Virus record (IMG/VR): IMGVR_UViG_3300037781_000042
Coordinates: 32,001-96,000 of that record
Origin: a virus
Lineage: Duplodnaviria; Caudoviricetes
DNA: 64,000 bases
Reading direction: 5' to 3' (one strand)
The position numbers and the translations under genes were made by a program. The notes beneath the pieces were generated by a model. That model was not told the DNA's origin. It saw only the letters and a list, made by a program, of their open reading frames with translations, and searched no databases. This document shows positions 1 to 64,000 of this stretch, piece by piece. Every line of letters begins with the position of its first letter. Positions within the stretch are counted from its first letter, which is position 1.

Positions 1-1
1 A

Positions 2-607
2 AAACCAGATGTAAAAATTCCTTTGAATTTAGAAATGAAGCTTTTCATAAACATTGAAAATTTCTTTAAACCTTTTACTAAAGAAATAAAATATGTAAAA
101 AGAGTTCAGTGTCCTAATTGCAAAGGAAAGGGAAATTCTGTAGAAGATTGTAAAACTTGTAATGAAAAAGGTTATCTTTCAAAGGAAGTAACTGAGAAGT
201 TTAAATTTCCTAAAAATGTTCCAGCAGGAGCTTCAATTAAATTTGAAGGATGCGGAAATGAATTTGAGGGAAAAACAGGATTTTTTAAAATTCAAATACT
301 TCCAAAAGTTGATGATGATTCTTATTATGTAGAATTAGAAAATAATAAATTTGATATTTATAAATTGTATGAAATAGATATTATGCAATTTGCTTTAGGA
401 TTTGAATATACTGTAGAAAATTTAGAAAAACAAGAAGTAAAGATTAATATTGATTCTTTAAAGGCTTTAGAAGAAACAAAGCAACATATTATTAAAGAAG
501 GAGGAATTCCGATAAAAGGAGGAAAGAAATCTGATTTAATAATTAAATTTAAAATTAAAGAATTGGATGAAAAAACTATAAAACATTTAAAGAAATTTAA
601 AATGTAA
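2..607 (+). CDS. dnaJ: DnaJ-like chaperone, C-terminal part (5'-truncated by window edge)
   Basis: Frame is open from base 2. CPNCKGKG and CKTCNEKG zinc-finger repeats, then a DnaJ C-terminal domain pattern (IKFEGCGN...GGIP..GGKKSDLIIKF). Confidence 0.8.
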   Translation, partial: KPDVKIPLNLEMKLFINIENFFKPFTKEIKYVKRVQCPNCKGKGNSVEDCKTCNEKGYLSKEVTEKFKFPKNVPAGASIKFEGCGNEFEGKTGFFKIQILPKVDDDSYYVELENNKFDIYKLYEIDIMQFALGFEYTVENLEKQEVKINIDSLKALEETKQHIIKEGGIPIKGGKKSDLIIKFKIKELDEKTIKHLKKFKM

Positions 608-655
608 TTTTATTAATAATGGGGGAAACATTATAAATAACAAGGAACACTGATT

Positions 656-1030
656 ATGAAGGTAGATGATATATTTGAGTTAATTACAGATGTAGAAAAA
701 CCTGGGACGATGATTAAAGATTTTATAAGAAATAATTTTTCTGAACTTTCTTCTGAAGAAAGACAAAAGTTATACAATAAAATTTATTCTAAATGGTATA
801 GAAACAAAAATAAAGATTATTTTAAAAAGAAAAATAAAGAGTATAGAGAAAAAAATCCTGAGAAAATGCGAAAGTATATGAAAAAATACTATCGTAAAAA
901 TAAGGAAGAAATAAGAAAAAGAACTATAGAAAATAGAAAAAAACTTTTTGAAAAAGATCCTGCTGCTGAAAAGGCATATAGAGAATATCAAAAGGAATAT
1001 AGAGAAAAACAAAAAGAAAAAAATTCATAA
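656..1030 (+). CDS. basic hypothetical protein with Y-x-E-K-N-x-E repeats
   Basis: ORF track. Lys/Arg/Tyr-rich helical repeats of the kind often found before phage HNH domains, but no nuclease motif is present. Confidence 0.6.
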   Translation: MKVDDIFELITDVEKPGTMIKDFIRNNFSELSSEERQKLYNKIYSKWYRNKNKDYFKKKNKEYREKNPEKMRKYMKKYYRKNKEEIRKRTIENRKKLFEKDPAAEKAYREYQKEYREKQKEKNS

Positions 1031-1037
1031 TATATAG
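1029..1037 (+). promoter_or_regulatory. putative late promoter AATATATAG
   Basis: Same 9-mer lies upstream of the capsid, protease and fibre genes; 22 nt before ATG 1060. Confidence 0.55.
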
Positions 1038-1059
1038 TTTATATAAAAAAATAAAAAAT

Positions 1060-1326
1060 ATGGTTGAAAATTTTGAACAATACTCAAAGATGAATGAAAC
1101 AGATTCTGAATCTTTGACTAGAAAAATAGAAGCTGACTTGTCTGAAAAGTTTTTTGAATTATCAGAAGGACCAGACGGTAGCGGAGAAAATATAGGAGAA
1201 TGGTTAGCAAATCAAATTGTAAGTCATGTTAAATCTCTTACTTACGGAGAGTACCCAGAAGAAGACGCAAGAGAATTTTTAGAAGATGTTAAAAGAGGAT
1301 GGAAAAAATCTGATTTTACAATATAA
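1060..1326 (+). CDS. hypothetical protein, candidate internal head protein
   Basis: N-terminus MVENFEQYSKMNE fits the shared F-x-x-(F/Y)...NE leader; follows late motif. Confidence 0.6.
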   Translation: MVENFEQYSKMNETDSESLTRKIEADLSEKFFELSEGPDGSGENIGEWLANQIVSHVKSLTYGEYPEEDAREFLEDVKRGWKKSDFTI

Positions 1327-1347
1327 AAAAAGATATAAAAAAAAGAT

Positions 1348-1773
1348 ATGAAAAACCAAATTAAACAAGTTAAAGATTTTCGTGGTTTTATAAACGAAAG
1401 AATTTCTAATGTTACTTCAGATTATTATAATCCTGATACTAATAAAAATTATTATGATGAAGAAGATACTGATAATCGTCCATTAACAGTAGAAAATTTT
1501 AAAACTACTTTTACAGGAGAAGGAGATTATTTATATTATAGTACTGAAAAAGGTTTTATTGCATGTGATGTAGAACCTGAAGGATATACATCTCCTGAAA
1601 ATACAGAAAATTATACTGGAGTAAGTTATTTTAAAGGAAATAAAGAAGTAGAAGAATGTATTAAAGAAAAATATGATTTAAAAGTTTCAGATATTCAATA
1701 TGTTGACATAGAATATGCTAAAAATCATTTTTCGGAAAACGAAGAAATAATGAACATATTAAATAGATTTTAA
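1348..1773 (+). CDS. hypothetical protein, candidate internal head protein
   Basis: N-terminus MKNQIKQVKDFRGFINE followed by an acidic body. Confidence 0.65.
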   Translation: MKNQIKQVKDFRGFINERISNVTSDYYNPDTNKNYYDEEDTDNRPLTVENFKTTFTGEGDYLYYSTEKGFIACDVEPEGYTSPENTENYTGVSYFKGNKEVEECIKEKYDLKVSDIQYVDIEYAKNHFSENEEIMNILNRF

Positions 1774-1796
1774 TTTTCAGAAAATTAAATAAAAAG

Positions 1797-1830
1797 TAAA
1801 CTTTTAAAGTTTTAAAGGATATAATTAATA
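1797..1830 (+). promoter_or_regulatory. putative middle promoter (TAAACT-N17-TATAATTAATA) for primase
   Basis: One of four copies with identical 17-nt spacing. Confidence 0.6.
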
Positions 1831-1848
1831 AAAATTATATCCTTTTTT
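1814..1848 (+). terminator. intrinsic terminator overlapping primase promoter
   Basis: 13-bp perfect stem AAAGGATATAATT/AATTATATCCTTT, 6-nt loop, followed by T run. Confidence 0.55.
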
Positions 1849-1856
1849 ATTTTTAT

Positions 1857-2903
1857 ATGGCAGATTTAAAACAAATAATAGAAGAAGCATTACAAAAAAG
1901 ATTTGCAAATGAAAGATCTAAACAAAGAGTAGTAGTTGCTTCAGATAGATTAAATTTTGCATGTCCTTATTGTGGAGATTCTACTAAAAGTTCCTCAAAG
2001 AAAAGAGGAAATCTTTATTTAGAGAGCGCTTCCTATAAATGTTACAATTGTGGTCATTACTCTTCTCAGAAAAGATTTTTAAAATCTTTAGTAGAGATGG
2101 ATCTTTATTTTGAGAAGATACCTGAAAATCTTTTAGTAAATTCTAATTATGATGGTATTGCAGGATCCTTTAATCCTGCTACAATTTCTACTTTATCTAA
2201 TGACTTAGAAGAAATGGTAGAAAAATATTCTTTAACTAGAGAAAAGTTTAAAAGGTTATTTAGTTTAGTTGAAGTACAAGGAACTAAGATAGAAAAATAT
2301 TTAAATTCTAGATGTATTTTCAATTATGATAATTTCTTATATGATGAATTAAATCATAAATTATTCATTTTAAATAGAGATGCAAATTCTGATAGAATTA
2401 TAGCATATCAAATTAGAAATTTTAATAATCCTAATTTTAAATATTTAACATATAAATTAGAAACTATGTATAAGGAGTGCAGAAAGGAAATTCCTGATGA
2501 AGAAGACTTTCAGACATTAAATACTATATCAAAGTATTTTAATATTCTTAATATTAATATTAGGATGCCTATTACATATTTTGAAGGTCCTATAGATGCA
2601 TACTTTTATAAAAATGCTGTCTCTTTAACTTCTATAGAAACAAAACCAATTATAGAAACAAAAAGTACTCAATACTTATTTGATTGTGATAAAAGAGGAA
2701 ATGAAGAATCTAGAAAACTTTTAAAAGAAAAGAAAAAAGTTTTTATGTGGAGAAAGTTTTTAAAGGATATAAAAATGGAATATCCAAATCCTTACTCAAA
2801 AGTAGATTTCAATGATGTTATTATTCATTGTGCTCATAATAAATTACATCCAAATTTTGATAAATATTTTACAGACAACTCATTAGACATGATCAATATA
2901 TGA
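1857..2903 (+). CDS. DNA primase, T4 gp61-like
   Basis: Zinc ribbon CPYCGDS...CYNCG; TOPRIM motifs FEGPIDA and FDCD. Confidence 0.9.
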   Translation: MADLKQIIEEALQKRFANERSKQRVVVASDRLNFACPYCGDSTKSSSKKRGNLYLESASYKCYNCGHYSSQKRFLKSLVEMDLYFEKIPENLLVNSNYDGIAGSFNPATISTLSNDLEEMVEKYSLTREKFKRLFSLVEVQGTKIEKYLNSRCIFNYDNFLYDELNHKLFILNRDANSDRIIAYQIRNFNNPNFKYLTYKLETMYKECRKEIPDEEDFQTLNTISKYFNILNINIRMPITYFEGPIDAYFYKNAVSLTSIETKPIIETKSTQYLFDCDKRGNEESRKLLKEKKKVFMWRKFLKDIKMEYPNPYSKVDFNDVIIHCAHNKLHPNFDKYFTDNSLDMINI

Positions 2904-3592
2904 AAAATAATATAGGAATTTTAATTCCAACATACAAAAGAGATAAACAAATAATTAAAAGGGCTATTTCATCTGCAATTAGTCAAAGAAATTTCATTGA
3001 TTTAAATGAATATATTTTAAATATTTTTATTTGTTCTGATACTGAAAAGAAAGAAGAGCACGTAGAAGAAGCAATTAAAGAATGTTATCAGAATTCTTTT
3101 GATAATAAATTTATTTATTCTGATGATGATAAATTTACAATGGATTCGCAGATAATTACTTATTATGAAACTTTAGGTTATCATTCAAATAATTATGCAA
3201 ACGATCCAAGAAATAAATTAATTCAAATGGCATCTAAAAATAATATGGACTATGTAGTATTTTTAGATGATGATAATATACTTTTCCCAGAATACATAGA
3301 TGAATCTTTAAAAGTACTTTTAGAAGAAGATGTAGATTTTACTATTTCTCAAATACTTCATTTAGGACCTGTTAATAAAGAATTATTAGGAGAACCTCCA
3401 TTAATATTGACAGGAGAACAAGTAAAACTTCAACATATAGATACACTTCAATTTTTCTTAAAAATGCATGTTATGGAAGAACATGGATGGAATAAAGAAG
3501 AAGGATATTTAGCAGATGGATATACATTTGAATCAATAGGAGAAAAATATAAATACGCTTATACTAATAAGCTTTTAGCAATTCACATATAA
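2900..3592 (+). CDS. glycosyltransferase family 2
   Basis: ILIPTYKR start motif, RN..I...., and VFLDDDN DxD motif. Confidence 0.85.
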   Translation: MKNNIGILIPTYKRDKQIIKRAISSAISQRNFIDLNEYILNIFICSDTEKKEEHVEEAIKECYQNSFDNKFIYSDDDKFTMDSQIITYYETLGYHSNNYANDPRNKLIQMASKNNMDYVVFLDDDNILFPEYIDESLKVLLEEDVDFTISQILHLGPVNKELLGEPPLILTGEQVKLQHIDTLQFFLKMHVMEEHGWNKEEGYLADGYTFESIGEKYKYAYTNKLLAIHI

Positions 3593-3603
3593 AGGAGACT
3601 ACA

Positions 3604-3987
3604 ATGTCTGAGATACAAAACATATTAATAGATTTACCAGAACAAATTAAAAATTCTGAATTGGAATTACTTGATTTAAATGATAAATTATCTAGTACTA
3701 AAAAGGAATTAGAATCAATAGAATCAAGTTTAATGCATTCTATATTAAATGAAATGGATGAAAAAGGAAAACCTGTTTATTCTAATGCAGAAAAAAGAAA
3801 TACAGAGCTTGCAAAAAGAAGTGCTGAATATCCAGATACTCTTGATTTAAAAAGTAGTATTGATAAATTAGAAAGACAATCTAAAGAACTTCAAATAGAA
3901 ATTAAATTTTTAAGAGATAAACAAGCAAATTATAGAGCTATAGCAGCTTTTTCAAATGAAACTTTAGTTGGTGCTTTAAATAGTTAA
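3604..3987 (+). CDS. coiled-coil hypothetical protein
   Basis: Heptad-rich ORF with AGGAG ribosome-binding site. Confidence 0.7.
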   Translation: MSEIQNILIDLPEQIKNSELELLDLNDKLSSTKKELESIESSLMHSILNEMDEKGKPVYSNAEKRNTELAKRSAEYPDTLDLKSSIDKLERQSKELQIEIKFLRDKQANYRAIAAFSNETLVGALNS

Positions 3988-4019
3988 AACTATATTAATT
4001 TTTTGAAGTATAATTAATA
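3986..4019 (+). promoter_or_regulatory. putative middle promoter (AAAACT-N17-TATAATTAATA)
   Basis: Exact match to motif class; upstream of kinase gene. Confidence 0.65.
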
Positions 4020-4050
4020 TAAAGATTGTTAAATAATCAAGGAAAAACAA

Positions 4051-4623
4051 ATGAAGTTAATAATAGTTGAAGGTCCGGATAGAGTTGGTAAAAATACGTT
4101 AGTTTCAAATATAACAGATCGGTTAGATGATTATTTTTCAGTTCATTTTATCGGTCCTCCTGACGTTCCTGATCCTTTAGAGTATCAATTTACAATTCCT
4201 TTTAAATACAAAGCACAGAAAACTTCTTCTATTTTAGAACAAGAATTATCAGAAACTGTAGTTTGGAATAGATCTCACTTAGGAGAATACGTATATGGAC
4301 AAATTTATAGAAATGAAAATCCAGAAGATATTATGAAAAGAATATGGGAATTTGAAAAAGGACTTTTTTCTACCATAGGAAATGAAAATATTTATGGAAT
4401 TAATTTGTACGCAGATCCTGAATATTTAATAGGAATAGACGACGGAGAATCTTTTACAACAGATTTAGAAAAGAAGAAAATTGAAATAAATTATTTTAAA
4501 GAAGCTTTTGATAAATCCTTATTAAGAAATAAAATGGAAATTAACATTCAAGTAGATAATGGAAATTTAAAAACTCCTCAAACTATTTATGAAGAAGTAA
4601 CGACAAGATTTAATAAAATATAA
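4051..4623 (+). CDS. thymidylate/dNMP kinase-like P-loop kinase
   Basis: IIVEGPDRVGKNT P-loop; VWNRSHLGEYVYG matches the DR-x-H-x-S/G-E-x-VY kinase motif. Confidence 0.8.
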   Translation: MKLIIVEGPDRVGKNTLVSNITDRLDDYFSVHFIGPPDVPDPLEYQFTIPFKYKAQKTSSILEQELSETVVWNRSHLGEYVYGQIYRNENPEDIMKRIWEFEKGLFSTIGNENIYGINLYADPEYLIGIDDGESFTTDLEKKKIEINYFKEAFDKSLLRNKMEINIQVDNGNLKTPQTIYEEVTTRFNKI

Positions 4624-4648
4624 TTTTTGGGTTATGTTTTATATAGAG

Positions 4649-4685
4649 AAGCACCTATTATCCCCTTTGTAAATAGGAGCTTTTT
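4649..4685 (+). terminator. possible intrinsic terminator
   Basis: Imperfect stem AAGC-A-CCTATT/AATAGG-A-GCTT followed by T run. Confidence 0.4.
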
Positions 4686-4689
4686 CTTT

Positions 4690-4698
4690 AATATATAG
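4690..4698 (+). promoter_or_regulatory. putative late promoter AATATATAG
   Basis: Exact 9-mer upstream of clpP. Confidence 0.5.
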
Positions 4699-4731
4699 AA
4701 AGTAATCATTCATTCAAACATAGGAAAAAAC

Positions 4732-5334
4732 TTGAATAAATTATCAAATCCTTTAATTATTACTAAATCTCAGTCCGGAGAAAAAGCTTACGATTTACAT
4801 TCATTATTGTTTAAAGAAAGAAAAATAATGATTAATTCTGATATAGATGAAGATGTATCTCAATCAATAGTATCTCAATTATTACATTTAGATGAAGAAG
4901 ATTCAAATGAAGAAATTATTCTTTTTATAAATTCTCCTGGTGGAAGTGTTACTGACGGTTTAGCAATTTATGATACTATTCAATTTATAGATGCTCCAGT
5001 TACTACAGTATGTGTAGGTCTTGCTGCTTCAATGGCCCAAGTTTTATTATGCGCAGGAGAACCTGGAAGAAGATTTTCTTTTCCTAATTCTAGAATAATG
5101 ATGCATCAGCCTTCAGGTGGAACTTGGGGACAAGGATCGGATATAGAAATTTATCATAATGAGATGGTAAAAATAAAGGATCTACTTTATGGAATAATTC
5201 AAAAACATACTGGAAAATCTTATGAAGAAATTAAAAAACACGCAGATAGAGATTATTGGATGTCTCCTAAAGAAGCTAAAAAATATAATCTAATAGATAA
5301 AATTATTAAATCTAAAAAAGATTTATTTAGCTAA
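4732..5334 (+). CDS. clpP: ATP-dependent Clp protease proteolytic subunit
   Basis: FINSPGGSVTDGLAIYDT; catalytic Ser (AASMA), His (MMHQPSGG) and Asp (DRDYWM); TTG start. Confidence 0.95.
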   Translation: MNKLSNPLIITKSQSGEKAYDLHSLLFKERKIMINSDIDEDVSQSIVSQLLHLDEEDSNEEIILFINSPGGSVTDGLAIYDTIQFIDAPVTTVCVGLAASMAQVLLCAGEPGRRFSFPNSRIMMHQPSGGTWGQGSDIEIYHNEMVKIKDLLYGIIQKHTGKSYEEIKKHADRDYWMSPKEAKKYNLIDKIIKSKKDLFS

Positions 5335-6696
5335 TTCTTCTTCTAGAACATAATAAAGAGTTTCATTTATATTTTCTTCATTTAGAAAATAATCATTATC
5401 AATAGATTTGATAGTATCGATTAAGAAACTTGAAAAGTTTGCTGTTTCTCTCAGGCCTACTAAATAAAGTAGGGCATTAGGAATACTTTCTTTTTCTTTT
5501 ATTATCATGATAGTAGAATCAAAATTCCAATCTATTTTACTATTAAAAAATCCTTCTAAATAATTTACTGTCATTTTAAATATTTCAGAATTTTTTAATT
5601 GTTGATTTAACATCCATAAATTTCTTAATATCATTTGGACAGTATCTGAATCTTGAAATGCTAATAGTTCATGCAGATGTGTTATAGTATGATCAGGAAA
5701 AAGTTCTTTAACATTTTCAGAAAGTCTTACACTGTCAACCCATTCTATCTCAAGGTCTTCATATAATCCTTCTCCATACACTTCATAATTTTCGATATAT
5801 TCTAGTATTTCATTCATAGGTATATTATCAATAGAATCATCTAAATCATGATAATTTAAAAATGATTCAAATACATTGCCTCTAGGTTTAACTATTAAAT
5901 AACCATCTTGAAATATTAAAGTACTATTTGCAGCGTATAAGAAATTATCAAGGACTGAATCATTATTAATAATTCTTTCTTTAAGTATTTTCCCTATAAC
6001 TTTTCTAGCATTTGTAAATGGAATGTCGGTAAGTTCTACTTCACTATCATATTCATTCATAAATTGGCCAGATTCAAAGTGTAACTGATATTTGTCTTCA
6101 GGATTTTCCTTGCTTATAAAAATATAAAGTGGTCCATCTTCTGTATATTCATTAAACATTGAATCATCATCTTTAGCAGCAGTACACCATCTAGTTCCTT
6201 TTCCATAATAACAGGCAGCATTATGAGTTTCTGGAACTATGACTAAAAATTCATCATCTTCATAGATAAGTTTAGCCTCATCATTTTTAATTTCTTTTTC
6301 TATGTCTCTATTTGATTTAGTTTCTGAGTCATCAAATTTAAGTACTTCTTTTGTTAATTCAGGAAGAGATTTATAATCAAAGATATTCGAAGAAAGACCT
6401 TTTTCTTTAAGTACTTTCATTCTACTTAATTTATCGAAAGATTTTAATATTTCATTAAATTTGTAAAGGTCTTCTTTTTTAACGAGTTTTTCGCTTTTCT
6501 TTCTAAGGTTTAACATCCATTTAGAATATTTTCCTATTTTTCTAACTTCTCCTTTATCATCTAAAAGAGTAGTTGGATCAGTTTTGACTATTGATAAAAA
6601 GGTTTCTTTATCAATTGAATTGTAATATTTATCATGAATTTCTAACGGAGTAGCTAATTCAAATAAAAAATCTTTAAATGGAAGAAATGTTTTCAT
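5323..6696 (-). CDS. conserved phage protein with YGKGTRWCTA motif (PcfJ-like region), candidate internal head protein
   Basis: Recognisable A..YG.GT.WCT...F..Y...GPLY...KYQLHF motif; N-terminus MKTFLPFKDFLFE. Confidence 0.65.
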   Translation of the reverse strand: MKTFLPFKDFLFELATPLEIHDKYYNSIDKETFLSIVKTDPTTLLDDKGEVRKIGKYSKWMLNLRKKSEKLVKKEDLYKFNEILKSFDKLSRMKVLKEKGLSSNIFDYKSLPELTKEVLKFDDSETKSNRDIEKEIKNDEAKLIYEDDEFLVIVPETHNAACYYGKGTRWCTAAKDDDSMFNEYTEDGPLYIFISKENPEDKYQLHFESGQFMNEYDSEVELTDIPFTNARKVIGKILKERIINNDSVLDNFLYAANSTLIFQDGYLIVKPRGNVFESFLNYHDLDDSIDNIPMNEILEYIENYEVYGEGLYEDLEIEWVDSVRLSENVKELFPDHTITHLHELLAFQDSDTVQMILRNLWMLNQQLKNSEIFKMTVNYLEGFFNSKIDWNFDSTIMIIKEKESIPNALLYLVGLRETANFSSFLIDTIKSIDNDYFLNEENINETLYYVLEEELAK

Positions 6697-6854
6697 TAAT
6701 CTACTTTTTCTATTTTACATTTTGTACTTAAATATCCTCTATAATCTAAACAGTATTTTCTGTTTTTATTAAATTCTTTTTTAATCATTTCATAACCGGT
6801 ATCTCCATCTGGTATTTCAATGACTCTATTTCTTTTATCCATTGTAGGTTTCAT
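6696..6854 (-). CDS. small hypothetical protein (52 aa, not in ORF track)
   Basis: Manual translation MKPTMDKRNRVIEIPDGDTGYEMIKKEF...; fills the gap exactly, with TAATG coupling to the next gene. Confidence 0.6.
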   Translation of the reverse strand: MKPTMDKRNRVIEIPDGDTGYEMIKKEFNKNRKYCLDYRGYLSTKCKIEKVD

Positions 6855-6856
6855 AA

Positions 6857-7513
6857 TTAACTAAAGTATTTATCATATAAAGAAGAAAGACCATCACTCG
6901 CATATTTATAAACCATTCCAAATAAAGAAAGTTTTTCTCCATCTATTTCAAAGTTTTCTCCACAAATAACTCCATTTACAGCTTCATGAACCATTTTAGG
7001 ATTTAATATTTGATCTTGAATATTGTGGTAAATTCCAGAAGATAAAAAAGAAGTTGATACTGGAAGACCTAAAAATTTTAAAATTTTGATAAAGATTTTA
7101 TCGCTTAACCAATATTTCATAGATCCTGCAATTCCTGCAGAAAATGCACTACAAAAATCTGCTTCTTTATCATCATCTAATATATCTGTTCCTAATTGTT
7201 CAATTGCATGAACTATTCCATAAGTGAACATATACCAAAAGATGCTTCCTTTTACCATTCCTAATTGTTTAGCAATCGGTGAAATGATTCCAGCAGAAAC
7301 TTCTATTAATAAAGTTCTATTGAAATTAATAGAACTTAAAAAACCTGTAAATTCATATAATTCTTTATCTGTAGTAGCAAGTTCTGTAGATTTAATTAAC
7401 TCGTAATTTTCTTTTCCGCCAGCTCTTTCTATTAACAATTCTTCTGTTATAAATAAAGTTTCGGGAATTGTATTTAAAGGAGTATTAAATTCTGAATATT
7501 GAGTAATTGACAT
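6857..7513 (-). CDS. hypothetical protein with hydrophobic segments
   Basis: ORF track; directly follows the minus-strand late motif. Confidence 0.65.
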   Translation of the reverse strand: MSITQYSEFNTPLNTIPETLFITEELLIERAGGKENYELIKSTELATTDKELYEFTGFLSSINFNRTLLIEVSAGIISPIAKQLGMVKGSIFWYMFTYGIVHAIEQLGTDILDDDKEADFCSAFSAGIAGSMKYWLSDKIFIKILKFLGLPVSTSFLSSGIYHNIQDQILNPKMVHEAVNGVICGENFEIDGEKLSLFGMVYKYASDGLSSLYDKYFS

Positions 7514-7532
7514 TTTTTTATCTAAAATTTTC

Positions 7533-7563
7533 TATAAACTATATATTTCTGCAAAATATATAG
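7533..7563. promoter_or_regulatory. back-to-back divergent late promoters (CTATATATT...AATATATAG)
   Basis: Minus copy 7539-7547 and plus copy 7555-7563 lie between divergent genes; 30 nt are identical to 44865-44894. Confidence 0.65.
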
Positions 7564-7588
7564 ACTATATTGTATAAAGTAGAATTAC

Positions 7589-10500
7589 GTGAGTAACCAA
7601 AAGAAATATTATTCAGATATAAATCTTCTTAAAAATTATTTAAGAAATGTTAAAATAGATTCAAAAGATAATCCCCAAACTTCAGATGTAGAAGTAAATG
7701 AAGTATTTTTTAAAGATGGAGATGCTTCTAATTTGTGGACTTATAATGGATCAGAAATTGTTAAAATAGGATCTCAAGCAACTGTAAATTCATTTACAAT
7801 TGACGAAGATCTAGATTTAAACGATTTTAAAATAATTAATGTGGCAGAACCAGAAGATCCAAATGATGTAGTTACTTTACAGTATTTCCAAGATTATATT
7901 AATTCTACAGATGCTTTTGATTTAGCAAATTCTACAATAACATATACAGATTCTATTGCTTTAGATTCTGATATTAATCATCTTGATAATATGATGTTAA
8001 TAGATGCTGCTATTGTAGCTTCTATTGAAGCACCTACAAAATTAGAAAATTCTACTTTTTCTGTAAGTGCTGAAACATTTGAAGCAAAGCTTCCTTCAGG
8101 ATTAAATGCCAGTTGGTATACCGAAGATTCTGCCGGAGATACAATAGAAAATTATGTCACAGTTCCAAACATTTCTTTAGATGTAAGTTTTCTTTCTGGA
8201 GTATATTCAGATTCCAATACTTATGGAAACGTTTCTGTTGTATTAGACGGTTCTTTAAATGCCACAATATTAGATGTTGCAACTTTAGAAGATAATAATT
8301 ATTCTTCTGGAAGATTAGATGCAAATGTTCAATTATTATCTAATGATGAATATTCTGAATATTGGAATGAATTATCTACTAAATCTAATTTAACTATAAA
8401 AGATGAAGGTGTAATTAAGTTTCAATTAATCTCAAGTAAAACTGGGGATGGACCAATACAAAAATTGTATTATGATGATGAAACTTCTATCCCATCTTTT
8501 TCAGCTGCTTTAACAGCTACTCCAGATACTGAAGTTTATAAATATTTATCTAATGTTTCTTATTATAAAGTAGGAACTACTATAGATTATGGATATACAG
8601 CAGCTTCTGGTATTTATAATAAATCTTATCATCCTACAGAAGTTTCTAAAGTTTATATTAATTCAAAATCTTTTGATGATATAATTCATAATCCAGTAGG
8701 AACTCCAGCATATAATGATACTTTAGTAGTTTCTGATACTGCGACAATTGATGTAGTAGATACTACAACAGGGTTATTGAAAGGAACCGTTTATGCTAAA
8801 TTACAGAAACCTGATGGCCAAGAAGCAGTAGATTTTGTAGAACTTTCTAAAGGAATAAATACGTATGGAGATGAGGCTACAAATTTAGAAGAATACTTCT
8901 TAGATGAAAGTTATAGATTAGAGCTTGGAGGAGAAGTAGCATGGGATTCTGAAACTTCATTTGATGATGCAGATGGAGGACCAGACGCTCAAGTAAAAAA
9001 TGGATATTTACTATATCCTATAGCAGCAGATTATGGAAATAGTCCTACTGGAAATAAAGAATATAATAGAAGATTTTATCCTGGTGTTCCTGTAAATTCA
9101 GCATATTTAAAATTTGAAGGAATTAATATTACTGATATTTCTCCTTATGGAACAGGATCTTTAAATGTATTAATAGAATTAACTGATCAATCAGTATTTT
9201 ATGATTTAGGAAAATCTACTGGAGGAGGAGATGGTTCTTCAAGAGCAGATTCTATTCCAGGACAAGAACAGATATTAAAAGATAATATTGTTAATTTTAC
9301 TTTACTTACTAATTCTACGGGATTAGAATCTACTGAATCGTATAAATTAATTGTTATCTTTAGAGATAATTCTCATACCCTAACTTCTATAATCCATTAC
9401 GATACTTTCTTTGATGTAAGTTCAGATGAAGATAATGAATTTGGTATTAGAGGACCTCAAGGTAACCAAGGAGCTGCCGGAGCAGATGGGAGTTCCGGAC
9501 CACAAGGAAATGACGCAAATTTAACGGGTGCTACAGGTGCACAAGGTGTACAAGGGAATCAAGGATGGCAAGGTGAGATTGGATTTCAAGGCAACCAAGG
9601 CAACCAAGGCAACCAAGGATTTCAAGGTAACCAAGGATTTCAAGGTAATCAAGGATGGCAAGGTGAAATAGGTCCGACTGGTGTACAAGGTACCCAAGGT
9701 AACCAAGGATGGCAAGGTAACCAAGGTTTAAAAGGTAACCAAGGAGATTTTGGTCCTACTGGCATACAAGGAAACCAGGGTAACCAAGGATGGCAAGGTT
9801 CAATTGGATTCCAAGGTAACCAAGGATGGCAGGGTGAAATAGGTCCTACTGGCGTACAAGGAAACCAGGGTAACCAAGGATGGCAAGGTTCAATTGGATT
9901 CCAAGGTAACCAAGGATGGCAGGGTGAAATAGGTCCTACTGGTGTACAAGGAAACCAAGGAAACCAGGGTAACCAAGGATGGCAAGGAAACCAGGGTAAT
10001 CAAGGTTTAAAAGGAGATACCGGTGACCAAGGTGTACAAGGTAACCAAGGTAACCAAGGATGGCAAGGTTTAAGAGGATTTCAAGGTAATCAAGGATGGC
10101 AAGGTGAAATAGGTCCGACTGGCGATCAAGGAAACCAAGGTAACCAAGGATGGCAAGGTTTAAAAGGAGATACTGGTGATCAAGGAAACCAAGGTAATCA
10201 AGGTTGGCAAGGTAATCAAGGTTTAAGAGGATTTCAAGGTTTAAAAGGAGATACGGGAGATACCGGCAACCAAGGGTTCCAAGGTAACCAAGGATGGCAA
10301 GGTTTAAAAGGAGATACTGGTGATCAAGGGTTCCAAGGAAATACTGGTGATCAGGGCGATCAGGGACCACAAGGTAACCAAGGTAACCAGGGTAACCAAG
10401 GATGGCAAGGTTTAAAAGGAGATACTGGTGATCAAGGTGTACAAGGTAACCAAGGAAATCAGGGTTTAAAAGGAGATACTGGAGATCAAGGGTTCCAGGG

Positions 10501-11419
10501 TAACCAAGGATGGCAAGGTTTAAAAGGAGATACTGGTGATCAAGGGTTCCAGGGTAACCAAGGATGGCAAGGTTTAAAAGGAGATACTGGAGATCAAGGT
10601 GTACAAGGTAATGTAGGTTCAAATGGTGCTGACGGTAATCAGGGTAACCAAGGATGGCAAGGTAATGTAGGTTCAAATGGTGCTGACGGTAATCAGGGTA
10701 ATCAGGGTAATCAGGGTTTAAAAGGAGATACTGGAGATCAAGGGTTCCAAGGAAATACTGGTGATCAGGGCGATCAGGGACCACAAGGTAACCAGGGTAA
10801 CCAGGGTAACCAAGGATACCAGGGAAATCAAGGTATAAGAGGTTTCCAAGGGTTTCAAGGAAACGTAGGCTCAAATGGTGCTAATGGTAATCAGGGTAAC
10901 CAAGGGTTCCAGGGTAACCAAGGATGGCAAGGTTTAAAAGGAGATACTGGAGATCAAGGGTTCCAAGGTAATGTAGGTTCAAATGGTGCTGACGGTAATC
11001 AGGGTAACCAAGGAAACCAGGGTAATGCTGGTACTATAGGGGTTGATGGCAATCAAGGTAATCAGGGTAACCAAGGAAACCAGGGTAATGCTGGTACTAT
11101 AGGGGTTGATGGTAACCAGGGTAACCAAGGATGGCAAGGAAATGAAGGTACATTTGGAGGAACATTAACATCTGATATAACTCCTAATTTAGATAATACT
11201 CATGATTTAGGGTCTGCTAGTTTTAGAATGGCATCTGTCTATACAAACGATTTGTTTACTGGTGATATTCATTTCTTAAATAAATGGAGAGCAATTGAGT
11301 ATGTAAATAATGATCCTGAACAATTAATAGATGGTTTAATATTCGTAGATGCTAATAATATAGAAATATTTAGAATAGGTCAAGATGGAATATATTTTAA
11401 AGGAAATAAAATAAATTAA
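7589..11419 (+). CDS. collagen-like virion fibre protein 1
   Basis: About 190 uninterrupted-looking Gly-X-Y triplets (GNQ/GWQ/GFQ, ~9443-11160); N-terminal KIINVAEP..PNDVVT stalk-like motif; C-terminal P..DNTHDLGS..R...VY fibre motif. Confidence 0.85.
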   Translation: MSNQKKYYSDINLLKNYLRNVKIDSKDNPQTSDVEVNEVFFKDGDASNLWTYNGSEIVKIGSQATVNSFTIDEDLDLNDFKIINVAEPEDPNDVVTLQYFQDYINSTDAFDLANSTITYTDSIALDSDINHLDNMMLIDAAIVASIEAPTKLENSTFSVSAETFEAKLPSGLNASWYTEDSAGDTIENYVTVPNISLDVSFLSGVYSDSNTYGNVSVVLDGSLNATILDVATLEDNNYSSGRLDANVQLLSNDEYSEYWNELSTKSNLTIKDEGVIKFQLISSKTGDGPIQKLYYDDETSIPSFSAALTATPDTEVYKYLSNVSYYKVGTTIDYGYTAASGIYNKSYHPTEVSKVYINSKSFDDIIHNPVGTPAYNDTLVVSDTATIDVVDTTTGLLKGTVYAKLQKPDGQEAVDFVELSKGINTYGDEATNLEEYFLDESYRLELGGEVAWDSETSFDDADGGPDAQVKNGYLLYPIAADYGNSPTGNKEYNRRFYPGVPVNSAYLKFEGINITDISPYGTGSLNVLIELTDQSVFYDLGKSTGGGDGSSRADSIPGQEQILKDNIVNFTLLTNSTGLESTESYKLIVIFRDNSHTLTSIIHYDTFFDVSSDEDNEFGIRGPQGNQGAAGADGSSGPQGNDANLTGATGAQGVQGNQGWQGEIGFQGNQGNQGNQGFQGNQGFQGNQGWQGEIGPTGVQGTQGNQGWQGNQGLKGNQGDFGPTGIQGNQGNQGWQGSIGFQGNQGWQGEIGPTGVQGNQGNQGWQGSIGFQGNQGWQGEIGPTGVQGNQGNQGNQGWQGNQGNQGLKGDTGDQGVQGNQGNQGWQGLRGFQGNQGWQGEIGPTGDQGNQGNQGWQGLKGDTGDQGNQGNQGWQGNQGLRGFQGLKGDTGDTGNQGFQGNQGWQGLKGDTGDQGFQGNTGDQGDQGPQGNQGNQGNQGWQGLKGDTGDQGVQGNQGNQGLKGDTGDQGFQGNQGWQGLKGDTGDQGFQGNQGWQGLKGDTGDQGVQGNVGSNGADGNQGNQGWQGNVGSNGADGNQGNQGNQGLKGDTGDQGFQGNTGDQGDQGPQGNQGNQGNQGYQGNQGIRGFQGFQGNVGSNGANGNQGNQGFQGNQGWQGLKGDTGDQGFQGNVGSNGADGNQGNQGNQGNAGTIGVDGNQGNQGNQGNQGNAGTIGVDGNQGNQGWQGNEGTFGGTLTSDITPNLDNTHDLGSASFRMASVYTNDLFTGDIHFLNKWRAIEYVNNDPEQLIDGLIFVDANNIEIFRIGQDGIYFKGNKIN

Positions 11420-11420
11420 A

Positions 11421-12938
11421 ATGGGAATTTATTTACCAGAAGAATCTAAACCTTCTAATCCTAGTGCAGGAAATGTAAGGTTGTATAATAAAAACAATGA
11501 ACTCTATTTGGTAGAATCGGATGGAAGTGAAAGTGCTGTATCTTTATCAACAAGTTCTGATGTTGTTTATACGATAAGTGATAAAACTGCTAATTATACA
11601 GTATTAGATGCAGAAGCAGACGGAGAAACAATTTTTACTAATAGAGGAACTTCTTCTGATTTAACTTTTACTTTACCTACAGCAACTATTAATAAAAAAG
11701 TATTAATAATAAACATTACTTCTGATTATTTAGTAACAGTAGAAGCAGCAGTAGGAGATCAGATAGGTAGTCGTTCTGAACCTTTTAGTAAAGTTTTTTT
11801 AAAGAATGGAAATTATAATGTAGCTTCTTTTCTTGCTATTAATTCTACTACATGGTTAGTAGAATTTTATACTAGTATATTAAATGTTAAAGTAAACGAA
11901 GTAGCAGCGCCTTGGGATGCTAGTTATTCTTTACTTAGTTCTGGTGAAGCATGGTCATGGGGGCAAGGACAATATGGAACGTTGGGTAATGATACAACAA
12001 CTTCAGAATCTACTCCAACTCAAGTCTGTGGTGGTCATACGTTTTGTAAAATATCAGGTGGACAATATCATGCTGTAGCCTTAAAATCCAATGGTGAAGC
12101 ATGGTCATGGGGGTATGGAAACTGGGGTATTTTAGGTGATGATAGTACTACGAGTGTAAGAGTTCCAGCTCAAGTTTGTGGTGGTCATACGTTCTGTCAT
12201 ATTTCTTTAGGTGCTTATTCATCTAGTGCTATTGATAATAATGGACAGGCTTGGTGTTGGGGTAGAAATGATTATGGTAAAATAGGAGATAATAGCGTTT
12301 CTAGTAGACGTACTCCAGTCCAAGTCTGTGGTGGTCACACTTTCTGCCACATAAACGTTTCTAGTTATCATACGGCAGCAATAGATCATTTAGGACAGGC
12401 TTGGTGCTGGGGATATAACAATGACGGACAGTTAGGAAATAATTCAACTACAAGCACTAGGACACCCGTTCAAGTTTGTGGAGGTCATACTTTCTGTAAG
12501 ATAATTACAGGTTGGTTTCATACAATAGCAATAGATAATTTAGGACAGGCTTGGTCATGGGGAGACGGTGGCTTTGGTGTATTGGGAGATAACACTGCTA
12601 CAAACAAATCAACTCCAATACAAGTATGTGGAGGTCATACTTTCTGTGAAATTTCAGGAGGTGTATACCACGCTATTGCAATAGACAATAATGGAGATAC
12701 TTGGACATGGGGGAGAAATAATCAAGGACAAATAGGAGATAATTCAACTACAGATAGAAGTACTCCTGTGCAAGTCTGTGGTGGTCATACGTTCTGTAAG
12801 ATAACTGGGGGTTTTTATCATTCTTTAGCAATAGATAATAATAGTATGGTATGGTCATGGGGAAGAAATAACTATGGACAATTAGGAACAGGTACTTCAA
12901 TAGACAGTAGATCTACTCCTGTTCAAGTTGTATATTAA
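11421..12938 (+). CDS. RCC1/BLIP-II beta-propeller protein 1 with fibre-like N-terminal domain
   Basis: Repeats of G.AW.WG....G.LG......TP.QVCGGHTFC.I (6 full copies); N-terminal TFTLP motif. Confidence 0.9.
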   Translation: MGIYLPEESKPSNPSAGNVRLYNKNNELYLVESDGSESAVSLSTSSDVVYTISDKTANYTVLDAEADGETIFTNRGTSSDLTFTLPTATINKKVLIINITSDYLVTVEAAVGDQIGSRSEPFSKVFLKNGNYNVASFLAINSTTWLVEFYTSILNVKVNEVAAPWDASYSLLSSGEAWSWGQGQYGTLGNDTTTSESTPTQVCGGHTFCKISGGQYHAVALKSNGEAWSWGYGNWGILGDDSTTSVRVPAQVCGGHTFCHISLGAYSSSAIDNNGQAWCWGRNDYGKIGDNSVSSRRTPVQVCGGHTFCHINVSSYHTAAIDHLGQAWCWGYNNDGQLGNNSTTSTRTPVQVCGGHTFCKIITGWFHTIAIDNLGQAWSWGDGGFGVLGDNTATNKSTPIQVCGGHTFCEISGGVYHAIAIDNNGDTWTWGRNNQGQIGDNSTTDRSTPVQVCGGHTFCKITGGFYHSLAIDNNSMVWSWGRNNYGQLGTGTSIDSRSTPVQVVY

Positions 12939-12946
12939 AAAATATT

Positions 12947-14443
12947 ATGATACGTTTAAAAAAAGATGAAGCAGATAATACACAAGTAGCCAATAATTTA
13001 ATTATTAATAATTCTAAAATAATTGATGAAAATGGTGCTACTTCTAACTTCGTAGGTTTTCGTGAAACTGTTGAATTTTCAACTGATTTAGTGTTGACTA
13101 CATCTCAATGTAAATCTAAATTATACAATTACACAGGTTCTACAGCTATAAATATTACTTTGCCAAAGATATCAGAAACTGGATTAAATTTAGAAATATT
13201 CACGGGAGATTCACAGTTATTTGTAGAAACTAATATAGCAGATAATATTTCAAATGGTTCTTCTACTGGTCAATTAATTTTATTAGAATCTAATTCTCTT
13301 TATAGTTTAGTTAGTTTAACTACACTTCAATGGTTTATGGATAAAAAAACTTCTGAGTTTGCTTTGGTGTTTGATGAAGATATTAGTTTCGATGATGTTA
13401 TTGTTTCTAATAGATCAGATGATTTTCATGTTATTTTAGACACCAACGGTCAAGCATGGGCTTGGGGCAATAATAGTTTCGGTAAACTCGGGAATAACGA
13501 TACGAATAGGATGGAAAAACCCGTTCAAGTCTGTGGTGGTCATACGTTCTGTAAGGTAGTGGTTGGAGATGATCATGTTTTAGCATTAGATCATTTAGGT
13601 GCAATGTGGGCTTGGGGGAGAGGAAATTATGGAAGTTTGGGAAATAATTCAACTGCAAGTTCTAGGACTCCCATTCAAGTCTGTGGTGGTCACACTTTCT
13701 GCGAAATTTCAGCTGGACAATATCATTCTCTCGCTATTGATAATAATGGACAGGCTTGGTGTTGGGGTTTTGCTCAATATGGTAGATTAGGAGACAATAC
13801 TACAACAAATAAATCTACTCCCGTCCAAGTCTGTGGTGGTCACACGTTCTGTAAAATATCAGGAGGGGAGTGGCATTCTGCCGCTATTGATAATAACGGA
13901 CAGGCATGGGGATGGGGATATAACGCTTTTGGTAATTTAGGAGATAATACAAATGTTAGTAAACTTACTCCCGTTCAAGTCTGCGGAGGCCACACGTTCT
14001 GTAAATTAACAACAGGTTTTGATTTTACTATGGCGTTAAAATCAAATGGTGAAGCCTGGGGATGGGGTGATGCGGGATATGGTGTTTTAGGAATACAATC
14101 TTATTTGGATAGATCGACCCCTGTCCAAGTCTGCGGAGGCCACACGTTCTGTGAAATATTTTCTGGGCAGTATCATAACTTTGCAAAAGATGCAGATGGA
14201 ACGACATGGGCTTGGGGAGAAGGAAATGGATTTAAATTAGGTACTAATTATGATAGTAATATACTTACTCCTGTAGAAGTTTGTTATTCTTATTCACGAT
14301 ATATATCGAACAGATATGCAACTCTAGGAATTGATGATAATAATAAAATATGGTCATGGGGACAAAATCATAATGGAGTATTAGGTATTAATAGTGATGA
14401 TGTTTCATTTGAAAGAAGTTCTCCAGGAAGATTACAGTTATAA
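12947..14443 (+). CDS. RCC1/BLIP-II beta-propeller protein 2
   Basis: Same repeat, 5 QVCGGHTFC copies. Confidence 0.9.
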   Translation: MIRLKKDEADNTQVANNLIINNSKIIDENGATSNFVGFRETVEFSTDLVLTTSQCKSKLYNYTGSTAINITLPKISETGLNLEIFTGDSQLFVETNIADNISNGSSTGQLILLESNSLYSLVSLTTLQWFMDKKTSEFALVFDEDISFDDVIVSNRSDDFHVILDTNGQAWAWGNNSFGKLGNNDTNRMEKPVQVCGGHTFCKVVVGDDHVLALDHLGAMWAWGRGNYGSLGNNSTASSRTPIQVCGGHTFCEISAGQYHSLAIDNNGQAWCWGFAQYGRLGDNTTTNKSTPVQVCGGHTFCKISGGEWHSAAIDNNGQAWGWGYNAFGNLGDNTNVSKLTPVQVCGGHTFCKLTTGFDFTMALKSNGEAWGWGDAGYGVLGIQSYLDRSTPVQVCGGHTFCEIFSGQYHNFAKDADGTTWAWGEGNGFKLGTNYDSNILTPVEVCYSYSRYISNRYATLGIDDNNKIWSWGQNHNGVLGINSDDVSFERSSPGRLQL

Positions 14444-14445
14444 TT

Positions 14446-15912
14446 ATGATAGATTTAAAAACAAAAACATATTCGGCAGAAGCAAATTACAATACAATAA
14501 ATTGGGATGGTAGTGATTTATTGTTTAATGGCGTAGTAGTTGGAAACGGAGATGAAATAAATGTAACTTTAGAATCTACCGATCAAGTAATGTCTTCGGT
14601 ATCTGGTTATTTGGAGTATAAAGGACAATCTTCTACTGACTCAATTAAAATAACTTTAAATTTAAGCAACGGAGAAATTATTAATTTATTTAATGATTCT
14701 ACAAATACTCTTACTGTTGTTATCGATTCTGATTCTACACCACCTTATAAAATACTGCTTGGTAGCTATGATCTTGTTAGAGTTATATTCATAAATGATA
14801 TTTTTTTATTAATATCTAATACAGATGCTTTAGAAAGTTTATGGGAATTTAATGAAGTTACTTGTACAATAACAAATACTGCGGCTCTTGATAGTAACGG
14901 ACAAGCATGGGCATGGGGTCAAGCAAGTTTTGGTCAATTAGGAAATGATAATTCAGTAGGAGAAACTTTTACTCCTGTACAAGTCTGTGGTGGTCATACG
15001 TTCTGTAAGATAACTAGTTCTCAGTATACTATTTATGCTTTAAAATCAAATGGTGAGGTATGGTCATGGGGAAGATCTACTAATGGTGTTCTTGGTAATA
15101 ATACTTCATTTCCTGATGTATCTACTCCTGTGCAAGTCTGTGGTGGTCATACGTTCTGTAAGATAAATTCAACGGATAGTCATGTTTTAGCAATAGATCA
15201 TTTAGGTGCAATGTGGGCTTGGGGAAGAAATATTTATGGAGAATTTGGTGATAACACAACTTCAAATAAATCTACACCAGTCCAAGTCTGTGGTAGTCAT
15301 ACGTTCTGTCATGTTGCAGCAGGGCAATATTTTTCAGTTGCTATAGATCATTTAGGTGCAATGTGGGCTTGGGGGAATAATTCTTATGGTCAATTGGGAG
15401 ATAATACAACAACTAGTAAACGTACACCAGTTCAAGTCTGCGGAGGCCACACGTTCTGTCATGTTGCAGCTGGTGATGAACATACAGTAGCAATAGATCA
15501 TTTAGGACAGGCTTGGTGTTGGGGTAGAGGATCTGTTGGTCGCTTAGGAGACAACACAACTTCAAATAAATCTACACCAGTCCAAGTCTGTGGTGGTCAC
15601 ACGTTCTGTCATGTTGCAGTAGGAAATGATCACTCTTTAGCAATAGATAATAATGGACAGGCATGGTCATGGGGTGAATCTGGAAATCATCAACTTGGAT
15701 ATGGATCTAATACTGATAAATGTACCCCTATGCAAGTTTGTGGAGGCCACACGTTTTGTAAAATAGAAGGAGGTTCTTCTCATTCTGTTGGTATTGATGA
15801 AAAGAATAAAATTTGGGCATGGGGTAGAAATTTTGATAGTCAGATAGGAAATAATGAAACTGATAATTTTGTATGTTTTCCTGAAAGTGTTGTAATAAAT
15901 AATCTTTCTTAA
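14446..15912 (+). CDS. RCC1/BLIP-II beta-propeller protein 3
   Basis: Same repeat, 6 QVCG(G/S)HTFC copies. Confidence 0.9.
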   Translation: MIDLKTKTYSAEANYNTINWDGSDLLFNGVVVGNGDEINVTLESTDQVMSSVSGYLEYKGQSSTDSIKITLNLSNGEIINLFNDSTNTLTVVIDSDSTPPYKILLGSYDLVRVIFINDIFLLISNTDALESLWEFNEVTCTITNTAALDSNGQAWAWGQASFGQLGNDNSVGETFTPVQVCGGHTFCKITSSQYTIYALKSNGEVWSWGRSTNGVLGNNTSFPDVSTPVQVCGGHTFCKINSTDSHVLAIDHLGAMWAWGRNIYGEFGDNTTSNKSTPVQVCGSHTFCHVAAGQYFSVAIDHLGAMWAWGNNSYGQLGDNTTTSKRTPVQVCGGHTFCHVAAGDEHTVAIDHLGQAWCWGRGSVGRLGDNTTSNKSTPVQVCGGHTFCHVAVGNDHSLAIDNNGQAWSWGESGNHQLGYGSNTDKCTPMQVCGGHTFCKIEGGSSHSVGIDEKNKIWAWGRNFDSQIGNNETDNFVCFPESVVINNLS

Positions 15913-15930
15913 CAATATTGGAATTTCAAA

Positions 15931-16578
15931 TTGGAAATTAAAAATACTACTTTAATATTAATAGATTGTGTAGATATAGATAGAGCAATAGATTCTATGA
16001 ATATCACTAAAAATTATTGTGATTTTGATGATGTTAAACTATTATCCTCAATAGACACAAATCATCCTGATTTTATAGAAATACCTCATATAGATTCTAT
16101 ACCTGAATATAGTAAGTTTGTTCTTAGAGATTTAACTAATTATGTAGATACAGACTATGTTTTAATTACTCAGTGGGATGGATTTATCTTAAATCCAGAA
16201 GCTTGGAATGATGAATTTTTTAAATATGACTATATTGGAGCTCCTTGGAATTTAAGAAATTGGGTAGTCGGAAACGGTGGTTTTTCTTTAAGATCTAAAA
16301 AATTGATTGATTTAACATCAGATATATACAATAAGTTCAATGTTCACGCAGTGAAGCATCCAGAAGATTTTATAATCTGTGGATATTTTAGAGATTTTTT
16401 AGAACGTTTTTATGATATAAAATTTCCTACTGTAGAGTTTGCTGATACTTTTTCAGTTGAAGATAGAGGTAAATGGACAGGACAATTTGGATTTCATAGT
16501 TTTGAAAAGTTAGACATTTTTAAAGATGGGTGGATTCCTCCTGATATTGAATATAAAACAGAATTATTTGTCAAATAA
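15931..16578 (+). CDS. DUF5672-family putative glycosyltransferase
   Basis: QWDGFILNP..W..EF..YDYIGAPW and VGNGGFSLRS motifs; TTG start. Confidence 0.8.
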   Translation: MEIKNTTLILIDCVDIDRAIDSMNITKNYCDFDDVKLLSSIDTNHPDFIEIPHIDSIPEYSKFVLRDLTNYVDTDYVLITQWDGFILNPEAWNDEFFKYDYIGAPWNLRNWVVGNGGFSLRSKKLIDLTSDIYNKFNVHAVKHPEDFIICGYFRDFLERFYDIKFPTVEFADTFSVEDRGKWTGQFGFHSFEKLDIFKDGWIPPDIEYKTELFVK

Positions 16579-16592
16579 AGAGAGAATTATCA

Positions 16593-18242
16593 ATGAAAGA
16601 TAATTGCGTATTATTGGTCAACCGACCAGAAAATCCTGTAATAAATCCTATAGTAAGTGAAAATATAAAAAAATATGCAGATAAGATAAACGCAGATTTT
16701 GTTTATAGTCAATCTCCATTAGGATCATCTCAGCTTTATCATTATTTAAAAGATTATAAAAGAGTAATTTGTTTAAATGGAAATATTATAATTAGAGATG
16801 ATTGTCCTAATTTATTTGATATAGTACCTAAAAAGAAAATAGGTTTATTAAATGATAGTTTTTTTAGAAATGTAGCTTTGGATTTTTCAGAAGCTAAAAG
16901 AAATTATCCTGATATGGCTAAGAGTGTTCGTAAATGGGAAGGAAAATATTATAATACAAATGTAATTGTAGCTTCAAGAAAAGATAGAAATTTATTCAAG
17001 AGTCCACATTTTGTAGCAGAAACAGGATTACCCCCAGAACACCAACTTTTAAATCTACGTATAATTTTAGAAAAGAAAAAAGTATTTGAATTAGAATCTA
17101 AATTTAATAGAGCACACTACATGGATAAGACTAAAGGTAACGATAGATTATCTGCTTATATTATAAATTATGAAGGCGCTCCTATAAATCAATTATATCC
17201 TATTTTAGTCGGTGATTTACGTAAATGGGATAATGAAACAGATTATTCTAAATTTGATAAAAGAGAAGTGATAATTGAAGTGTCTGCTGGAATGGGCGAC
17301 CAAATATGTACTGAACCTGTAATTCGTTATATTAAAGATACTGAATTTAAAAATGATAATATTACGGTATTGACACATCATCCAAGATTGTTTAGACATA
17401 TAGAAGGTGTTAAAGTTTTAGATTATAACGAATTTAATGGAGTAGACACAAATCCTTTACAGTTAAAATCTTGTCCTAGTGATCAAGACAGTCCCCATAA
17501 GCTAAGTCATATTTATTTTCATCCTACTGATTTTTCTTCAATGTCTATTATCAAAAAGACAATTCCAAATATTCATAAAACTATTAAATTAGAAGCTACT
17601 TTAGAGGGAGTGTCTGAAATTATGGATATTGTAGGAGATCCAGAAATATTAGAAAATATGATATTAATTCACCCTGGTAAGTGGTGGGAATCTAAAACTT
17701 TTCCAGAAGAATGGTGGCAGGAAATAATAGACGGTTTAGATAAAGAAGGATTTACTGTAGGGTTAATAGGAAAAACACTTTCAGGTAAACAAGGTTTTGT
17801 TGATGTTGAATGTCCTGAGAATGGTATTGATTTTAGAGATTTGACTACTTTAGATGGAATGTTAACTCTTATAGAAAAATGTCCTGTTCTATTGACTAAT
17901 GATTCTTCCCCTATTCATATTGGCGGAGCATTTGATAATTGGATAGTAACCTTAGCTACAGCAAAATTAGATGACCATATACTTCCATACAGAAAAGGAA
18001 CTCAATATTATAAAACAGTTAATCTTTGTAAAGGATTATTAATAGATGAACTTAATTTATCTTGGTTAGATGAAAAACCTGATACGATTGCAGATATTCC
18101 AAAGGGTAAGAAAATTGAAGATTATTTACCAGAACCTTCTGATGTCATTAAAGTACTTAAAGCTATAAATGATAAAAAAGTAGATGATTATTGGAGACTA
18201 ACACAAGATACGTTTGATATATACAGTATAATAGAAGAGTAA
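16593..18242 (+). CDS. two-domain glycosyltransferase: degenerate GT8-like N-domain plus GT9 (heptosyltransferase-like) C-domain
   Basis: C-half has GMGDQICTEP..R, K.FP..WW..II and LLTNDSSPIHIG (GT9). N-half follows a GT-A pattern with altered catalytic motifs. Confidence 0.75.
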   Translation: MKDNCVLLVNRPENPVINPIVSENIKKYADKINADFVYSQSPLGSSQLYHYLKDYKRVICLNGNIIIRDDCPNLFDIVPKKKIGLLNDSFFRNVALDFSEAKRNYPDMAKSVRKWEGKYYNTNVIVASRKDRNLFKSPHFVAETGLPPEHQLLNLRIILEKKKVFELESKFNRAHYMDKTKGNDRLSAYIINYEGAPINQLYPILVGDLRKWDNETDYSKFDKREVIIEVSAGMGDQICTEPVIRYIKDTEFKNDNITVLTHHPRLFRHIEGVKVLDYNEFNGVDTNPLQLKSCPSDQDSPHKLSHIYFHPTDFSSMSIIKKTIPNIHKTIKLEATLEGVSEIMDIVGDPEILENMILIHPGKWWESKTFPEEWWQEIIDGLDKEGFTVGLIGKTLSGKQGFVDVECPENGIDFRDLTTLDGMLTLIEKCPVLLTNDSSPIHIGGAFDNWIVTLATAKLDDHILPYRKGTQYYKTVNLCKGLLIDELNLSWLDEKPDTIADIPKGKKIEDYLPEPSDVIKVLKAINDKKVDDYWRLTQDTFDIYSIIEE

Positions 18243-18244
18243 AT

Positions 18245-19075
18245 ATGTCAGAAGCAGCTTTAAATACATATATTAGTGATTTAATCACAGCAGGAACCAT
18301 TGAAGATGGTTACTTAACAGGACTATTGTCTAATGGAAATGGGAGAGCTACGTTTTCTTTTTTAAGATTTAATACAATTTACGAAGAAAATGTACTTATA
18401 AAATCTACAGTAGATGGTTATAAGTATTATAAAATAGCCAAAGAACCTGTTCTTCCTGGAGTAGAATCAGTTGAATTAGGAGATCTTTATCAAAAAATAG
18501 AAGCTTTAGAAGAGAAGTTAAATAATGTAAATTTAATACTTTCAGAAGGTTTACCTAAAGATGAAACATATAAAGATTCTTATAAAGTAGATAAAACTGA
18601 TGTAATAATAGATGCTTGGAAAGATTATATTAGATTAAATCCTGACATTGTTCATCCTGACATTGTAGATGGCTTAGAAAATTACAATACACCAGATGGT
18701 GATTTAAATCAAACTCAGATTGATAATAAGGATAAAGTTAAAAAATGGGTTAAAAAATTAAAAGCACGTAATAGGATAGAAGTTGAAGTTGGAGATATTT
18801 ATGATCTTCATGCAGATTTATCTAAACGTGTTGCTATTATCGAAAGATTAGCAATGAGACATTTCTTAGATTATATTAGTGAATATACAATGATTCAAGC
18901 ATATAAAGATGCTTATAGTGCAATTACAAAACCTCAAATACAAGCAGTAGATGCGGGAACTATTTTAGATAGATCTGATCTATTAGATACATCAGAAATG
19001 ATAACTGAATTAAGTACACGTAGAGGAAAAATAAAAGATATAATTAAGGAGGAGATGATCGATCCTGAAGATTAA
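18245..19075 (+). CDS. hypothetical protein
   Basis: ORF track, tightly coupled in operon; no motif recognised. Confidence 0.7.
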   Translation: MSEAALNTYISDLITAGTIEDGYLTGLLSNGNGRATFSFLRFNTIYEENVLIKSTVDGYKYYKIAKEPVLPGVESVELGDLYQKIEALEEKLNNVNLILSEGLPKDETYKDSYKVDKTDVIIDAWKDYIRLNPDIVHPDIVDGLENYNTPDGDLNQTQIDNKDKVKKWVKKLKARNRIEVEVGDIYDLHADLSKRVAIIERLAMRHFLDYISEYTMIQAYKDAYSAITKPQIQAVDAGTILDRSDLLDTSEMITELSTRRGKIKDIIKEEMIDPED

Positions 19076-19080
19076 GTAAA

Positions 19081-19545
19081 ATGAATTATTCAGAAAAAAT
19101 AAAAATTGCTTTTTACAGAGGTCGATATTCAAAAAACATTGTAAGTAAACTAATTGCGTGGTTTACTTTTTCTATGTACAGTCATGTAGAAATTATTATA
19201 GATGAATTTTCATATAGTTCTAGAACAAGCACAAAAGGAGTTTCTAAGCAAATAGTAGATTATGCAGTAGAACCCGAACTTTGGGATATATTTACTGTTG
19301 AAGTTTCTGAAGAAACAGTAAGAGAGATAATTCAATTTTTTAATTCTACGGATAGATCTAAATATGACTGGATCGGAATATTTTTCTATCATTTACTTCC
19401 TATAGAAATAGAAGATCCTAAAAAATGGTATTGTAGTGAATGGGTTGCACGAGCTCTTAAATTTCAATACCCTACATTATTTAAAAAAATACAATGTACT
19501 CCTGGTAAATTATTTCAAAAGGTTCAAAAAATACAACATAATTAA
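19081..19545 (+). CDS. permuted papain-like (NlpC/P60, YiiX-type) amidase/peptidase
   Basis: His-before-Cys order: YSHVE, then KYDW.GI and KWYCSEWV. Confidence 0.75.
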   Translation: MNYSEKIKIAFYRGRYSKNIVSKLIAWFTFSMYSHVEIIIDEFSYSSRTSTKGVSKQIVDYAVEPELWDIFTVEVSEETVREIIQFFNSTDRSKYDWIGIFFYHLLPIEIEDPKKWYCSEWVARALKFQYPTLFKKIQCTPGKLFQKVQKIQHN

Positions 19546-19577
19546 AACTATTTAAAATTTTCTAAGTATAATTAATA
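19544..19577 (+). promoter_or_regulatory. putative middle promoter (AAAACT-N17-TATAATTAATA)
   Basis: Exact match to motif class; upstream of SPFH gene. Confidence 0.65.
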
Positions 19578-19607
19578 TTAGTAATTTTTTATATTAAGGA
19601 GTTTTAT

Positions 19608-20939
19608 ATGTTAATGTTTATTGGTATTTTAATAATTTTGGTAGGAATTGCATCCTTTGTACTTCCTCTTTTCCTAGATTTGGGTCCAAATAGTTTTTTG
19701 GTAAAAATGAAAACCAAAGTAAAATTGATTATTTTTGCTGTAGGTATTCTTTTTATGTTCTTTTCTAAATCTTTGATGTATTCTGTTCCAGGACATCAAT
19801 ATTTTGTAGTTGATCCCTTTGGAAATAAAAGTGCAATTATGAGTGAAGGTTATAAATTTATATTTCCTTTTTCATCCATTTCTGAATGGACAAAATATAT
19901 TGATATTAAAGTAGTATCGGAAAAAGATGTTAAAAGAAATAAAATAGATCTTTCTTTGATTGAAGGTGTTATGGATCCAACAGGAATTCGTTTCATTGAT
20001 CAAGTAACTGGAGATGTTTATATTTCAACTAGATTTAAATTGCCTTCTACTGAAAAAGATTTTATTGACATTGCTATAAAATATAGATCCGAAAGAAATC
20101 TTATTGACAATACTTTAATCCCTACAATTAGAGAAAATATTGTTAATACTGGATATATGTTTGCTGCACAGGATTATATTTCAGGAGAGTCTCAAAAATT
20201 TAGATCTACATTAGATGAACAGCTTAAATATGGTACTTACGCAGTAAATAAAATAGAAACAAGAGATACTGTTTATAGTGAATCTGATAAAGAAAAATCT
20301 AGAGAAATAAAAGAAATTCAAACTAAATATACTGTTGAAAAACAATTAGGAAAAGATGGGAGACCTATTAGAATTCCACATGAATTGACAGAAAACAATA
20401 TTACTGTTTCTCAAGTAATTGTAGACGCTGTAGATTTAAATAAAACGTTTAAGAAAAGATTAGAAGCACAAAGAGATGAATCGGCTAAACGTCAATTAGA
20501 ACAACAAAAAATTGAAACTGCAAAAGCTGCTCAATCTAGAATTATAGCAGAAGGCGAAAGAGATAAAGCTGCCGAAAGAGTAAATCAAGAAAAAGAACAA
20601 GTTAAAGCTTTGATTGCAATTGAAACACAATTGAAACAAGAAGAGACAAAAAGACAACTTGCTGAAATTGCTCTTAAAACCCAACAATTAGATGCGAAAA
20701 GAGTAATTGTAGATGCTGAAGCCCAAGCAAGAAAAAATAGATTATTAGTTCAAGCAGGTTTAACACCACAAGAAAGAGCAGAATGGAACTATAAAACTTC
20801 TGTAGAAGTTGCTAAACAAATGAAAGATTTAAAACTTCCAACTGTTATGGCTAATGGAGGCGGAGAAGGTTCTTCAAGTTTAGAAGGATTATTAAAAGTT
20901 GTTCTTGGGAAAGAATTACAAGAGAAAATGAAAAAATAA
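19608..20939 (+). CDS. SPFH/band-7 membrane protein
   Basis: Two N-terminal hydrophobic helices, SPFH-like core, and C-terminal AE..(K/R)-rich coiled coil. Confidence 0.8.
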   Translation: MLMFIGILIILVGIASFVLPLFLDLGPNSFLVKMKTKVKLIIFAVGILFMFFSKSLMYSVPGHQYFVVDPFGNKSAIMSEGYKFIFPFSSISEWTKYIDIKVVSEKDVKRNKIDLSLIEGVMDPTGIRFIDQVTGDVYISTRFKLPSTEKDFIDIAIKYRSERNLIDNTLIPTIRENIVNTGYMFAAQDYISGESQKFRSTLDEQLKYGTYAVNKIETRDTVYSESDKEKSREIKEIQTKYTVEKQLGKDGRPIRIPHELTENNITVSQVIVDAVDLNKTFKKRLEAQRDESAKRQLEQQKIETAKAAQSRIIAEGERDKAAERVNQEKEQVKALIAIETQLKQEETKRQLAEIALKTQQLDAKRVIVDAEAQARKNRLLVQAGLTPQERAEWNYKTSVEVAKQMKDLKLPTVMANGGGEGSSSLEGLLKVVLGKELQEKMKK

Positions 20940-20977
20940 ATTTGGCTCGTCACCGACTCTCTATTTTTTTTAGAGAT

Positions 20978-21010
20978 AAAGGCTATCTATTAATTTAGGT
21001 AGCCTTTTTT
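20978..21010 (+). terminator. intrinsic terminator
   Basis: GGCTATCT/AGGTAGCC stem followed by TTTTTT. Confidence 0.75.
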
Positions 21011-21054
21011 ATTGTCAAAAATATATAATTTTAGAATAACCCATTAAAAGTATT

Positions 21055-21231
21055 ATGAAAGCTTTATATTTAATTTTAGCAACACTTTTGTTATTTAGTT
21101 GTAATAACCCTCAAGGAAAAATTGTAATGTCACCAGAAGAATTTGGTGTAGGTGGCTTTATTTTATTAGGCTGCGCAATTGCCGTTTTTCCAGTAACTAT
21201 TTACTTAATGAAAAGAAAAAAGAAAAAGTAA
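21055..21231 (+). CDS. small lipoprotein-like membrane protein (58 aa, not in ORF track)
   Basis: MKALYLILATLLLFSC lipobox, a second hydrophobic helix and a KRKKKK tail. Confidence 0.6.
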   Translation: MKALYLILATLLLFSCNNPQGKIVMSPEEFGVGGFILLGCAIAVFPVTIYLMKRKKKK

Positions 21232-21251
21232 AACCTTAAGAAATCTCTTAA

Positions 21252-21260
21252 AATATATAG
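21252..21260 (+). promoter_or_regulatory. putative late promoter AATATATAG
   Basis: Exact 9-mer upstream of the collagen-2 gene. Confidence 0.6.
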
Positions 21261-21284
21261 AGTATATCTTGAAATTACTCTATA

Positions 21285-24200
21285 ATGGCAATTTTTAATA
21301 AAGCAGATCAGCTTTATAAGCATCTATTAAATAAAAAATTAACTTCTTCTAATAAAGATTATTATGAAGAGGTTACTGATTCTCGAATAGGGAATATTGC
21401 TGCTCAATATATTTGGGCAGATAATATTTCTGAAACTCCTCCTGTTTCTACAACAGCAACAATTCAAGTTTATACAGATAAAATTCTAAAAGAAGATCCT
21501 ACTGTAGATGATTCTAGAGTATGGAGTGCTGTTACAGATCATTCTATCGATCATGATTTTTCTGCTCGTTCAGATGGATCAAATCCTAGATTAGCTAATT
21601 GGATTCCTCCTCAATTTGGAGAAGATTATAGAATAGTAATTAAAGATTCATTAGGAAATGAACTTTCAAGATATACTGATTGGCTATTTGATTACGAAAC
21701 AGGTACATTAGTTTTTGCAGATACTCCTCCAGTAAATAGACCTTTTTCTGTTACAGGATATAGATACATAGGAAATTTAGGTATTACTTCTGCTACAGGA
21801 TTTACTGGCGCTCAAGGTGCTCAGGGACCACAAGGAAATCAAGGTAATCAAGGATGGCAAGGGATTCCTGGTTCTGCTACAGCAACAGGTGCTCAAGGAA
21901 ATCAAGGAAACCAGGGAGATTTTGGACCACAGGGATGGCAAGGTAACCAAGGTAACCAAGGAAACCAGGGTAACCAAGGATGGCAAGGTAATGCAGGTAC
22001 TATAGGTGCTGATGGGGTGCAAGGAAACCAGGGTAACCAAGGATGGCAAGGATTTGGTGGGGTTCCTGGTCCTACAGGTGCTCAAGGATGGCAGGGTAAT
22101 CAGGGTAACCAGGGTTGGCAAGGTTCTAAAGGAGATCAAGGTATTAGAGGTTTTCAAGGTAACCAAGGTAACCAAGGATGGCAAGGAAACCAAGGTAACC
22201 AGGGTTGGCAAGGGATTCCTGGTTCTGCTACAGCAACAGGTGCTCAAGGTAATGAAGGTCCTCAAGGTGGAATAGGTCCTCAAGGTAATCAAGGTAATCA
22301 AGGATGGCAGGGTAATCAAGGTAATCAGGGTTGGCAAGGTTCTGGTGTACAAGGCAATCAAGGTAATCAAGGTAATCAAGGATGGCAGGGTTCTGGCGTT
22401 CAAGGATCTCAAGGCAATCAAGGATGGCAGGGTAATCAAGGTAATCAAGGATGGCAAGGTTCTGGTGTACAAGGCAATCAAGGATGGCAAGGATTTAAAG
22501 GAGATAAAGGTAATCAAGGAAATAAAGGTAACCAAGGAGATTTTGGTCCTACTGGTGTACAAGGTAACCAGGGTAACCAAGGATGGCAAGGTTCTATCGG
22601 ATTTCAAGGCAACCAAGGATGGCAAGGTGAAAAAGGAGACACTGGAGATACTGGAGATCAAGGTGTGCAAGGTAACCAGGGTAACCAAGGATGGCAAGGT
22701 TCTGGTGTACAAGGATCTCAGGGTTTAAAAGGTAATCAAGGTAATCAAGGATGGCAAGGTTCTAAAGGAGATATTGGTTTACAGGGTTGGCAAGGTTCTA
22801 AAGGAGATACTGGAGATACTGGAGATCAAGGTGTACAAGGTAACCAGGGTAACCAGGGTAGAAGAGGATTCCAAGGTTTAGTTGGGAATCAGGGTAATCA
22901 AGGATGGCAAGGTAATCAAGGATGGCAAGGTGAAATAGGTCCGACTGGTTCTACGGGGGTACAAGGTAACCAGGGTAACCAGGGTAACCAAGGTTTAAAA
23001 GGAAACCAGGGTAACCAAGGATGGCAAGGTGAAATAGGTCCAACGGGTCCAACTGGAGATCAAGGTGTACAAGGGAATAAAGGGAATCAAGGGAATCAAG
23101 GTAGAAGAGGATTTCAAGGTTTAGTTGGGAATCAGGGTAACCAAGGATGGCAGGGTAATCAAGGTAACCAAGGTAACCAGGGTTGGCAAGGTTTAAAAGG
23201 AGATACTGGTGTACAAGGTAATCAAGGTAACCAAGGATGGCAAGGTTTTAAAGGAGATACTGGTGTACAAGGTACCCAAGGTAATCAAGGATGGCAAGGT
23301 GAAATAGGTCCGACTGGTTCTACGGGGGTACAAGGGTCTCAAGGTTTAAGAGGATATCAGGGTAACCAAGGATGGCAAGGTAATGCAGGAACAGATGGTA
23401 ACCAAGGTAACCAAGGAAATCAAGGTAACCAGGGTAATCAAGGATGGCAAGGTTTAATTGGTTTACAGGGTGTACAAGGAAATCAGGGTAACCAAGGTAA
23501 CCAAGGTAATGTTGGATTCCAAGGTAATCAAGGTAATCAAGGAAACCAAGGTAATCAAGGACCTTTAACTTTAGCAGGAGACAATTGGGCATATAACACT
23601 AAAACTATTTATGGTTATGGAGCACCATGTACTTATGAACCGCCATTATTAAAATTTGAAGGTTCGTTAGTAGGAGCTGAAGTTTCTTTAAAGGATGAAC
23701 ATTTTGTAGATACTGATGTTACTTTATCAGGCTCGTTGACTAAAAAACATTTTTATTACGATTTAAATTTTAAATGGAACGGAGATTCTGATAATCATTC
23801 AAACGCTTCAGATGTAGATGAAATTTACATCGGAGTATATTTTTACAACAATGATGATTCTGTATATGAATTAGTAGATTCTTATAGAGCTTCAGCAGAT
23901 GAAAATTTAGATTATTCTTTACAAACTAGAGCAGCTTTTTATCCTACAGATGATACAAAAACTTCTAGATTTAAGATAATTCTTTCTACTAGTTCAACAT
24001 TTACTACAACAAGTACTATTACACCAAATGCGAATTTAGATAAGTTTTTATTTGAATTTAATGTGTATGAAGTTGCTATTGGATCATATAGAGGATTTTC
24101 TAGTGGAGGACCTGGATTCCAAAAATATCAAGCAATTGTTGCTTCTGGTATAAATGTTCCTGAGTCAAACACTGGAGATACTTATGTTGACATGTCAGAC

Positions 24201-26813
24201 TGTTCTATTTATAAAAAAGGAAATACTTGTAAAGAAAATTCTAATGGATTTTTACTTTATAATGATAGTACTTCTACTGATGTAGAACAATATTATAGAG
24301 GATTCCAATCTTCTATTGAATTGAATACAGGAAGTTTAAAAAATGTTATAGATGGAAATACTTTAGATTATAGTCAATCTGATGATGGTTTAGATTATAC
24401 AAATAATATAATTTTAACAGAAACTTTAAGTATTGTAAACCATAAAGAAACTTCTGAAAATGATTTATTTTTATACGGGTACAATTTATTTGAAAAATTT
24501 GATGATCCTACAAATTCTGATTATCAAACAATATTAGAAAATTTAAGAGATTCTAATAATGAATTATACGTTTATTTAGATTTCTTATTATATGAAGATA
24601 CAGATAGAGTTGGAAATACTTTAACTATAGATACTCAAGAAGGGTCTAAGATTCCGCATGAACCTCTTACAGAAGATTTTGATTATGGAGTATGGTTAGT
24701 AGATAAAGATTCATATCAATTTAAAAATATGAAAAAATGGAATCGTATAGATTTAAATTCATATTTAACAGCCGAAACTTTATCAAGTACAAGTAAGACA
24801 TATAAAATTTATAATGGATCTACTAGTTATTCTACAAATACTGTTACAGATTGTTATAAAGTAACTTCTGTAATGTTGAAATATAATGCATTTACGGATG
24901 GAGGAGAACCTTTAGGAGTAGATGGTTATTGGGATGTAGTAGAAATTAATAAAGAATTAAAAGATATAAATATTTCAGCAGATTCTTATTATCCTATTAA
25001 ACCTACTAGAGATGTTCTTATAGATTCTGTATCTGCTACAGAAGAAGAATTAAATAAATTGTATACTTGGGGGTCTCCTGGAGTGTCTTTAGATACTTCT
25101 ACATTTACTGTAGAATGGGATTTCTCTAAAGATTTTATTGGATCTAATTATAACGAATTTATTTATAAAGCTAAATATTATAATTGGTCAAATTCTTCTT
25201 TTGATGAATTTACTACAGGAGGCGGATGGTCAGGTACAATAAATCGAGAAATGTATAATCCTAATACAGAATCTTGGGTAGATGTAAGTTCTGATGAATT
25301 TGATATTGATACCAATAAAGTAGATTGTGACACTGATACCTATACAAAATTAAGATATACGTGTTCAAATGGTAATGGTGCAGGAACTATTACTTTAAAT
25401 ACAATGGCCGTTGTAGTAGATTTAGGATGTATGGCAGACTGTTGTTGGGAAAAAATTGGAACACAGGATTGTGGAAGTTGTGGATGCAATGACTCCACAG
25501 ATTGTGATGAGGTTACTACAGTAGATTACGCTGGATATTTAGATGATACTTATTATAATACTCATCCTAAACCGCTTTCATTAAAATCTGTGTCTTGTGA
25601 AGATGCTCCATCTTGTTTTGAAGTTCCTTTCAGCTTTGTTGAAAATACATATTCATCTGATATTAATTATCACAACAGTGTTAGAAATTCTAAATATGGA
25701 TGGGACAAATATGATAATGACCAGATAGTAGAAATAGGATATAATGATGGATTAGGTGATTTTTGGATAACATATAAACTTAAAAAAGGGGTAACTATAT
25801 GTACTGATGGTCTTCATACAAAAACTATAGATTATGGAGATACTGTTTATACTTACGTTTCAGAAGATGGAACAACTTGGTATGATTGGGCAACCCCATC
25901 AAATAGAACTGATTTTGAAGATTGTAATGAAAAGAAAGTAAGATACATTAAGATAGAATCTGAAGGTACTTTTGATTTAGAATACATTTATTTAAATGCT
26001 AAAAATTGTGGTGATGGGTGTTGTTATTCTTCAGCTAGACCAGATAATTATCATTATGAAGATACTTACAGTGCAGTTCAAGTTTATTATATTGGGGATT
26101 CCGTAAACTATAATGATAACATTTATATTAATCAATCAGATGAACCTTTAATCGGTGTTACTCCGGGAACAGGAGATTGGTCTTATTTTGCAAATTCAGA
26201 TCCTACAGGACTAGTTGGGCCTCAAGGTAACCAAGGAGTAAATGGTTCTAATGGTAACCAGGGTAACCAAGGGAATCAGGGTTCTGGAGGAGATACTGGT
26301 AATCAAGGTAACCAAGGTAACCAGGGATTGGTTGGTGCATCTGGTGGAGGATGGGATGAAGAGGAAATAGTCACTTCTCAAGAAACTTTTACAACAGCAA
26401 CGTTAAGTACATCATCTGCGTTAGATATATCTTCCGGTTTACCTGCATCTGGAGTAGGCGAAACTTTATATGAGATAGAATTTAAATTGGCATTAGATGT
26501 TCAAGGCGCTTTAACCGGATATAAAATTGAAATAGAAGGAACACAAAATCATAATAGCGATATAACTTATTTATGTTCTGAAGGAGGTTCATTGTCAGGT
26601 AATTATGTTATCAATAGTATGACGTCTGATATATTTACAGCTACTGTACCTAACTTTACAGGAAAGTTCTTTGTTGAAGGTTCAGGTGTAATAGAAACTG
26701 CTGCTTTAGCATCTGATGTTAGAGTTCAAATAGCATGTGACGATGATACAGGTCCAAATCAAATTCAATTGAATAATGGAAGTTATTTAAGATTAAAGAA
26801 TATTTCACCTTAA
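21285..26813 (+). CDS. collagen-like virion fibre protein 2, multidomain
   Basis: About 195 Gly-X-Y triplets (~21800-23565), a second short collagen tract near 26215-26345, Cys-rich linkers, and a CBM5/12-like Y..GD.V.YN..IY....P....W motif. Confidence 0.85.
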   Translation: MAIFNKADQLYKHLLNKKLTSSNKDYYEEVTDSRIGNIAAQYIWADNISETPPVSTTATIQVYTDKILKEDPTVDDSRVWSAVTDHSIDHDFSARSDGSNPRLANWIPPQFGEDYRIVIKDSLGNELSRYTDWLFDYETGTLVFADTPPVNRPFSVTGYRYIGNLGITSATGFTGAQGAQGPQGNQGNQGWQGIPGSATATGAQGNQGNQGDFGPQGWQGNQGNQGNQGNQGWQGNAGTIGADGVQGNQGNQGWQGFGGVPGPTGAQGWQGNQGNQGWQGSKGDQGIRGFQGNQGNQGWQGNQGNQGWQGIPGSATATGAQGNEGPQGGIGPQGNQGNQGWQGNQGNQGWQGSGVQGNQGNQGNQGWQGSGVQGSQGNQGWQGNQGNQGWQGSGVQGNQGWQGFKGDKGNQGNKGNQGDFGPTGVQGNQGNQGWQGSIGFQGNQGWQGEKGDTGDTGDQGVQGNQGNQGWQGSGVQGSQGLKGNQGNQGWQGSKGDIGLQGWQGSKGDTGDTGDQGVQGNQGNQGRRGFQGLVGNQGNQGWQGNQGWQGEIGPTGSTGVQGNQGNQGNQGLKGNQGNQGWQGEIGPTGPTGDQGVQGNKGNQGNQGRRGFQGLVGNQGNQGWQGNQGNQGNQGWQGLKGDTGVQGNQGNQGWQGFKGDTGVQGTQGNQGWQGEIGPTGSTGVQGSQGLRGYQGNQGWQGNAGTDGNQGNQGNQGNQGNQGWQGLIGLQGVQGNQGNQGNQGNVGFQGNQGNQGNQGNQGPLTLAGDNWAYNTKTIYGYGAPCTYEPPLLKFEGSLVGAEVSLKDEHFVDTDVTLSGSLTKKHFYYDLNFKWNGDSDNHSNASDVDEIYIGVYFYNNDDSVYELVDSYRASADENLDYSLQTRAAFYPTDDTKTSRFKIILSTSSTFTTTSTITPNANLDKFLFEFNVYEVAIGSYRGFSSGGPGFQKYQAIVASGINVPESNTGDTYVDMSDCSIYKKGNTCKENSNGFLLYNDSTSTDVEQYYRGFQSSIELNTGSLKNVIDGNTLDYSQSDDGLDYTNNIILTETLSIVNHKETSENDLFLYGYNLFEKFDDPTNSDYQTILENLRDSNNELYVYLDFLLYEDTDRVGNTLTIDTQEGSKIPHEPLTEDFDYGVWLVDKDSYQFKNMKKWNRIDLNSYLTAETLSSTSKTYKIYNGSTSYSTNTVTDCYKVTSVMLKYNAFTDGGEPLGVDGYWDVVEINKELKDINISADSYYPIKPTRDVLIDSVSATEEELNKLYTWGSPGVSLDTSTFTVEWDFSKDFIGSNYNEFIYKAKYYNWSNSSFDEFTTGGGWSGTINREMYNPNTESWVDVSSDEFDIDTNKVDCDTDTYTKLRYTCSNGNGAGTITLNTMAVVVDLGCMADCCWEKIGTQDCGSCGCNDSTDCDEVTTVDYAGYLDDTYYNTHPKPLSLKSVSCEDAPSCFEVPFSFVENTYSSDINYHNSVRNSKYGWDKYDNDQIVEIGYNDGLGDFWITYKLKKGVTICTDGLHTKTIDYGDTVYTYVSEDGTTWYDWATPSNRTDFEDCNEKKVRYIKIESEGTFDLEYIYLNAKNCGDGCCYSSARPDNYHYEDTYSAVQVYYIGDSVNYNDNIYINQSDEPLIGVTPGTGDWSYFANSDPTGLVGPQGNQGVNGSNGNQGNQGNQGSGGDTGNQGNQGNQGLVGASGGGWDEEEIVTSQETFTTATLSTSSALDISSGLPASGVGETLYEIEFKLALDVQGALTGYKIEIEGTQNHNSDITYLCSEGGSLSGNYVINSMTSDIFTATVPNFTGKFFVEGSGVIETAALASDVRVQIACDDDTGPNQIQLNNGSYLRLKNISP

Positions 26814-26836
26814 AATTATAGACTAAACTAAATTTT

Positions 26837-26845
26837 AATATATAG
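26837..26845 (+). promoter_or_regulatory. putative late promoter AATATATAG
   Basis: Exact 9-mer upstream of prohead protease. Confidence 0.65.
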
Positions 26846-26894
26846 ATTATATTTTAAAATAAAAAATCTTCATTGAAGATTAGTAAAAAAAGAA

Positions 26895-28862
26895 ATGAAA
26901 AAACCACTATTAATATTACAAAAACACGATTTTCTTATTGAAAGTACGGAGTACAATCAACAAGAAGGTACGATGATTTTAGAAGGTACTTTTGCAGTAT
27001 TTGATAAAGTAAATAATAATTCTAGAATTTATGAAGCGGCTGCTTATTTACCTCATTTGAAGTATTTGCAGGAAAAAGCAAAAAGAAGAAAATTGTATGG
27101 TGAAATAGATCATCCTGATAGATTTGATGTTGCTTTATCTAAAGCATCTCACTTAGTTGAATCTATTTGGCACGATCCTAAAACTAATACAATTAAAGGA
27201 AGAGTTAAATTATTAAAAACTAAATATGGCGATCATATTAAAGGAATTATAGAGTCTGGAGGAGTAGTAAGTATTTCATCTAGATCTGCTGGTTCTGTAA
27301 ATGAAAGTACTAGAAAAGTTGATATTAAAAGAATATTTACTTATGATTTTGTTGGTGAAGGAGGTTTTGGAAACAGTGCTGAATTAAGTTTAGTAAATGA
27401 AAGCTTTAATGTAGAAGATCCGAACGTATCTATTTACGAAGTATCTGATGAATTTATTGCTAATACTAAGGAGCCAGAAATTAAAAGTTTTATAAATGAA
27501 ATGTTAGTTGAATTAAACCCAGAAGAACAAGGGGTTTTAAATGAAACTAAATATATAGATAAAGATTCAAATAAACAAAAACAAAATACAATGAAAGAAA
27601 ATTTCGTAACCAAAGAACAGATGAAAGGTTACTCTGAAATGGTTAAAGAAAATTTTGATAATCTAAAAAATAAAGTTAACGAATTATCTAAAGGAACAAC
27701 TGATAAAGCTCTTTTAGAAAATTATAATGAAGTTAAAGCTGAAATTTCTAAGATTATTGAATATTCTGAGCATATAGCAGAGAACTTTAATAATAACGAA
27801 ACTACAGTAGAAAAGTTAAAATCTTTTGTTAATTATTTAGCAGAAAATTTAAATAAAGTAATTAATTATTCTGATTACTTATCTTCTACTATAGGAAAAG
27901 ATATTCAATCGTTAAGAGAAGAAAACGAAAAAATAATCCAGTATTCTAATTACATTGCTGAAAATGTTGAAAATAACATTAAATATTCAGAGTATTTAGC
28001 AGAAGGATTAAATGATGTTGTAGATCATAACGATTATATTGCTGAGAATGTAAATAAAAACAGACAATATTCTGAATATCTAGCTGAACACATTAATAAT
28101 AATATTGAGTATTCTGAATACGTTGCTGAAAATGTAAACAAAGCAATTCAGTATTCTGAATATTTAGCAGAAAATGTAAATAAAAATATTGAGTATTCTG
28201 AGTATGTTGCTGAGAATGTAAACAAAGCAATTGAATATTCAAATTATATTTCAGAAAATTTAGATAAATCTATTCAGTATTCTGAATATATTGCAGAGAA
28301 CGCACTACCTTCTTTACCAAATAAAGAAGTAAATGAATCTCTATCTGAAAAAATGACTTCTTTCTTAACATCAGTTGAAAAACAAAAAACTGAAATTAAC
28401 AAGAAAAAGCATTTAACATCTTTCTTGACTGAAGCTAATCAGGAAAAATTTGAAAAATTACCTGAAACTGATAAACAAAAAGTTTTAGTTGCTGTATTAG
28501 AAAATCAATGTCAAAATGAAGAAGATGTTTTAAAGGTTTGGGAACAAATTTTAACTACTCCTGAGAGAGCTAGATTAAAATTCATTTTCGAACACATGCC
28601 GGCAAGCGTAAAAGCTGGATGGGATAACTTAGATGAAGCTAAACAACATAAGCTTTTAGAGAAATCTAAATTCTTTGATTTGAGCAGCTCTATTAAAGTT
28701 AAGGATTTTTGGATGAAATCAGGATTGATTCAAAAAGAATCTCCATTAGATAAAATTAATGAGAGTCTTTCACAATCATCTTTATATTCACCATCTAATG
28801 ATTCTAAAGATACGACAAAGAAATTAGGATATTCGATCGATAGATTTAAAGATTTATTGTAA
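26895..28862 (+). CDS. prohead protease (T4 gp21-like) fused to scaffold/core domain
   Basis: N.N.RIY, LYGEIDHP (His) and SISSRSAG (Ser) motifs, then ~420 aa of helical repeats; immediately upstream of the capsid gene. Confidence 0.9.
   Translation: MKKPLLILQKHDFLIESTEYNQQEGTMILEGTFAVFDKVNNNSRIYEAAAYLPHLKYLQEKAKRRKLYGEIDHPDRFDVALSKASHLVESIWHDPKTNTIKGRVKLLKTKYGDHIKGIIESGGVVSISSRSAGSVNESTRKVDIKRIFTYDFVGEGGFGNSAELSLVNESFNVEDPNVSIYEVSDEFIANTKEPEIKSFINEMLVELNPEEQGVLNETKYIDKDSNKQKQNTMKENFVTKEQMKGYSEMVKENFDNLKNKVNELSKGTTDKALLENYNEVKAEISKIIEYSEHIAENFNNNETTVEKLKSFVNYLAENLNKVINYSDYLSSTIGKDIQSLREENEKIIQYSNYIAENVENNIKYSEYLAEGLNDVVDHNDYIAENVNKNRQYSEYLAEHINNNIEYSEYVAENVNKAIQYSEYLAENVNKNIEYSEYVAENVNKAIEYSNYISENLDKSIQYSEYIAENALPSLPNKEVNESLSEKMTSFLTSVEKQKTEINKKKHLTSFLTEANQEKFEKLPETDKQKVLVAVLENQCQNEEDVLKVWEQILTTPERARLKFIFEHMPASVKAGWDNLDEAKQHKLLEKSKFFDLSSSIKVKDFWMKSGLIQKESPLDKINESLSQSSLYSPSNDSKDTTKKLGYSIDRFKDLL
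27550..27558 (+). promoter_or_regulatory. intragenic putative late promoter AATATATAG
   Basis: Exact 9-mer inside the protease ORF, 32 nt before in-frame ATG 27591. Confidence 0.5.
27591..28862 (+). CDS. nested in-frame scaffold/prohead core protein (gp22-like role)
   Basis: In-frame ATG (codon 233) with an A-rich leader resembling the capsid-gene leader and its own late motif. Confidence 0.55.
   Translation: MKENFVTKEQMKGYSEMVKENFDNLKNKVNELSKGTTDKALLENYNEVKAEISKIIEYSEHIAENFNNNETTVEKLKSFVNYLAENLNKVINYSDYLSSTIGKDIQSLREENEKIIQYSNYIAENVENNIKYSEYLAEGLNDVVDHNDYIAENVNKNRQYSEYLAEHINNNIEYSEYVAENVNKAIQYSEYLAENVNKNIEYSEYVAENVNKAIEYSNYISENLDKSIQYSEYIAENALPSLPNKEVNESLSEKMTSFLTSVEKQKTEINKKKHLTSFLTEANQEKFEKLPETDKQKVLVAVLENQCQNEEDVLKVWEQILTTPERARLKFIFEHMPASVKAGWDNLDEAKQHKLLEKSKFFDLSSSIKVKDFWMKSGLIQKESPLDKINESLSQSSLYSPSNDSKDTTKKLGYSIDRFKDLL
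27939..28302 (+). repeat. 14-aa (42-nt) coding repeat YSEY(L/V/I)AENVNK.I x9
   Basis: Nine contiguous 14-residue units visible in the translation. Confidence 0.85.
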
Positions 28863-28870
28863 GAAATTCT

Positions 28871-28879
28871 AATATATAG
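28871..28879 (+). promoter_or_regulatory. putative late promoter AATATATAG
   Basis: Exact 9-mer upstream of the major capsid gene. Confidence 0.65.
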
Positions 28880-28918
28880 ATTATAATTTTTAAATAAAAA
28901 CAAATAAAAGAAAATAAA

Positions 28919-30691
28919 ATGAGAGATTATGGAATAGAACTTTCTCCACTATTAGAGAAAGAAGTTTTCGACCAATGGGCTCCAGTACTTAAGGAGACTG
29001 ATATGGTTAACGAAAACGTAGACGCGGAAAGATTGTCTTTGATGACAAAGATTGCGCACAATCAAGCATTAGCTATGAACGAGGCTGATGGCGGATTACC
29101 AAATAATGCAAATTTAGTTGGTATGGGCAACCCTTCTTTTGGTACTACTTTAGGTGGTCAAAATTCATTTGTAACTGGTGATACTGGTTCTGGTGATAAA
29201 TGGGGTTCTCCTTTCGCTATTGCAATGCAAGTAGCTGCTAAGACTGTTGGTTTTGACATTGTAAATACTATCCCGATTTCACAATCTGCTGGTATGATTC
29301 ATTATGTTGATTACTTATATGCAGACGGTAAATTAGATGGTGTTGGAACTGAAGCTCCTACATTATTCAAAATTAATGTAACAGATTTTAGTTCTTTCAG
29401 TGCTGCTGAAGGAGATAAATTCTTTGGTACTTCAACTGGTACAACAGCAATTGCTGCTACTGGTGATGCTACTGGTAATGCTGCTTATTTAGAGTATGTT
29501 GGTCCTTCAAGAAAAACTGGTTACCCAATTTTTAAATTGATTTCAACGGGTACTTTTGAAAATGATGACTATACTAAAACTGATACTTTAACATTAGCTC
29601 AAATTTTTGATGGTGATGCTGGTATGGTTGCTGCAGCTAACGAAGATGAAGGAACAAACAGTTTAACTGTTTCAACTCCTAAAGCTGTTACTGCTTCTGC
29701 TGAATATGTAGTTGCAATGGAAGATAACGTTTATGGTTATGCTAACGGTGCTGGAGGCCAAGCAGGTGTTCAGTATTCAGGCAACTGGATGGACGGTCTT
29801 AACTTAAATGAAGCTGCAAGAAGAGGCGAAGGTGAGTCTGATGACTATAAAGACATGGGAATGAGAGTAACTTCTAAGTATATTGAATGTGGTACTTTCA
29901 AAGTATCTATCTCAGTTACTCAGGAGCAATTACAAGATATGAAGAGAAACTTTGGTTACGACATCGTATCTAAAGCTCAAAACGCTCTTGTAAACGAAAC
30001 TTCTCAATCAATTAACAGAAATATCATTTCTAGAGCTTTTGCTTTAGGTTGGACTAACCACTTGAACAGTAATGTTGCTGAAGGTGTTAACTTTAACTTA
30101 GCATTAGATCCAACTTATACAACTGCTAACGTAAATGCAACGTATAAGAAAAATGATAACACTAATGGTTCATTAGTAATTCCTGTATTTGGTACTTACT
30201 CTTCAGCTTCAGCATCAGCTGAAACTCAAGATTCTAACATCAAGAGAATTGTTAACAGAATAATCCAAGTTTCTAACTTCATTGCTCACAGAGGTAGATT
30301 AGGTGGAGCTACTGGTATTGTAACTAATGGTCAAGTTGCTGCGGCACTTCAATCAGTTGCTAATTATTCAGCTGCATCTTTTGATAATAAACTTGGTACT
30401 CCAGGTTCATTATACCCTGCAGGTTCAATCTTAGGAATGACTATTTATGTTGATCCTAATATGAAATGGAATGACAACAGAGTTTGTGTATTCAGAAAAG
30501 GTACTAATGATGATCCAGGACTTAAGTTTTTACCATATGTCCTTGCTGAGAGCGTTTCAGTTATTAACCCTAATACTGCTGCTCCAAGATTGTTTGTAAT
30601 GTCAAGATATGCATTAACTGAGTATGGTCAACATCCAGAAATGCAATATGTAACATTCTATATCAAAGCAGGTACTAACGGTTTAGGTTAA
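28919..30691 (+). CDS. major capsid protein, T4 gp23-like
   Basis: W.PVL...E N-arm, IV...P.....G...Y, ELQQD/QLQD-type motif (QEQLQDMK), E.N..I, G.L.G..IYVDP and PY motifs; position after protease. Confidence 0.92.
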   Translation: MRDYGIELSPLLEKEVFDQWAPVLKETDMVNENVDAERLSLMTKIAHNQALAMNEADGGLPNNANLVGMGNPSFGTTLGGQNSFVTGDTGSGDKWGSPFAIAMQVAAKTVGFDIVNTIPISQSAGMIHYVDYLYADGKLDGVGTEAPTLFKINVTDFSSFSAAEGDKFFGTSTGTTAIAATGDATGNAAYLEYVGPSRKTGYPIFKLISTGTFENDDYTKTDTLTLAQIFDGDAGMVAAANEDEGTNSLTVSTPKAVTASAEYVVAMEDNVYGYANGAGGQAGVQYSGNWMDGLNLNEAARRGEGESDDYKDMGMRVTSKYIECGTFKVSISVTQEQLQDMKRNFGYDIVSKAQNALVNETSQSINRNIISRAFALGWTNHLNSNVAEGVNFNLALDPTYTTANVNATYKKNDNTNGSLVIPVFGTYSSASASAETQDSNIKRIVNRIIQVSNFIAHRGRLGGATGIVTNGQVAAALQSVANYSAASFDNKLGTPGSLYPAGSILGMTIYVDPNMKWNDNRVCVFRKGTNDDPGLKFLPYVLAESVSVINPNTAAPRLFVMSRYALTEYGQHPEMQYVTFYIKAGTNGLG

Positions 30692-30724
30692 TCCTAAATC
30701 TACTGTAAAGTAGATATAAAATAT

Positions 30725-30761
30725 AAATCCTCTAGTAGTTAATTCTGCTAGAGGATTTTTT
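30725..30761 (+). terminator. intrinsic terminator of capsid operon
   Basis: AATCCTCTAGTAG/CTGCTAGAGGATT stem followed by T run. Confidence 0.85.
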
Positions 30762-30871
30762 ATTTGTATTGAGGTGTCTGGGTGATCCCAGAGGTGTTTA
30801 TATAATAAGGTATAGTTACATATAGTTTTAATATTCAAACACTACTGGAGGTGAACCTGTGATAAGAGCAT

Positions 30872-30907
30872 AATAAAACCCACTATAATTAAATAGCAGG
30901 TTTTATT
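30872..30907. terminator. probable terminator for convergent minus-strand operon
   Basis: AATAAAACC..CTAT/ATAG..GGTTTTATT imperfect stem with A/T tails on both sides. Confidence 0.55.
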
Positions 30908-30935
30908 GAGTTACGATAGAACTAATCGAAAATTA

Positions 30936-32336
30936 TTAAGTTGATATTGATTTTCCTGCTAATTTGTTTTGAATAGTCTTTTTAACTGAACTTTCATTAA
31001 CAACATATATTCTAAAACCTTTAACTCTATTATTTTTATTTTCAGATTTATCCATATCATTAGACATATATTCTGTAAACGGTTCTAGAATTTGATTATC
31101 AGGATTTTTATAAATGTATAGAGTATCACAGTCAGGATTATTTTTATTCCATATTTCTATTATTTCATCAATAGTAGGTGCTTCAATTGCAACACATTCA
31201 AAATTCATTTTTGAAATATTTTCTGAAGAGAAAGTAGATTCTTTTACAAATACTGGATCTAATGAATATTTTCCTTCAGAATTATAATAAAAAGTTTGAA
31301 TCTTATTCTCAATAACTTTTACATTTTTTGCATTTAAACTACGTGCTTGAATATCAGCTATTTGTGTATCAACGTATTGAGAATTTGATTGTTGATTCTT
31401 AGGTAAAACTTTCTCTTTAACTATACGTTCAGGAATACATTTTAAACGAAATCTATCAAAAGCATTATCTAAAATTTTTCCTTCCTGTTTTACATAGTAT
31501 AAAGTATCACAATTAGGATTATTTCTATTCCAGTATTTTACAATATCTTTTCTAGATTTTCCTATATAAGTAGGTGCTTCCAATATATAAGTTGTTTCTG
31601 GACCTTCCCCCTTTCTTATTTTATTGTTTTTAGAATCATAATGAAATTGTTGCATTTGATTTACTTCAACTAAATTTATTGCATTTAATCCTAATTTTTG
31701 AAGAAGTCTAAATTCAGAATAAACATCATTTGTAATATCTTCTTCTAATTCTTCTAATTCTTCTTTAGAATTTAAAATTTTAATTGGTCTATCACCTAAC
31801 CAAATAATTTTTTCTCCTATTAAAGAATTAATTCCTTCATAAAAAACTTGGTCCTCTAATTCTGCATCTTTTATACATTTATCAAACATATAATTTTTAC
31901 AGCATTGATCAAAACTTCTCGATGGATCAGAATTATTGCTTTCATAAAACCAAAATTCAACCCATTTTCCAGAATAGTTTATTTTTTGAATAGTGTATGT
32001 TTCAGGAAATTCTTTCCTTTCTAAATGATCTTCTAAATTAGGAATAATTTCTATTCCATTTTTATATTTAGGTTCTTTTCTAAATTCTTCTTTTTTCTTT
32101 CTTTCGTTTTCAACATAGAGTGCATTTAAAATAAATTTTTCTGCTCTTTCATCGTCTATTCCATAAGAAATGCCGCCTTCCGAATCTCTCGAATCCCAAA
32201 TTCTATCGAATTCTATATCTTCTGTTTCTTCATTTATTCTAAAACCTAATGCTAAACCTAATGGATGGAAAAATTGTCTATTTGCTTCTTGTAGATAACC
32301 AAGATCTCTAAATTCTTTAAGTGATAAGTATTTCAT
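30936..32336 (-). CDS. composite hypothetical protein with internal duplicated module
   Basis: N-terminal KEFRDLGYLQEANRQFFHPLGLAL phage motif; two EAPT...I...WN.NNP.CDTLY modules. Confidence 0.7.
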   Translation of the reverse strand: MKYLSLKEFRDLGYLQEANRQFFHPLGLALGFRINEETEDIEFDRIWDSRDSEGGISYGIDDERAEKFILNALYVENERKKKEEFRKEPKYKNGIEIIPNLEDHLERKEFPETYTIQKINYSGKWVEFWFYESNNSDPSRSFDQCCKNYMFDKCIKDAELEDQVFYEGINSLIGEKIIWLGDRPIKILNSKEELEELEEDITNDVYSEFRLLQKLGLNAINLVEVNQMQQFHYDSKNNKIRKGEGPETTYILEAPTYIGKSRKDIVKYWNRNNPNCDTLYYVKQEGKILDNAFDRFRLKCIPERIVKEKVLPKNQQSNSQYVDTQIADIQARSLNAKNVKVIENKIQTFYYNSEGKYSLDPVFVKESTFSSENISKMNFECVAIEAPTIDEIIEIWNKNNPDCDTLYIYKNPDNQILEPFTEYMSNDMDKSENKNNRVKGFRIYVVNESSVKKTIQNKLAGKSIST

Positions 32337-32338
32337 TT

Positions 32339-33325
32339 TTAATCTAATAATTTGTTTTGATGAATGGAAGTAAAATCTATATTTATTTTTTCGACATCTT
32401 CTTTTTTTATCGAATATTCTGTTATTTTTTCTTCATTTATAGAAGAACATATAATTAAATTTTTATTGTGTGGGTTATCTTTCAAATATTTTAATAAAAC
32501 GTTTGGGTTATCTTTTAATCTTATAATTTCATTTTTAATAAATTGAATATGTGTTGGTACTTTAGGAGACAATAATATTAATTCATCTTTATTTACCCAA
32601 AATTTATTTATCTGAGAGATAGATTTTTTTATATCTAATAAATTGAATTTTTTATTGACTTCTATTAAATTATTAATAACTTCTTTATAATAAATTTCTA
32701 CTAAAAACAACTTATTTTCAAAATCCATTTTTTTAATAATTCCTATATGATCATGTAATTCTAGTTTAGTAGATTCTATTTTTACTAATTGTCCTACATT
32801 AAATTCTAATTCAAAACGAATATTTTTAATACTATTATAAGAAATTAATTCTTTTTCTTTGTATTCTATATTATTTGAATCATTATTATCAAATATGTAA
32901 TTACATACATATTTATTTTCTTTTTCTGAATCATATTGAACTTCTTCATTTACAATTTCTTTTACTTTTAAAGCTTTTTCAAAATCATTTTCAGTTCCTT
33001 TTTTAAATACTATTTCATCTACAGAAAATATTTTAGGTTTAACATAACTAGTAAAATCCTCTACTACATCAGCTTTAATTTGTTCTTTAGGAGGATTTTT
33101 AAAATTTAAGGCATCTTCTGGTAAAATTACAGATAATTGTTCTAATGTTAAAAGTAATGTAGAGATTTTATTCGTAGAATCTGATAAATTAGATAGTGTA
33201 ACTTCATAAATATTTTTTTCTATAGAAGATTTCTTGTCTACTTCAAGTTTAATTTTTAGAATTTTAACTTCTTGGTTATTATAGAGAACTATTTCTCCTT
33301 TCTTAGGCAATCTTTTCATTTTCAA
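32339..33325 (-). CDS. hypothetical protein, possibly tandem SH3/KOW-like barrels
   Basis: Repeated (P/F)..G(E/Q)(I/L)V-type starts (KKGEIV, SVDEIV, NVGQLV, KNEII). Confidence 0.6.
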   Translation of the reverse strand: MKMKRLPKKGEIVLYNNQEVKILKIKLEVDKKSSIEKNIYEVTLSNLSDSTNKISTLLLTLEQLSVILPEDALNFKNPPKEQIKADVVEDFTSYVKPKIFSVDEIVFKKGTENDFEKALKVKEIVNEEVQYDSEKENKYVCNYIFDNNDSNNIEYKEKELISYNSIKNIRFELEFNVGQLVKIESTKLELHDHIGIIKKMDFENKLFLVEIYYKEVINNLIEVNKKFNLLDIKKSISQINKFWVNKDELILLSPKVPTHIQFIKNEIIRLKDNPNVLLKYLKDNPHNKNLIICSSINEEKITEYSIKKEDVEKINIDFTSIHQNKLLD

Positions 33326-33345
33326 ATTATTTTTTATTAAAAAAG

Positions 33346-33420
33346 AAAATCTACTACTATGACATATAAAAATTTACAAATCATTAAGGATTCTTTAAAA
33401 ACTAAATAGTAGTAGATTTT
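33346..33420. repeat. 15-bp perfect inverted repeat with 45-nt spacer
   Basis: AAAATCTACTACTAT (33346-33360) and ATAGTAGTAGATTTT (33406-33420). Confidence 0.85.
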
Positions 33421-33429
33421 TAGATATGT

Positions 33430-33708
33430 TTATTTTAAAGCAACCCAACAGCTGCTGCTTTTACCGCCAGATTCTGAAGAATTAGAATATCCAACAAGTT
33501 TACATTTTTTAGCTTGTTCAGCTTCTTTGTAGTTATCAGTTACAAAAACCTGATTGGCATTTTTGTAATTGTTTCTTAGGAAAACAGTAATTTTTTCAAT
33601 TCTGCTTTTTGCTCGACCATTGGTGTTGAAACCTGCTTGCTCTAAAAGACTTTCAGCCATATTTCTATATTTAGAAGGTCTTCCTTTTGTAGTGTTATTT
33701 GACGACAT
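33430..33708 (-). CDS. small basic hypothetical protein (KGRPSKY motif)
   Basis: GGAG ribosome-binding site, AT-hook-like N-terminus, and its own promoter motif. Confidence 0.7.
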   Translation of the reverse strand: MSSNNTTKGRPSKYRNMAESLLEQAGFNTNGRAKSRIEKITVFLRNNYKNANQVFVTDNYKEAEQAKKCKLVGYSNSSESGGKSSSCWVALK

Positions 33709-33744
33709 GCCAAACTCCCTTTTATGTTAAAAAAAAATAATTTA

Positions 33745-33778
33745 TATTAATTATACTTTGATTTTTTTAAAAAGTTTT
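33745..33778 (-). promoter_or_regulatory. putative middle promoter (AAAACT-N17-TATAATTAATA)
   Basis: Reverse-complement exact match to motif class. Confidence 0.65.
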
Positions 33779-33782
33779 TAAA

Positions 33783-34046
33783 TTAATCAATTTCTTCAAT
33801 ATTAATAATAGAATTTATATTTAAATTTTTCTCCCCTAAATTATCTAAATATTCTATTATATGTAATCTTAATTTTTTTAATTCTTTTATTCTAAGTTCA
33901 GAATATTCATTTTCGTTTCCTTTTTCAAAATCTTCTAATATTTTAGAATTGTGAAATTTAATTTTATCATCTATTAAACATAGAAGTAATTTTTTAGCTT
34001 CTACACCAGAAAAAGATCCTTCTATTAATTTTATGTTTTCACTCAT
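33783..34046 (-). CDS. hypothetical protein
   Basis: ORF track. LIEG.FS..EAK..L..LI..KI.FHN resembles a small family I recall from Bacteroidota genomes (unverified). Confidence 0.65.
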   Translation of the reverse strand: MSENIKLIEGSFSGVEAKKLLLCLIDDKIKFHNSKILEDFEKGNENEYSELRIKELKKLRLHIIEYLDNLGEKNLNINSIINIEEID

Positions 34047-34067
34047 AAGTTTTTATTTTATTTAAAA

Positions 34068-34292
34068 TTATATATTCTCTAACTTAGAAATATGTTCTTT
34101 AAATCCTTCCATGAAAGCTGTAACATCTTCTTCGTATGATGTATCCCAATCGGTCCAAGGAAAAATAATTTCATTCTTTGCTCTTATTTCAAATATTCTA
34201 TCGTATTTTTCTTCCCATGAATATTTATCAGAATCAAATATTTTCTTACATTTTAAATATATCTTAACAAGTTTTTCTGTTTTCGTGTTCAA
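34068..34292 (-). CDS. hypothetical protein
   Basis: ORF track; W.D.DTSYEEDV.AF motif typical of small phage proteins. Confidence 0.6.
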   Translation of the reverse strand: MNTKTEKLVKIYLKCKKIFDSDKYSWEEKYDRIFEIRAKNEIIFPWTDWDTSYEEDVTAFMEGFKEHISKLENI

Positions 34293-34989
34293 CTAATTTC
34301 CTTTCTAAATTTATTTTATACATATAGTTTAAATCACTTCTAAGCCTTCTAATTCTACTTTTTATTGTATTAATGTTAATATTTTGGTGCCTTGCTATAT
34401 CTTGTTCTTTCATTTTAAAAATAAACTTATCATTGTACAGTTCTTGAAAATCTTCAGGTAAATGTTTTACTATCTCATCTAAAACCTGTTTCTTTAGAAC
34501 AGGAATTTCAATTGTTCCATCAAAATGAGAATGATCTTGAACTACTGTTAATGAATAAAGACTATGTAAATGAGTTGCTCTATCTTTATTAGGAGTAGGA
34601 TCTTTAGAATAAGTACAATAAAAATCTGGAGGATTTTCTTTTATTTCAGAAATAAGTTTGTCTTTTCTAGCTTCTAATATTTTATAAAGTTCATATTGAG
34701 CAATTCTATAAATCCAAGTAGTAAATCTGCGATTAGTATCATACATCTCTATATTTTTATAGACTTTAAAAAAGGTAGAAGCTACTGCATCGTTAACAAT
34801 TTCTATATGAACTAAATAAGAACTATCATATCCTTTAAATTTTTTACTACAATGTTGTTTTAAAGGAATGCTTAAACATTCATAAAGTTGACTATAAAGT
34901 AAATTTGCTTCTTTAGGGTATTTTTCGGAATCTATTTCCTTTAATTTTTTACCCAATTCCTGCAAATTTATTTTATACTTTTTTCTCAT
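34264..34989 (-). CDS. RNA polymerase sigma factor, ECF (sigma-70 group 4)-like
   Basis: Region 2: TFFKVYKNIEMYD..RRFTTWIYRIA. Region 4: LPE...ELY......MKEQDIA...NININTIKSRIRR. Confidence 0.85.
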   Translation of the reverse strand: MRKKYKINLQELGKKLKEIDSEKYPKEANLLYSQLYECLSIPLKQHCSKKFKGYDSSYLVHIEIVNDAVASTFFKVYKNIEMYDTNRRFTTWIYRIAQYELYKILEARKDKLISEIKENPPDFYCTYSKDPTPNKDRATHLHSLYSLTVVQDHSHFDGTIEIPVLKKQVLDEIVKHLPEDFQELYNDKFIFKMKEQDIARHQNININTIKSRIRRLRSDLNYMYKINLERKLVEHENRKTC

Positions 34990-35176
34990 TGTTGTGCTTT
35001 GTTCTTAGAACGTTTGAAGAAAAACCAAATACTGCACATATTACTACAAGATACCAATTTTCTAACATAAAGGAAGAATATGTTTTTTCAGGAGAAGCAA
35101 AAAATAAGTATGCTCCATAGATTGCTACTAGTAATCCTAATGCCATTAGAATATTGCTTAGATGTTTGTAAATCAT
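34973..35176 (-). CDS. small two-TM membrane protein
   Basis: Two hydrophobic helices. Confidence 0.6.
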   Translation of the reverse strand: MIYKHLSNILMALGLLVAIYGAYLFFASPEKTYSSFMLENWYLVVICAVFGFSSNVLRTKHNNEKKV

Positions 35177-35514
35177 CTGTAATTTTCTCCATTTTTCATT
35201 GCCTGTAAAAATCTTAACATTTCTCCTTCAAAATGTTCTTCTTTAATATTTGCAAAGCTTTGTTGTATAGTCATTTGAATAGCATTCTTTTCAATTTCAT
35301 CTTCTGTTTTCATATACTCTAATCTATATTTAGAAAGTTCTTGTCTTTTACCTTCTATGTAAGATTGTGTTTCTTCGAATACTTCCCTTTTTACATTTTC
35401 TTTCATAGGTTCGGTTACAGATGATTTCCAAATTCCTAAAAGATCTAGACCAAAGACTAATAAAAATATACCTAATATTATTCCTATGAAATATAATCCT
35501 ATTTTTGTTTTCAT
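35173..35514 (-). CDS. membrane-anchored hypothetical protein
   Basis: N-terminal TM helix, then REVFEETQSY.EG helical domain. Confidence 0.7.
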   Translation of the reverse strand: MKTKIGLYFIGIILGIFLLVFGLDLLGIWKSSVTEPMKENVKREVFEETQSYIEGKRQELSKYRLEYMKTEDEIEKNAIQMTIQQSFANIKEEHFEGEMLRFLQAMKNGENYR

Positions 35515-35522
35515 GTTTTTAC

Positions 35523-36053
35523 CTATTGTTTTAATTTAAATGGAGATACTATAATTTCTTGCTCTATGTATACTGGATGCGGTTCTCCTTGATCATCTAA
35601 TAACATTATCCAAGTTGCTGATAATCCTTCTGGCATAAATAATCCATTAGGATCTACTTGAGGAACTACTTGAAGTTCTCCCGCATCCTGATATTTAGAA
35701 AAACCTAAATTTCTTGCATCTACTATCTTTTTAGGATTTGTAAATTGTATAGAATAAGGAAGTCCATATCCTAAGCATTTACCAAGATAGATAAGCTCTC
35801 CCGTATAAGATGTAATATAAGCATGACAAATTAAATCTTCTTTATCGCGAAGTTCGAATATCATTTTAGCAAGTTTTCTTTCTTGAAAATTTGTAATTGC
35901 TGGCATTCCTACTTGTCTTTGTGCTTCATCCATAAACTTTTCAGTTGCTTCTGCCATTTTATTATCAGCTACATTTTCGACTTTAGGTTCTTGACATCCT
36001 AAAAGTAATGATATTCCTAATATAGTAAGTGTTGTTAATATAATTTTTTTCAT
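35523..36053 (-). CDS. phage lipoprotein
   Basis: LLLGC lipobox; QERKLAK.I.ELRD and GYG.PY..Q.TNP motifs. Confidence 0.75.
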   Translation of the reverse strand: MKKIILTTLTILGISLLLGCQEPKVENVADNKMAEATEKFMDEAQRQVGMPAITNFQERKLAKMIFELRDKEDLICHAYITSYTGELIYLGKCLGYGLPYSIQFTNPKKIVDARNLGFSKYQDAGELQVVPQVDPNGLFMPEGLSATWIMLLDDQGEPHPVYIEQEIIVSPFKLKQ

Positions 36054-36080
36054 TTTAAAAAATCCTTATTTGTTTAAAAA

Positions 36081-36263
36081 TTAATCTATTGTTTCTCTTG
36101 TAGTTGTTCTAATTTTAATTGATGTATACGAAGGTTCTCTTTGATCTCCTTTATACTGATCTATATGAATTGTTGATTTATCTGCATCAAATCCTATTTT
36201 TTCTGATAATAATTTTAACAATTCTTTTTCGTTTAATACTATTTCTTTTGTTACTTCTGCCAT
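36081..36263 (-). CDS. small hypothetical protein
   Basis: Start moved to ATG 36263 (MAEVTK), which has a GGAG site and removes the overlap. Confidence 0.55.
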   Translation of the reverse strand: MAEVTKEIVLNEKELLKLLSEKIGFDADKSTIHIDQYKGDQREPSYTSIKIRTTTRETID

Positions 36264-36265
36264 TT

Positions 36266-36460
36266 TTATACTCCGAAATCTTGTACTGCTTCCCAATAAA
36301 GGCCATTCAATATTTCTTTTACTGTTTCTAATTCTACATCTTTGTCTAAGAGAAACTGTCCATGTTCGACATATTTTTCTCCGTTACTTTTCCACCATTC
36401 CTGTTCGCCAGTAAGGTCATTTTCTACATATTCTTTTATTAAATCATAATCTGTTTTCAT
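36266..36460 (-). CDS. small acidic hypothetical protein
   Basis: ORF track, operon coupling. Confidence 0.6.
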   Translation of the reverse strand: MKTDYDLIKEYVENDLTGEQEWWKSNGEKYVEHGQFLLDKDVELETVKEILNGLYWEAVQDFGV

Positions 36461-36503
36461 ATTAAAGTTTTTCTCGATATTTATTTAAAAAGTAGTCTGT
36501 TGT

Positions 36504-36842
36504 TTACTCTTGTAATTGTTCTAATTTTGTCCACATTCCACCAACAGTTTTTGTTAAGTTAATATTTTTTGTTGGTTCTTCAGGTACTTTTTTAAATTGC
36601 CACCATTCTGATCCATCGTGTTCATGTCTTTCTAACCACCAGTCTTTTCCTACTATAAGTAAATCTACTGCTACATTTTGCGACCCAAATCCATTATTAT
36701 ATTCAACATTAGATATTTCTTCGAAATTTTTCCAATCTGTTTTAATATTTATATTTCCGACCCATTGTACATCTTCTGGTGTTAAGTTATGATAATTTAA
36801 TTTTTCAATCGTCTCGGTTAATAAATTCATAATTTTCTCCAT
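36504..36842 (-). CDS. conserved phage hypothetical protein
   Basis: Y.NGFGSQ.VA.DL.IVG.DWWLER.E.DGSEWW motif. Confidence 0.7.
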   Translation of the reverse strand: MEKIMNLLTETIEKLNYHNLTPEDVQWVGNINIKTDWKNFEEISNVEYNNGFGSQNVAVDLLIVGKDWWLERHEHDGSEWWQFKKVPEEPTKNINLTKTVGGMWTKLEQLQE

Positions 36843-37114
36843 CCCTCATTAGGGTCATTAAATTGTGGTCTATCATCAGGATCAGGTCGAGCCTTTTGAT
36901 CACCATATTGTTCTTTTAATTCTTGTTGCTCTTCTTGTAAATGTTTGTAATTAAATCTTACTCCTGGTATTTCTTCAACCTCTATAAAATAATTATTTGA
37001 TTCCTCTTGTATTTTAGATATAGTTGCTATGCCGCCGATTCTATCATCTTTTCCTCTATAAACATACATTGCTCCTCGAATGTAAATTTTATCTCCTATT
37101 GCTGGAATGCTCAT
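36827..37114 (-). CDS. hypothetical protein (KOW/SH3-like)
   Basis: P.IGDKIY start; AGGAG site. Confidence 0.65.
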   Translation of the reverse strand: MSIPAIGDKIYIRGAMYVYRGKDDRIGGIATISKIQEESNNYFIEVEEIPGVRFNYKHLQEEQQELKEQYGDQKARPDPDDRPQFNDPNEGWRKL

Positions 37115-37126
37115 AAGATGTTCTCC

Positions 37127-37558
37127 TTAAAAAATTGATACATCGTAATGTAAATGATAAAAATTAATTAACATAAATAAAAATATTGTTAAATCAATTA
37201 CAGCCCAAAATAAATGCACTCCTGGAGTTTGTAAATAAGTTTTTCTTCTGCTTCCTATAACTCCCTTTATAATTATAAGTACTGTATATAGGAGACCAAG
37301 TTCCCACCAATAACTACTAAAGAAGGATGCGCCTAACCATAAAAGCTCAAAAGTATTTTGTGCATATAATATAGAACGATAATTTTTTTCTTCTTCGGAT
37401 AATAAATCTTTTATTTTTTCTTTTGGTACAAAAGGCGAAACATCTTTAAGCTTATTATTAATAGAATTTCTAACTGGAGTTGCTCTTGTGTGACCTACAA
37501 TAAAGACAATATTAAAAAATACTATTAATAAGACTAAAAAATTTAATACGTGTATCAT
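37127..37558 (-). CDS. membrane protein
   Basis: Several hydrophobic helices; first gene after early motif. Confidence 0.65.
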   Translation of the reverse strand: MIHVLNFLVLLIVFFNIVFIVGHTRATPVRNSINNKLKDVSPFVPKEKIKDLLSEEEKNYRSILYAQNTFELLWLGASFFSSYWWELGLLYTVLIIIKGVIGSRRKTYLQTPGVHLFWAVIDLTIFLFMLINFYHLHYDVSIF

Positions 37559-37564
37559 GATATG

Positions 37565-37601
37565 TTTTCCTATAAGTGTTAATTGAATATGATGTAATAT
37601 A
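37565..37601 (-). promoter_or_regulatory. putative early promoter/leader, copy 1
   Basis: Near-identical to 56910-56946. Confidence 0.6.
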
Positions 37602-37610
37602 AAATTTTTA

Positions 37611-37934
37611 CTAATAAATAGAAAAAATTCTTAATTCGGGATCTTCTTTTGGTGAAAATTTAAATAGTTCTTTAAATGTTTCTTTTAATTTATTATCTAA
37701 TAAAGGAAGGTCTTTAAAATTAATTACGTCTTCATCATCTTCATCATAACTTAAGTATTTTCCAAAGAAAACATTTTTTGATCCTTCCGGTTCAAAAATA
37801 GAAAATGGACAATCTGGCTGCCCTTCAATATAAGGACGATACTTATCATCCCATAAATCTACTAAATGCGCTATTAAAAGATCTCTTGGAATTTTAAATC
37901 CATATAAAAGTACTTTATCTTGTGACATTCCCAT
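37611..37934 (-). CDS. hypothetical protein
   Basis: AGGAG site, ORF track. Confidence 0.65.
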   Translation of the reverse strand: MGMSQDKVLLYGFKIPRDLLIAHLVDLWDDKYRPYIEGQPDCPFSIFEPEGSKNVFFGKYLSYDEDDEDVINFKDLPLLDNKLKETFKELFKFSPKEDPELRIFSIY

Positions 37935-37951
37935 TTTGTTGCTCCTTAATT

Positions 37952-38314
37952 TTATATTTGGGTAATATTTAATCTATAATCTTTTCCTTGTCCTGCATCA
38001 ACTGATGCATCAATTCCATAAGGAAAACACATATTTAATAAAAATCTTTGTGCGTAAATTAAAGAAAATGTTTCATCTTCATTATCATACCATCCCCAAT
38101 AATCAGGTCCACCTTCATTAATGTTTTCAACGTTTTGTTCTTTTGCTATTGATACTTCTACTTTAATAATATCATTTACTTCTTTTCCATATAACGATAC
38201 TGTAGATTCATGAATTCCAAAATGATCAAAATATTTTCCATATTCAGGGTGTGTTGAAATAACACAATTTACAATATATGTTTTTTGAAAATCTTCTTCT
38301 TTAATTTCTTTCAT
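37952..38314 (-). CDS. hypothetical protein
   Basis: YWGW......F..IY...L.MCFPYG motif typical of phage early proteins. Confidence 0.65.
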   Translation of the reverse strand: MKEIKEEDFQKTYIVNCVISTHPEYGKYFDHFGIHESTVSLYGKEVNDIIKVEVSIAKEQNVENINEGGPDYWGWYDNEDETFSLIYAQRFLLNMCFPYGIDASVDAGQGKDYRLNITQI

Positions 38315-38335
38315 GATTACTTCCTTTTTAATATT

Positions 38336-38467
38336 TGAGGCGAGGGCAGGACTCGAACCTGCAATTGGCTGTACCTATATAACCATAATCTATGTTAGTG
38401 GATTTCGAACCAAACTCTCATACAACCTTTCAGATAATAGCGTTTACCAATTTCGCCACCTCGTCTC
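38336..38467 (-). ncRNA. tRNA-like RNA (~130 nt) with canonical D and T arms, degenerate GAA anticodon arm and ~60-nt variable insert
   Basis: GACGAGG-TG-GCGAAATTGGTAAACGC ... GCAGG-TTCGAGT-CCTGC-CCTCGCC; no encoded CCA. Confidence 0.7.
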
Positions 38468-38470
38468 AAT

Positions 38471-38617
38471 TTAAATTATTACTCCTTTAGAATCCAATTC
38501 CTGTTGTAATTTCATAATTTTATTCGTTAATTGTTGTTTAGTCATTTCATGCCAAGGTCCATCTGGAATTAACCTATAACACAATACACCATCAACTATT
38601 TGTTCTATGTAATACAT
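38471..38617 (-). CDS. small hypothetical protein (48 aa, not in ORF track)
   Basis: MYYIEQIVDGVLCYRLIPDGPWHEMTKQQLTNKI...; AGGA site. Confidence 0.6.
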   Translation of the reverse strand: MYYIEQIVDGVLCYRLIPDGPWHEMTKQQLTNKIMKLQQELDSKGVII

Positions 38618-38626
38618 AACTTTTCC

Positions 38627-38881
38627 TTAATTTATAATTTTTTCTGATTCTACGTCAACCTTTAAATCTTTTCCTAATTGTTTTCTATTTTGAACAATTT
38701 TATAAATCATTATTTTATGGTCACCATGAATCTCCATGGATATTTCTTTTTCTTTCATATATTGTGCTAATTGAATAGAATCTTCAGGAATTTTAAAACC
38801 TTCATTAATAAAAGTATCTCTAGTCCATGATTCAATTTGATCATTCAAATTTCTAGTTATTTGTTTTATTTCGTTATTCAT
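38627..38881 (-). CDS. hypothetical protein
   Basis: First ORF after early motif copy 2. Confidence 0.6.
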   Translation of the reverse strand: MNNEIKQITRNLNDQIESWTRDTFINEGFKIPEDSIQLAQYMKEKEISMEIHGDHKIMIYKIVQNRKQLGKDLKVDVESEKIIN

Positions 38882-38895
38882 ATATTATTCTTTAA

Positions 38896-38950
38896 TTGTT
38901 AATTGAATGTAATGTAATATAAGAAAAATTTTTTAAATAAAAAAATAAAT
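38896..38950 (-). promoter_or_regulatory. putative early promoter/leader, copy 2
   Basis: TTGTTAATTGAATGTAATGTAATATAAGAAAAATTTTTTAAATAAAAAAA, matching 56921-56970 with two differences. Confidence 0.6.
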
Positions 38951-38967
38951 CTTCATTTTTATTTAAA

Positions 38968-38976
38968 AATATATAA
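38968..38976 (+). promoter_or_regulatory. putative late promoter variant AATATATAA
   Basis: 8/9 match upstream of the 1917-aa gene. Confidence 0.4.
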
Positions 38977-39004
38977 ATTATTGAACATTCAATGATAAAA
39001 TTAA

Positions 39005-42000
39005 ATGCAAAAGAATTTATATTTCACATCACCAAATCAGCCTCACTTCATAGAAATTAATAATAATTTTTCTGAAAAGAAAGAGTATAGAATTTATTTT
39101 GAAGGAGAGACTTTAAATTTATTTTTATTAGAAGGAGTATCTATAACTAATTATGATACTTTTGATAATGGATATGTGTTAACAGTAGATGAAGGAGAAT
39201 CTAGGTACTTAGAAATTTATCCAAAATGTGGAGATGTTTCTATTGATGCTTATGTAGATTGTATAATAGAATCTGCAGATCAAGATTTTACAGATATTAA
39301 TAGATTGAATTTAGCTTTAAGAAAAGAGAGATTTGGAAAGAATGTTCCTTTATATTCTACATTTGAAAAGAAATTTAAAGAATTTGAAAAAGAAGAATAT
39401 GAAACTTATGCTTTACAAAATATAAATCCTTTACTTTCTGGAAATGTTAAATTAAGAATAGATTCTAAAAATAAATTATATTTTACTTTATTTGATGAAG
39501 TAACAGAATCTAATAACGATAAATTATATTCAAGAGTAGTAAAAAACGGATCTGATTATTTAAATGAACTAACAAAATTCTTTAAAGATTTAGAAAGAAA
39601 GACTGATAGTTTTTATGAAAATATAGTAGTTGAAAATTACAATTCAAGAGACGGAGCATCTTTAAAATCTCAAATTAGAGATGATATTTATTCTGCAGGT
39701 GCATATAATATTCCTTCAGAAACTCATAAAGAAAAATTTGCAATTTTTGCTCCTTTATATCTTGAAAATAAAATACCTTCTAAGTTTGTAATTTTTAAAA
39801 GAGAAAAAGTAAATGATTTAAAAAATTCTGAATTATTTAAAGATTTAACAATTGTAAAAAGTTTTGATTTATCTAAAAATTCAGAGTTAGGAAAGTTTAT
39901 AGATAGAACAAAAGAAACTATAAATTTTGAAAAACCTCACGTAAAAAGTGTAATTAATGATAACTCTGTTCTTTTAGAAATAACAGGAATGGATCCAGAA
40001 GCTTCTTCAATTGCTACAGTATATGAAGATATAACTGATTATGCTTTTAAAGAATCTACTATTTTAGATTTTGAATCTTATGTTACTGATACTTATAAAA
40101 GAAGAAAACTTGTTTCTCATAGAATATTAAATTTAGAATTTTTATTTGATGATGATTTAGAAGAAAACGAAATGTATTCGTATTTTGGAATGTATGTAGA
40201 TGATTTAGACATCTCTAAATACGAATTAGATTTAAATCATTATGGAAAAGATGTTTATAATAAATGTACTTTAGGAATTGGAAGTTCTGTAGATTCATTA
40301 AAAGTTTCTACTCAAATACCAGATATTTCAAAGTATATTAATACTAATGACAGAATATTCTATTTAAAAGATGCTTCAAACAATTTTCATAATTTAAAAT
40401 CTACTTCTGAATATGAATTTAAATTAAAAAATTCTACAAGCATTTGTGACTTTGCTAAAAATGTAGATGAACAGGTTGTTATTAAAGATTCAGATATTAT
40501 TAAAGATGCTAAACCTTATGTAAACGTTTCGTTTGATGATAACATTTATTCAAATACACAGTTAGTAATAACTCAAAATACGAATAAATATGAAATAGAT
40601 TTTATAGAAGATGTAGTAACAGTAGATTATTATGAACATTCTCAAATAGAAAATATTTTTCCTATTACTTTAATAGATGATAATACTATTCAAATAGAAG
40701 AATATGTTTATATTCCTGATTCTGAAATAGTAACTTTAATAGATCCAAGTTCTGAAATTTCAGTAGAATCTTCTTATTCTATTAATAGTGGAAGTTATAC
40801 ACAAATTGTATTTTCAGATGCTATCGATTTAAGTTCAATTACACACATTAAAATAATAGAAAAACCTAAACTGAAAGCAGAAGTTACTTTAGGTGTTAAT
40901 TTAGAAGAAACATTAGCTAAATTAGTAGAAAAAGTTTCTTTATTAGATAATTTTCCATTTGAAATAGTTCAAGAAGCAAATGAAATTTTTATATGTTCTA
41001 CTAATAGTTTAAAGTTTAATGTTACTTTAGATACTACTAATTCTTCTACTGATTTATCTAAGATAAAAAGATTCAGTAATGATTTAACGTTAACCGCTTC
41101 TACTGTAGGAGGAGTAACAGTAACTTCTAATGTATCATCTTTTAATTCTGTAAATCTAACAAATGATTATCTTTATCCTATAGATAGTTATTACTCAGAA
41201 TATTTTAATGAAGGAGATTATTTATATGACATTGGTTCAGTTCATTCAGAATCTTTACCAATTGATGAAACTTCTTATACGATAAGATATATGAATGGGT
41301 TAGAAGTAATAAAACTTCCTAAAGAAAAAACTATTAAAAAGATTTATAAACCAAGTTCTTTATGTTTAGGACTTTTTAGTTTTTATGATGTTAGAAGATT
41401 TGATACTCAAATGGTAACAAATGATTTTAATTTCATTAAAGCTGAATATCAGAAACTTTATAAGAAATTTGCTCCTTCTGAAAAATTAGTTCCTAGAATG
41501 ATTTATAAATTGAAAAATGTAGGGAGTATTCCTATTACGGTTTCAGTTAGATATGGAATAGAAGATTCTTGGAAACATACAGAAGTAACTAGATTAACTG
41601 TAGGAGCAAATTCTACTAGACAGTTTTCTACCTTTCTTTCGGATTATAGTTTAACCGAATATAATGAAGATATTGAGTTTAGATATTTTTTAGTAGATGA
41701 TAATGAATTAAGTGGAAACATCTATGCTTATAATTTAAATCTATTTGAAGATCCTGATTTATTAAACTTTGATCCTGAATTTCCAAATACTTCTTATGAT
41801 AGTAAAAAGAAACAAAACGAAATAGATATTCAAAAACAAAATGAAAATCCTGATTTCGTTTACTATCAAGATGCTAGAAGTGAATATTTTAGATTAGAAG
41901 AATATTCAAACGTAGATTCTACAATAGAAGATATTATATCAAATAGAAATGTAAAATGGACAGATTATAAATTCAAAGATTCTAAAGCTCAACCTCATAG

Positions 42001-44758
42001 ATTAAACTTTAGTCCTGCTTTAGGAAAAACCGGATACATGTCTACATTTACAAATTTTGAAAGTTTACCAGAACTTCATCCTCATGAATGGTTTATGATG
42101 GAAGAATTTCCAAGTCACTTATCAGTTTACGAAGGATCAGAAGGAAATTATTTATTTTCAAGAGTTTCTAAGAGTTTACTTTTAGATACTAACTATGACT
42201 ATTTTACAGAATATTTTTCAAATGGTCATTTAGGAGTAGATGAAATAAGTGGAAAAGATTTAAAAATTTCTAGAAAAGATAATTATGGAATTTTTTATAG
42301 ATCTTCTTTAGATGAATATGAAGTTCCTTATAAAGGGGTAAAATATAGATTTAAGTCTGAAACTGATTTAAGTGGATATAAATTTGCAATTGTTCATAGT
42401 ACACGTCCTGATTTAGAATCTAATACACAATCTATAATTGATCATTGTGAGGTACCGGATGTTGGATATGATTGTAAAGATTTAGGAATTTTACCTAAAT
42501 TACAGTATGCAATTGATGATTTAGTATTAGGAGATCAAACTGTAAATATTTCAGTTTCTGTTATAAATTCTGGAACTTCTGTTACTATTCCAGAATTAAC
42601 AAGTACTACAGTAGAAAATTCTGGTTCTTTATTTACTTTAGGACAATTTGGTACTGAATTATTAAATGCTTTAAATAAATGGAAAGCAGCATTTGAAAAT
42701 ATTTATAATACTTCAAATGGATACGGAGGAAACTTAACTATTGCATTTAGTACAAAAACTGAAAATGGAAATTATCCTGTAGGAGAATTTTATATTACAG
42801 ACGATCAGAAAACTACAAGTAAAATAGGAGACATTAGAATTGGAATGGCTAAAATTCCAGATACGGATGTTGCTAAAACTTTATACATTTCTCAATCTGA
42901 TTTTAATTCAAAATTTGATTATGTTACTCCTTCAATAATCATTAATTCAAATGCTATTTTAAGAAAAAATGATGACGTTGCCCCTGAGGCATTTTCATTA
43001 TCTTATATTATGGCACACGAATTGGGACATGCTTTTGGTTTAGGTCACGTAGACAGAGAAGCTTCTTTAATGAAACCTACAATTCAATTTAGTTATGATT
43101 TAGGAAACATAGAAAATGAAGATGATTGTATTATAAGTATTTATGGAGAACCTTTACCTGTAGAAGATAATAGTGTTGATTTCGATTGTTCTTTAAGTAG
43201 ATTTAGAAAGAAAGATTCTTTTGAATTTATAGTAAATGAAACATTTAAAACAATAACACTTAAAATCTGTGTAGACGTTCCTAATTATATCAATTTAGAT
43301 TCTAAAAAATCTTTTGTAGATATGTATGTTTCTAATTCATTAAAAAGAATAGCTTCTTATGACGGTGTTCATACTTTAGAAGGATTAGATTTAAGTATTC
43401 CAATTATAGATCTTTCTATAAAAAATGTTGTTTTAGAAAATGATAATGTTTATGCTTTTGCTAAACAGCATTTAGATTTATTTACAAATGGAGAAAATTC
43501 AGAATATTCTTCTTATAGAATAAGAGATGTTAAAAATAATGAAAATGATTTTACAATAGACTATTTAGCACTTACATATACAAATGTTAATTATACATTA
43601 AAGAAATCTTTTGATAAAACAGGTTCTGTAAATAAAGCATTATTGACTAGAATTAAAGATGGATACGATAGTTCTTTAAATATGAAAATACCTTTATTGA
43701 CTAAAGAGTATTTTGAAGATTCTTATTTTTATAGAATATTAGGAGGAGATTCTATATCTAAAGCAAACTATAAATTAACTTTAGATTATTTAAGTGCAAT
43801 AAGTGAAGAAATTCCAATTGAAGGTTCTGATATAACTTTTGATTTTGATATTCTTCCACTTAAAAACGTAAGACTTGAAAATATTAAAATACCAGTATTA
43901 AAGAATAAAGAAGATGGACCGCATTTTAAATTAGAAGAAGCACAAGTAAATACTTCATTACTTAGAGCAGAAGGTGAATACGATCCGATGACAGATAAAT
44001 TAACTTATTTTTCTTTAAGAGAAGATTATAATTTATCTACATTATTTCAAATAGATTTTTATAAATTGAATACTAAGTTTTTATGGAACCATTTAAACTT
44101 TGCTAAGCATGAAGAGTTAATTAAAAAGATGGGACCTTCTGATCAATTGAAACAAAATATAAAAGAAAATGAATTTTCAATGTATCAAAAAACTCAGAAG
44201 TTTGCAAATAACTTAAAAACTTTATATTCTTCTGTTTTAGATCAAGATTCATATTCTTATTATTCAAATACAAATGAACAAAAGCTTTCGGGATTCTTTG
44301 ATCCATTATTAAATAGAAACTATTTTAATTCTCAACTTATTAATAGTTCTACAGAAATTGATTTAAATATTCTAAGTAAACACGTAACGTTTAATCAAGT
44401 TAAAGAACAATTAACAGTAAACGTAAACGTTAAAGAAGCGTTAAGAGATGAATTACTTTCTTTAATACTTCCTTATTATGAAAGGATATATCCTCTTTCA
44501 ATAGAAGCAAAAATAGAAGATAGTTTAAAAAGATTAATTTTTAATGACTTAGAGAATCTTTATTCAGTCGATAGTATTAACATATTAAGTAAAGATTCTA
44601 TAGAAACTACTTATGTTAATATTTTTGAAAATGATATGATAAGAGATTCTAATTTTAACGTTGAAGATACAAGTAAGGAAATTATTGAATTAAAAAGACC
44701 TTTAGAAAAAGGAAGAAAACTTAAATTTAATATTAAAATTAGTTTTAAGTATATTTAA
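39005..44758 (+). CDS. giant virion-associated protein with internal zinc metallopeptidase (matrixin/M10-like) domain
   Basis: HELGHAFGLGH (43016-43048) plus SLMKP Met-turn; lies in the baseplate gene cluster. Confidence 0.75.
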   Translation: MQKNLYFTSPNQPHFIEINNNFSEKKEYRIYFEGETLNLFLLEGVSITNYDTFDNGYVLTVDEGESRYLEIYPKCGDVSIDAYVDCIIESADQDFTDINRLNLALRKERFGKNVPLYSTFEKKFKEFEKEEYETYALQNINPLLSGNVKLRIDSKNKLYFTLFDEVTESNNDKLYSRVVKNGSDYLNELTKFFKDLERKTDSFYENIVVENYNSRDGASLKSQIRDDIYSAGAYNIPSETHKEKFAIFAPLYLENKIPSKFVIFKREKVNDLKNSELFKDLTIVKSFDLSKNSELGKFIDRTKETINFEKPHVKSVINDNSVLLEITGMDPEASSIATVYEDITDYAFKESTILDFESYVTDTYKRRKLVSHRILNLEFLFDDDLEENEMYSYFGMYVDDLDISKYELDLNHYGKDVYNKCTLGIGSSVDSLKVSTQIPDISKYINTNDRIFYLKDASNNFHNLKSTSEYEFKLKNSTSICDFAKNVDEQVVIKDSDIIKDAKPYVNVSFDDNIYSNTQLVITQNTNKYEIDFIEDVVTVDYYEHSQIENIFPITLIDDNTIQIEEYVYIPDSEIVTLIDPSSEISVESSYSINSGSYTQIVFSDAIDLSSITHIKIIEKPKLKAEVTLGVNLEETLAKLVEKVSLLDNFPFEIVQEANEIFICSTNSLKFNVTLDTTNSSTDLSKIKRFSNDLTLTASTVGGVTVTSNVSSFNSVNLTNDYLYPIDSYYSEYFNEGDYLYDIGSVHSESLPIDETSYTIRYMNGLEVIKLPKEKTIKKIYKPSSLCLGLFSFYDVRRFDTQMVTNDFNFIKAEYQKLYKKFAPSEKLVPRMIYKLKNVGSIPITVSVRYGIEDSWKHTEVTRLTVGANSTRQFSTFLSDYSLTEYNEDIEFRYFLVDDNELSGNIYAYNLNLFEDPDLLNFDPEFPNTSYDSKKKQNEIDIQKQNENPDFVYYQDARSEYFRLEEYSNVDSTIEDIISNRNVKWTDYKFKDSKAQPHRLNFSPALGKTGYMSTFTNFESLPELHPHEWFMMEEFPSHLSVYEGSEGNYLFSRVSKSLLLDTNYDYFTEYFSNGHLGVDEISGKDLKISRKDNYGIFYRSSLDEYEVPYKGVKYRFKSETDLSGYKFAIVHSTRPDLESNTQSIIDHCEVPDVGYDCKDLGILPKLQYAIDDLVLGDQTVNISVSVINSGTSVTIPELTSTTVENSGSLFTLGQFGTELLNALNKWKAAFENIYNTSNGYGGNLTIAFSTKTENGNYPVGEFYITDDQKTTSKIGDIRIGMAKIPDTDVAKTLYISQSDFNSKFDYVTPSIIINSNAILRKNDDVAPEAFSLSYIMAHELGHAFGLGHVDREASLMKPTIQFSYDLGNIENEDDCIISIYGEPLPVEDNSVDFDCSLSRFRKKDSFEFIVNETFKTITLKICVDVPNYINLDSKKSFVDMYVSNSLKRIASYDGVHTLEGLDLSIPIIDLSIKNVVLENDNVYAFAKQHLDLFTNGENSEYSSYRIRDVKNNENDFTIDYLALTYTNVNYTLKKSFDKTGSVNKALLTRIKDGYDSSLNMKIPLLTKEYFEDSYFYRILGGDSISKANYKLTLDYLSAISEEIPIEGSDITFDFDILPLKNVRLENIKIPVLKNKEDGPHFKLEEAQVNTSLLRAEGEYDPMTDKLTYFSLREDYNLSTLFQIDFYKLNTKFLWNHLNFAKHEELIKKMGPSDQLKQNIKENEFSMYQKTQKFANNLKTLYSSVLDQDSYSYYSNTNEQKLSGFFDPLLNRNYFNSQLINSSTEIDLNILSKHVTFNQVKEQLTVNVNVKEALRDELLSLILPYYERIYPLSIEAKIEDSLKRLIFNDLENLYSVDSINILSKDSIETTYVNIFENDMIRDSNFNVEDTSKEIIELKRPLEKGRKLKFNIKISFKYI
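44511..44758 (+). repeat. diverged direct repeat copy A (functional 3' end of 1917-aa gene)
   Basis: 248 nt aligning to 46158-46402. Confidence 0.95.
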
Positions 44759-44848
44759 TAAATTTACACTTTCATTAATAGATACTCCGTTTTCAGAAAC
44801 AAGGGTATTTTCAAAAAGTTGTTCTAATTTAATTTGTAATTTTGTCAT
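44702..44848 (-). pseudogene. orphan 5' fragment of a late gene (MTKLQIKLEQLFENTLVSENGVSINES...)
   Basis: Follows minus-strand late motif at 44871-44879; LFE/VSE/INE processing-like sites; runs antisense into repeat A after ~29 codons. Confidence 0.35.
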
Positions 44849-44864
44849 CTTTTTAATCGTTTTT

Positions 44865-44897
44865 TATAAACTATATATTTCTGCAAAATATATATAG
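44865..44897. promoter_or_regulatory. copy of the divergent late-promoter module directly upstream of tnpB
   Basis: 30 nt identical to 7533-7562. Confidence 0.6.
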
Positions 44898-44900
44898 AGT

Positions 44901-46124
44901 ATGAAGCAGAATAAAGCATATAAATTAAGGATATATCCAAACAAAGAACAAAAAGTTTTACTTGATAAGACTTTTGGTTGCGTGAGGTTTGTTTACAATA
45001 ATGCTTTAGCCTATAAAGAAGAACTTTATGCACATTCTAAACAAAGGTACACTAAGTATGATTCAATAAATGATTTAACTAAAATCAAGAAAATTGAAGA
45101 ATACTCTTGGTTAAAGGAAGTTGATTCAGTTGCTCTTCAGCAGTCACTTATAGATATGGATAGAGCATACCAGAATTTCTTTAAAAATAAAAGAGGATTT
45201 CCAAAATTTAAATCTAAACATGGAAAAAATATTTATAGAACCAATAATATTAGAGGAGCAATTCATACTAAAGGTTCTAAGATAAAGTTACCTAAATTAG
45301 GTTACATTAAATTCAGGGACCCTAGAACCATTGAGGGAAAGATTAAATATGTAACGGTATCTAGGACTCCAACTGGAAAGTATTTTGCTTCAGTTTTGGT
45401 TGAATATGATTTTACGTCTCAGCCAAAAAATAAAATAAACATCTCAAATATTTTTGCTGCCGACATGTCTTGTAAAGACATGATGGTGAGTGAAGAAATG
45501 GAATTTGAAAACCAAAAATTCTATAGAAAAGTACAAAATAAACTAAAAAGGAAACAAAGAAATCTAGCAAGGAAAAAGAAAGGTTCAAACAACAGAAACA
45601 AAGCAAAATTGAAGATTGCAAGATTACATGAAAAGATAAAGAATCAGAGGAAAGAATATCAAAGAAACCTTGCTAACATGTTAGTTTCTAAATTTGATGT
45701 CTTTGTATTTGAAGATTTAAACGTTGAAGGAATAAAGAAATTTAATTCCGGTATTTCTAAAACAATTGCTTCTGATTTTAGTTGGTCAAAATTCCTTTCT
45801 TTTCTTGAATGGAAATGTTTTAAAGAAAACAAGCATTTTATAAAAATAGATAGATTTTTCCCTTCAAGCAAGTTATGTAACGAATGCGGAACTATTAAAG
45901 AAGATTTGTCTTTAAAGGATAGAACGTATACATGTGATTGCGGACACACAATTAATAGAGACATTAATGCTGCTCGTAATATAAAGCGAGAAGGCGTTGG
46001 TGAACTAGTAAAACAAGGAATAAACCTTGTATATAAAAATTCTACTGTCGGCTGGACAGAAAGTTACGCTTGTGGAGATATGACTGAGGTTACAAGGTCA
46101 GCCCAAGAAGTTTCTTATAGTTAA
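44901..46124 (+). CDS. tnpB: TnpB RNA-guided endonuclease (IS200/IS605 family)
   Basis: KAYKLRIYPNKEQ N-terminus, GFPKFKSK, RuvC-I AADMS (D), RuvC-II VFEDLNV (E), zinc finger CNECG/CDCG, RuvC-III RDINAARNI (D). Confidence 0.95.
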   Translation: MKQNKAYKLRIYPNKEQKVLLDKTFGCVRFVYNNALAYKEELYAHSKQRYTKYDSINDLTKIKKIEEYSWLKEVDSVALQQSLIDMDRAYQNFFKNKRGFPKFKSKHGKNIYRTNNIRGAIHTKGSKIKLPKLGYIKFRDPRTIEGKIKYVTVSRTPTGKYFASVLVEYDFTSQPKNKINISNIFAADMSCKDMMVSEEMEFENQKFYRKVQNKLKRKQRNLARKKKGSNNRNKAKLKIARLHEKIKNQRKEYQRNLANMLVSKFDVFVFEDLNVEGIKKFNSGISKTIASDFSWSKFLSFLEWKCFKENKHFIKIDRFFPSSKLCNECGTIKEDLSLKDRTYTCDCGHTINRDINAARNIKREGVGELVKQGINLVYKNSTVGWTESYACGDMTEVTRSAQEVSYS

Positions 46125-46160
46125 AATAAGAAATACAGTATAACTTAGATGATGTGGAAA
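45990..46160 (+). ncRNA. predicted TnpB omegaRNA scaffold plus guide (limits approximate)
   Basis: Right-end-type stems: CTGTC/GACAG (46045-46059), CTTG-T-GG with CCCAAG, and terminal TTTCTTAT/ATAAGAAA hairpin at the tnpB stop. Confidence 0.5.
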
Positions 46161-46402
46161 TAGAAGATAGTTTAAAAAGATTAATTTTCAATGACTTAGA
46201 GAAGCTTTATTCAATTGATAGCATTAACATATTAAGTAAAGATTCTACATCAACAGAGTACACTGAAAGTGATTTAGACTTAATTATAGACTCTAATTTT
46301 AACGTTGAAGATACAAGCAAAGAAATTATTGAATTAAAAAGACCTTTAGAAAAAGGAAGAAAACTTAAATTTAATATTAAAATTAGTTTTAAGTACATTT
46401 AA
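46130..46402 (+). pseudogene. orphaned second allele of the 3' end of the 1917-aa gene (repeat copy B = 46158-46402)
   Basis: Reads EIQYNLDDVEIEDSLKRLIFNDLE...KISFKYI* versus ERIYPLSIEAKIEDSLKRLIFNDLE...KISFKYI* in copy A. Confidence 0.8.
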
Positions 46403-46418
46403 AAAATAAGAAATAAAA

Positions 46419-49400
46419 ATGGCATTAAATTTAAACGAAATAAAAGTAACCGAATCTACTCAAGTATTGGTAGATAAGTTAAATGAAAATTTTCAATTAA
46501 TAGCAAATTCTAATGGAGGACCTGAAGGAAAATCAGGAAATCCTGGAGGTGCTGGATTACCAGGTCCTAGAGGCCCTGTAGGTTTAACAGGTCCGACGGG
46601 TCAAAGAGGATCTAAATGGTGGAACATAGCAAATACTGCTTTACTTCCAAATGCAGCAATTGTAGGAGACTATGCTGTAATATCTACTAACGGAGATTTT
46701 TATGAGCTTAAAAATGATGGGTGGATAAAGCAAGGAACTTTTAATTTTTCTCAAGGATTAACATTTGATTTAGAAGACATAAGTTATACTTCAGCAGATG
46801 GAGAAGCAGAAACAAGTTTAAAAACTTTAATTAATGCTAAGACAAATAATACTTTATTACTTACAAATATAGATAAACCTGATTCTTCATTAGGACTTCA
46901 AATTCCTACACACGATAGTCCAGGAGATTCGTATCCTTTTATTCAAGGAAGTGATTCTCTTTATAAAGATTTATATGACTATAAATTAAAAATTTACAAC
47001 TCAGGTAATTCAGAAGATGATACTACCCAAATGTATGGTCGTCATATTCATTTAGGAAATTCTTTTGCAATGACTCAAAAATCTGGATGGTTAACAAATT
47101 CAGGATTTACTATAGGAGTTGATTTACATATAGATGACATAAATGATACAGGAGAAGGAAGAGAAATTTTATCTATTGAAGGTAGAACATCAGGAAATCC
47201 AGAGCATTTACATAGACTTCAAATTGAAAATGCTGATTTTTGGGTAAATACTTTTAGAATAGGAAAGAACGGAACTACTTCTGTAGGTTTTGCAGATGAT
47301 TATACACCAACACAAAAATTAGAAATAAACGGTGGAATTAGAATAGGAGATACTTCTATTGAAACAGACGGTTCTATTCGATTTAAAGATGGAGAATTTC
47401 AAGGTTTTGATGGAACAGAATGGGTAGATCTTTCAATTACTGCACAAGAAGTAGTTGATTTAATTAAAACAAATCAAGCATCATTTAATGATAAAGTAAT
47501 AGATACTTCAGGAGATGGAGGAGTTATATTTGGCGACATGTCTTCTGTTGGAACATTAAAAGCAGGAGCTGTTAGATATAATTCAGGCACAGGAGATTTT
47601 GAAGGTTACAATGGAACTTCTTGGGTTGTTTTAAATAATAAAGTAAGTTTAGGAAGTACTGGTGGTCCAGGAGAACCTGGTGGTCCAGGCGGAACAGGAA
47701 ATTTTGTAGACGAAAACGGAGATCCAATAAATTCTAAGATTGCTGTAAATACTAATGATCCTTTAAATGCAGGAAATCCTATTTATGAAGGATTAGTATT
47801 AACATCAGAAGACGGATCAGTTACTTTAAATCAAAGTGTATTAGAATCTAAATATTCAGTAGTTGATTTATCATCTAATGGAATATTTGGTGCAGTAGAT
47901 TCAGAAGGAAATCCTATTTCAGTAAAAGGATTTGATATTAATTCAGATGACATTCAAGTAGATAAAAACATTTCTGATGGAAAAATAAACTATCAACTTA
48001 AATTATCTGATTCATCTAAATTTAAAGATGCTGTAAATGGTGCATTTGATCTTAGATCTTCTGATGGAACTGTTATTGCAAATCCACCTTCAGATGAAAA
48101 AACATATTGGGATTTAAAAGTTTCCCCTGGAGCAGGCTTACAAGAAACTCAACCTGCAGCAGCTAGATATACTGGTGATACTGCTACTCCCGATTTAGAA
48201 TATTCAGCTGCTTATGGTGGACATTATTCTTATCTTTCATTTGAAACAAAAGATTTTGATGCAAATTGTAATATTACTTCTAAAGATCCTTTAACTATAG
48301 AAGTAGAAAAAGGACAAAATGGATATTATAGCGTTTCAGCGAGAGTAAGATTTACTATTGATACTTATCCTGGCGGAACTTTGGCATCGGTAAAACTTTG
48401 TGTATTTAAAGATAATGAAGTTATCTCTGTTTTAAATTCTGTAACGACTGGAGATTCTTATGACATTACACATAATAATTCTAAAGAATACGAATTACAA
48501 GGAACCGATTTAGTTGATTTTGCTTGTGATACGCAAGATTGTTCAAACAGTTTTAAAATTGGTGTTGTAGTTGATTTTGGAACTTCTTCTGGGACAGGAA
48601 GCCTTTCAATGGGAGATTCTTCGGTAGCTATTCATAGAATAACATCAGTTACTCAAGATTCTGTAGATGCTTATTTGTTATCATCTAATACAGCATTTAC
48701 TGAAGTTACTTTACATGACGTTTCAAATGTAGAAACAGCAAATCTAGTATCTGTTGTAAATGATGGACATTTAAAACTTGCGTTACCTCAATACATTACG
48801 TATGAAATTTTAGATGATACTTATTTAAAGATAGATGCAAATATAACAGCTTTACAAGCAGCACTAGATCCTAATTCTACAATTTTAACAAATTCTTATT
48901 CTACTATTAGAGTAGATACTTCATTTACTCATAATTCTGATAATGATAGTGAATTAGAATTTATTTCTGGAGATAATGTTAGTTTAAGTTTAACTGATAA
49001 TCAATTAACTATAAACTCTACGGCTCCTAAACCTACAGTACAAAGCGATGGAGCAAATGTTGCTTCTACTTACGACAATATAGATTTTAGTTCAGAATTT
49101 TCAGTTACTGAAGCAGGTGGTAAAGTTTCTGTTTCAATGAATACGAGTAATTCTGGAGGAAAACATAATGTTATTCATTTAAGTACAAATTATTATGGAT
49201 ATTTAAGTACTATTCAATCAGGAACAAATGAAGATATTCAAGCAGGTATTTTAAACTATAATACGTTTTCAAATGCTGCGGCTGCTGGAATTAGATATAG
49301 ATCAGTAGGAGAAGAAATTTTAGATTCTGATTTAGGCGCAATTTCTCATGGAGATTTAACTGGTGGTATTGTATTAGTACCAGAAGAAACTGCTAAATAT

Positions 49401-49865
49401 TCAATATCTACAAACGTTGGAATTGATTTTGTAATGTTTAATGAAGCATTTAGTCCGGTTGTAAATTATACAACAAATGATTTAGGTCACGCTGGAATTG
49501 GTTTATTTAAATTAAGTGGAGGCGGATCATATACAATCAAAACTGGTTTAGGAACTGCATCTGCTTCATTAGTAAAAATGTTAGGATCTGCAAGTACTCC
49601 TATAGATATAATGAGAACTTGGAATAAAAACGGTTCTCCTGATAGAGTAAGTCTTGCAACATGTACTAGAATAGGAGGAACAACTATTTTAGAATTAACA
49701 GAAGATGAAAAATACGTCTTTGGTGTTGTTACTGGACCTGCTCGAACTTATATAGATGTTTATCGTAGAAAATCAAACGAGTTAACCGTTCAGTCTTTAG
49801 GACAAATGGACGATTTTAAAGCTCTATTATATGATGCTGATATTTCAGTTGAAAAAATTCTATAA
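46419..49865 (+). CDS. baseplate/tail structural protein with short collagen tract
   Basis: N-terminal DKLNENF (gp9/gp10-like), GPxG triplets, and two G.(I/V)R(F/Y)....F.G(F/Y).GT.W repeats. Confidence 0.7.
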   Translation: MALNLNEIKVTESTQVLVDKLNENFQLIANSNGGPEGKSGNPGGAGLPGPRGPVGLTGPTGQRGSKWWNIANTALLPNAAIVGDYAVISTNGDFYELKNDGWIKQGTFNFSQGLTFDLEDISYTSADGEAETSLKTLINAKTNNTLLLTNIDKPDSSLGLQIPTHDSPGDSYPFIQGSDSLYKDLYDYKLKIYNSGNSEDDTTQMYGRHIHLGNSFAMTQKSGWLTNSGFTIGVDLHIDDINDTGEGREILSIEGRTSGNPEHLHRLQIENADFWVNTFRIGKNGTTSVGFADDYTPTQKLEINGGIRIGDTSIETDGSIRFKDGEFQGFDGTEWVDLSITAQEVVDLIKTNQASFNDKVIDTSGDGGVIFGDMSSVGTLKAGAVRYNSGTGDFEGYNGTSWVVLNNKVSLGSTGGPGEPGGPGGTGNFVDENGDPINSKIAVNTNDPLNAGNPIYEGLVLTSEDGSVTLNQSVLESKYSVVDLSSNGIFGAVDSEGNPISVKGFDINSDDIQVDKNISDGKINYQLKLSDSSKFKDAVNGAFDLRSSDGTVIANPPSDEKTYWDLKVSPGAGLQETQPAAARYTGDTATPDLEYSAAYGGHYSYLSFETKDFDANCNITSKDPLTIEVEKGQNGYYSVSARVRFTIDTYPGGTLASVKLCVFKDNEVISVLNSVTTGDSYDITHNNSKEYELQGTDLVDFACDTQDCSNSFKIGVVVDFGTSSGTGSLSMGDSSVAIHRITSVTQDSVDAYLLSSNTAFTEVTLHDVSNVETANLVSVVNDGHLKLALPQYITYEILDDTYLKIDANITALQAALDPNSTILTNSYSTIRVDTSFTHNSDNDSELEFISGDNVSLSLTDNQLTINSTAPKPTVQSDGANVASTYDNIDFSSEFSVTEAGGKVSVSMNTSNSGGKHNVIHLSTNYYGYLSTIQSGTNEDIQAGILNYNTFSNAAAAGIRYRSVGEEILDSDLGAISHGDLTGGIVLVPEETAKYSISTNVGIDFVMFNEAFSPVVNYTTNDLGHAGIGLFKLSGGGSYTIKTGLGTASASLVKMLGSASTPIDIMRTWNKNGSPDRVSLATCTRIGGTTILELTEDEKYVFGVVTGPARTYIDVYRRKSNELTVQSLGQMDDFKALLYDADISVEKIL

Positions 49866-49888
49866 GTAGAATATTAAAAAGAAAATAA

Positions 49889-51568
49889 ATGAAACAAATA
49901 TTTAAAGAATCAAGAATCAAGTTTAGTGAATTACTTTCTGACGCAAGAACGTATTTAACTGAAGTTCATAATCAAAATAATAAGACATATACTCCTGCTT
50001 CTCCGTTTGGACAAATTCTTACTGCAGTAGTAGGGTTAACAGAGAAAGTTTTTTATTATATTGAAGATGCTATTTCAGAAAACAATATTAATTCTGCTTC
50101 TAGATCTTCTTCTAAAAGAGGATTAATTGCTTTAACTGGTTATCAACCTAAAAACGCTACATCTGCTTCAGGTTTAGCAACAATAAGATATAACGGAAAG
50201 CAACCTTTAGATTCTCAAGTAAATCAAATAATACTTCCTAATTATACAAGAGTTTTTTGTCCTGCTAATAATTTATATTATTTAACACAATCGAATTCCG
50301 AAATACGTTTTTATTCAAATGATAAAGAAAAAACGATTTCCGTAAAACTTATTCAAGGTGAAATATTTGAACAAACTTTTACAGGAACTGGATTATCATT
50401 ACAAAGTTTTAGAATAAATGAAAGATTTTCTGACTTTGTAGATTTAGATAGTTTAGTAGTAAAAGTAAACGGGTTAGTAAGTAAAAGATATTATGGATTA
50501 AATGATATTCCTTTAGGAGAACTTGGTTATCAAGTTAGAACTTCTGTAGGAGGAGGAATAGATATATTTTTTGGAACTCTTTACAATGGAACTCCACCAC
50601 CCCCAGGAGCTACTATTTCTGTTTCATATATTAAAAATTCAGGATCTGCTGGAAATATTATAGATGCTAGAGATTTAAGATTTGAATTTGTAGACGAAGG
50701 TTTTGATAATCAAGGAAATTCTATAGATTTAAATGAATATTTAAGTGTAGAAGCACAAGAAGGTTTAGTATTAGGATCTAATCCAGAACCTATAGACGTA
50801 ACTGTAATTTCAGGACCTAAACACTCAAGATCATTTGTTCTTTCAAATACAGATGCTTATGAATCTTATTTAAATAGAATGAATTATTTTTCTACTGTAG
50901 ATGTATTTAATACATTTGAAGATGATAATTTAGATGACGATAATGTTGTTTATATGTTCTTAATTCCTAATTTATCATTAAGAATTTCTCCTAAGTACAA
51001 TTATTTTACTGCTCCTTTGAGTTCATTTTTAATGACAGGACAAGAGACTACTCAGTTATTAGAAACTATTGAAGGATCTGGACAAGTAATGATAGGAACA
51101 GAATTTGAAATAATTCAACCTACTATTAAGAAGTTCACATTACATGTAATTATTAATTACTTTAAAGGACATTCTAAAGAATTAATTAGAACAAATATTA
51201 TTGATCAGCTTTCTGATTATTTTATTAATTATACTCGAAGAGATACTATTCCTAAATCTGATATAATTGCAATGATTGAATATGTAGACGGAGTAGATTC
51301 AGTAAATGTTTATTTTAAAGAAGATCCTGCTAATTATTCAGTAAATGATGATACTTATATTACTGAAATGGGAGACATTCAAATAGGTAAAAAAGATTAT
51401 CCTATAATTAGAGGTGGATGGACTGATGATACTGGAGTAACTTACTTAGAAGATCTTTCAGAAAATTTACCTTCATCTTTAAATATTACATTTAATAAAG
51501 AAGTCGAAAAGAATTCAAATAGAATTAAAAATAAAAGTTTAGTAACACAAATAAGAAATAGAAGATAA
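49889..51568 (+). CDS. baseplate wedge protein, T4 gp6/baseplate-J-like
   Basis: AS...L.A..GY.P..ATSA.G, Y.I.FG....G..P, G...E.I, and L....DY...L motifs. Confidence 0.85.
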   Translation: MKQIFKESRIKFSELLSDARTYLTEVHNQNNKTYTPASPFGQILTAVVGLTEKVFYYIEDAISENNINSASRSSSKRGLIALTGYQPKNATSASGLATIRYNGKQPLDSQVNQIILPNYTRVFCPANNLYYLTQSNSEIRFYSNDKEKTISVKLIQGEIFEQTFTGTGLSLQSFRINERFSDFVDLDSLVVKVNGLVSKRYYGLNDIPLGELGYQVRTSVGGGIDIFFGTLYNGTPPPPGATISVSYIKNSGSAGNIIDARDLRFEFVDEGFDNQGNSIDLNEYLSVEAQEGLVLGSNPEPIDVTVISGPKHSRSFVLSNTDAYESYLNRMNYFSTVDVFNTFEDDNLDDDNVVYMFLIPNLSLRISPKYNYFTAPLSSFLMTGQETTQLLETIEGSGQVMIGTEFEIIQPTIKKFTLHVIINYFKGHSKELIRTNIIDQLSDYFINYTRRDTIPKSDIIAMIEYVDGVDSVNVYFKEDPANYSVNDDTYITEMGDIQIGKKDYPIIRGGWTDDTGVTYLEDLSENLPSSLNITFNKEVEKNSNRIKNKSLVTQIRNRR

Positions 51569-51569
51569 C

Positions 51570-51869
51570 ATGGAAAAACTATATAAAAATTTTAAAGATT
51601 TTTCAGTAAATGAAGATTTTTATCAAGAAAGATCAGAAAGAAAAATAACAGAAGAAGAAATATTAGAAGAATTAAATAAAGTTTCTATTGAAGAAGATGA
51701 AAGATTTAATGTAGGAACTAAACTAGATATAGGATTTACTTCTCCTAATATTCCAAAGGTAGAAGCAAATGAAATAATTGAAGAAGTAATTTCTTTGATG
51801 GAAGAAAAATTTAATTTGCACTATAAAGTAGATTACGTAAGTTCTACTGGATTTGTTCTAGTTATTTAA
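51570..51869 (+). CDS. hypothetical protein, candidate internal head protein
   Basis: N-terminus MEKLYKNFKDFSVNE. Confidence 0.65.
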   Translation: MEKLYKNFKDFSVNEDFYQERSERKITEEEILEELNKVSIEEDERFNVGTKLDIGFTSPNIPKVEANEIIEEVISLMEEKFNLHYKVDYVSSTGFVLVI

Positions 51870-52330
51870 GGAATTATTAACTCGTGATTATCATACATAT
51901 AGTTAAATCTTTGTTTTGATATTTCATGTAAAAAGGTTTCACCTGGGACAAACTTAGCCTCTCTAAAGAATGTCATAGTTTTTTGATCTCTTGTGAATTC
52001 ATAAATGTCACCAGATAATATACGATTATCTTTGTCAAAATTTCTAAGATGTATGTAGTATATGTTCATTTGATTATACTTAAATCTGAAGCTGTAATAC
52101 TTTCCTTTTTCAAGTAGTTCATCAATATTATTTAAAATTATCTCTTCTAAATCTTTTCGTTTTTTATTTACTCTACGCTTATTTGAAATAAACTCACCAA
52201 AGGCTTCTCTATCTTCTCTAATTGAACTATGTCCATTCAATTCTAATTGTACCTTCATGTAATCATCTTTAAGGTCGTGATACTTTTGGTTAGCATCAGA
52301 AATTTCTTCCCATTTAGTTTTACTGTCCAT
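51866..52330 (-). CDS. hypothetical protein
   Basis: ORF track. Confidence 0.6.
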   Translation of the reverse strand: MDSKTKWEEISDANQKYHDLKDDYMKVQLELNGHSSIREDREAFGEFISNKRRVNKKRKDLEEIILNNIDELLEKGKYYSFRFKYNQMNIYYIHLRNFDKDNRILSGDIYEFTRDQKTMTFFREAKFVPGETFLHEISKQRFNYMYDNHELIIP

Positions 52331-52488
52331 TCAGGACCTCCCAAAATCTTTGTGGTAAATAAATATTTTCAACTTCTATAGCACTTTGAAAAAATGGAGC
52401 AATTTGATATGGTTTATATCCAGCAAGACAGCATTTGTAATATTACTTGCTTGAAATTCTTTCTATCATTTTTTATCCTTTTTTCATA

Positions 52489-52878
52489 TCAATTTTCATA
52501 AAAATTTATATACATATTACGAATGTAATTAATTCTATAAATACCTTCTTCTGCACTTGCATACACAAAAAGTTTCATTCTTTCTCTAATATCTTTTAAA
52601 TTAGAAAGAATTTCAGTAGTAGGAAGATTTTCAAATATTTCAAGTTCTAAATGGGTACTTTCTTTTTGTGTTGAATCTCCGTAAAATTTTAAAGTACCGC
52701 ATGTTTTTAACAGTGCACCGTATTGTGCAGCGTCTGGATCATTATATAAAAATGCCATTCCATTTTTAATTTTTTCGATATACTTCTCTAAAACACCATC
52801 AGCAAAAACAATTTCATATTCACCTGGAGTGTCGACAAAATCTTTCCAATCTTTTATTTCAATATATTTTTTATTCAT
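52489..52878 (-). CDS. hypothetical protein
   Basis: ORF track, operon coupling. Confidence 0.6.
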   Translation of the reverse strand: MNKKYIEIKDWKDFVDTPGEYEIVFADGVLEKYIEKIKNGMAFLYNDPDAAQYGALLKTCGTLKFYGDSTQKESTHLELEIFENLPTTEILSNLKDIRERMKLFVYASAEEGIYRINYIRNMYINFYEN

Positions 52879-53632
52879 AATGAGTGTTCCACCTTCTATG
52901 ATATATTTCAGGATCTGATCCTATGAAATATGTGATATATCCTACAATTAATAACCCTATTAAACTGAAACCTACGTTTCCTGCTATTCTTTTTATCAAT
53001 ATATCCTCATAAGAAATTATATAAGGAATAATTCCCATAGTTCCTAGTATTGATGCAATAAGAATAAGTAAAGGAACAAATAATAGAAAATATCTCATTA
53101 AATATCCACTATCAATAAATCCTGAAATTCTATTTGTTATAGAAAGATCATTTCCCCATTTATGAACTAAATAATAAAATTCATCGGTTAATTTTATAAA
53201 CATTAAAGGATCCTTTGGTTCTTTTTCCAGTTTTAAAGAATTCAGAGGAGCAACTATAAAGTAATCATCATGGTTAATATCTGTTCCAATATTTTCTTTT
53301 GCTTCTTTTATTTTTTGAGGAAGCTCTGGTGGGATAGTTCCTTTATAATATTGAGTTTCAACAAATCTTAAATTATAATTTAAACAAAGCTTTTTAATTT
53401 CTGATTTACTAAAAATTCTTTTAGTATCTAAATTTTTACCAAATTTTCTTTCAGTATTTTCTTTTGCTTTCTCATAATGAGAAAAAGAAAAACCTGCTTC
53501 AGACAAAATCTCTTTATCTTCTTCTACTGCATCTTCTAAAACATCTTTAAAATGTTCTACTATAAAAGAACTTTCTTCAGTTTCTTTCTCTCTCATTTTT
53601 AATAATTTCTGTTCTAAGTCTATTGTTAACAT
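52871..53632 (-). CDS. phage membrane protein with two C-terminal TM helices
   Basis: LRF..T..YKG.IP, KDPLMF...YYLVHKWGND.S motifs followed by two hydrophobic helices. Confidence 0.7.
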   Translation of the reverse strand: MLTIDLEQKLLKMREKETEESSFIVEHFKDVLEDAVEEDKEILSEAGFSFSHYEKAKENTERKFGKNLDTKRIFSKSEIKKLCLNYNLRFVETQYYKGTIPPELPQKIKEAKENIGTDINHDDYFIVAPLNSLKLEKEPKDPLMFIKLTDEFYYLVHKWGNDLSITNRISGFIDSGYLMRYFLLFVPLLILIASILGTMGIIPYIISYEDILIKRIAGNVGFSLIGLLIVGYITYFIGSDPEIYHRRWNTHYE

Positions 53633-53633
53633 G

Positions 53634-54038
53634 TTAATCTCCTATATGTTTATTAATTTCTATTGATATAAAATCAAATAATTCTTTAAATTGTTTTCTA
53701 TTTATACTTTTAAAATATCCTTCTTTAAATTCATTTTCAATATGTCTTCCTTGTGTTGCTCTAACTATTAATTCTACTTCAGGTTCTTTTTCAAACGAGA
53801 ATAATTCAGCATTTACTTCGACACAATCTAACCATGCAGAAATACAAATACATTCTTCATCTAATGAATAAATATTTAACTCTGGATTTTTTGATACATT
53901 TAAATATACAATAAGATTTTCTATAAATTCTTTACAAATAATTCTAAGATTTTCTTTTTCTGTTGAAGTAGGTTTAGATAACTCAGTTATTAAAAAATTT
54001 ATTTTATTTTGTATTTCTTCTATTTTAAAAATATTCAT
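53634..54038 (-). CDS. hypothetical protein
   Basis: ORF track. Confidence 0.6.
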   Translation of the reverse strand: MNIFKIEEIQNKINFLITELSKPTSTEKENLRIICKEFIENLIVYLNVSKNPELNIYSLDEECICISAWLDCVEVNAELFSFEKEPEVELIVRATQGRHIENEFKEGYFKSINRKQFKELFDFISIEINKHIGD

Positions 54039-54520
54039 TATTTTATTTTTCTTGGGTGTAATTCGTCAGGTTTTCCATAGTCCTTTAAAATCTTTTTATC
54101 TGTTACTTCATCAATGAATGTTCTAAAATATAAAAATTTATTAAAATTAAAATCATCTTCAAGCAACAAATTAAATAAACCTTTTTGATTTGATTTATTA
54201 GATTTCAGTATTTTCTTTTCTTCTTCATATTCTTTAGATAATGAATCCTTTAAAATACTTTCTAAAATTTCAATTTTTTCCAATTGACTTAAAGAAGATT
54301 CTTGTAAAGATAGATATTCTTCATAATAAAGATCTGCTAAAAGAACTTCTATTTTATTTTGGAAATTTATTAAAGATCGTTTATTTTTTTCGTATTTTTC
54401 TTCCCATTCTTTATACTTATTTGTTCTAAATGAACAAGTTTCTTTTTTATGAAATATTTTTTCCATTAATTGGATATATTTCAAAGATGGTCCCTTTCTT
54501 GGTGGTTTAGTTATTCCCAT
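54038..54520 (-). CDS. hypothetical protein
   Basis: ORF track; TAATG coupling. Confidence 0.6.
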   Translation of the reverse strand: MGITKPPRKGPSLKYIQLMEKIFHKKETCSFRTNKYKEWEEKYEKNKRSLINFQNKIEVLLADLYYEEYLSLQESSLSQLEKIEILESILKDSLSKEYEEEKKILKSNKSNQKGLFNLLLEDDFNFNKFLYFRTFIDEVTDKKILKDYGKPDELHPRKIK

Positions 54521-54554
54521 AAAAATCCCTTAATTTTTACCATTCTTTTTGATT

Positions 54555-55022
54555 TTATTGTTCTTGCGAAACTTTGTCTTCGATATTAAAATCTGTCTGT
54601 TCAATTTTATAACAATTTCTCCAAAAACCTGTGACAAAATCGCCAAGTCCTGACGACTGCCTATCATTTTTATTAATTTCTTCTTTGATAGATTCTGAGT
54701 CACATATTTGAACATCTGCTATACCACCAAAAAACATTAGAAAATAATCTCCAATTTCTATAGGTTCTGTATTTTTAAAACATGAAAAATTATATTTACC
54801 TTCATAACCTTCTACTACGGTTCTAAAAAATTCCATATCTGGGTTAGTTTTCCACCTATGTTTTAAATCTTTAGTTTCACCATTGTCATCTACAAATGTT
54901 ATAATATCAGCATTAATTACTGTCTTTGTATCTGGAGACCAGGATTTAAAATCAGATAGTTGTATATCTTCTATATCTTTATCTATATCAAGTAAATCTT
55001 CTCGTGTTAATAATATTTTCAT
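54555..55022 (-). CDS. hypothetical protein
   Basis: ORF track. Confidence 0.6.
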   Translation of the reverse strand: MKILLTREDLLDIDKDIEDIQLSDFKSWSPDTKTVINADIITFVDDNGETKDLKHRWKTNPDMEFFRTVVEGYEGKYNFSCFKNTEPIEIGDYFLMFFGGIADVQICDSESIKEEINKNDRQSSGLGDFVTGFWRNCYKIEQTDFNIEDKVSQEQ

Positions 55023-55031
55023 TTTTTATCT

Positions 55032-55295
55032 CTAATTTTTTCCATAATTTATTTGCACCCACAATATTAAACTTGCCATCAATAATCTTACTAATACTAA
55101 TAGTGCGCCCATTCCCCAGAATACCCAAAATGCTATAGAATGTTCTTTATTTAAAGCAACTGCAAGAAATGTATAAATATGAGCAAATACAAATGAAGTA
55201 AACACTTTCCAAATCATTGTATTTAAAGTTATTTGTTTTTTATCAATTAGTTTTAGAACAGATTTTATTAAATCATTTTTATCATTAATACTCAT
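55032..55295 (-). CDS. small two-TM membrane protein
   Basis: Two hydrophobic helices. Confidence 0.6.
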   Translation of the reverse strand: MSINDKNDLIKSVLKLIDKKQITLNTMIWKVFTSFVFAHIYTFLAVALNKEHSIAFWVFWGMGALLVLVRLLMASLILWVQINYGKN

Positions 55296-55302
55296 ACAAC
55301 TA

Positions 55303-55500
55303 TTATTTTTCTTTTTTTAATTGATTAGTGTACCTAGAACTTATATCACAGTTTTTAATTTCTTTCGCATTTAATTTTTCTTTAAGATCTGCTACCGTTC
55401 CCATAATATCGCATCTTATAATTTTTCCATCTGCTACAAATAATTGTCCATAATAGACTCTATAAGAATCTTCTAGAATTATTTCATTTAATTTTTCCAT
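55303..55500 (-). CDS. small hypothetical protein
   Basis: ORF track. Confidence 0.6.
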   Translation of the reverse strand: MEKLNEIILEDSYRVYYGQLFVADGKIIRCDIMGTVADLKEKLNAKEIKNCDISSRYTNQLKKEK

Positions 55501-55954
55501 TGTTTTTCTCCACTAGGTGAACTTCATATTCATAGCTATCTAAATTAAATAAATATAACAATTCTCTATCATCTAATTTTTGTATAGAAGGTTTTACTCT
55601 ATCTTTAAATTGAACAATTGTGTTTTTATCATACTTAGTAGAACCAAAAATAAATTTAATTTTTTTCTCTTCTACAGAGTATGTTTCATTTTTATTCAGT
55701 ATTACATACGAAAGGTTGTCTCGTTCGTCAATTACTGTTTTTATATTTGAAATTTTACAAGGAAATTCCTGTACTTTTATTTTTTCAGTATTAAATGCAC
55801 TTACACAAAGGGATAAAAAAACATTAATACAAGTAAGAATAATAAGAGTAACAGCTATAACCTCAAATCTTTTTTTATCATCAAATAGAGAAACAGCAAA
55901 ACTACCAATTAACATACTTAAAACTATTGCAAGCATTTTATTTTCTCCATCCAA
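55484..55954 (-). CDS. membrane-anchored hypothetical protein
   Basis: Two N-terminal hydrophobic helices. Confidence 0.6.
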   Translation of the reverse strand: MDGENKMLAIVLSMLIGSFAVSLFDDKKRFEVIAVTLIILTCINVFLSLCVSAFNTEKIKVQEFPCKISNIKTVIDERDNLSYVILNKNETYSVEEKKIKFIFGSTKYDKNTIVQFKDRVKPSIQKLDDRELLYLFNLDSYEYEVHLVEKNNGKIK

Positions 55955-56150
55955 TTCTTACATTAAAACTAACTATTGTAAATACTATGGATTCTACTAT
56001 CCATAAAAGCACTAATAAAAACGTATGATTAAAATTTTTTAACAGACTAAAAGTTTCATTTAGAGATCCTGTAATAATTAAAAAACATAAAAGCATTAAA
56101 ATAGGAGGAAGAAAAATACCTACTAAAAAATCTATTTTCTTAAATTTCAT
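55938..56150 (-). CDS. small two-TM membrane protein
   Basis: AGGAG site; two hydrophobic helices. Confidence 0.6.
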   Translation of the reverse strand: MKFKKIDFLVGIFLPPILMLLCFLIITGSLNETFSLLKNFNHTFLLVLLWIVESIVFTIVSFNVRIGWRK

Positions 56151-56166
56151 TTTTATTTCTCCTAAA

Positions 56167-56502
56167 TTATCCTTTTACTTTTTCAATCGCTTCTTCAAAT
56201 ATTTCCTTAGTAGCAGTCATAAATTCTTCTTCAGATATAAGAGAAAATCCTACTTTGTTTACTAGTAAATCAAAAGATGTACGTTGTCCATTTCTATCAA
56301 TTCCTGAAATAACCAAAACAACATCTCTCAAAGATTCTTTAAAGAATGGTCCATTAGTAGTAATATCTTTAATTTTACCTACGATAAAAGATGTTTCTAT
56401 ATAGCGACCAACAAATTCTTCTTTCAATTTATTAAAATTCTTTTTTTCTAAAGTCTCTACTTCTTTTTTATACAATTCTAATTTTTCATCTAATAAATTC
56501 AT
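56167..56502 (-). CDS. hypothetical protein
   Basis: ORF track. Confidence 0.6.
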   Translation of the reverse strand: MNLLDEKLELYKKEVETLEKKNFNKLKEEFVGRYIETSFIVGKIKDITTNGPFFKESLRDVVLVISGIDRNGQRTSFDLLVNKVGFSLISEEEFMTATKEIFEEAIEKVKG

Positions 56503-56503
56503 T

Positions 56504-56902
56504 TTAAACCTCTATTTTAAAGTTATTAATACCGTAACCGCCGTCAACATAATCAGTAAGTAATTCGTCTAAATCTTCACTTTCATAGACGTCCCAATTC
56601 TCAAACGAATCGTTTTCCAATATATCTATAAGCTTCTCAAAAGTAACATCTTCACCTTTAAAATCTTTTTCGATTTTGTCTCTTTCTAATAACCACATTC
56701 CTTCCTGTCTTTCATATTCTTGGTTCCATCCTTCTTGGATTCTAACCAACCAAAAATCATGAGTATCTAAACAAAGAAAAAATCTTTTGTAATTTCCGTC
56801 ATCATAACCTTGATTTGCTTTAAAGGCAAGATCAGTAATTTCTGTATACTGTGCAAACTTAAAGGTAAGTTCATCAAACATTTCTTGTAATGTCTTTTCC
56901 AT
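56504..56902 (-). CDS. acidic hypothetical protein
   Basis: First ORF after early motif copy 3. Confidence 0.65.
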   Translation of the reverse strand: MEKTLQEMFDELTFKFAQYTEITDLAFKANQGYDDGNYKRFFLCLDTHDFWLVRIQEGWNQEYERQEGMWLLERDKIEKDFKGEDVTFEKLIDILENDSFENWDVYESEDLDELLTDYVDGGYGINNFKIEV

Positions 56903-56909
56903 ATTTTAC

Positions 56910-56976
56910 TTTTCCTATAATTGTTAATTGAATATGATGTAATATAAGAAAAATTTTTTAAATAAAAAAATTAAAT
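56910..56976 (-). promoter_or_regulatory. putative early promoter/leader, copy 3
   Basis: Contains both the copy-1 and copy-2 shared sequences. Confidence 0.6.
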
Positions 56977-57070
56977 TTTAAATATTTCTAAAGTTTTATT
57001 CTAAATGCACTAGGGAGTGCAGAGGAGCATCAGGTTTAATTTTATGTGTGATGATGTATGTAACTGTATT

Positions 57071-57106
57071 AAAAACAAAAGGCCTCCAGAATTAATCTAT
57101 GAGGCC
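57071..57106 (-). terminator. intrinsic terminator
   Basis: On minus strand, GGCCTC...GAGGCC stem followed by TTTTGTTTTT. Confidence 0.7.
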
Positions 57107-57128
57107 CAGAGGAGGAAATTATTTTTTA

Positions 57129-57454
57129 TTATTCTGATTTTTCTAATAAATCTCGTTTTTTAGTAAGTTCTTTTTCTAGATCAAGTTCAATAGTTCTTAA
57201 TTTGGAGGCAGTATCAAAATTTTGAACATCTACGAAAAATATTTTCTTTTGTTTTGTTTCTTTTATTTTTGCTTCTATTTTTGAGATGTCTTTCATAAGT
57301 TCATAATTATTTACTATTTTAAGAGCTTCTTTTAGAGCATTTATAGTTTCAGAATCGAGAGATTGTTTTAATCCTTCTTTTATTTCTGAATCACTAATAA
57401 CAGAATTTTCTATATGGTGTGTTCTAATTTTTGTTTAATTTTTGAAATTTTCAT
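57129..57454 (-). pseudogene. frameshifted (or non-ATG-start) gene with C-terminal UVR-like motif
   Basis: ATG frame MKISKIKQK joins a ~100-codon frame (IRTHHIENS...FVDVQNFDTASKLRTIELDL) by -1 shift in an A run; span is 326 nt. Confidence 0.5.
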
Positions 57455-57466
57455 TGTATTTCCATT

Positions 57467-57931
57467 TTACTTAGTATTTAATTTTGCGTATTCTTCTTTA
57501 CTTTTTGATATAGCGCGTAGATGATGAATCATACTTGATATAGGGTTTGCTATTTCATCACATTGGATCCATTCAATTAATTTACTTTTCAATTCTTCTT
57601 CTGTTTTAACCCAAAATACGTAACTAATTTTATTTGGATTAATTAACTCAGCTGGTGCAATTTGTATTTCTATATTGTTTTTAGACGTATAATAATTAAA
57701 ATTTAATTTTAATAAAGAATATGTAGAATGTTTATCAGATATACTAAGAATATATGAAATTCTACACGAGTCACTATAAGTATTTGAATCAAAAAATGAA
57801 ACAGAACATTTAAATTCACCATCTGTATCTTTTTCCATAGCATTTGCAATTTCTACTAATATCTTTACTACATTAATATTATCGTCTTCGTTTCCAAATT
57901 TCCAAATTTTACTCATCTTCAAATTCCTCAT
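57467..57931 (-). CDS. hypothetical protein
   Basis: ORF track; true start probably at MSKIWKF. Confidence 0.6.
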   Translation of the reverse strand: MRNLKMSKIWKFGNEDDNINVVKILVEIANAMEKDTDGEFKCSVSFFDSNTYSDSCRISYILSISDKHSTYSLLKLNFNYYTSKNNIEIQIAPAELINPNKISYVFWVKTEEELKSKLIEWIQCDEIANPISSMIHHLRAISKSKEEYAKLNTK

Positions 57932-58328
57932 TGAAATCTAATTTTAAATGTAAATGTTTTCCAATATGACTTTCTAATTCTGTAAATATAGAACGTCCGT
58001 CTTGTACAATATAATCAAATCCACCATATCCACATGTCCATTCAGAATAGCATCCTGAAATATGTTCAGAATATAACATTGAATTTACTGTTTCGGCAAC
58101 TACTTGTTCAAAAGAATAAGTTTCATCAAATTTTTCTTCTGTTACAACATACCTCATAAAAAGTCTTTTACCGTTTACGTGATTTTCCCAATGCTCTTGT
58201 TCATCTTCATCGAATAATTCCATTAACATCTGATAAAGTGATTTATCATCAATTGTAATGTCTTCTATATCGGTACAACATGTTAAACTTACAGATGATC
58301 CTCTACCTATTTTTCCTTTTATTTCCAT
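57909..58328 (-). CDS. hypothetical protein
   Basis: ORF track; G.YSEWTCG motif. Confidence 0.65.
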   Translation of the reverse strand: MEIKGKIGRGSSVSLTCCTDIEDITIDDKSLYQMLMELFDEDEQEHWENHVNGKRLFMRYVVTEEKFDETYSFEQVVAETVNSMLYSEHISGCYSEWTCGYGGFDYIVQDGRSIFTELESHIGKHLHLKLDFNEEFEDE

Positions 58329-58335
58329 TTTCCCT

Positions 58336-59829
58336 TTAATTTGTTATATCTATAATAGTTGTTTTAGGTGGAGTTAACTTTGCTCTTTCTCTTATTTCAG
58401 AAAATTTAGATTTTTGTCTAACTATTTTTCCATTTAAGAAAGCAATTTTTAGTTGATCATCTCCTAGTTCTTCGGACATTGCATATAGTTTAGGATCTGT
58501 AGAAGAAGAAACAGTTACTAAATCTCCTGTTTTAGAATCTTCTATAAGTTTTAGTTTTCCTTTCTTAGAAGACTTTCCTTGATCAGTAATAGGATCTTTG
58601 TAAATATCAATTGTTGTTCCATCTCTTTTTTCTGCATAACATGCTTTAAAAGCAAACTTTAAAGAATCTCTATTTACTTTTTGATGAAGTCCTCCACCCA
58701 TACCAAATACTATATTTGAAGTTGCCCAATTAGAAGTAGTCATCATAGATAAAATATTTCGAATATCTTCTAATCCAATACCGTCTCCCCAGATTAAACC
58801 TATTTGAGGTGGAAGGACTTTATATCCTCTTTCATTTATAGATATTTCTAAATTGTCTTCTAGGATATTTAGTATTCTAGTAAGTACTTTTTTAGGATCT
58901 CCTGAATCCGGTCGAATAACTATCTTTTTAGTTCCTGAAAGAATTTCATCTTTAAATTCTCCACAAACCCAATTTTCTACAACATTATAAATGTTATAAG
59001 AATCTGATACTATAGAAACTATTTTCTCTTCAGGACAAAGGTCAATTAATTTTTTGAATTGATCTTTTTCTCCTTCTTTTCCATTAATTGTCATTACAGA
59101 ATGTTCCGAAGCCATTACTGAATAACCAGGAATTTGCTCTTCCTTTCCATGAAATTTTTCTATAAATCTCATAGCTGATGTTGTATCAGTTCCTAAGAAG
59201 TTTATAAGATGAGCAGCTCCTGCAAGATATGCAGATTCGTGTCCAACAGATCCTCTCATTCCAAAATCATGTAATGCAAAAGGAAGATATGCTTCCATTT
59301 CTTCTGCAGAAAGAGTTAAGAAAGCAAAAGCTGAAATTAGTGCTTTAATTTCTCTTGAAAGTGTAGCTACTGAAGTAGTATACCAAAGATGTGTCAAATA
59401 AGTTTCTACGTAATTAGTTAACCATTTAGCTGTTTCTCCTGGCATATCAGAGTCGGTGTTTTCTACTGTCATTAAAACATTTCCAATTGGAACTACAGAT
59501 CCTTCCGGAACTGCTTTAATTTTTAAAGGTAAAGTTCCGTTATGTTTTTCTAAAAGATAGTTAAATCCTTCTTCATTAAATACTTCATAACCAAAATGAT
59601 TCTTATAGAATTCTTTTGCTTCTTCAATACCTTCTTTAGTAAATTGAATTCCTTCTAGATTTTCTAAAAGATAGTCCAATCCATATACTACTACAGACGG
59701 TTCAGTTATAAAAGGTTCTTTAAATCCTCTTGCTTCAAAATAAGAGTATATTTTAGTTACGTCTTCTGGGTATTGTTGGTGATGACCGACTTTATAAGAG
59801 TCCGATCCATATAATAATTCAAACTTCAT
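58336..59829 (-). CDS. nadV: nicotinamide phosphoribosyltransferase (Nampt/NadV)
   Basis: DSYK.GH..QYP, YFEARG, LHDFGMRG, AHL.NF.GTDT, ASEHS, VSDSY, IRPDSGDP, WGDGI and KDPITD.GK.SKKG motifs. Confidence 0.95.
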   Translation of the reverse strand: MKFELLYGSDSYKVGHHQQYPEDVTKIYSYFEARGFKEPFITEPSVVVYGLDYLLENLEGIQFTKEGIEEAKEFYKNHFGYEVFNEEGFNYLLEKHNGTLPLKIKAVPEGSVVPIGNVLMTVENTDSDMPGETAKWLTNYVETYLTHLWYTTSVATLSREIKALISAFAFLTLSAEEMEAYLPFALHDFGMRGSVGHESAYLAGAAHLINFLGTDTTSAMRFIEKFHGKEEQIPGYSVMASEHSVMTINGKEGEKDQFKKLIDLCPEEKIVSIVSDSYNIYNVVENWVCGEFKDEILSGTKKIVIRPDSGDPKKVLTRILNILEDNLEISINERGYKVLPPQIGLIWGDGIGLEDIRNILSMMTTSNWATSNIVFGMGGGLHQKVNRDSLKFAFKACYAEKRDGTTIDIYKDPITDQGKSSKKGKLKLIEDSKTGDLVTVSSSTDPKLYAMSEELGDDQLKIAFLNGKIVRQKSKFSEIRERAKLTPPKTTIIDITN

Positions 59830-59841
59830 TTTTTATTTCTC

Positions 59842-60033
59842 CTAGGCAATAGGCCCATTGTGTTCATATTCTCCTTCAGGAAGTTCTCCTTCAGGACTAG
59901 TTGCTTCTAAAGTATCTCTTTCATCAAATTGTAATTCTTGTTGAGGTTCTTTTGTAGAATCTTCTTTAGAATTTTGATTATCATTACAGCTTATTAAAAA
60001 TAATAAAGCGATTAAAATTAAATATTTTTTCAT
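59842..60033 (-). CDS. small lipoprotein
   Basis: MKKYLILIALLFLISC lipobox; acidic low-complexity tail. Confidence 0.7.
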   Translation of the reverse strand: MKKYLILIALLFLISCNDNQNSKEDSTKEPQQELQFDERDTLEATSPEGELPEGEYEHNGPIA

Positions 60034-60035
60034 TT

Positions 60036-60230
60036 TTATTTCTCCTCTTTTAAATGTATTGTTGCTGGATGAAAATTGTGAAATTTAGAAATTTCTCTAT
60101 TATCTTTCCACATACATTCAATAGAGCGATATACTAAATCTTCTTCAAGTATTCCAATTATTTTCATATCAGGTCCTCCTGAATTTAATACCACTATATC
60201 ACCTATTTTAAAATTATGTTTTTGTGACAT
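60036..60230 (-). CDS. YodC/DUF2158-family small protein
   Basis: FKIGDIVVLNSGGPDM....C.W motif. Confidence 0.8.
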   Translation of the reverse strand: MSQKHNFKIGDIVVLNSGGPDMKIIGILEEDLVYRSIECMWKDNREISKFHNFHPATIHLKEEK

Positions 60231-60241
60231 GATATGTACCT

Positions 60242-61648
60242 TTAAATAAAATTATTATAAACATATTTATTTAGTCTATAATTGATTTGTCCATAGCTCA
60301 TCCCTGATATTTTAGCCATTTTAGCAATTTTTCCATCTGCTTTGTCAGAAAGCTCTCTTAAATTACTAGCCATTTCAGAATGATTATTTAACTTCGTACT
60401 CAGTTTGATATTCCAATTAAGTTGACTGTTTGAAAGTCTTCCATTTGTAGAATCCTTTTTTGAAGAAGGTCTTCCTTTTTTACCACCTACCTTTAACTTT
60501 CTAGCTCTATATAGTATTTGATCTCTAGTAAGTCCTGATATTTGAGCAGCTTTTTTATAAGTTCCTGCTATTTTTAAAATATCTTTTAGATTTTCTTTTA
60601 CTATTTCTTTTGAATTATTTTTTAAATCTAATTTTTCTTTCCATGTAGGTTCCTTTTTGCCATAACGTTCTGCTATGCTTTTCTTTGGAGTAAAATCTTC
60701 ATCTTCAAAATCTAAAGTAGGTTCGTATTGTTTAATTTTATAAAGATCAATATCATGCAGTTTTTCTTTTAGTCTTTCTGCTAAAATAAAATGTTCATCC
60801 ATTAGATCATCAGAACTTAAAGAATTTAAATCAAACCATTTCAATTCAACTATATCATCACTAGGTCTCGGGGTTCCCCACATATATTCTACAGCATATA
60901 AAGTAGTTAAAGGCTTTACAGCTTCACCACTGTATCTCCAATCATCTACTAATCTAGAAGTAACATATTTTATATCTTGACTTACTTCAATATCGTTTCC
61001 TGCTTCTTCCTTTAATTCTCTTATTGCTGCTCTTTCTAAACTTTCATCTGTAGTATCTACGAAACCTCCAATAAATCTATATTTAGTTTCTCCGTCCTTT
61101 CTAGCAAGTAATACTTTTTCTTCTTGTCTTTTAATTACTGCTATATCTACAGTTGGAATAGGATTAAAATATCTATCATTTACTGAATAGTTAATACCAA
61201 TTCTAAATGCTTCTTCAGCAAGTAAACTATTTTTATGTTCTTCTCTAATTTCTGTTCCGGATACAAATACATCTGTTTCAAGTTCTAAAGTTTCATGAAC
61301 TCCGTGATACCTACTTATAAATGAATCTCTTGATCCATAAAGAACTATTGACCTTCCAGGAAAGATTTCTGAAATTCTTTTATCCAATTCAATAGACCAT
61401 TCTTTATCACTTCTTTTATCTCCTATAGAATGAATAGAAAGTCCTACTTCTGGAAAAGTAGATTGCATCATATTTCTTCTAGTGTTGTAGTCATAAGGAT
61501 TTTTAGGAAGTCCTCTCGTATGTCCTACCCCTAAAAATATTGCAATTTGTTTATGATTATCTAATACTGTTTGAATAGTATTTTTATGTCCTTCATGTAA
61601 ATAAGGAACCTGAAATCTTCCAACAATTATTCCAACATCTGCGCTCAT
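60242..61648 (-). CDS. nadM: bifunctional NMN adenylyltransferase/ADP-ribose pyrophosphatase (NadM-Nudix, NatV-like) with extra C-terminal double HTH
   Basis: GRFQVPYLHEGH, SGT.IR, Nudix box GGFVD..DESLERAAIRELKEEAG, then two Fis-like HTH motifs. Confidence 0.9.
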   Translation of the reverse strand: MSADVGIIVGRFQVPYLHEGHKNTIQTVLDNHKQIAIFLGVGHTRGLPKNPYDYNTRRNMMQSTFPEVGLSIHSIGDKRSDKEWSIELDKRISEIFPGRSIVLYGSRDSFISRYHGVHETLELETDVFVSGTEIREEHKNSLLAEEAFRIGINYSVNDRYFNPIPTVDIAVIKRQEEKVLLARKDGETKYRFIGGFVDTTDESLERAAIRELKEEAGNDIEVSQDIKYVTSRLVDDWRYSGEAVKPLTTLYAVEYMWGTPRPSDDIVELKWFDLNSLSSDDLMDEHFILAERLKEKLHDIDLYKIKQYEPTLDFEDEDFTPKKSIAERYGKKEPTWKEKLDLKNNSKEIVKENLKDILKIAGTYKKAAQISGLTRDQILYRARKLKVGGKKGRPSSKKDSTNGRLSNSQLNWNIKLSTKLNNHSEMASNLRELSDKADGKIAKMAKISGMSYGQINYRLNKYVYNNFI

Positions 61649-61665
61649 TTTTTATTCTCCTCTTT

Positions 61666-62739
61666 TTATAAAATTGTGTTATAGTTCATAAAATTAGGAA
61701 CTATTCTTTTTAAATGAATTGTTATCTCTGCGTTTCTTAAAATAAGAATATCGCCTTTTCGTTCTATGATATGTTTTTTATCAAATCTTCCATCGCGATT
61801 GGATATATCTTCTTCACATTCTATTAGAGAAGATACCCAAATAGAATCATCCTCTGTTATAAAATCTGGAATGCTTTTTTGTTTTAGTTTATATTCTATT
61901 TCTTTATCATTGATTAAAACTTTTGCCAACTCAAAATTGATTAAAGAATTTCTATATCTAATATTTAGAATCTTTAACATTTCATGTATATTTTCTTCTT
62001 TATGAATTAAATAATCTTCTACAATAGTTTGTAAAATATCAAAATTCATTTCAATTAACGGAGAAACTTGAATAATTTTTTGAATCATTGATTCTGGAAC
62101 ATTTAAATCTTCACAATAATCTCTAATAACATCAGTTGAAAGTTCTTCATAAGTAAAATGATAATAAATTCTTCCTGGTCTATTTAAGTAAAATTCATTT
62201 ATTTTATGAAGTTTGTTTTCAGAAAGAAGAATTAATCTTTTAAAACTATTTACACCATCAAATAATGAAAGTAGTTTACTCTGTCCACCTTCTTCATCAT
62301 AATATAAATCAGGATAATTTTTTGCAAATTCATCGAATACTAGAACACATTCTTTTAACGAATTTAGAAAATTTAAAAATTGTTCATCTGTATAGTTTGA
62401 ATTTATAAGAACTATAGGGAGTTCTTTTTCTTCTATAAAAGTGTTTGCTAATTTCTTAATTAACAAAGTTTTACCAGAACCTTTAAGTCCTGTCAAAAGA
62501 ACACCTAAAGAAGTATCTTTTGATTCATAAGTTTTCATAATTCTAGAAATTCTTTTATCTACATCTCCGTATATTTTTTCAGGAAGCTCAAATTTAGGTT
62601 TATTTATTTTTAAAAAATATCCTAAAGAAAGACTATGTTCTACCGAATAAACTCCAGGTGAAATTTTTTCTTTAATCGAATTATCTGCAAAGTTAATAAC
62701 AGATATTTTATCGTTATCGTGGATGTATCTAGTTTTCAT
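61666..62739 (-). CDS. AAA+ ATPase
   Basis: Walker A GLKGSGKT, Walker B LVFDEF, and NRPGRI.Y. Confidence 0.9.
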   Translation of the reverse strand: MKTRYIHDNDKISVINFADNSIKEKISPGVYSVEHSLSLGYFLKINKPKFELPEKIYGDVDKRISRIMKTYESKDTSLGVLLTGLKGSGKTLLIKKLANTFIEEKELPIVLINSNYTDEQFLNFLNSLKECVLVFDEFAKNYPDLYYDEEGGQSKLLSLFDGVNSFKRLILLSENKLHKINEFYLNRPGRIYYHFTYEELSTDVIRDYCEDLNVPESMIQKIIQVSPLIEMNFDILQTIVEDYLIHKEENIHEMLKILNIRYRNSLINFELAKVLINDKEIEYKLKQKSIPDFITEDDSIWVSSLIECEEDISNRDGRFDKKHIIERKGDILILRNAEITIHLKRIVPNFMNYNTIL

Positions 62740-63307
62740 CGGTTACTTCTTTTTCTCCCCATTGTATAAAAATATCCTTTGTATCATTACCATTTGTGTT
62801 TTTATAAGTATTTAGAACGCGATAATAGATTTCATTTTCATCTAAATATTCTTTCACTATTTGAAATTGAGATTGATTATATTTTTGAGTAGAAACTTCT
62901 ACTCCTTCTATAACAGTAGAAATTGCTCCTTCTTCAGCAGCTTTAGACATAAAGTGATATATGTCCAATTCTATACGATCTTTACGTATAGGTTCATTTC
63001 TAGCTACTTTTTCTTGTAATTTTTGTTTTAGTTCAGTACTCATTTTTACTCCTTTGTTTATTCTATCATCTTGAAAAACTTTATATTTATTTTCCCAATA
63101 TATTTGATTTCCTTGGTCGTCAAATTCGTTTTTTGCCCAAAGTCCCATAGAATTTATCATATAAATTTGATTGCCATTTTTATCATATTCTCTCTTTGTC
63201 CAGAAACCTGAACTATTTTCATGGTATATTAGATTTCCATTTTTATCGTATAATTCTATAGGATATTTTATTTTTCTAAATAAATTTCTTACTTCCATTT
63301 TAAACAC
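62729..63307 (-). CDS. hypothetical protein with YD.NGN.IY repeats, probably two fused genes
   Basis: Three ~22-aa repeats, then an internal AGGAG-ATG at 63043. Confidence 0.55.
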   Translation of the reverse strand: MFKMEVRNLFRKIKYPIELYDKNGNLIYHENSSGFWTKREYDKNGNQIYMINSMGLWAKNEFDDQGNQIYWENKYKVFQDDRINKGVKMSTELKQKLQEKVARNEPIRKDRIELDIYHFMSKAAEEGAISTVIEGVEVSTQKYNQSQFQIVKEYLDENEIYYRVLNTYKNTNGNDTKDIFIQWGEKEVTDEN

Positions 63308-64000
63308 CTTCTATTAAATAGGGTTTACGCATATAATTATCTTTTGAATCGGGATCTTCTTCTAAAATAAATATCAAAGTATCTTTTTCTAATTTACGTT
63401 CTAGTACATATTTATCTTCCCGTCTTTCAATAATGTTTTCTGAATCTAAAGAAAATCCTCTGTTTAACTCTTCTCCGAATAAAATCTTTTCTATTTTTTC
63501 ATCTTCAAATTCTAAATATCCTTTACGAAGCTTCGTGTTCCATCCATTTCCAATGAAATCTTCAAAAAGTCTTTTTTGTTTAAATTTAACTTCTTTATCA
63601 TTTAAATATAATTTAGATACTTTGAATTTAGTATATCCTCTATCTATAAATTCAACATTTAAATGTTTAAATGAATTATAAAACTTTGGTTCTCTGTGAA
63701 TTTTGTAATCATCTACCAATGCTTGTAGAATATCAAAATTAAAGTCTACTATACTACTAGACATAGAAGCTAATTCATTAGCAAGATTTTCAGGAACTCC
63801 ATGATCTATACAATATTCTTTAACTGTATCTACATCTAAATTAGAATATTTATAGTGATAAAGAATTCTGCCCGGTCTATTTTTAAAATACCTACAAACA
63901 TCATAAGCATTATTTTCTGTTAAAATTATTAATCTTTTATAGTCACTATTTACTCCATCAAATAATGAAAGCAAACTTGCTTGATTTTCATGTCTTCCAT
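63300..64000 (-). CDS. AAA+ ATPase paralogue, C-terminal part (truncated by window edge)
   Basis: LLSLFDGVNS..KRLI.L.EN and NRPGRI.YH shared with 61666-62739; frame is open to the window end. Confidence 0.85.
   Translation of the reverse strand, partial: GRHENQASLLSLFDGVNSDYKRLIILTENNAYDVCRYFKNRPGRILYHYKYSNLDVDTVKEYCIDHGVPENLANELASMSSSIVDFNFDILQALVDDYKIHREPKFYNSFKHLNVEFIDRGYTKFKVSKLYLNDKEVKFKQKRLFEDFIGNGWNTKLRKGYLEFEDEKIEKILFGEELNRGFSLDSENIIERREDKYVLERKLEKDTLIFILEEDPDSKDNYMRKPYLIEGV

Follow-up and report, generated by a model that had tools for sequence, protein, structure and literature searches.

The analysed window, a 64,000-nt stretch of DNA, is part of a 211,581-bp IMG/VR virus record of about 27–29% G+C, for which CheckV estimates a completeness of 82%. 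The record encodes a T4 gp21-like prohead protease, which indicates that the virus is a tailed phage. Analysis of the minus strand revealed a tRNA-like element of 128 bases at window positions 38338–38465, which is both the only tRNA-type gene and the only match to the Rfam tRNA family (RF00005) in the 211-kb record. The element fills the gap between two small minus-strand ORFs, inside a run of small ORFs on the same strand. The stop codon of the upstream 48-aa ORF (38471–38617, minus strand) ends five bases before the acceptor stem, or three bases before the 9-bp stem obtained when the acceptor is extended, while the downstream 120-aa ORF (37952–38326, minus strand) has a Shine–Dalgarno-like AAGGAAG (38320–38326) that lies 11 bases after U73. 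No promoter or terminator of its own was found above background beside the element. A search for relatives of the upstream 48-aa ORF returned none, and in other phages no tRNA-like gene adjoins the homologues of the downstream ORF. Among cultured phages, no similar phage was found and the element itself gives T-arm-sized matches only.

Several other features of the record were recorded. A 53-aa ORF on the opposite strand (38313–38474, plus strand) spans the whole element and is almost certainly spurious. A 1917-aa ORF with a matrixin-like metalloprotease domain (39005–44758, plus strand) starts about 120 bases from the divergent operon that bears the element. Two very large plus-strand ORFs of 1276 and 1842 aa (7589–11419 and 21285–26813) are full of collagen triple-helix repeats and have a G+C content above that of the rest of the window. 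Outside the window, the phage encodes a CCA-adding enzyme in a 435-aa frame (PF01743, 96.8 bits); one small ORF separates it from a downstream RNA ligase that has an N-terminal OB fold (PF21189 and PF09414) and is followed by an RNase H (G000:C1:8777–9157, locus L182, and L181:1015–2016). Despite these genes for CCA addition and RNA ligation, the sole tRNA-type gene in the 211 kb is an element without CCA.

Architecture of the tRNA-like element

The initial annotation had proposed Rfam and ARAGORN as checks, of which the former recognized the element: RF00005 matches it end to end with 35.2 bits, above the gathering score of 29 (E value 0.0012 for the 64 kb), whereas ARAGORN with default settings finds no tRNA in the window. 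Nor does ARAGORN report a tmRNA, which would combine a tRNA-Ala-like domain with a tag reading frame; the element is just 128 nt long. In the RF00005 alignment about 62 bases are inserted and all five anticodon-stem pairs are flagged as non-standard by cmscan. The element carries about 54 extra bases, and the distance from D arm to T arm is 77 bases. Searches of Rfam at E values up to 10 gave no match to intron, self-cleaving ribozyme, T-box, YrlA or other tRNA-mimic families. The RNA as a whole is not more stable than shuffled sequences (z = −0.6), so thermodynamics alone gives the fold of the insert no support; the homologues described below do support it.

Read in its own orientation, the element opens with the acceptor strand GACGAGG (38459–38465), which pairs with 38339–38345, and it closes with the 3′ strand CCUCGCC (38345–38339) and discriminator U73 (together 38338–38345). 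The 7-bp acceptor contains an A2·C71 mismatch, can be extended through pairing of G−2/A−1 with U73/C74, and is followed by TCAAAT, so that CCA is not encoded. U8, G9 and a leucine-type D arm come next (GCGAAAUUGGUAAACGC, 38440–38458), with a 3-bp stem, A14, G18 and G19. The D arm itself (GCGAAATTGGTAAACGC, 38456–38440) was verified by a sequence check and is nearly the same as those of T4 tRNA-Leu and of the canonical tRNA-Leu in a 388-kb relative, G002. The T arm, GCAGG-UUCGAGU-CCUGC (38346–38362), was identified both by sequence check and by RF00005. The frame therefore unites a 7-bp acceptor, U8, A14, G18G19 and the G53-UUCGA-C61 signature, which means that the canonical elbow nucleotides are present. 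All of this agrees with the initial annotation, in which the D arm and T arm (GCAGG-TTCGAGT-CCTGC) were called canonical and the acceptor was said to have an A-C mismatch, a possible two-pair extension and no CCA.

The D arm is followed by a 12-nt linker, UAUUAUCUGAAA (38428–38439), which holds C32-U33-GAA-A37 and for which no conserved pairing partner was found. CTGAAAG in this region places GAA at 38431–38429, in the anticodon register that had been assigned to it, and the flanking anticodon stem is as poor as originally described (ATTAT/GTTGT, with two A-U pairs, two G·U pairs and one U·U). Helix P starts with the 5′ strand GGUUG, which extends to GGUUGUAU in this phage only (38420–38427) and pairs with 38367–38371; at the DNA level, GGTTGTA (38427–38421) is complementary to TACAGCC (38373–38367). 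The first junction strand, J1 (UAUGAGA, 38416–38422; AAUGCGA in homologues), contains a UGNGA pentamer.

Hairpin H2 (GUU-UGG-UUCGAAAU-CCA-cu-AAC, 38394–38415) has a T-loop-like loop, and its inner part reads TGG-TTCGAAAT-CCA at 38412–38399. Junction strand J2 (AUAG, 38390–38393) leads to the hairpin H3 region (AUUA-UGGUU-AUAU, 38377–38389), which has a conserved UGG(U) loop, and then to junction strand J3 (AGGUA) with the 3′ strand of helix P (CAGCC; together 38367–38376). A tail, AAUU (38363–38366), precedes the T stem. Its last U is invariant in four copies of the element and is a candidate for U48 as partner of A15, a putative tertiary pair by analogy with tRNAs in general.

Comparison with canonical bacterial and phage tRNA-Leu (class II, RF00005) brings out both likeness and difference. 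The 7-bp acceptor, U8, the leucine-type D arm and the UUCGA T arm are shared, and the site next to the T stem, which the long variable arm takes up in tRNA-Leu, is likewise occupied by a helix. In contrast to tRNA-Leu, the element has twelve unpaired bases in place of a conserved anticodon stem-loop, the helix beside its T arm opens into a three-way junction, and its discriminator is neither A73 nor conserved, with CCA not encoded. A73 is the discriminator expected for a leucine or phenylalanine tRNA.

Conservation in other viral contigs

Exact pattern scans of other viral contigs revealed three true homologues in unrelated contigs, L052 (4852–4972, minus strand), L053 (4903–5023, plus strand) and L055 (3566–3688, plus strand). 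Further pattern scans gave matches in L056, L057, L178–L180 and the genome_contigs set, all of which were dismissed as chance matches. A covariance model, R1, that was built from the four copies themselves scores these four members at 125–145 bits and the best other Leu-frame gene at 59. The flanks of the four copies share no protein, no informative domain and no conserved partner gene. No CCA-adding enzyme or RNA ligase was seen in the contigs of L052, L053 and L055, which are just 12–71% complete. In L055, inspection by eye shows a terminator-like hairpin and U-run after the gene, which is not wedged between ORFs.

Covariation across related phages, which had been suggested as a check, is observed. 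In the four copies 94.8% of cells pair, compared with 84% in shuffles, and compensatory changes occur in 9 pairs, compared with 3.5 in shuffles. Most of these fall in the acceptor and T stems, where three acceptor pairs and four of the five T-stem pairs have changed on both sides, and H3 contributes one pair (C-G to U-A). These patterns show structural selection on the frame in all four phages.

Two features proposed in the initial annotation, the additional T-loop-like hairpin and the long-range GGTTGTA/TACAGCC helix, are real and conserved. After the inner stem and 8-nt loop of this phage's copy had been realigned by hand, the UUCGA of the H2 loop is invariant on differing stems (GUAAC/GUUAC in L052 and L053, GUUAGU/GCUAAC in L055). 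Helix P follows the consensus GGYUG/CAGCC and is GGCUG/CAGCC in the homologues, a one-sided change from U·G to C-G; all of its cells pair, and CAGCC is identical at 5/5 positions among homologues. H3 forms 4 bp in the homologues (ACCU[UGGU]AGGU) and is weak in this phage, where just two outer pairs hold in the same columns. The four sequences amount in effect to two lineages, this phage and the L052/L053/L055 group, so the support for P, H2 and H3 is suggestive and not statistical.

The unpaired parts of the insert are conserved better than the helices of the frame. The linker UAUUAUCUGAAA is identical at 12/12 positions in L052, L053 and L055, and J1, J2 and J3 (consensus AUGMGA, RUAG and AGGWA) are identical at 5/7, 3–4/4 and 4/5 positions, compared with 8–9/14 for the acceptor and 4–8/10 for the T stem. 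The D arm matches at 16–18 of 18–19 positions. Candidate antisense targets of the linker in the genome of the phage itself did not exceed the control. The proposed anticodon stem is not kept, as AUUAU, which faces GUUGU in this phage, faces GCUGA in all three homologues. The discriminator differs in every copy (U in this phage, C in L052, A in L053 and G in L055), which indicates that there is no conserved aminoacylation identity, and pairing between bases −1 and 73 is possible in three of these copies.

A probable non-decoding RNA and competing explanations

We put at about even the chances that the element is a non-decoding tRNA-shaped RNA that is cut from the operon transcript and carries a conserved insert that binds a partner. 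The frame would consist of the acceptor, D arm and T arm of a leucine-type tRNA, in which the anticodon and variable region have apparently been replaced by a conserved 70–77-nt domain. This domain is predicted to comprise the 12-nt linker, the 5-bp helix P and a three-way junction with two hairpins whose loops are UUCGA (T-loop-like) and UGGU. Since a conserved folded insert takes the place of the codon-reading arm, the element is most likely not a working tRNA. The four copies represent a new small RNA family that Rfam lacks, of a kind that is known though poorly described.

A pathway is proposed where the RNA is transcribed as part of the minus-strand operon and its intact tRNA top half leads to excision by host RNase P and 3′-processing enzymes. 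The cuts would fall immediately behind the stop codon of the upstream ORF and immediately ahead of the ribosome-binding site of the downstream one. CCA could then be added, for which the phage has its own enzyme. The tRNA frame would give the RNA stability, and the conserved single-stranded motifs and loops of the insert may serve to bind one particular protein or RNA of the tRNA-handling machinery as partner, so that the RNA acts as a mimic or adaptor rather than a decoder. The presence of a CCA-adding enzyme and a nearby RNA ligase fits a processed tRNA look-alike, although it is not proof of one.

One elaboration of the non-decoding RNA, to which we would give only a slim chance, is that the insert itself builds a further tRNA elbow in miniature, or else a module on which an elbow docks. 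The invariant UUCGA loop of H2 would kiss the GG of the H3 loop, much as T and D loops do. A double T-loop module with the pattern AGNNA...UGNNA docks tRNA elbows in RNase P, the ribosomal L1 stalk and T-box leaders (PMC3664808). Around helix P, the conserved pentamers UGAAA, UGMGA and AGGWA conform to this pattern, although such pentamers are frequent by chance. If this were true, the RNA could be a two-headed tRNA mimic that bridges or blocks the tRNA-handling machinery during infection, and it might be the first representative of a large class of phage RNAs, as yet undescribed, that are built on a tRNA-Leu frame.

The initial annotation had offered both a tRNA mimic and a spliced or processed tRNA as explanations. 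The frame covariation, the loss of the anticodon stem and the variable discriminator support the mimic, and the spliced tRNA is the weaker reading, which we regard as unlikely but retain as an alternative. It supposes an intron-bearing class II tRNA(GAA) with a 34–40-nt intron at the canonical 37/38 site, removed by proteins such as a nuclease together with the phage RNA ligase. The intron would run from the base of helix P to ...RUAGAY, leaving a product about 88 nt long that has a CUGAAAN loop and a variable region of 18–19 nt. Such an excision is homologous in all four copies, in that AUUAU and CUGAAA are invariant and the 3′ stem WUGGU falls within the invariant UGGU; AUUAU-CUGAAA and UGGU can be read as a conserved anticodon stem-loop split at 37/38, and the ligase is encoded by the phage. 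There is also a strong tRNA match (55.6 bits) in relative G002 with about 59 nt inside a good anticodon stem. The spliced tRNA would join the unexplained short tRNA introns first reported in Lak megaphages, where tRNA genes contain ‘enigmatic’ short introns, one of them predicted to be itself tRNA-like (Devoto et al. 2019, PMC6784885). Both are cases of over-long phage tRNA-type genes with inserts far too short for group I introns, and the tRNA-like Lak intron echoes the T-loop-like hairpin of the element. In Lak, however, intron-less copies fix the excision points and a normal tRNA remains, whereas for the element the pattern scans gave no intron-less copy, and no excision appears to leave a sound cloverleaf in every homologue.

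The pairing that splicing would create is very weak. The spliced anticodon stem in this phage would be A-U, U·G, U·G, A-U and U-A, with a U·U in the other three copies and no compensatory change. Enumeration of excisions with five pairs required gave a solution in this phage's copy only (AUUAU/AUGGU) and none in any homologue; the homologous excision in L052, L053 and L055 yields AUUAU/UUGGU, with two A-U pairs, two U·G pairs and one U·U. From the four sequences, no single excision appears to yield a sound cloverleaf in all of them. The conserved CAGCC would be left without a partner in the mature RNA, the discriminator is not conserved, and a Leu-type body would carry an anticodon that reads Phe codons. 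Enzymes of tRNA splicing also seem to be lacking, as genes for tRNA-splicing endonuclease (PF01974) and RtcB are absent from the record, and inspection by eye showed no bulge-helix-bulge, that is, no 4-bp helix with flanking 3-nt bulges at the candidate sites for archaeal-type splicing. Other splicing or cleavage models were set aside. ARAGORN with introns allowed proposes Phe(GAA) or Ile(GAU) with a 37-nt intron in this phage and Pro(UGG) with a 39-nt intron in L052 and L053; this solution was rejected because the homologues retain neither the 3′ stem AUUAU nor the variable arm on which it depends. A group I intron, with a self-splicing core of roughly 200 nt or more (P1–P9), compares with only about 54 extra bases here. 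A hammerhead-like reading of CUGA..GAG, a helix and GAAA misfits the core, as judged by eye.

Three further explanations were considered. The element could be a pure processing signal, in which the fold serves RNase P and 3′ nuclease cutting between two ORFs and the excised RNA has no task; plant mitochondrial t-elements reportedly act as such signals in transcripts. Its location would suit this role, with a stop codon five bases upstream and, on the same strand, the ribosome-binding site of the next ORF 11 bases downstream, as would the absence of an anticodon arm, of CCA and of a conserved discriminator. A cut signal needs just the acceptor/T-arm stack, however, which leaves unexplained why the 12 unpaired linker bases, three junction strands and two hairpin loops persist among phages in which the acceptor and T stems have drifted, and the L055 gene is followed by a terminator-like hairpin and U-run instead of lying between ORFs; we consider this explanation distinctly unlikely. 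Somewhat less credible again is a decoy that would offer a tRNA body, with perhaps the Phe-like CUGAAA, and so soak up a host tRNA-targeting defence enzyme, for instance an anticodon nuclease or some other effector that cleaves tRNA. In its favour, the top half of the tRNA is intact, the phage has tRNA-repair-type genes (the CCA-adding enzyme and RNA ligase), and CUGAAA resembles the anticodon loop of tRNA-Phe. Anticodon nucleases read an anticodon stem-loop, however, and CUGAAA is not presented as an anticodon loop because no conserved stem holds it. No defence or anti-defence gene is linked to the element and we know of no anticodon nuclease specific for tRNA-Phe; the anticodon-nuclease form of the decoy is rather weak. 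Least probable is a decaying pseudo-tRNA, a former tRNA-Leu gene disrupted by an insertion of junk. The A2·C71 mismatch, U73, the missing CCA, the weak H3 of this phage's copy and folding no better than shuffles all point that way, but this explanation is disfavoured by the retention of both frame and insert in four copies from different phages, where the linker is invariant and the acceptor and T stems have changed in a compensatory way, and by the exact fit of the element in a tight intergenic gap.

Among phage RNAs, the initial annotation had compared the element with the stable RNAs of T4, which is a fair analogy. T4 rnaC (species 1, annotated at 139 nt) and rnaD (species 2, 119 nt) are likewise phage-encoded, of similar size and of unknown function, and rnaC ends in a T arm and acceptor-like pairing, as the element does. 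The analogy does not extend to sequence, as no similarity is shared, and neither T4 RNA matches RF00005, the best match being to tRNA-Sec with 17.5 bits, well below the cut-off. Moreover, rnaC and rnaD lie inside the T4 tRNA cluster, whereas the element stands alone among ORFs. Bacterial Y RNAs of the YrlA type (RF02553), which are partnered by Ro60 and also occur in phages (Chen et al. 2014, PMC4201824), likewise combine a tRNA-like module with a second functional module. YrlA ends in a Ro-binding stem, with the tRNA module permuted, and is linked to a Ro60 gene, whereas the element ends in an acceptor stem. The element does not match RF02553, and no TROVE/Ro60 gene was found in the record.

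The tRNA genes of phages are commonly explained as aids to codon usage or as replacements for tRNAs cut by host nucleases. A non-decoding RNA of the kind favoured here would represent another use of the tRNA shape, in which the frame recognized by processing enzymes is kept and the decoding arm is swapped for a conserved module.

Leu-type frames with other inserts

Long inserts of unrelated sequence within Leu-type frames are common in phage metagenomes. When metagenome contigs were scanned for Leu-type D arms with a T arm at a distance of 64–94 bases, 25 loci were obtained, corresponding to about 20 distinct Leu-frame genes with 63–90-nt inserts of unrelated sequence. Most of these genes have A73 and a perfect acceptor, unlike the four-member family. 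They occur in phage-like settings, and several contigs contain more than one. In our literature search, no paper was found that describes Leu-frame phage RNAs with unrelated long inserts. Together with the four-member family, these genes could point to natural phage “tRNA scaffolds” that carry varied RNA modules. In annotation, such genes are missed by default ARAGORN, or else called tRNAs or intron-containing tRNAs with arbitrary anticodons. A T-loop-like hairpin was also considered as a general feature of the class and rejected, as it is present in 5 of 27 inserts, three of them from the four-member family, compared with 1.1 in shuffles.

Other over-long tRNA-type genes were observed in the same material. 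Contig L053 contains, 79 bases downstream of the homologue, a second tRNA-type gene of 122 nt (5102–5223, plus strand; 49.5 bits) whose D arm is of class I and whose insert includes an additional, perfect T arm, GACGG-TTCGAGT-CCGTT. The 388-kb relative G002 has two such genes, at L016:1501–1634 and L023:1501–1619 (both minus strand). One is the 134-nt tRNA with the 55.6-bit match, in which the roughly 59 bases lie inside the anticodon stem CCTGT...ACAGG of an Asp-like body; the other, of 119 nt, has a Leu-type frame in which a hairpin of about 51 nt forms the anticodon arm. Metagenome contigs L043, L048 and L030 each have several consecutive Leu-frame genes of 120–137 nt. L029 and L043 have homologous inserts, in which an inner helix covaries (GCCC/GGGU versus CUCC/GGAG) and GAAAAAGAGUA...UAUGAUGG is conserved. 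Finally, the only tRNA-type match in a 161-kb relative, G001, is a 90-nt Leu-like frame with no obvious anticodon arm (L012:1501–1590, plus strand), which contains CUGAUGAUAUGCUCAG.

Follow-up and report, generated by a model that had tools for sequence, protein, structure and literature searches.

A TnpB gene with a replacement gene end in a pond jumbo phage: a candidate RNA-guided homing cassette

In a pond jumbo phage, a tnpB gene without a transposase sits within a gene of 1917 codons. We analysed this locus in a window of 64,000 nucleotides taken from the phage record, and all features described below lie on the plus strand of the window. The open reading frames are the long gene (39005-44758, 1917 aa), tnpB (44901-46124, 407 aa) and an orphan frame (46154-46402). 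When compared to a relative that has no tnpB (L019), the window contains a single extra insert of 1650 nt (44489-46138). The insert consists, in this order, of an alternative 3' end of the gene (A), a spacer of 142 nt, tnpB and 14 nt of right end. It abuts the native 3' end (B) directly, with the first base of B adjoining its last base. The body of the 1917-codon gene (39005..44488; ORF call and Pfam) is common to the window and the uninterrupted relative. Its identity to L019 is 96-98.5%; the last 689 nt of the body contain 20 changes, of which 17 are synonymous. Pfam places an M10 zincin-like domain at residues 1217-1374 of the 1917-aa protein, and a comparison of this protein with PHROGs found nothing. 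We infer from the context only that this is a virion gene. The next gene (46419..49865, 1148 aa) encodes collagen-like repeats and has weak tail-fibre matches.

Copy A (44489..44758) is an in-frame replacement 3' end of 89 codons and a stop that completes the gene. It is absent from L019 and, judging from this comparison, is foreign to this backbone. Copy B (46139..46402) is the displaced native 3' end, 87 codons and a stop with the frame still open, and in L019 it is continuous with the gene body. Both copies begin at the same Tyr codon. L019 has one uninterrupted gene (protein P0127, 1915 aa). It is 96.1% identical to the window over 11.6 kb, follows it to 44488 and resumes at 46139, and the joint 44488->46139 carries 3 ambiguous bases in the alignment. 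An earlier sequence-only reading of this DNA had described the duplicated gene end and had expected an uninterrupted relative to carry the B-type sequence. It turned out that L019 has the B-type end only, neither A nor both copies, and no tnpB. The duplication is real, but its boundaries had been misplaced: the true duplicate is 44489-44758 versus 46139-46402. The weak upstream homology proposed earlier ("EIQ", 46130-46138) is right-end DNA and not part of the gene, since L019 reads ...ERI|YNLDDVE. Likewise, the "cag" included in the target proposed at that time is right-end sequence and is not part of the naive allele.

Outside two divergent patches, A and B are 92-97% identical. They differ by two one-codon length differences, one in each patch, and by scattered changes. 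Over all 89 codons we counted 11 synonymous and 17 non-synonymous changes, nearly all of the latter within the two patches. The earlier statement that the differences are mostly synonymous thus holds outside both patches, and for this reason A and B were probably both working alleles. B differs from L019 at 13 positions of 264 nt, about the background level, and 6 of these differences cluster within 7 nt. As the earlier reading had noticed, A and B differ most strongly in the 16-19 nt that adjoin the junction, a stretch that B shares with L019 and distant relatives. Sequence comparison delimits patch 1 of A (44492..44510) as 19 nt unlike the B target. It encodes PLSIEAK in A and N[LM][DN]D in B, L019, L007 and L008, all of which keep YN[LM][DN]D. 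Segments as divergent as patch 1 occur at only two places in the duplicate. The position of patch 1 at the junction is only moderately unlikely by chance, as 7-14% of segments are equally divergent.

A duplicate of this kind could be produced by an assembly in which two strain alleles were collapsed around tnpB. Several strains are present in the sample, and the A/B repeat interrupts de Bruijn unitigs. However, an independent JGI contig (L009) has the same layout and order and is 99.9% identical to the window over 11 kb. Logan unitigs cross every junction: one (43800-44540) runs from the gene body into A, and another (44722-46395) covers the end of A, the spacer, tnpB, the right end and B. The cassette is identical in the window and L009, yet 10 SNPs lie within 268 nt just upstream, which defines two haplotypes. 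The probability of an artefact is therefore practically negligible, and the duplication withstood the objection that the earlier reading had raised against itself.

The tnpB gene (44901..46124) encodes an ISDra2-like RNA-guided nuclease, as shown by Pfam, a structure-database match and alignment. Three Pfam domains were found: HTH_OrfB_IS605 (1.5e-19), OrfB_IS605 (RuvC; 1.5e-17) and Cas12f1-like_TNB (1.5e-20). The match to ISDra2 TnpB (8BF8/8EXA) has E = 7e-72. D188, E271 and D354 align with D191, E278 and D361 of ISDra2, so that the RuvC triad is intact, and the zinc finger (CxxC..CxC) is kept. Since these residues align with those of ISDra2, the protein looks active. A nuclease-dead regulator of the TldR type was ruled out by the intact catalytic triad and zinc finger. 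A TnpB 83% identical to this one is P0005. No Y1 TnpA or serine recombinase was found in the 211.6-kb record (estimated to be 82% complete), where tnpB is single-copy. The earlier description of an intact tnpB without a transposase is thus confirmed.

Spacer X, from the stop of A to the ATG of tnpB (44759..44900, 142 nt), shows neither a remnant of tnpA nor a left-end hairpin that resembles the one of the right end. In the relatives L012 and L013 the hairpins of the left and right ends match each other, and L003 and L008 carry tnpA or a remnant of it. With neither a transposase nor a left end, the element cannot move as an IS200/IS605 element. An autonomous or TnpA-mobilisable IS200/IS605 element would need TnpA or a serine recombinase, and also a left end whose hairpin matches that of the right end, and neither was found in the record. 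Spacer X does contain a phage promoter-like motif (44860..44894), a core ATAAACTATATATTT followed by a 9-bp hairpin, which ends 6 nt before the tnpB ATG. The motif is identical at 34 of 35 positions to 7528-7562 of the window, within a divergent intergenic region. The core occurs 29 times in the genome versus 8-18 times in Markov shuffles, and 4 copies are exact. Expression of tnpB from this motif during infection is likely, as far as a promoter can be read from its sequence.

The predicted omegaRNA scaffold (46009..46138; consensus fold and covariance model) overlaps the 3' end of tnpB and finishes in the right end. Folding 8 loci to a consensus gave 27 pairs, and compensatory changes are seen at 11 of these. 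A covariance model built from relatives only, with the window left out (R1), matches 46009-46137 end to end with 88.6 bits and E = 3e-16. The terminal right-end hairpin (46110..46134; folding and R1), formed by GTTTCTTAT and ATAAGAAAT, holds the tnpB stop codon in its loop and has canonical pairs in the R1 alignment. Its fold has z = -3.8, with 1 of 200 shuffles folding equally well, and it contributes 7 bits in R1. At this position the relatives also form a hairpin, though its sequence differs. The earlier observation that B starts directly after the right end proved accurate. The insert ends 14 nt past the tnpB stop, just as far as in L008 and L012, and 29 nt past CCCAAGAA, as in L008, L012, L013 and L002. 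The invariant right-end tail of the relatives, TAGTTCA with a GAAU/GUUC closing helix, is absent here, where the window reads ACAG, and therefore the guide RNA may be impaired.

The DNA that adjoins the right end is the template for TnpB guides. By this rule the predicted guide template and target is TATAACTTAGATGATGTGGA (46139..46158), a sequence unique in the genome, with a start that could shift by up to 3 nt. Counted from the junction, A is identical to the predicted guide at 6 of the first 20 positions. Directly before the predicted target lies GAAAGGATA. In the alignment, GGATA followed by TAT (44484..44491) occupies the candidate TAM position 5' of the predicted target in the cassette and naive alleles.

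The explanation that we consider moderately probable is that the cassette is of the homing type, that it is built like a mobile endonuclease ORF with a foreign C-terminus and that TnpB serves as its nuclease. The phage promoter would drive transcription of tnpB, and processing of the mRNA 3' end would yield a guide RNA in which the first bases of B supply the final 16-20 nt. In a co-infecting phage with an uninterrupted B-type gene, the TnpB complex would cut at GGATA|TATAAC.... The break would be repaired on the cassette genome by the phage's own recombination system, which would use the gene body as its left homology arm, with B and the next gene (46419..49865) forming the right-hand one. 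A RecA/UvsX-family recombinase is encoded in the phage genome. The rival would thereby receive copies of A, tnpB and the right end. The carrier itself could be immune in two ways: the end that is expressed, A, departs from the guide at position 4 and beyond, and copy B is preceded by the right end instead of the TAM. Since A keeps the gene whole, invasion would cost nothing. The earlier interpretation is partly supported, because the layout and the naive allele were found. The order of events that it proposed, with insertion into allele B before the rescue by A, is one among several conceivable routes.

Several observations count against homing. The TAMs named for IS605, IS608 and ISDra2 are T-rich (PMC13565253), and GGATA is unlike them. 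The predicted target in L019, the only naive relative found, is the same except for two synonymous changes at seed positions 6-7, so that L019 may escape cutting. A 13-mer, AAAATAAGAAATA, is present once inside the right end (46123..46135), where it spans the last base of the tnpB stop, and once more (46403..46415) in the native spacer, 16 nt long, that separates the stop of B from the next gene. This repeat is consistent with a right end that was truncated and joined to intergenic DNA of a donor. It is possible that in a donor phage the tnpB segment (about 44759-46121) entered between the gene stop TTTAA and the spacer AAAATAAGAAATA; B would be a later, functionless addition by illegitimate recombination. 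The 13-mer after tnpB would therefore be the donor flank and the start of the guide, which would aim at TTTAA|AAAATAAGAAATA. The two copies are the only ones in 211.6 kb, the second is native in L019 with one change (AAAATAAGAAACA), and we estimate the probability of such a coincidence at about 1e-4 to 1e-3. T(T)AA precedes both copies, and TTTAA, a published IS605 target (PMC13565253), stands directly before spacer X. The missing TAGTTCA also agrees with truncation, as does the alignment of CTTATAG in the window with the CTTTAG loop of the relatives.

However, the hairpin that includes the 13-mer is significant, lies where the relatives have theirs and adds its bits in a model that did not include the window, and the distance of the insert end from CCCAAGAA is that of four relatives. 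Insertion between genes leaves three bases, CAG, unexplained, and spacer X has the phage's own promoter motif in place of a left end. The match of 13 of 20 positions with TTTAA in the same genome would also make a self-target. Finally, the A/B difference exactly at the junction would have no explanation. Intergenic insertion thus appears clearly unlikely.

It is also possible that the guide targets the B-type genes of rivals, and the benefit lies only in killing or excluding competitors (localized marker exclusion), while the cassette is not copied. The anatomy would be the same as for homing, and phage homing endonucleases kill competitors when gene conversion is inefficient (PMC13565253). 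However, the cut site lies between two long homology arms of 96-97% identity, and a recombinase is encoded; therefore, repair on the cassette genome, and hence copying, would be expected. We regard a pure weapon as very unlikely. Even in a homing cassette, a cut that is not followed by copying would handicap rival phages.

Another possibility is a single origin of the layout, for instance through an IS insertion and later recombination of two related phages, with vertical inheritance ever since. TnpB might then be intact without driving any spread, and B would be a neutral leftover. All cassette copies seen (L009, L010, L011) are sequence-identical and come from one pond sample series. None of the 8 pond or aquatic runs contained the cassette and the naive form together; each run had one form, and no conversion in progress was seen in them, which also counts against homing. 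The same is true of the flanking duplicates, found at none of the 8 other tnpB loci of the lineage. The unconserved right-end tail also agrees with such a relic. However, the frame of B is open at about background divergence from L019, and tnpB and the RNA scaffold are intact; therefore, either the event was recent or these parts are maintained. Moreover, random rearrangement predicts neither an exact right junction nor an A that has diverged at the target. A passive relic is thus rather unlikely, less so than the other alternatives.

If homing is the correct explanation, TnpB cassettes with a target-diverged spare gene end may form a natural class of transposase-free RNA-guided phage drives. 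They would cut the rival allele, copy themselves in and keep the gene working, and the target would be rewritten automatically whenever recombination puts the right end before a new gene segment. We propose this class tentatively, as a generalisation slightly more apt to fail than to hold.

The order of gene core, foreign end, endonuclease gene and native end is established for protein endonucleases in fungal mitochondria (PMC3630166). These mobile endonuclease ORFs (mORFs) insert with a foreign C-terminus, as in atp6 of Allomyces macrogynus and atp6, atp9, cox2 and nad3 of Glomus (PMC3630166). The phage locus has the same order: gene core, in-frame foreign C-terminus, endonuclease gene and displaced native C-terminus. 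As in mORFs, it is the displaced copy that resembles the relative's gene more than the inserted one does (B is 13/264 from L019, and A has two indel-bearing patches versus both), and a close relative, here L019, has the insertion-free allele. Unlike mORFs, which use a LAGLIDADG or GIY-YIG protein, the cassette has an RNA-guided TnpB, and therefore the displaced gene end itself would determine which target is recognised. The cassette resides in a bacteriophage, and tnpB is a separate ORF with its own promoter-like motif, not fused in frame.

In IS200/IS605 elements, TnpB and a right-end guide RNA support transposon retention, and in plasmids a TnpA-independent "non-restorative homing" has been described (PMC10055086; PMC13565253). 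The cassette shares with ISDra2 TnpB (PDB 8EXA, 8BF8, 8H1J) the protein family, the catalytic residues and a scaffold overlapping the ORF 3' end. It shares with IS200/IS605 TnpB a guide from the DNA abutting the right end and the proposed cutting of an empty site with recombinational copying. In contrast to these elements, it has no TnpA, left end or canonical right-end tail, lies inside a coding region and brings a replacement for the displaced part of the gene. Its empty site is in another phage, not in a sister chromosome.

SegF, SegG and MobE of T-even phages, known for intronless homing and localized marker exclusion, are similar in having the nuclease gene in a structural or replication module. 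The cutting of a rival allele at co-infection, co-conversion of neighbouring DNA and self-immunity by sequence differences, proposed here, are also like theirs. Unlike the cassette, these nucleases recognise DNA by protein contacts, and their genes sit between genes with no duplicated gene end. Synthetic Cleave-and-Rescue (ClvR) drives combine a nuclease against the wild-type gene with a linked, recoded copy that is not cut, which is the same logic as that of the cassette. Unlike the cassette, ClvR is engineered with Cas9 and several guides, and it spreads by killing non-carriers instead of being copied into the cut site.

The window covers bases 32001-96000 of an IMG/VR viral contig, which is 211.6 kb long, with 27% G+C and an estimated completeness of 82%. 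Near-identical DNA was present in 14 pond metagenome runs, and two further runs held only a small share of it. The interrupted gene (39005-44758) encodes a 1917-aa protein with an M10 zincin-like domain and has no family in PHROGs. We call it a candidate virion gene by context only: its homologue in L008, a locus of a 39%-related phage, comes after the gp23 capsid gene, and the next gene, which encodes a collagen-like protein of 1148 aa, has weak tail-fibre matches. This next gene contains a hypervariable kilobase (48001-49000) with 13.5% divergence from the relative L019, compared with 2-5% elsewhere. The sequence-only reading had placed tnpB between two copies of the gene's 3' end, and this was confirmed in the sequence: copy A, 5' of tnpB, completes the gene, and copy B abuts the tnpB right end. 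The duplication is not an assembly artefact, since the independent JGI contig L009, which is 99.9% identical over 11 kb, has the same order of parts, and unitigs span every cassette junction.

An uninterrupted allele was found in the gene's 90% protein cluster, as a 1915-aa protein encoded on a 16,124-nt Logan contig from a 2025 aquatic metagenome (L019). In this tnpB-less relative a 16-nt spacer separates the gene from the next one (1148 aa), and identity to the window backbone is 96.1% across 11.6 kb. L019 matches the window to 44488 and then continues straight on from 46139; the naive joint omits 1650 nt, with three ambiguous bases (TAT). In our alignment L019 runs ...GAAAGGATA TAT AAT CTA GAT GAT GTG GAA..., i.e., in frame into B-type sequence. 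Thus, the backbone's own 3' end is B (46139-46402), and the foreign insert (44489-46138) consists of A (270 nt), a spacer X (142 nt), tnpB and 14 nt of right end. A B-type end in the uninterrupted gene of a relative had been predicted, and L019 has the B type only; neither an A-type end only nor both copies were seen. Over the 264 nt of B, 13 positions differ from L019, and six of these form one cluster; this divergence is about the background level, and the frame of B is still open. The possibility that L019 lost the cassette by recombination between A and B was rejected, because such recombination would keep the first divergent patch of A, which L019 lacks. Close relatives were found neither in the curated phage collection (blastn) nor in IMG/VR with peptide patterns from the gene's C-terminus, and exact-pattern scans of viral and metagenome contigs for the B junction and the shared 3' end gave no match. 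A protein search with the B stub returned only itself and no other orphaned stubs. An 86-aa ORF 3' of the gene in L007 was considered as a B-like stub and rejected as an unrelated small gene.

Outside two patches A and B are 92-97% identical, and a codon comparison bore out the claim that most of these differences are synonymous. This indicates that both A and B were working alleles as they diverged, rather than products of a fresh duplication. Patch 1 starts 3 nt past the junction and comprises 16 nt in B and 19 nt in A. At this place B, L019, L007 (a 60% relative) and L008 all encode YN[LM][DN]D, and A encodes YPLSIEAK. Of all windows, 7-14% are as divergent as patch 1, and these are confined to the junction and the variable block. 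The coincidence of A's divergence with the junction is suggestive, not strong.

The tnpB gene (44901-46124) encodes 407 aa with the three Pfam domains of IS605-type TnpB and matches ISDra2 TnpB with E = 7e-72. Its RuvC and zinc-finger motifs had been described as intact, and they are: D188, E271 and D354 align with the catalytic D191, E278 and D361 of ISDra2, and the CxxC..CxC finger is kept. The gene is single-copy in the record. The absence of a transposase also held, as neither a Y1 transposase nor a serine recombinase was found across the record. The closest TnpB, with 83% identity, is a JGI protein (P0005); its C-terminus reads ...EVSLSKC, compared with ...EVSYS in the window. The best match from a bacterial genome, a Tangfeifania MAG, is just 52% identical, and the bacterial-genome matches yielded neither a host copy nor a TAM. 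Runs X5 and X7 contain short contigs about 85% identical to tnpB (window 44956-45841), i.e., a second, related tnpB in these ponds. L008 (7245-8765) has a 59%-identical tnpB, with gp23 on one side and a 96-aa ORF on the other; its right end is canonical, and the decayed remains of a tnpA 3' end lie upstream of it. No flanking gene duplicate was found there or at seven further tnpB loci.

In contrast to L008, spacer X holds no tnpA remnant. No left-end hairpin resembling the right-end hairpin was found in it, and apart from one motif it has no homologue elsewhere in the genome or at the loci used for comparison. This promoter-like motif (44860-44894, core ATAAACTATATATTT) forms the last part of X, partly folds into a 9-bp hairpin and stops 6 nt short of the tnpB ATG. 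Its core occurs 29 times in the genome (4 exact) versus 8-18 times in shuffled sequences, and a copy identical at 34 of 35 positions lies in a divergent intergenic region (7528-7562). Because the motif recurs in the phage, tnpB looks as if it sits behind a putative phage promoter. L007 has the motif too, close to where its big gene starts. A 48-aa minus-strand ORF (44702-44848) that begins in X and overlaps the end of A in antisense is probably spurious, since searches gave neither a family match nor relatives for it.

Nucleotide blocks in the 3' end of the ORF are common to eight loci of this tnpB lineage, and their consensus fold has 27 pairs, 11 of them with compensatory changes. The closest relatives are L008 and L012, whose elements extend 14 nt past the stop codon and end in a hairpin of variable sequence, which has the stop in its loop, followed by an invariant tail TAGTTCA. 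The hairpin and a tail ending in TTCA are also present in the other relatives, whose stop codons are placed elsewhere. The relatives' tail pairs back to GAAU. The recurrence of the hairpin at the left ends of L012 and L013 identifies it as the TnpA-binding hairpin. A covariance model built from seven relatives, with the window left out, matched the window end to end at 46009-46137 (88.6 bits, E = 3e-16). All five terminal-hairpin pairs were canonical in this alignment, and cutting the sequence at 46121 cost 7 bits. The window hairpin itself (46110-46134) has z = -3.8, and the insert ends 29 nt after CCCAAGAA, the same as in four relatives (L008, L012, L013 and L002). The window tail is ACAG instead of TAGTTCA, and the closing helix is lost. 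The region matches no Rfam family.

A 13-mer, AAAATAAGAAATA, occurs at only two places in the 211.6-kb genome: inside the tnpB right end (46123-46135, followed by CAG and then TAT) and in the native spacer after B (46403-46415, followed by AAA and ATG). L019 has the same sequence at the second place with one change. The pair could be due to chance, to truncation of the right end or to an older right end that left a relic. If the right end were truncated, the tnpB segment would first have sat in an intergenic site of a donor after TTTAA, and B would have been joined later; the restriction of the 13-mer to these two places speaks for this. We rate this order of events lower, because the window has a hairpin at its right end, the covariance model scores through it, the end position of the insert is conserved, the CAG is left unexplained and X carries a phage-derived promoter motif.

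It is an established rule that the DNA next to the right end is the template for TnpB guides. By this rule the guide would be TATAACTTAGATGATGTGGA, with a start uncertain by up to 3 nt. The predicted guide sequence is unique in the genome, and A matches it at 6 of 20 positions. Over the predicted 20-nt target (L019:5571-5590, window 46139-46158), L019 and B differ only at 46144 and 46145. These two changes are adjacent and synonymous (AAC TTA versus AAT CTA) and fall at seed positions 6-7; they could be ordinary divergence or an escape from cutting. The bases before the target, GGATA, are unlike published IS605-family targets (PMC13565253). No TAM could be inferred from the relatives' left-end flanks, where the preceding bases disagree.

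According to the proposed mechanism, TnpB would be produced during infection, and its guide would pair with B-type genes of co-infecting relatives. The phage recombination system would then mend the break with the cassette genome as template; the genome encodes a RecA/UvsX-family gene. Repair through the 96-97% identical arms on either side would recreate the exact layout seen. A would maintain the function of the gene and remain unmatched by the guide, and B would be spared because the right end replaces its TAM. The duplicated layout is confirmed, and the proposal of homing without a transposase is partly supported: the B-type naive allele and the layout favour it, and it is weakened by the unconserved right-end tail, the two seed-position changes in L019, the bases GGATA before the target, the 13-mer pair and the absence of both forms from any one run.

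The cassette is identical in the window and L009. About 240 nt upstream of it the two differ by 10 SNPs in 268 nt (43984-44251), and elsewhere over 11 kb they are identical except for one SNP at 42498. Three of the SNPs match L019 (43987, 44108 and 44245), and the cluster looks like a short recombination patch. An identical cassette with upstream SNPs fits recombination near the cassette and is no proof of homing. The naive joint was not found in the first four pond runs searched, and among eight pond or aquatic runs the cassette and naive forms never occurred in one run. In runs X5, X7 and X8 the k-mer depth of tnpB unitigs (44722-46395) was 2-2.5 times that of the flanking phage contigs (42.6 versus 16-20, 14.7 versus 5.5-6.7 and 22.1 versus 5-9, respectively). 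One contig of X8 links unrelated sequence to 44713 onward. Given this contig and the depth, a weak measure per contig, the cassette may be present in more than one background.

The window and L019 form a defined natural allele pair, so the idea is directly testable. TnpB is known to retain its own transposon in place after excision. If the proposal is true, this would be a natural RNA-guided homing element between co-infecting viruses, with no transposase, a guide from the displaced end and a bundled replacement end, and it would help account for the common solo tnpB genes in phage genomes. We found no literature report of a TnpB cassette that carries a gene end. According to a 2026 review, "non-restorative homing" of TnpB into co-infecting phages or plasmids is possible in theory, with evidence from plasmids, and TnpA-independent homing into a homologous replicon has so far been a matter of theory and plasmids only (PMC13565253). 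Such an element would join protein homing endonucleases with carried C-termini, transposon-borne guide nucleases and engineered cleave-and-rescue drives. Mobile endonuclease ORFs of fungal mitochondria have an equal architecture, in which a foreign C-terminus is inserted and the native one displaced (PMC3630166).
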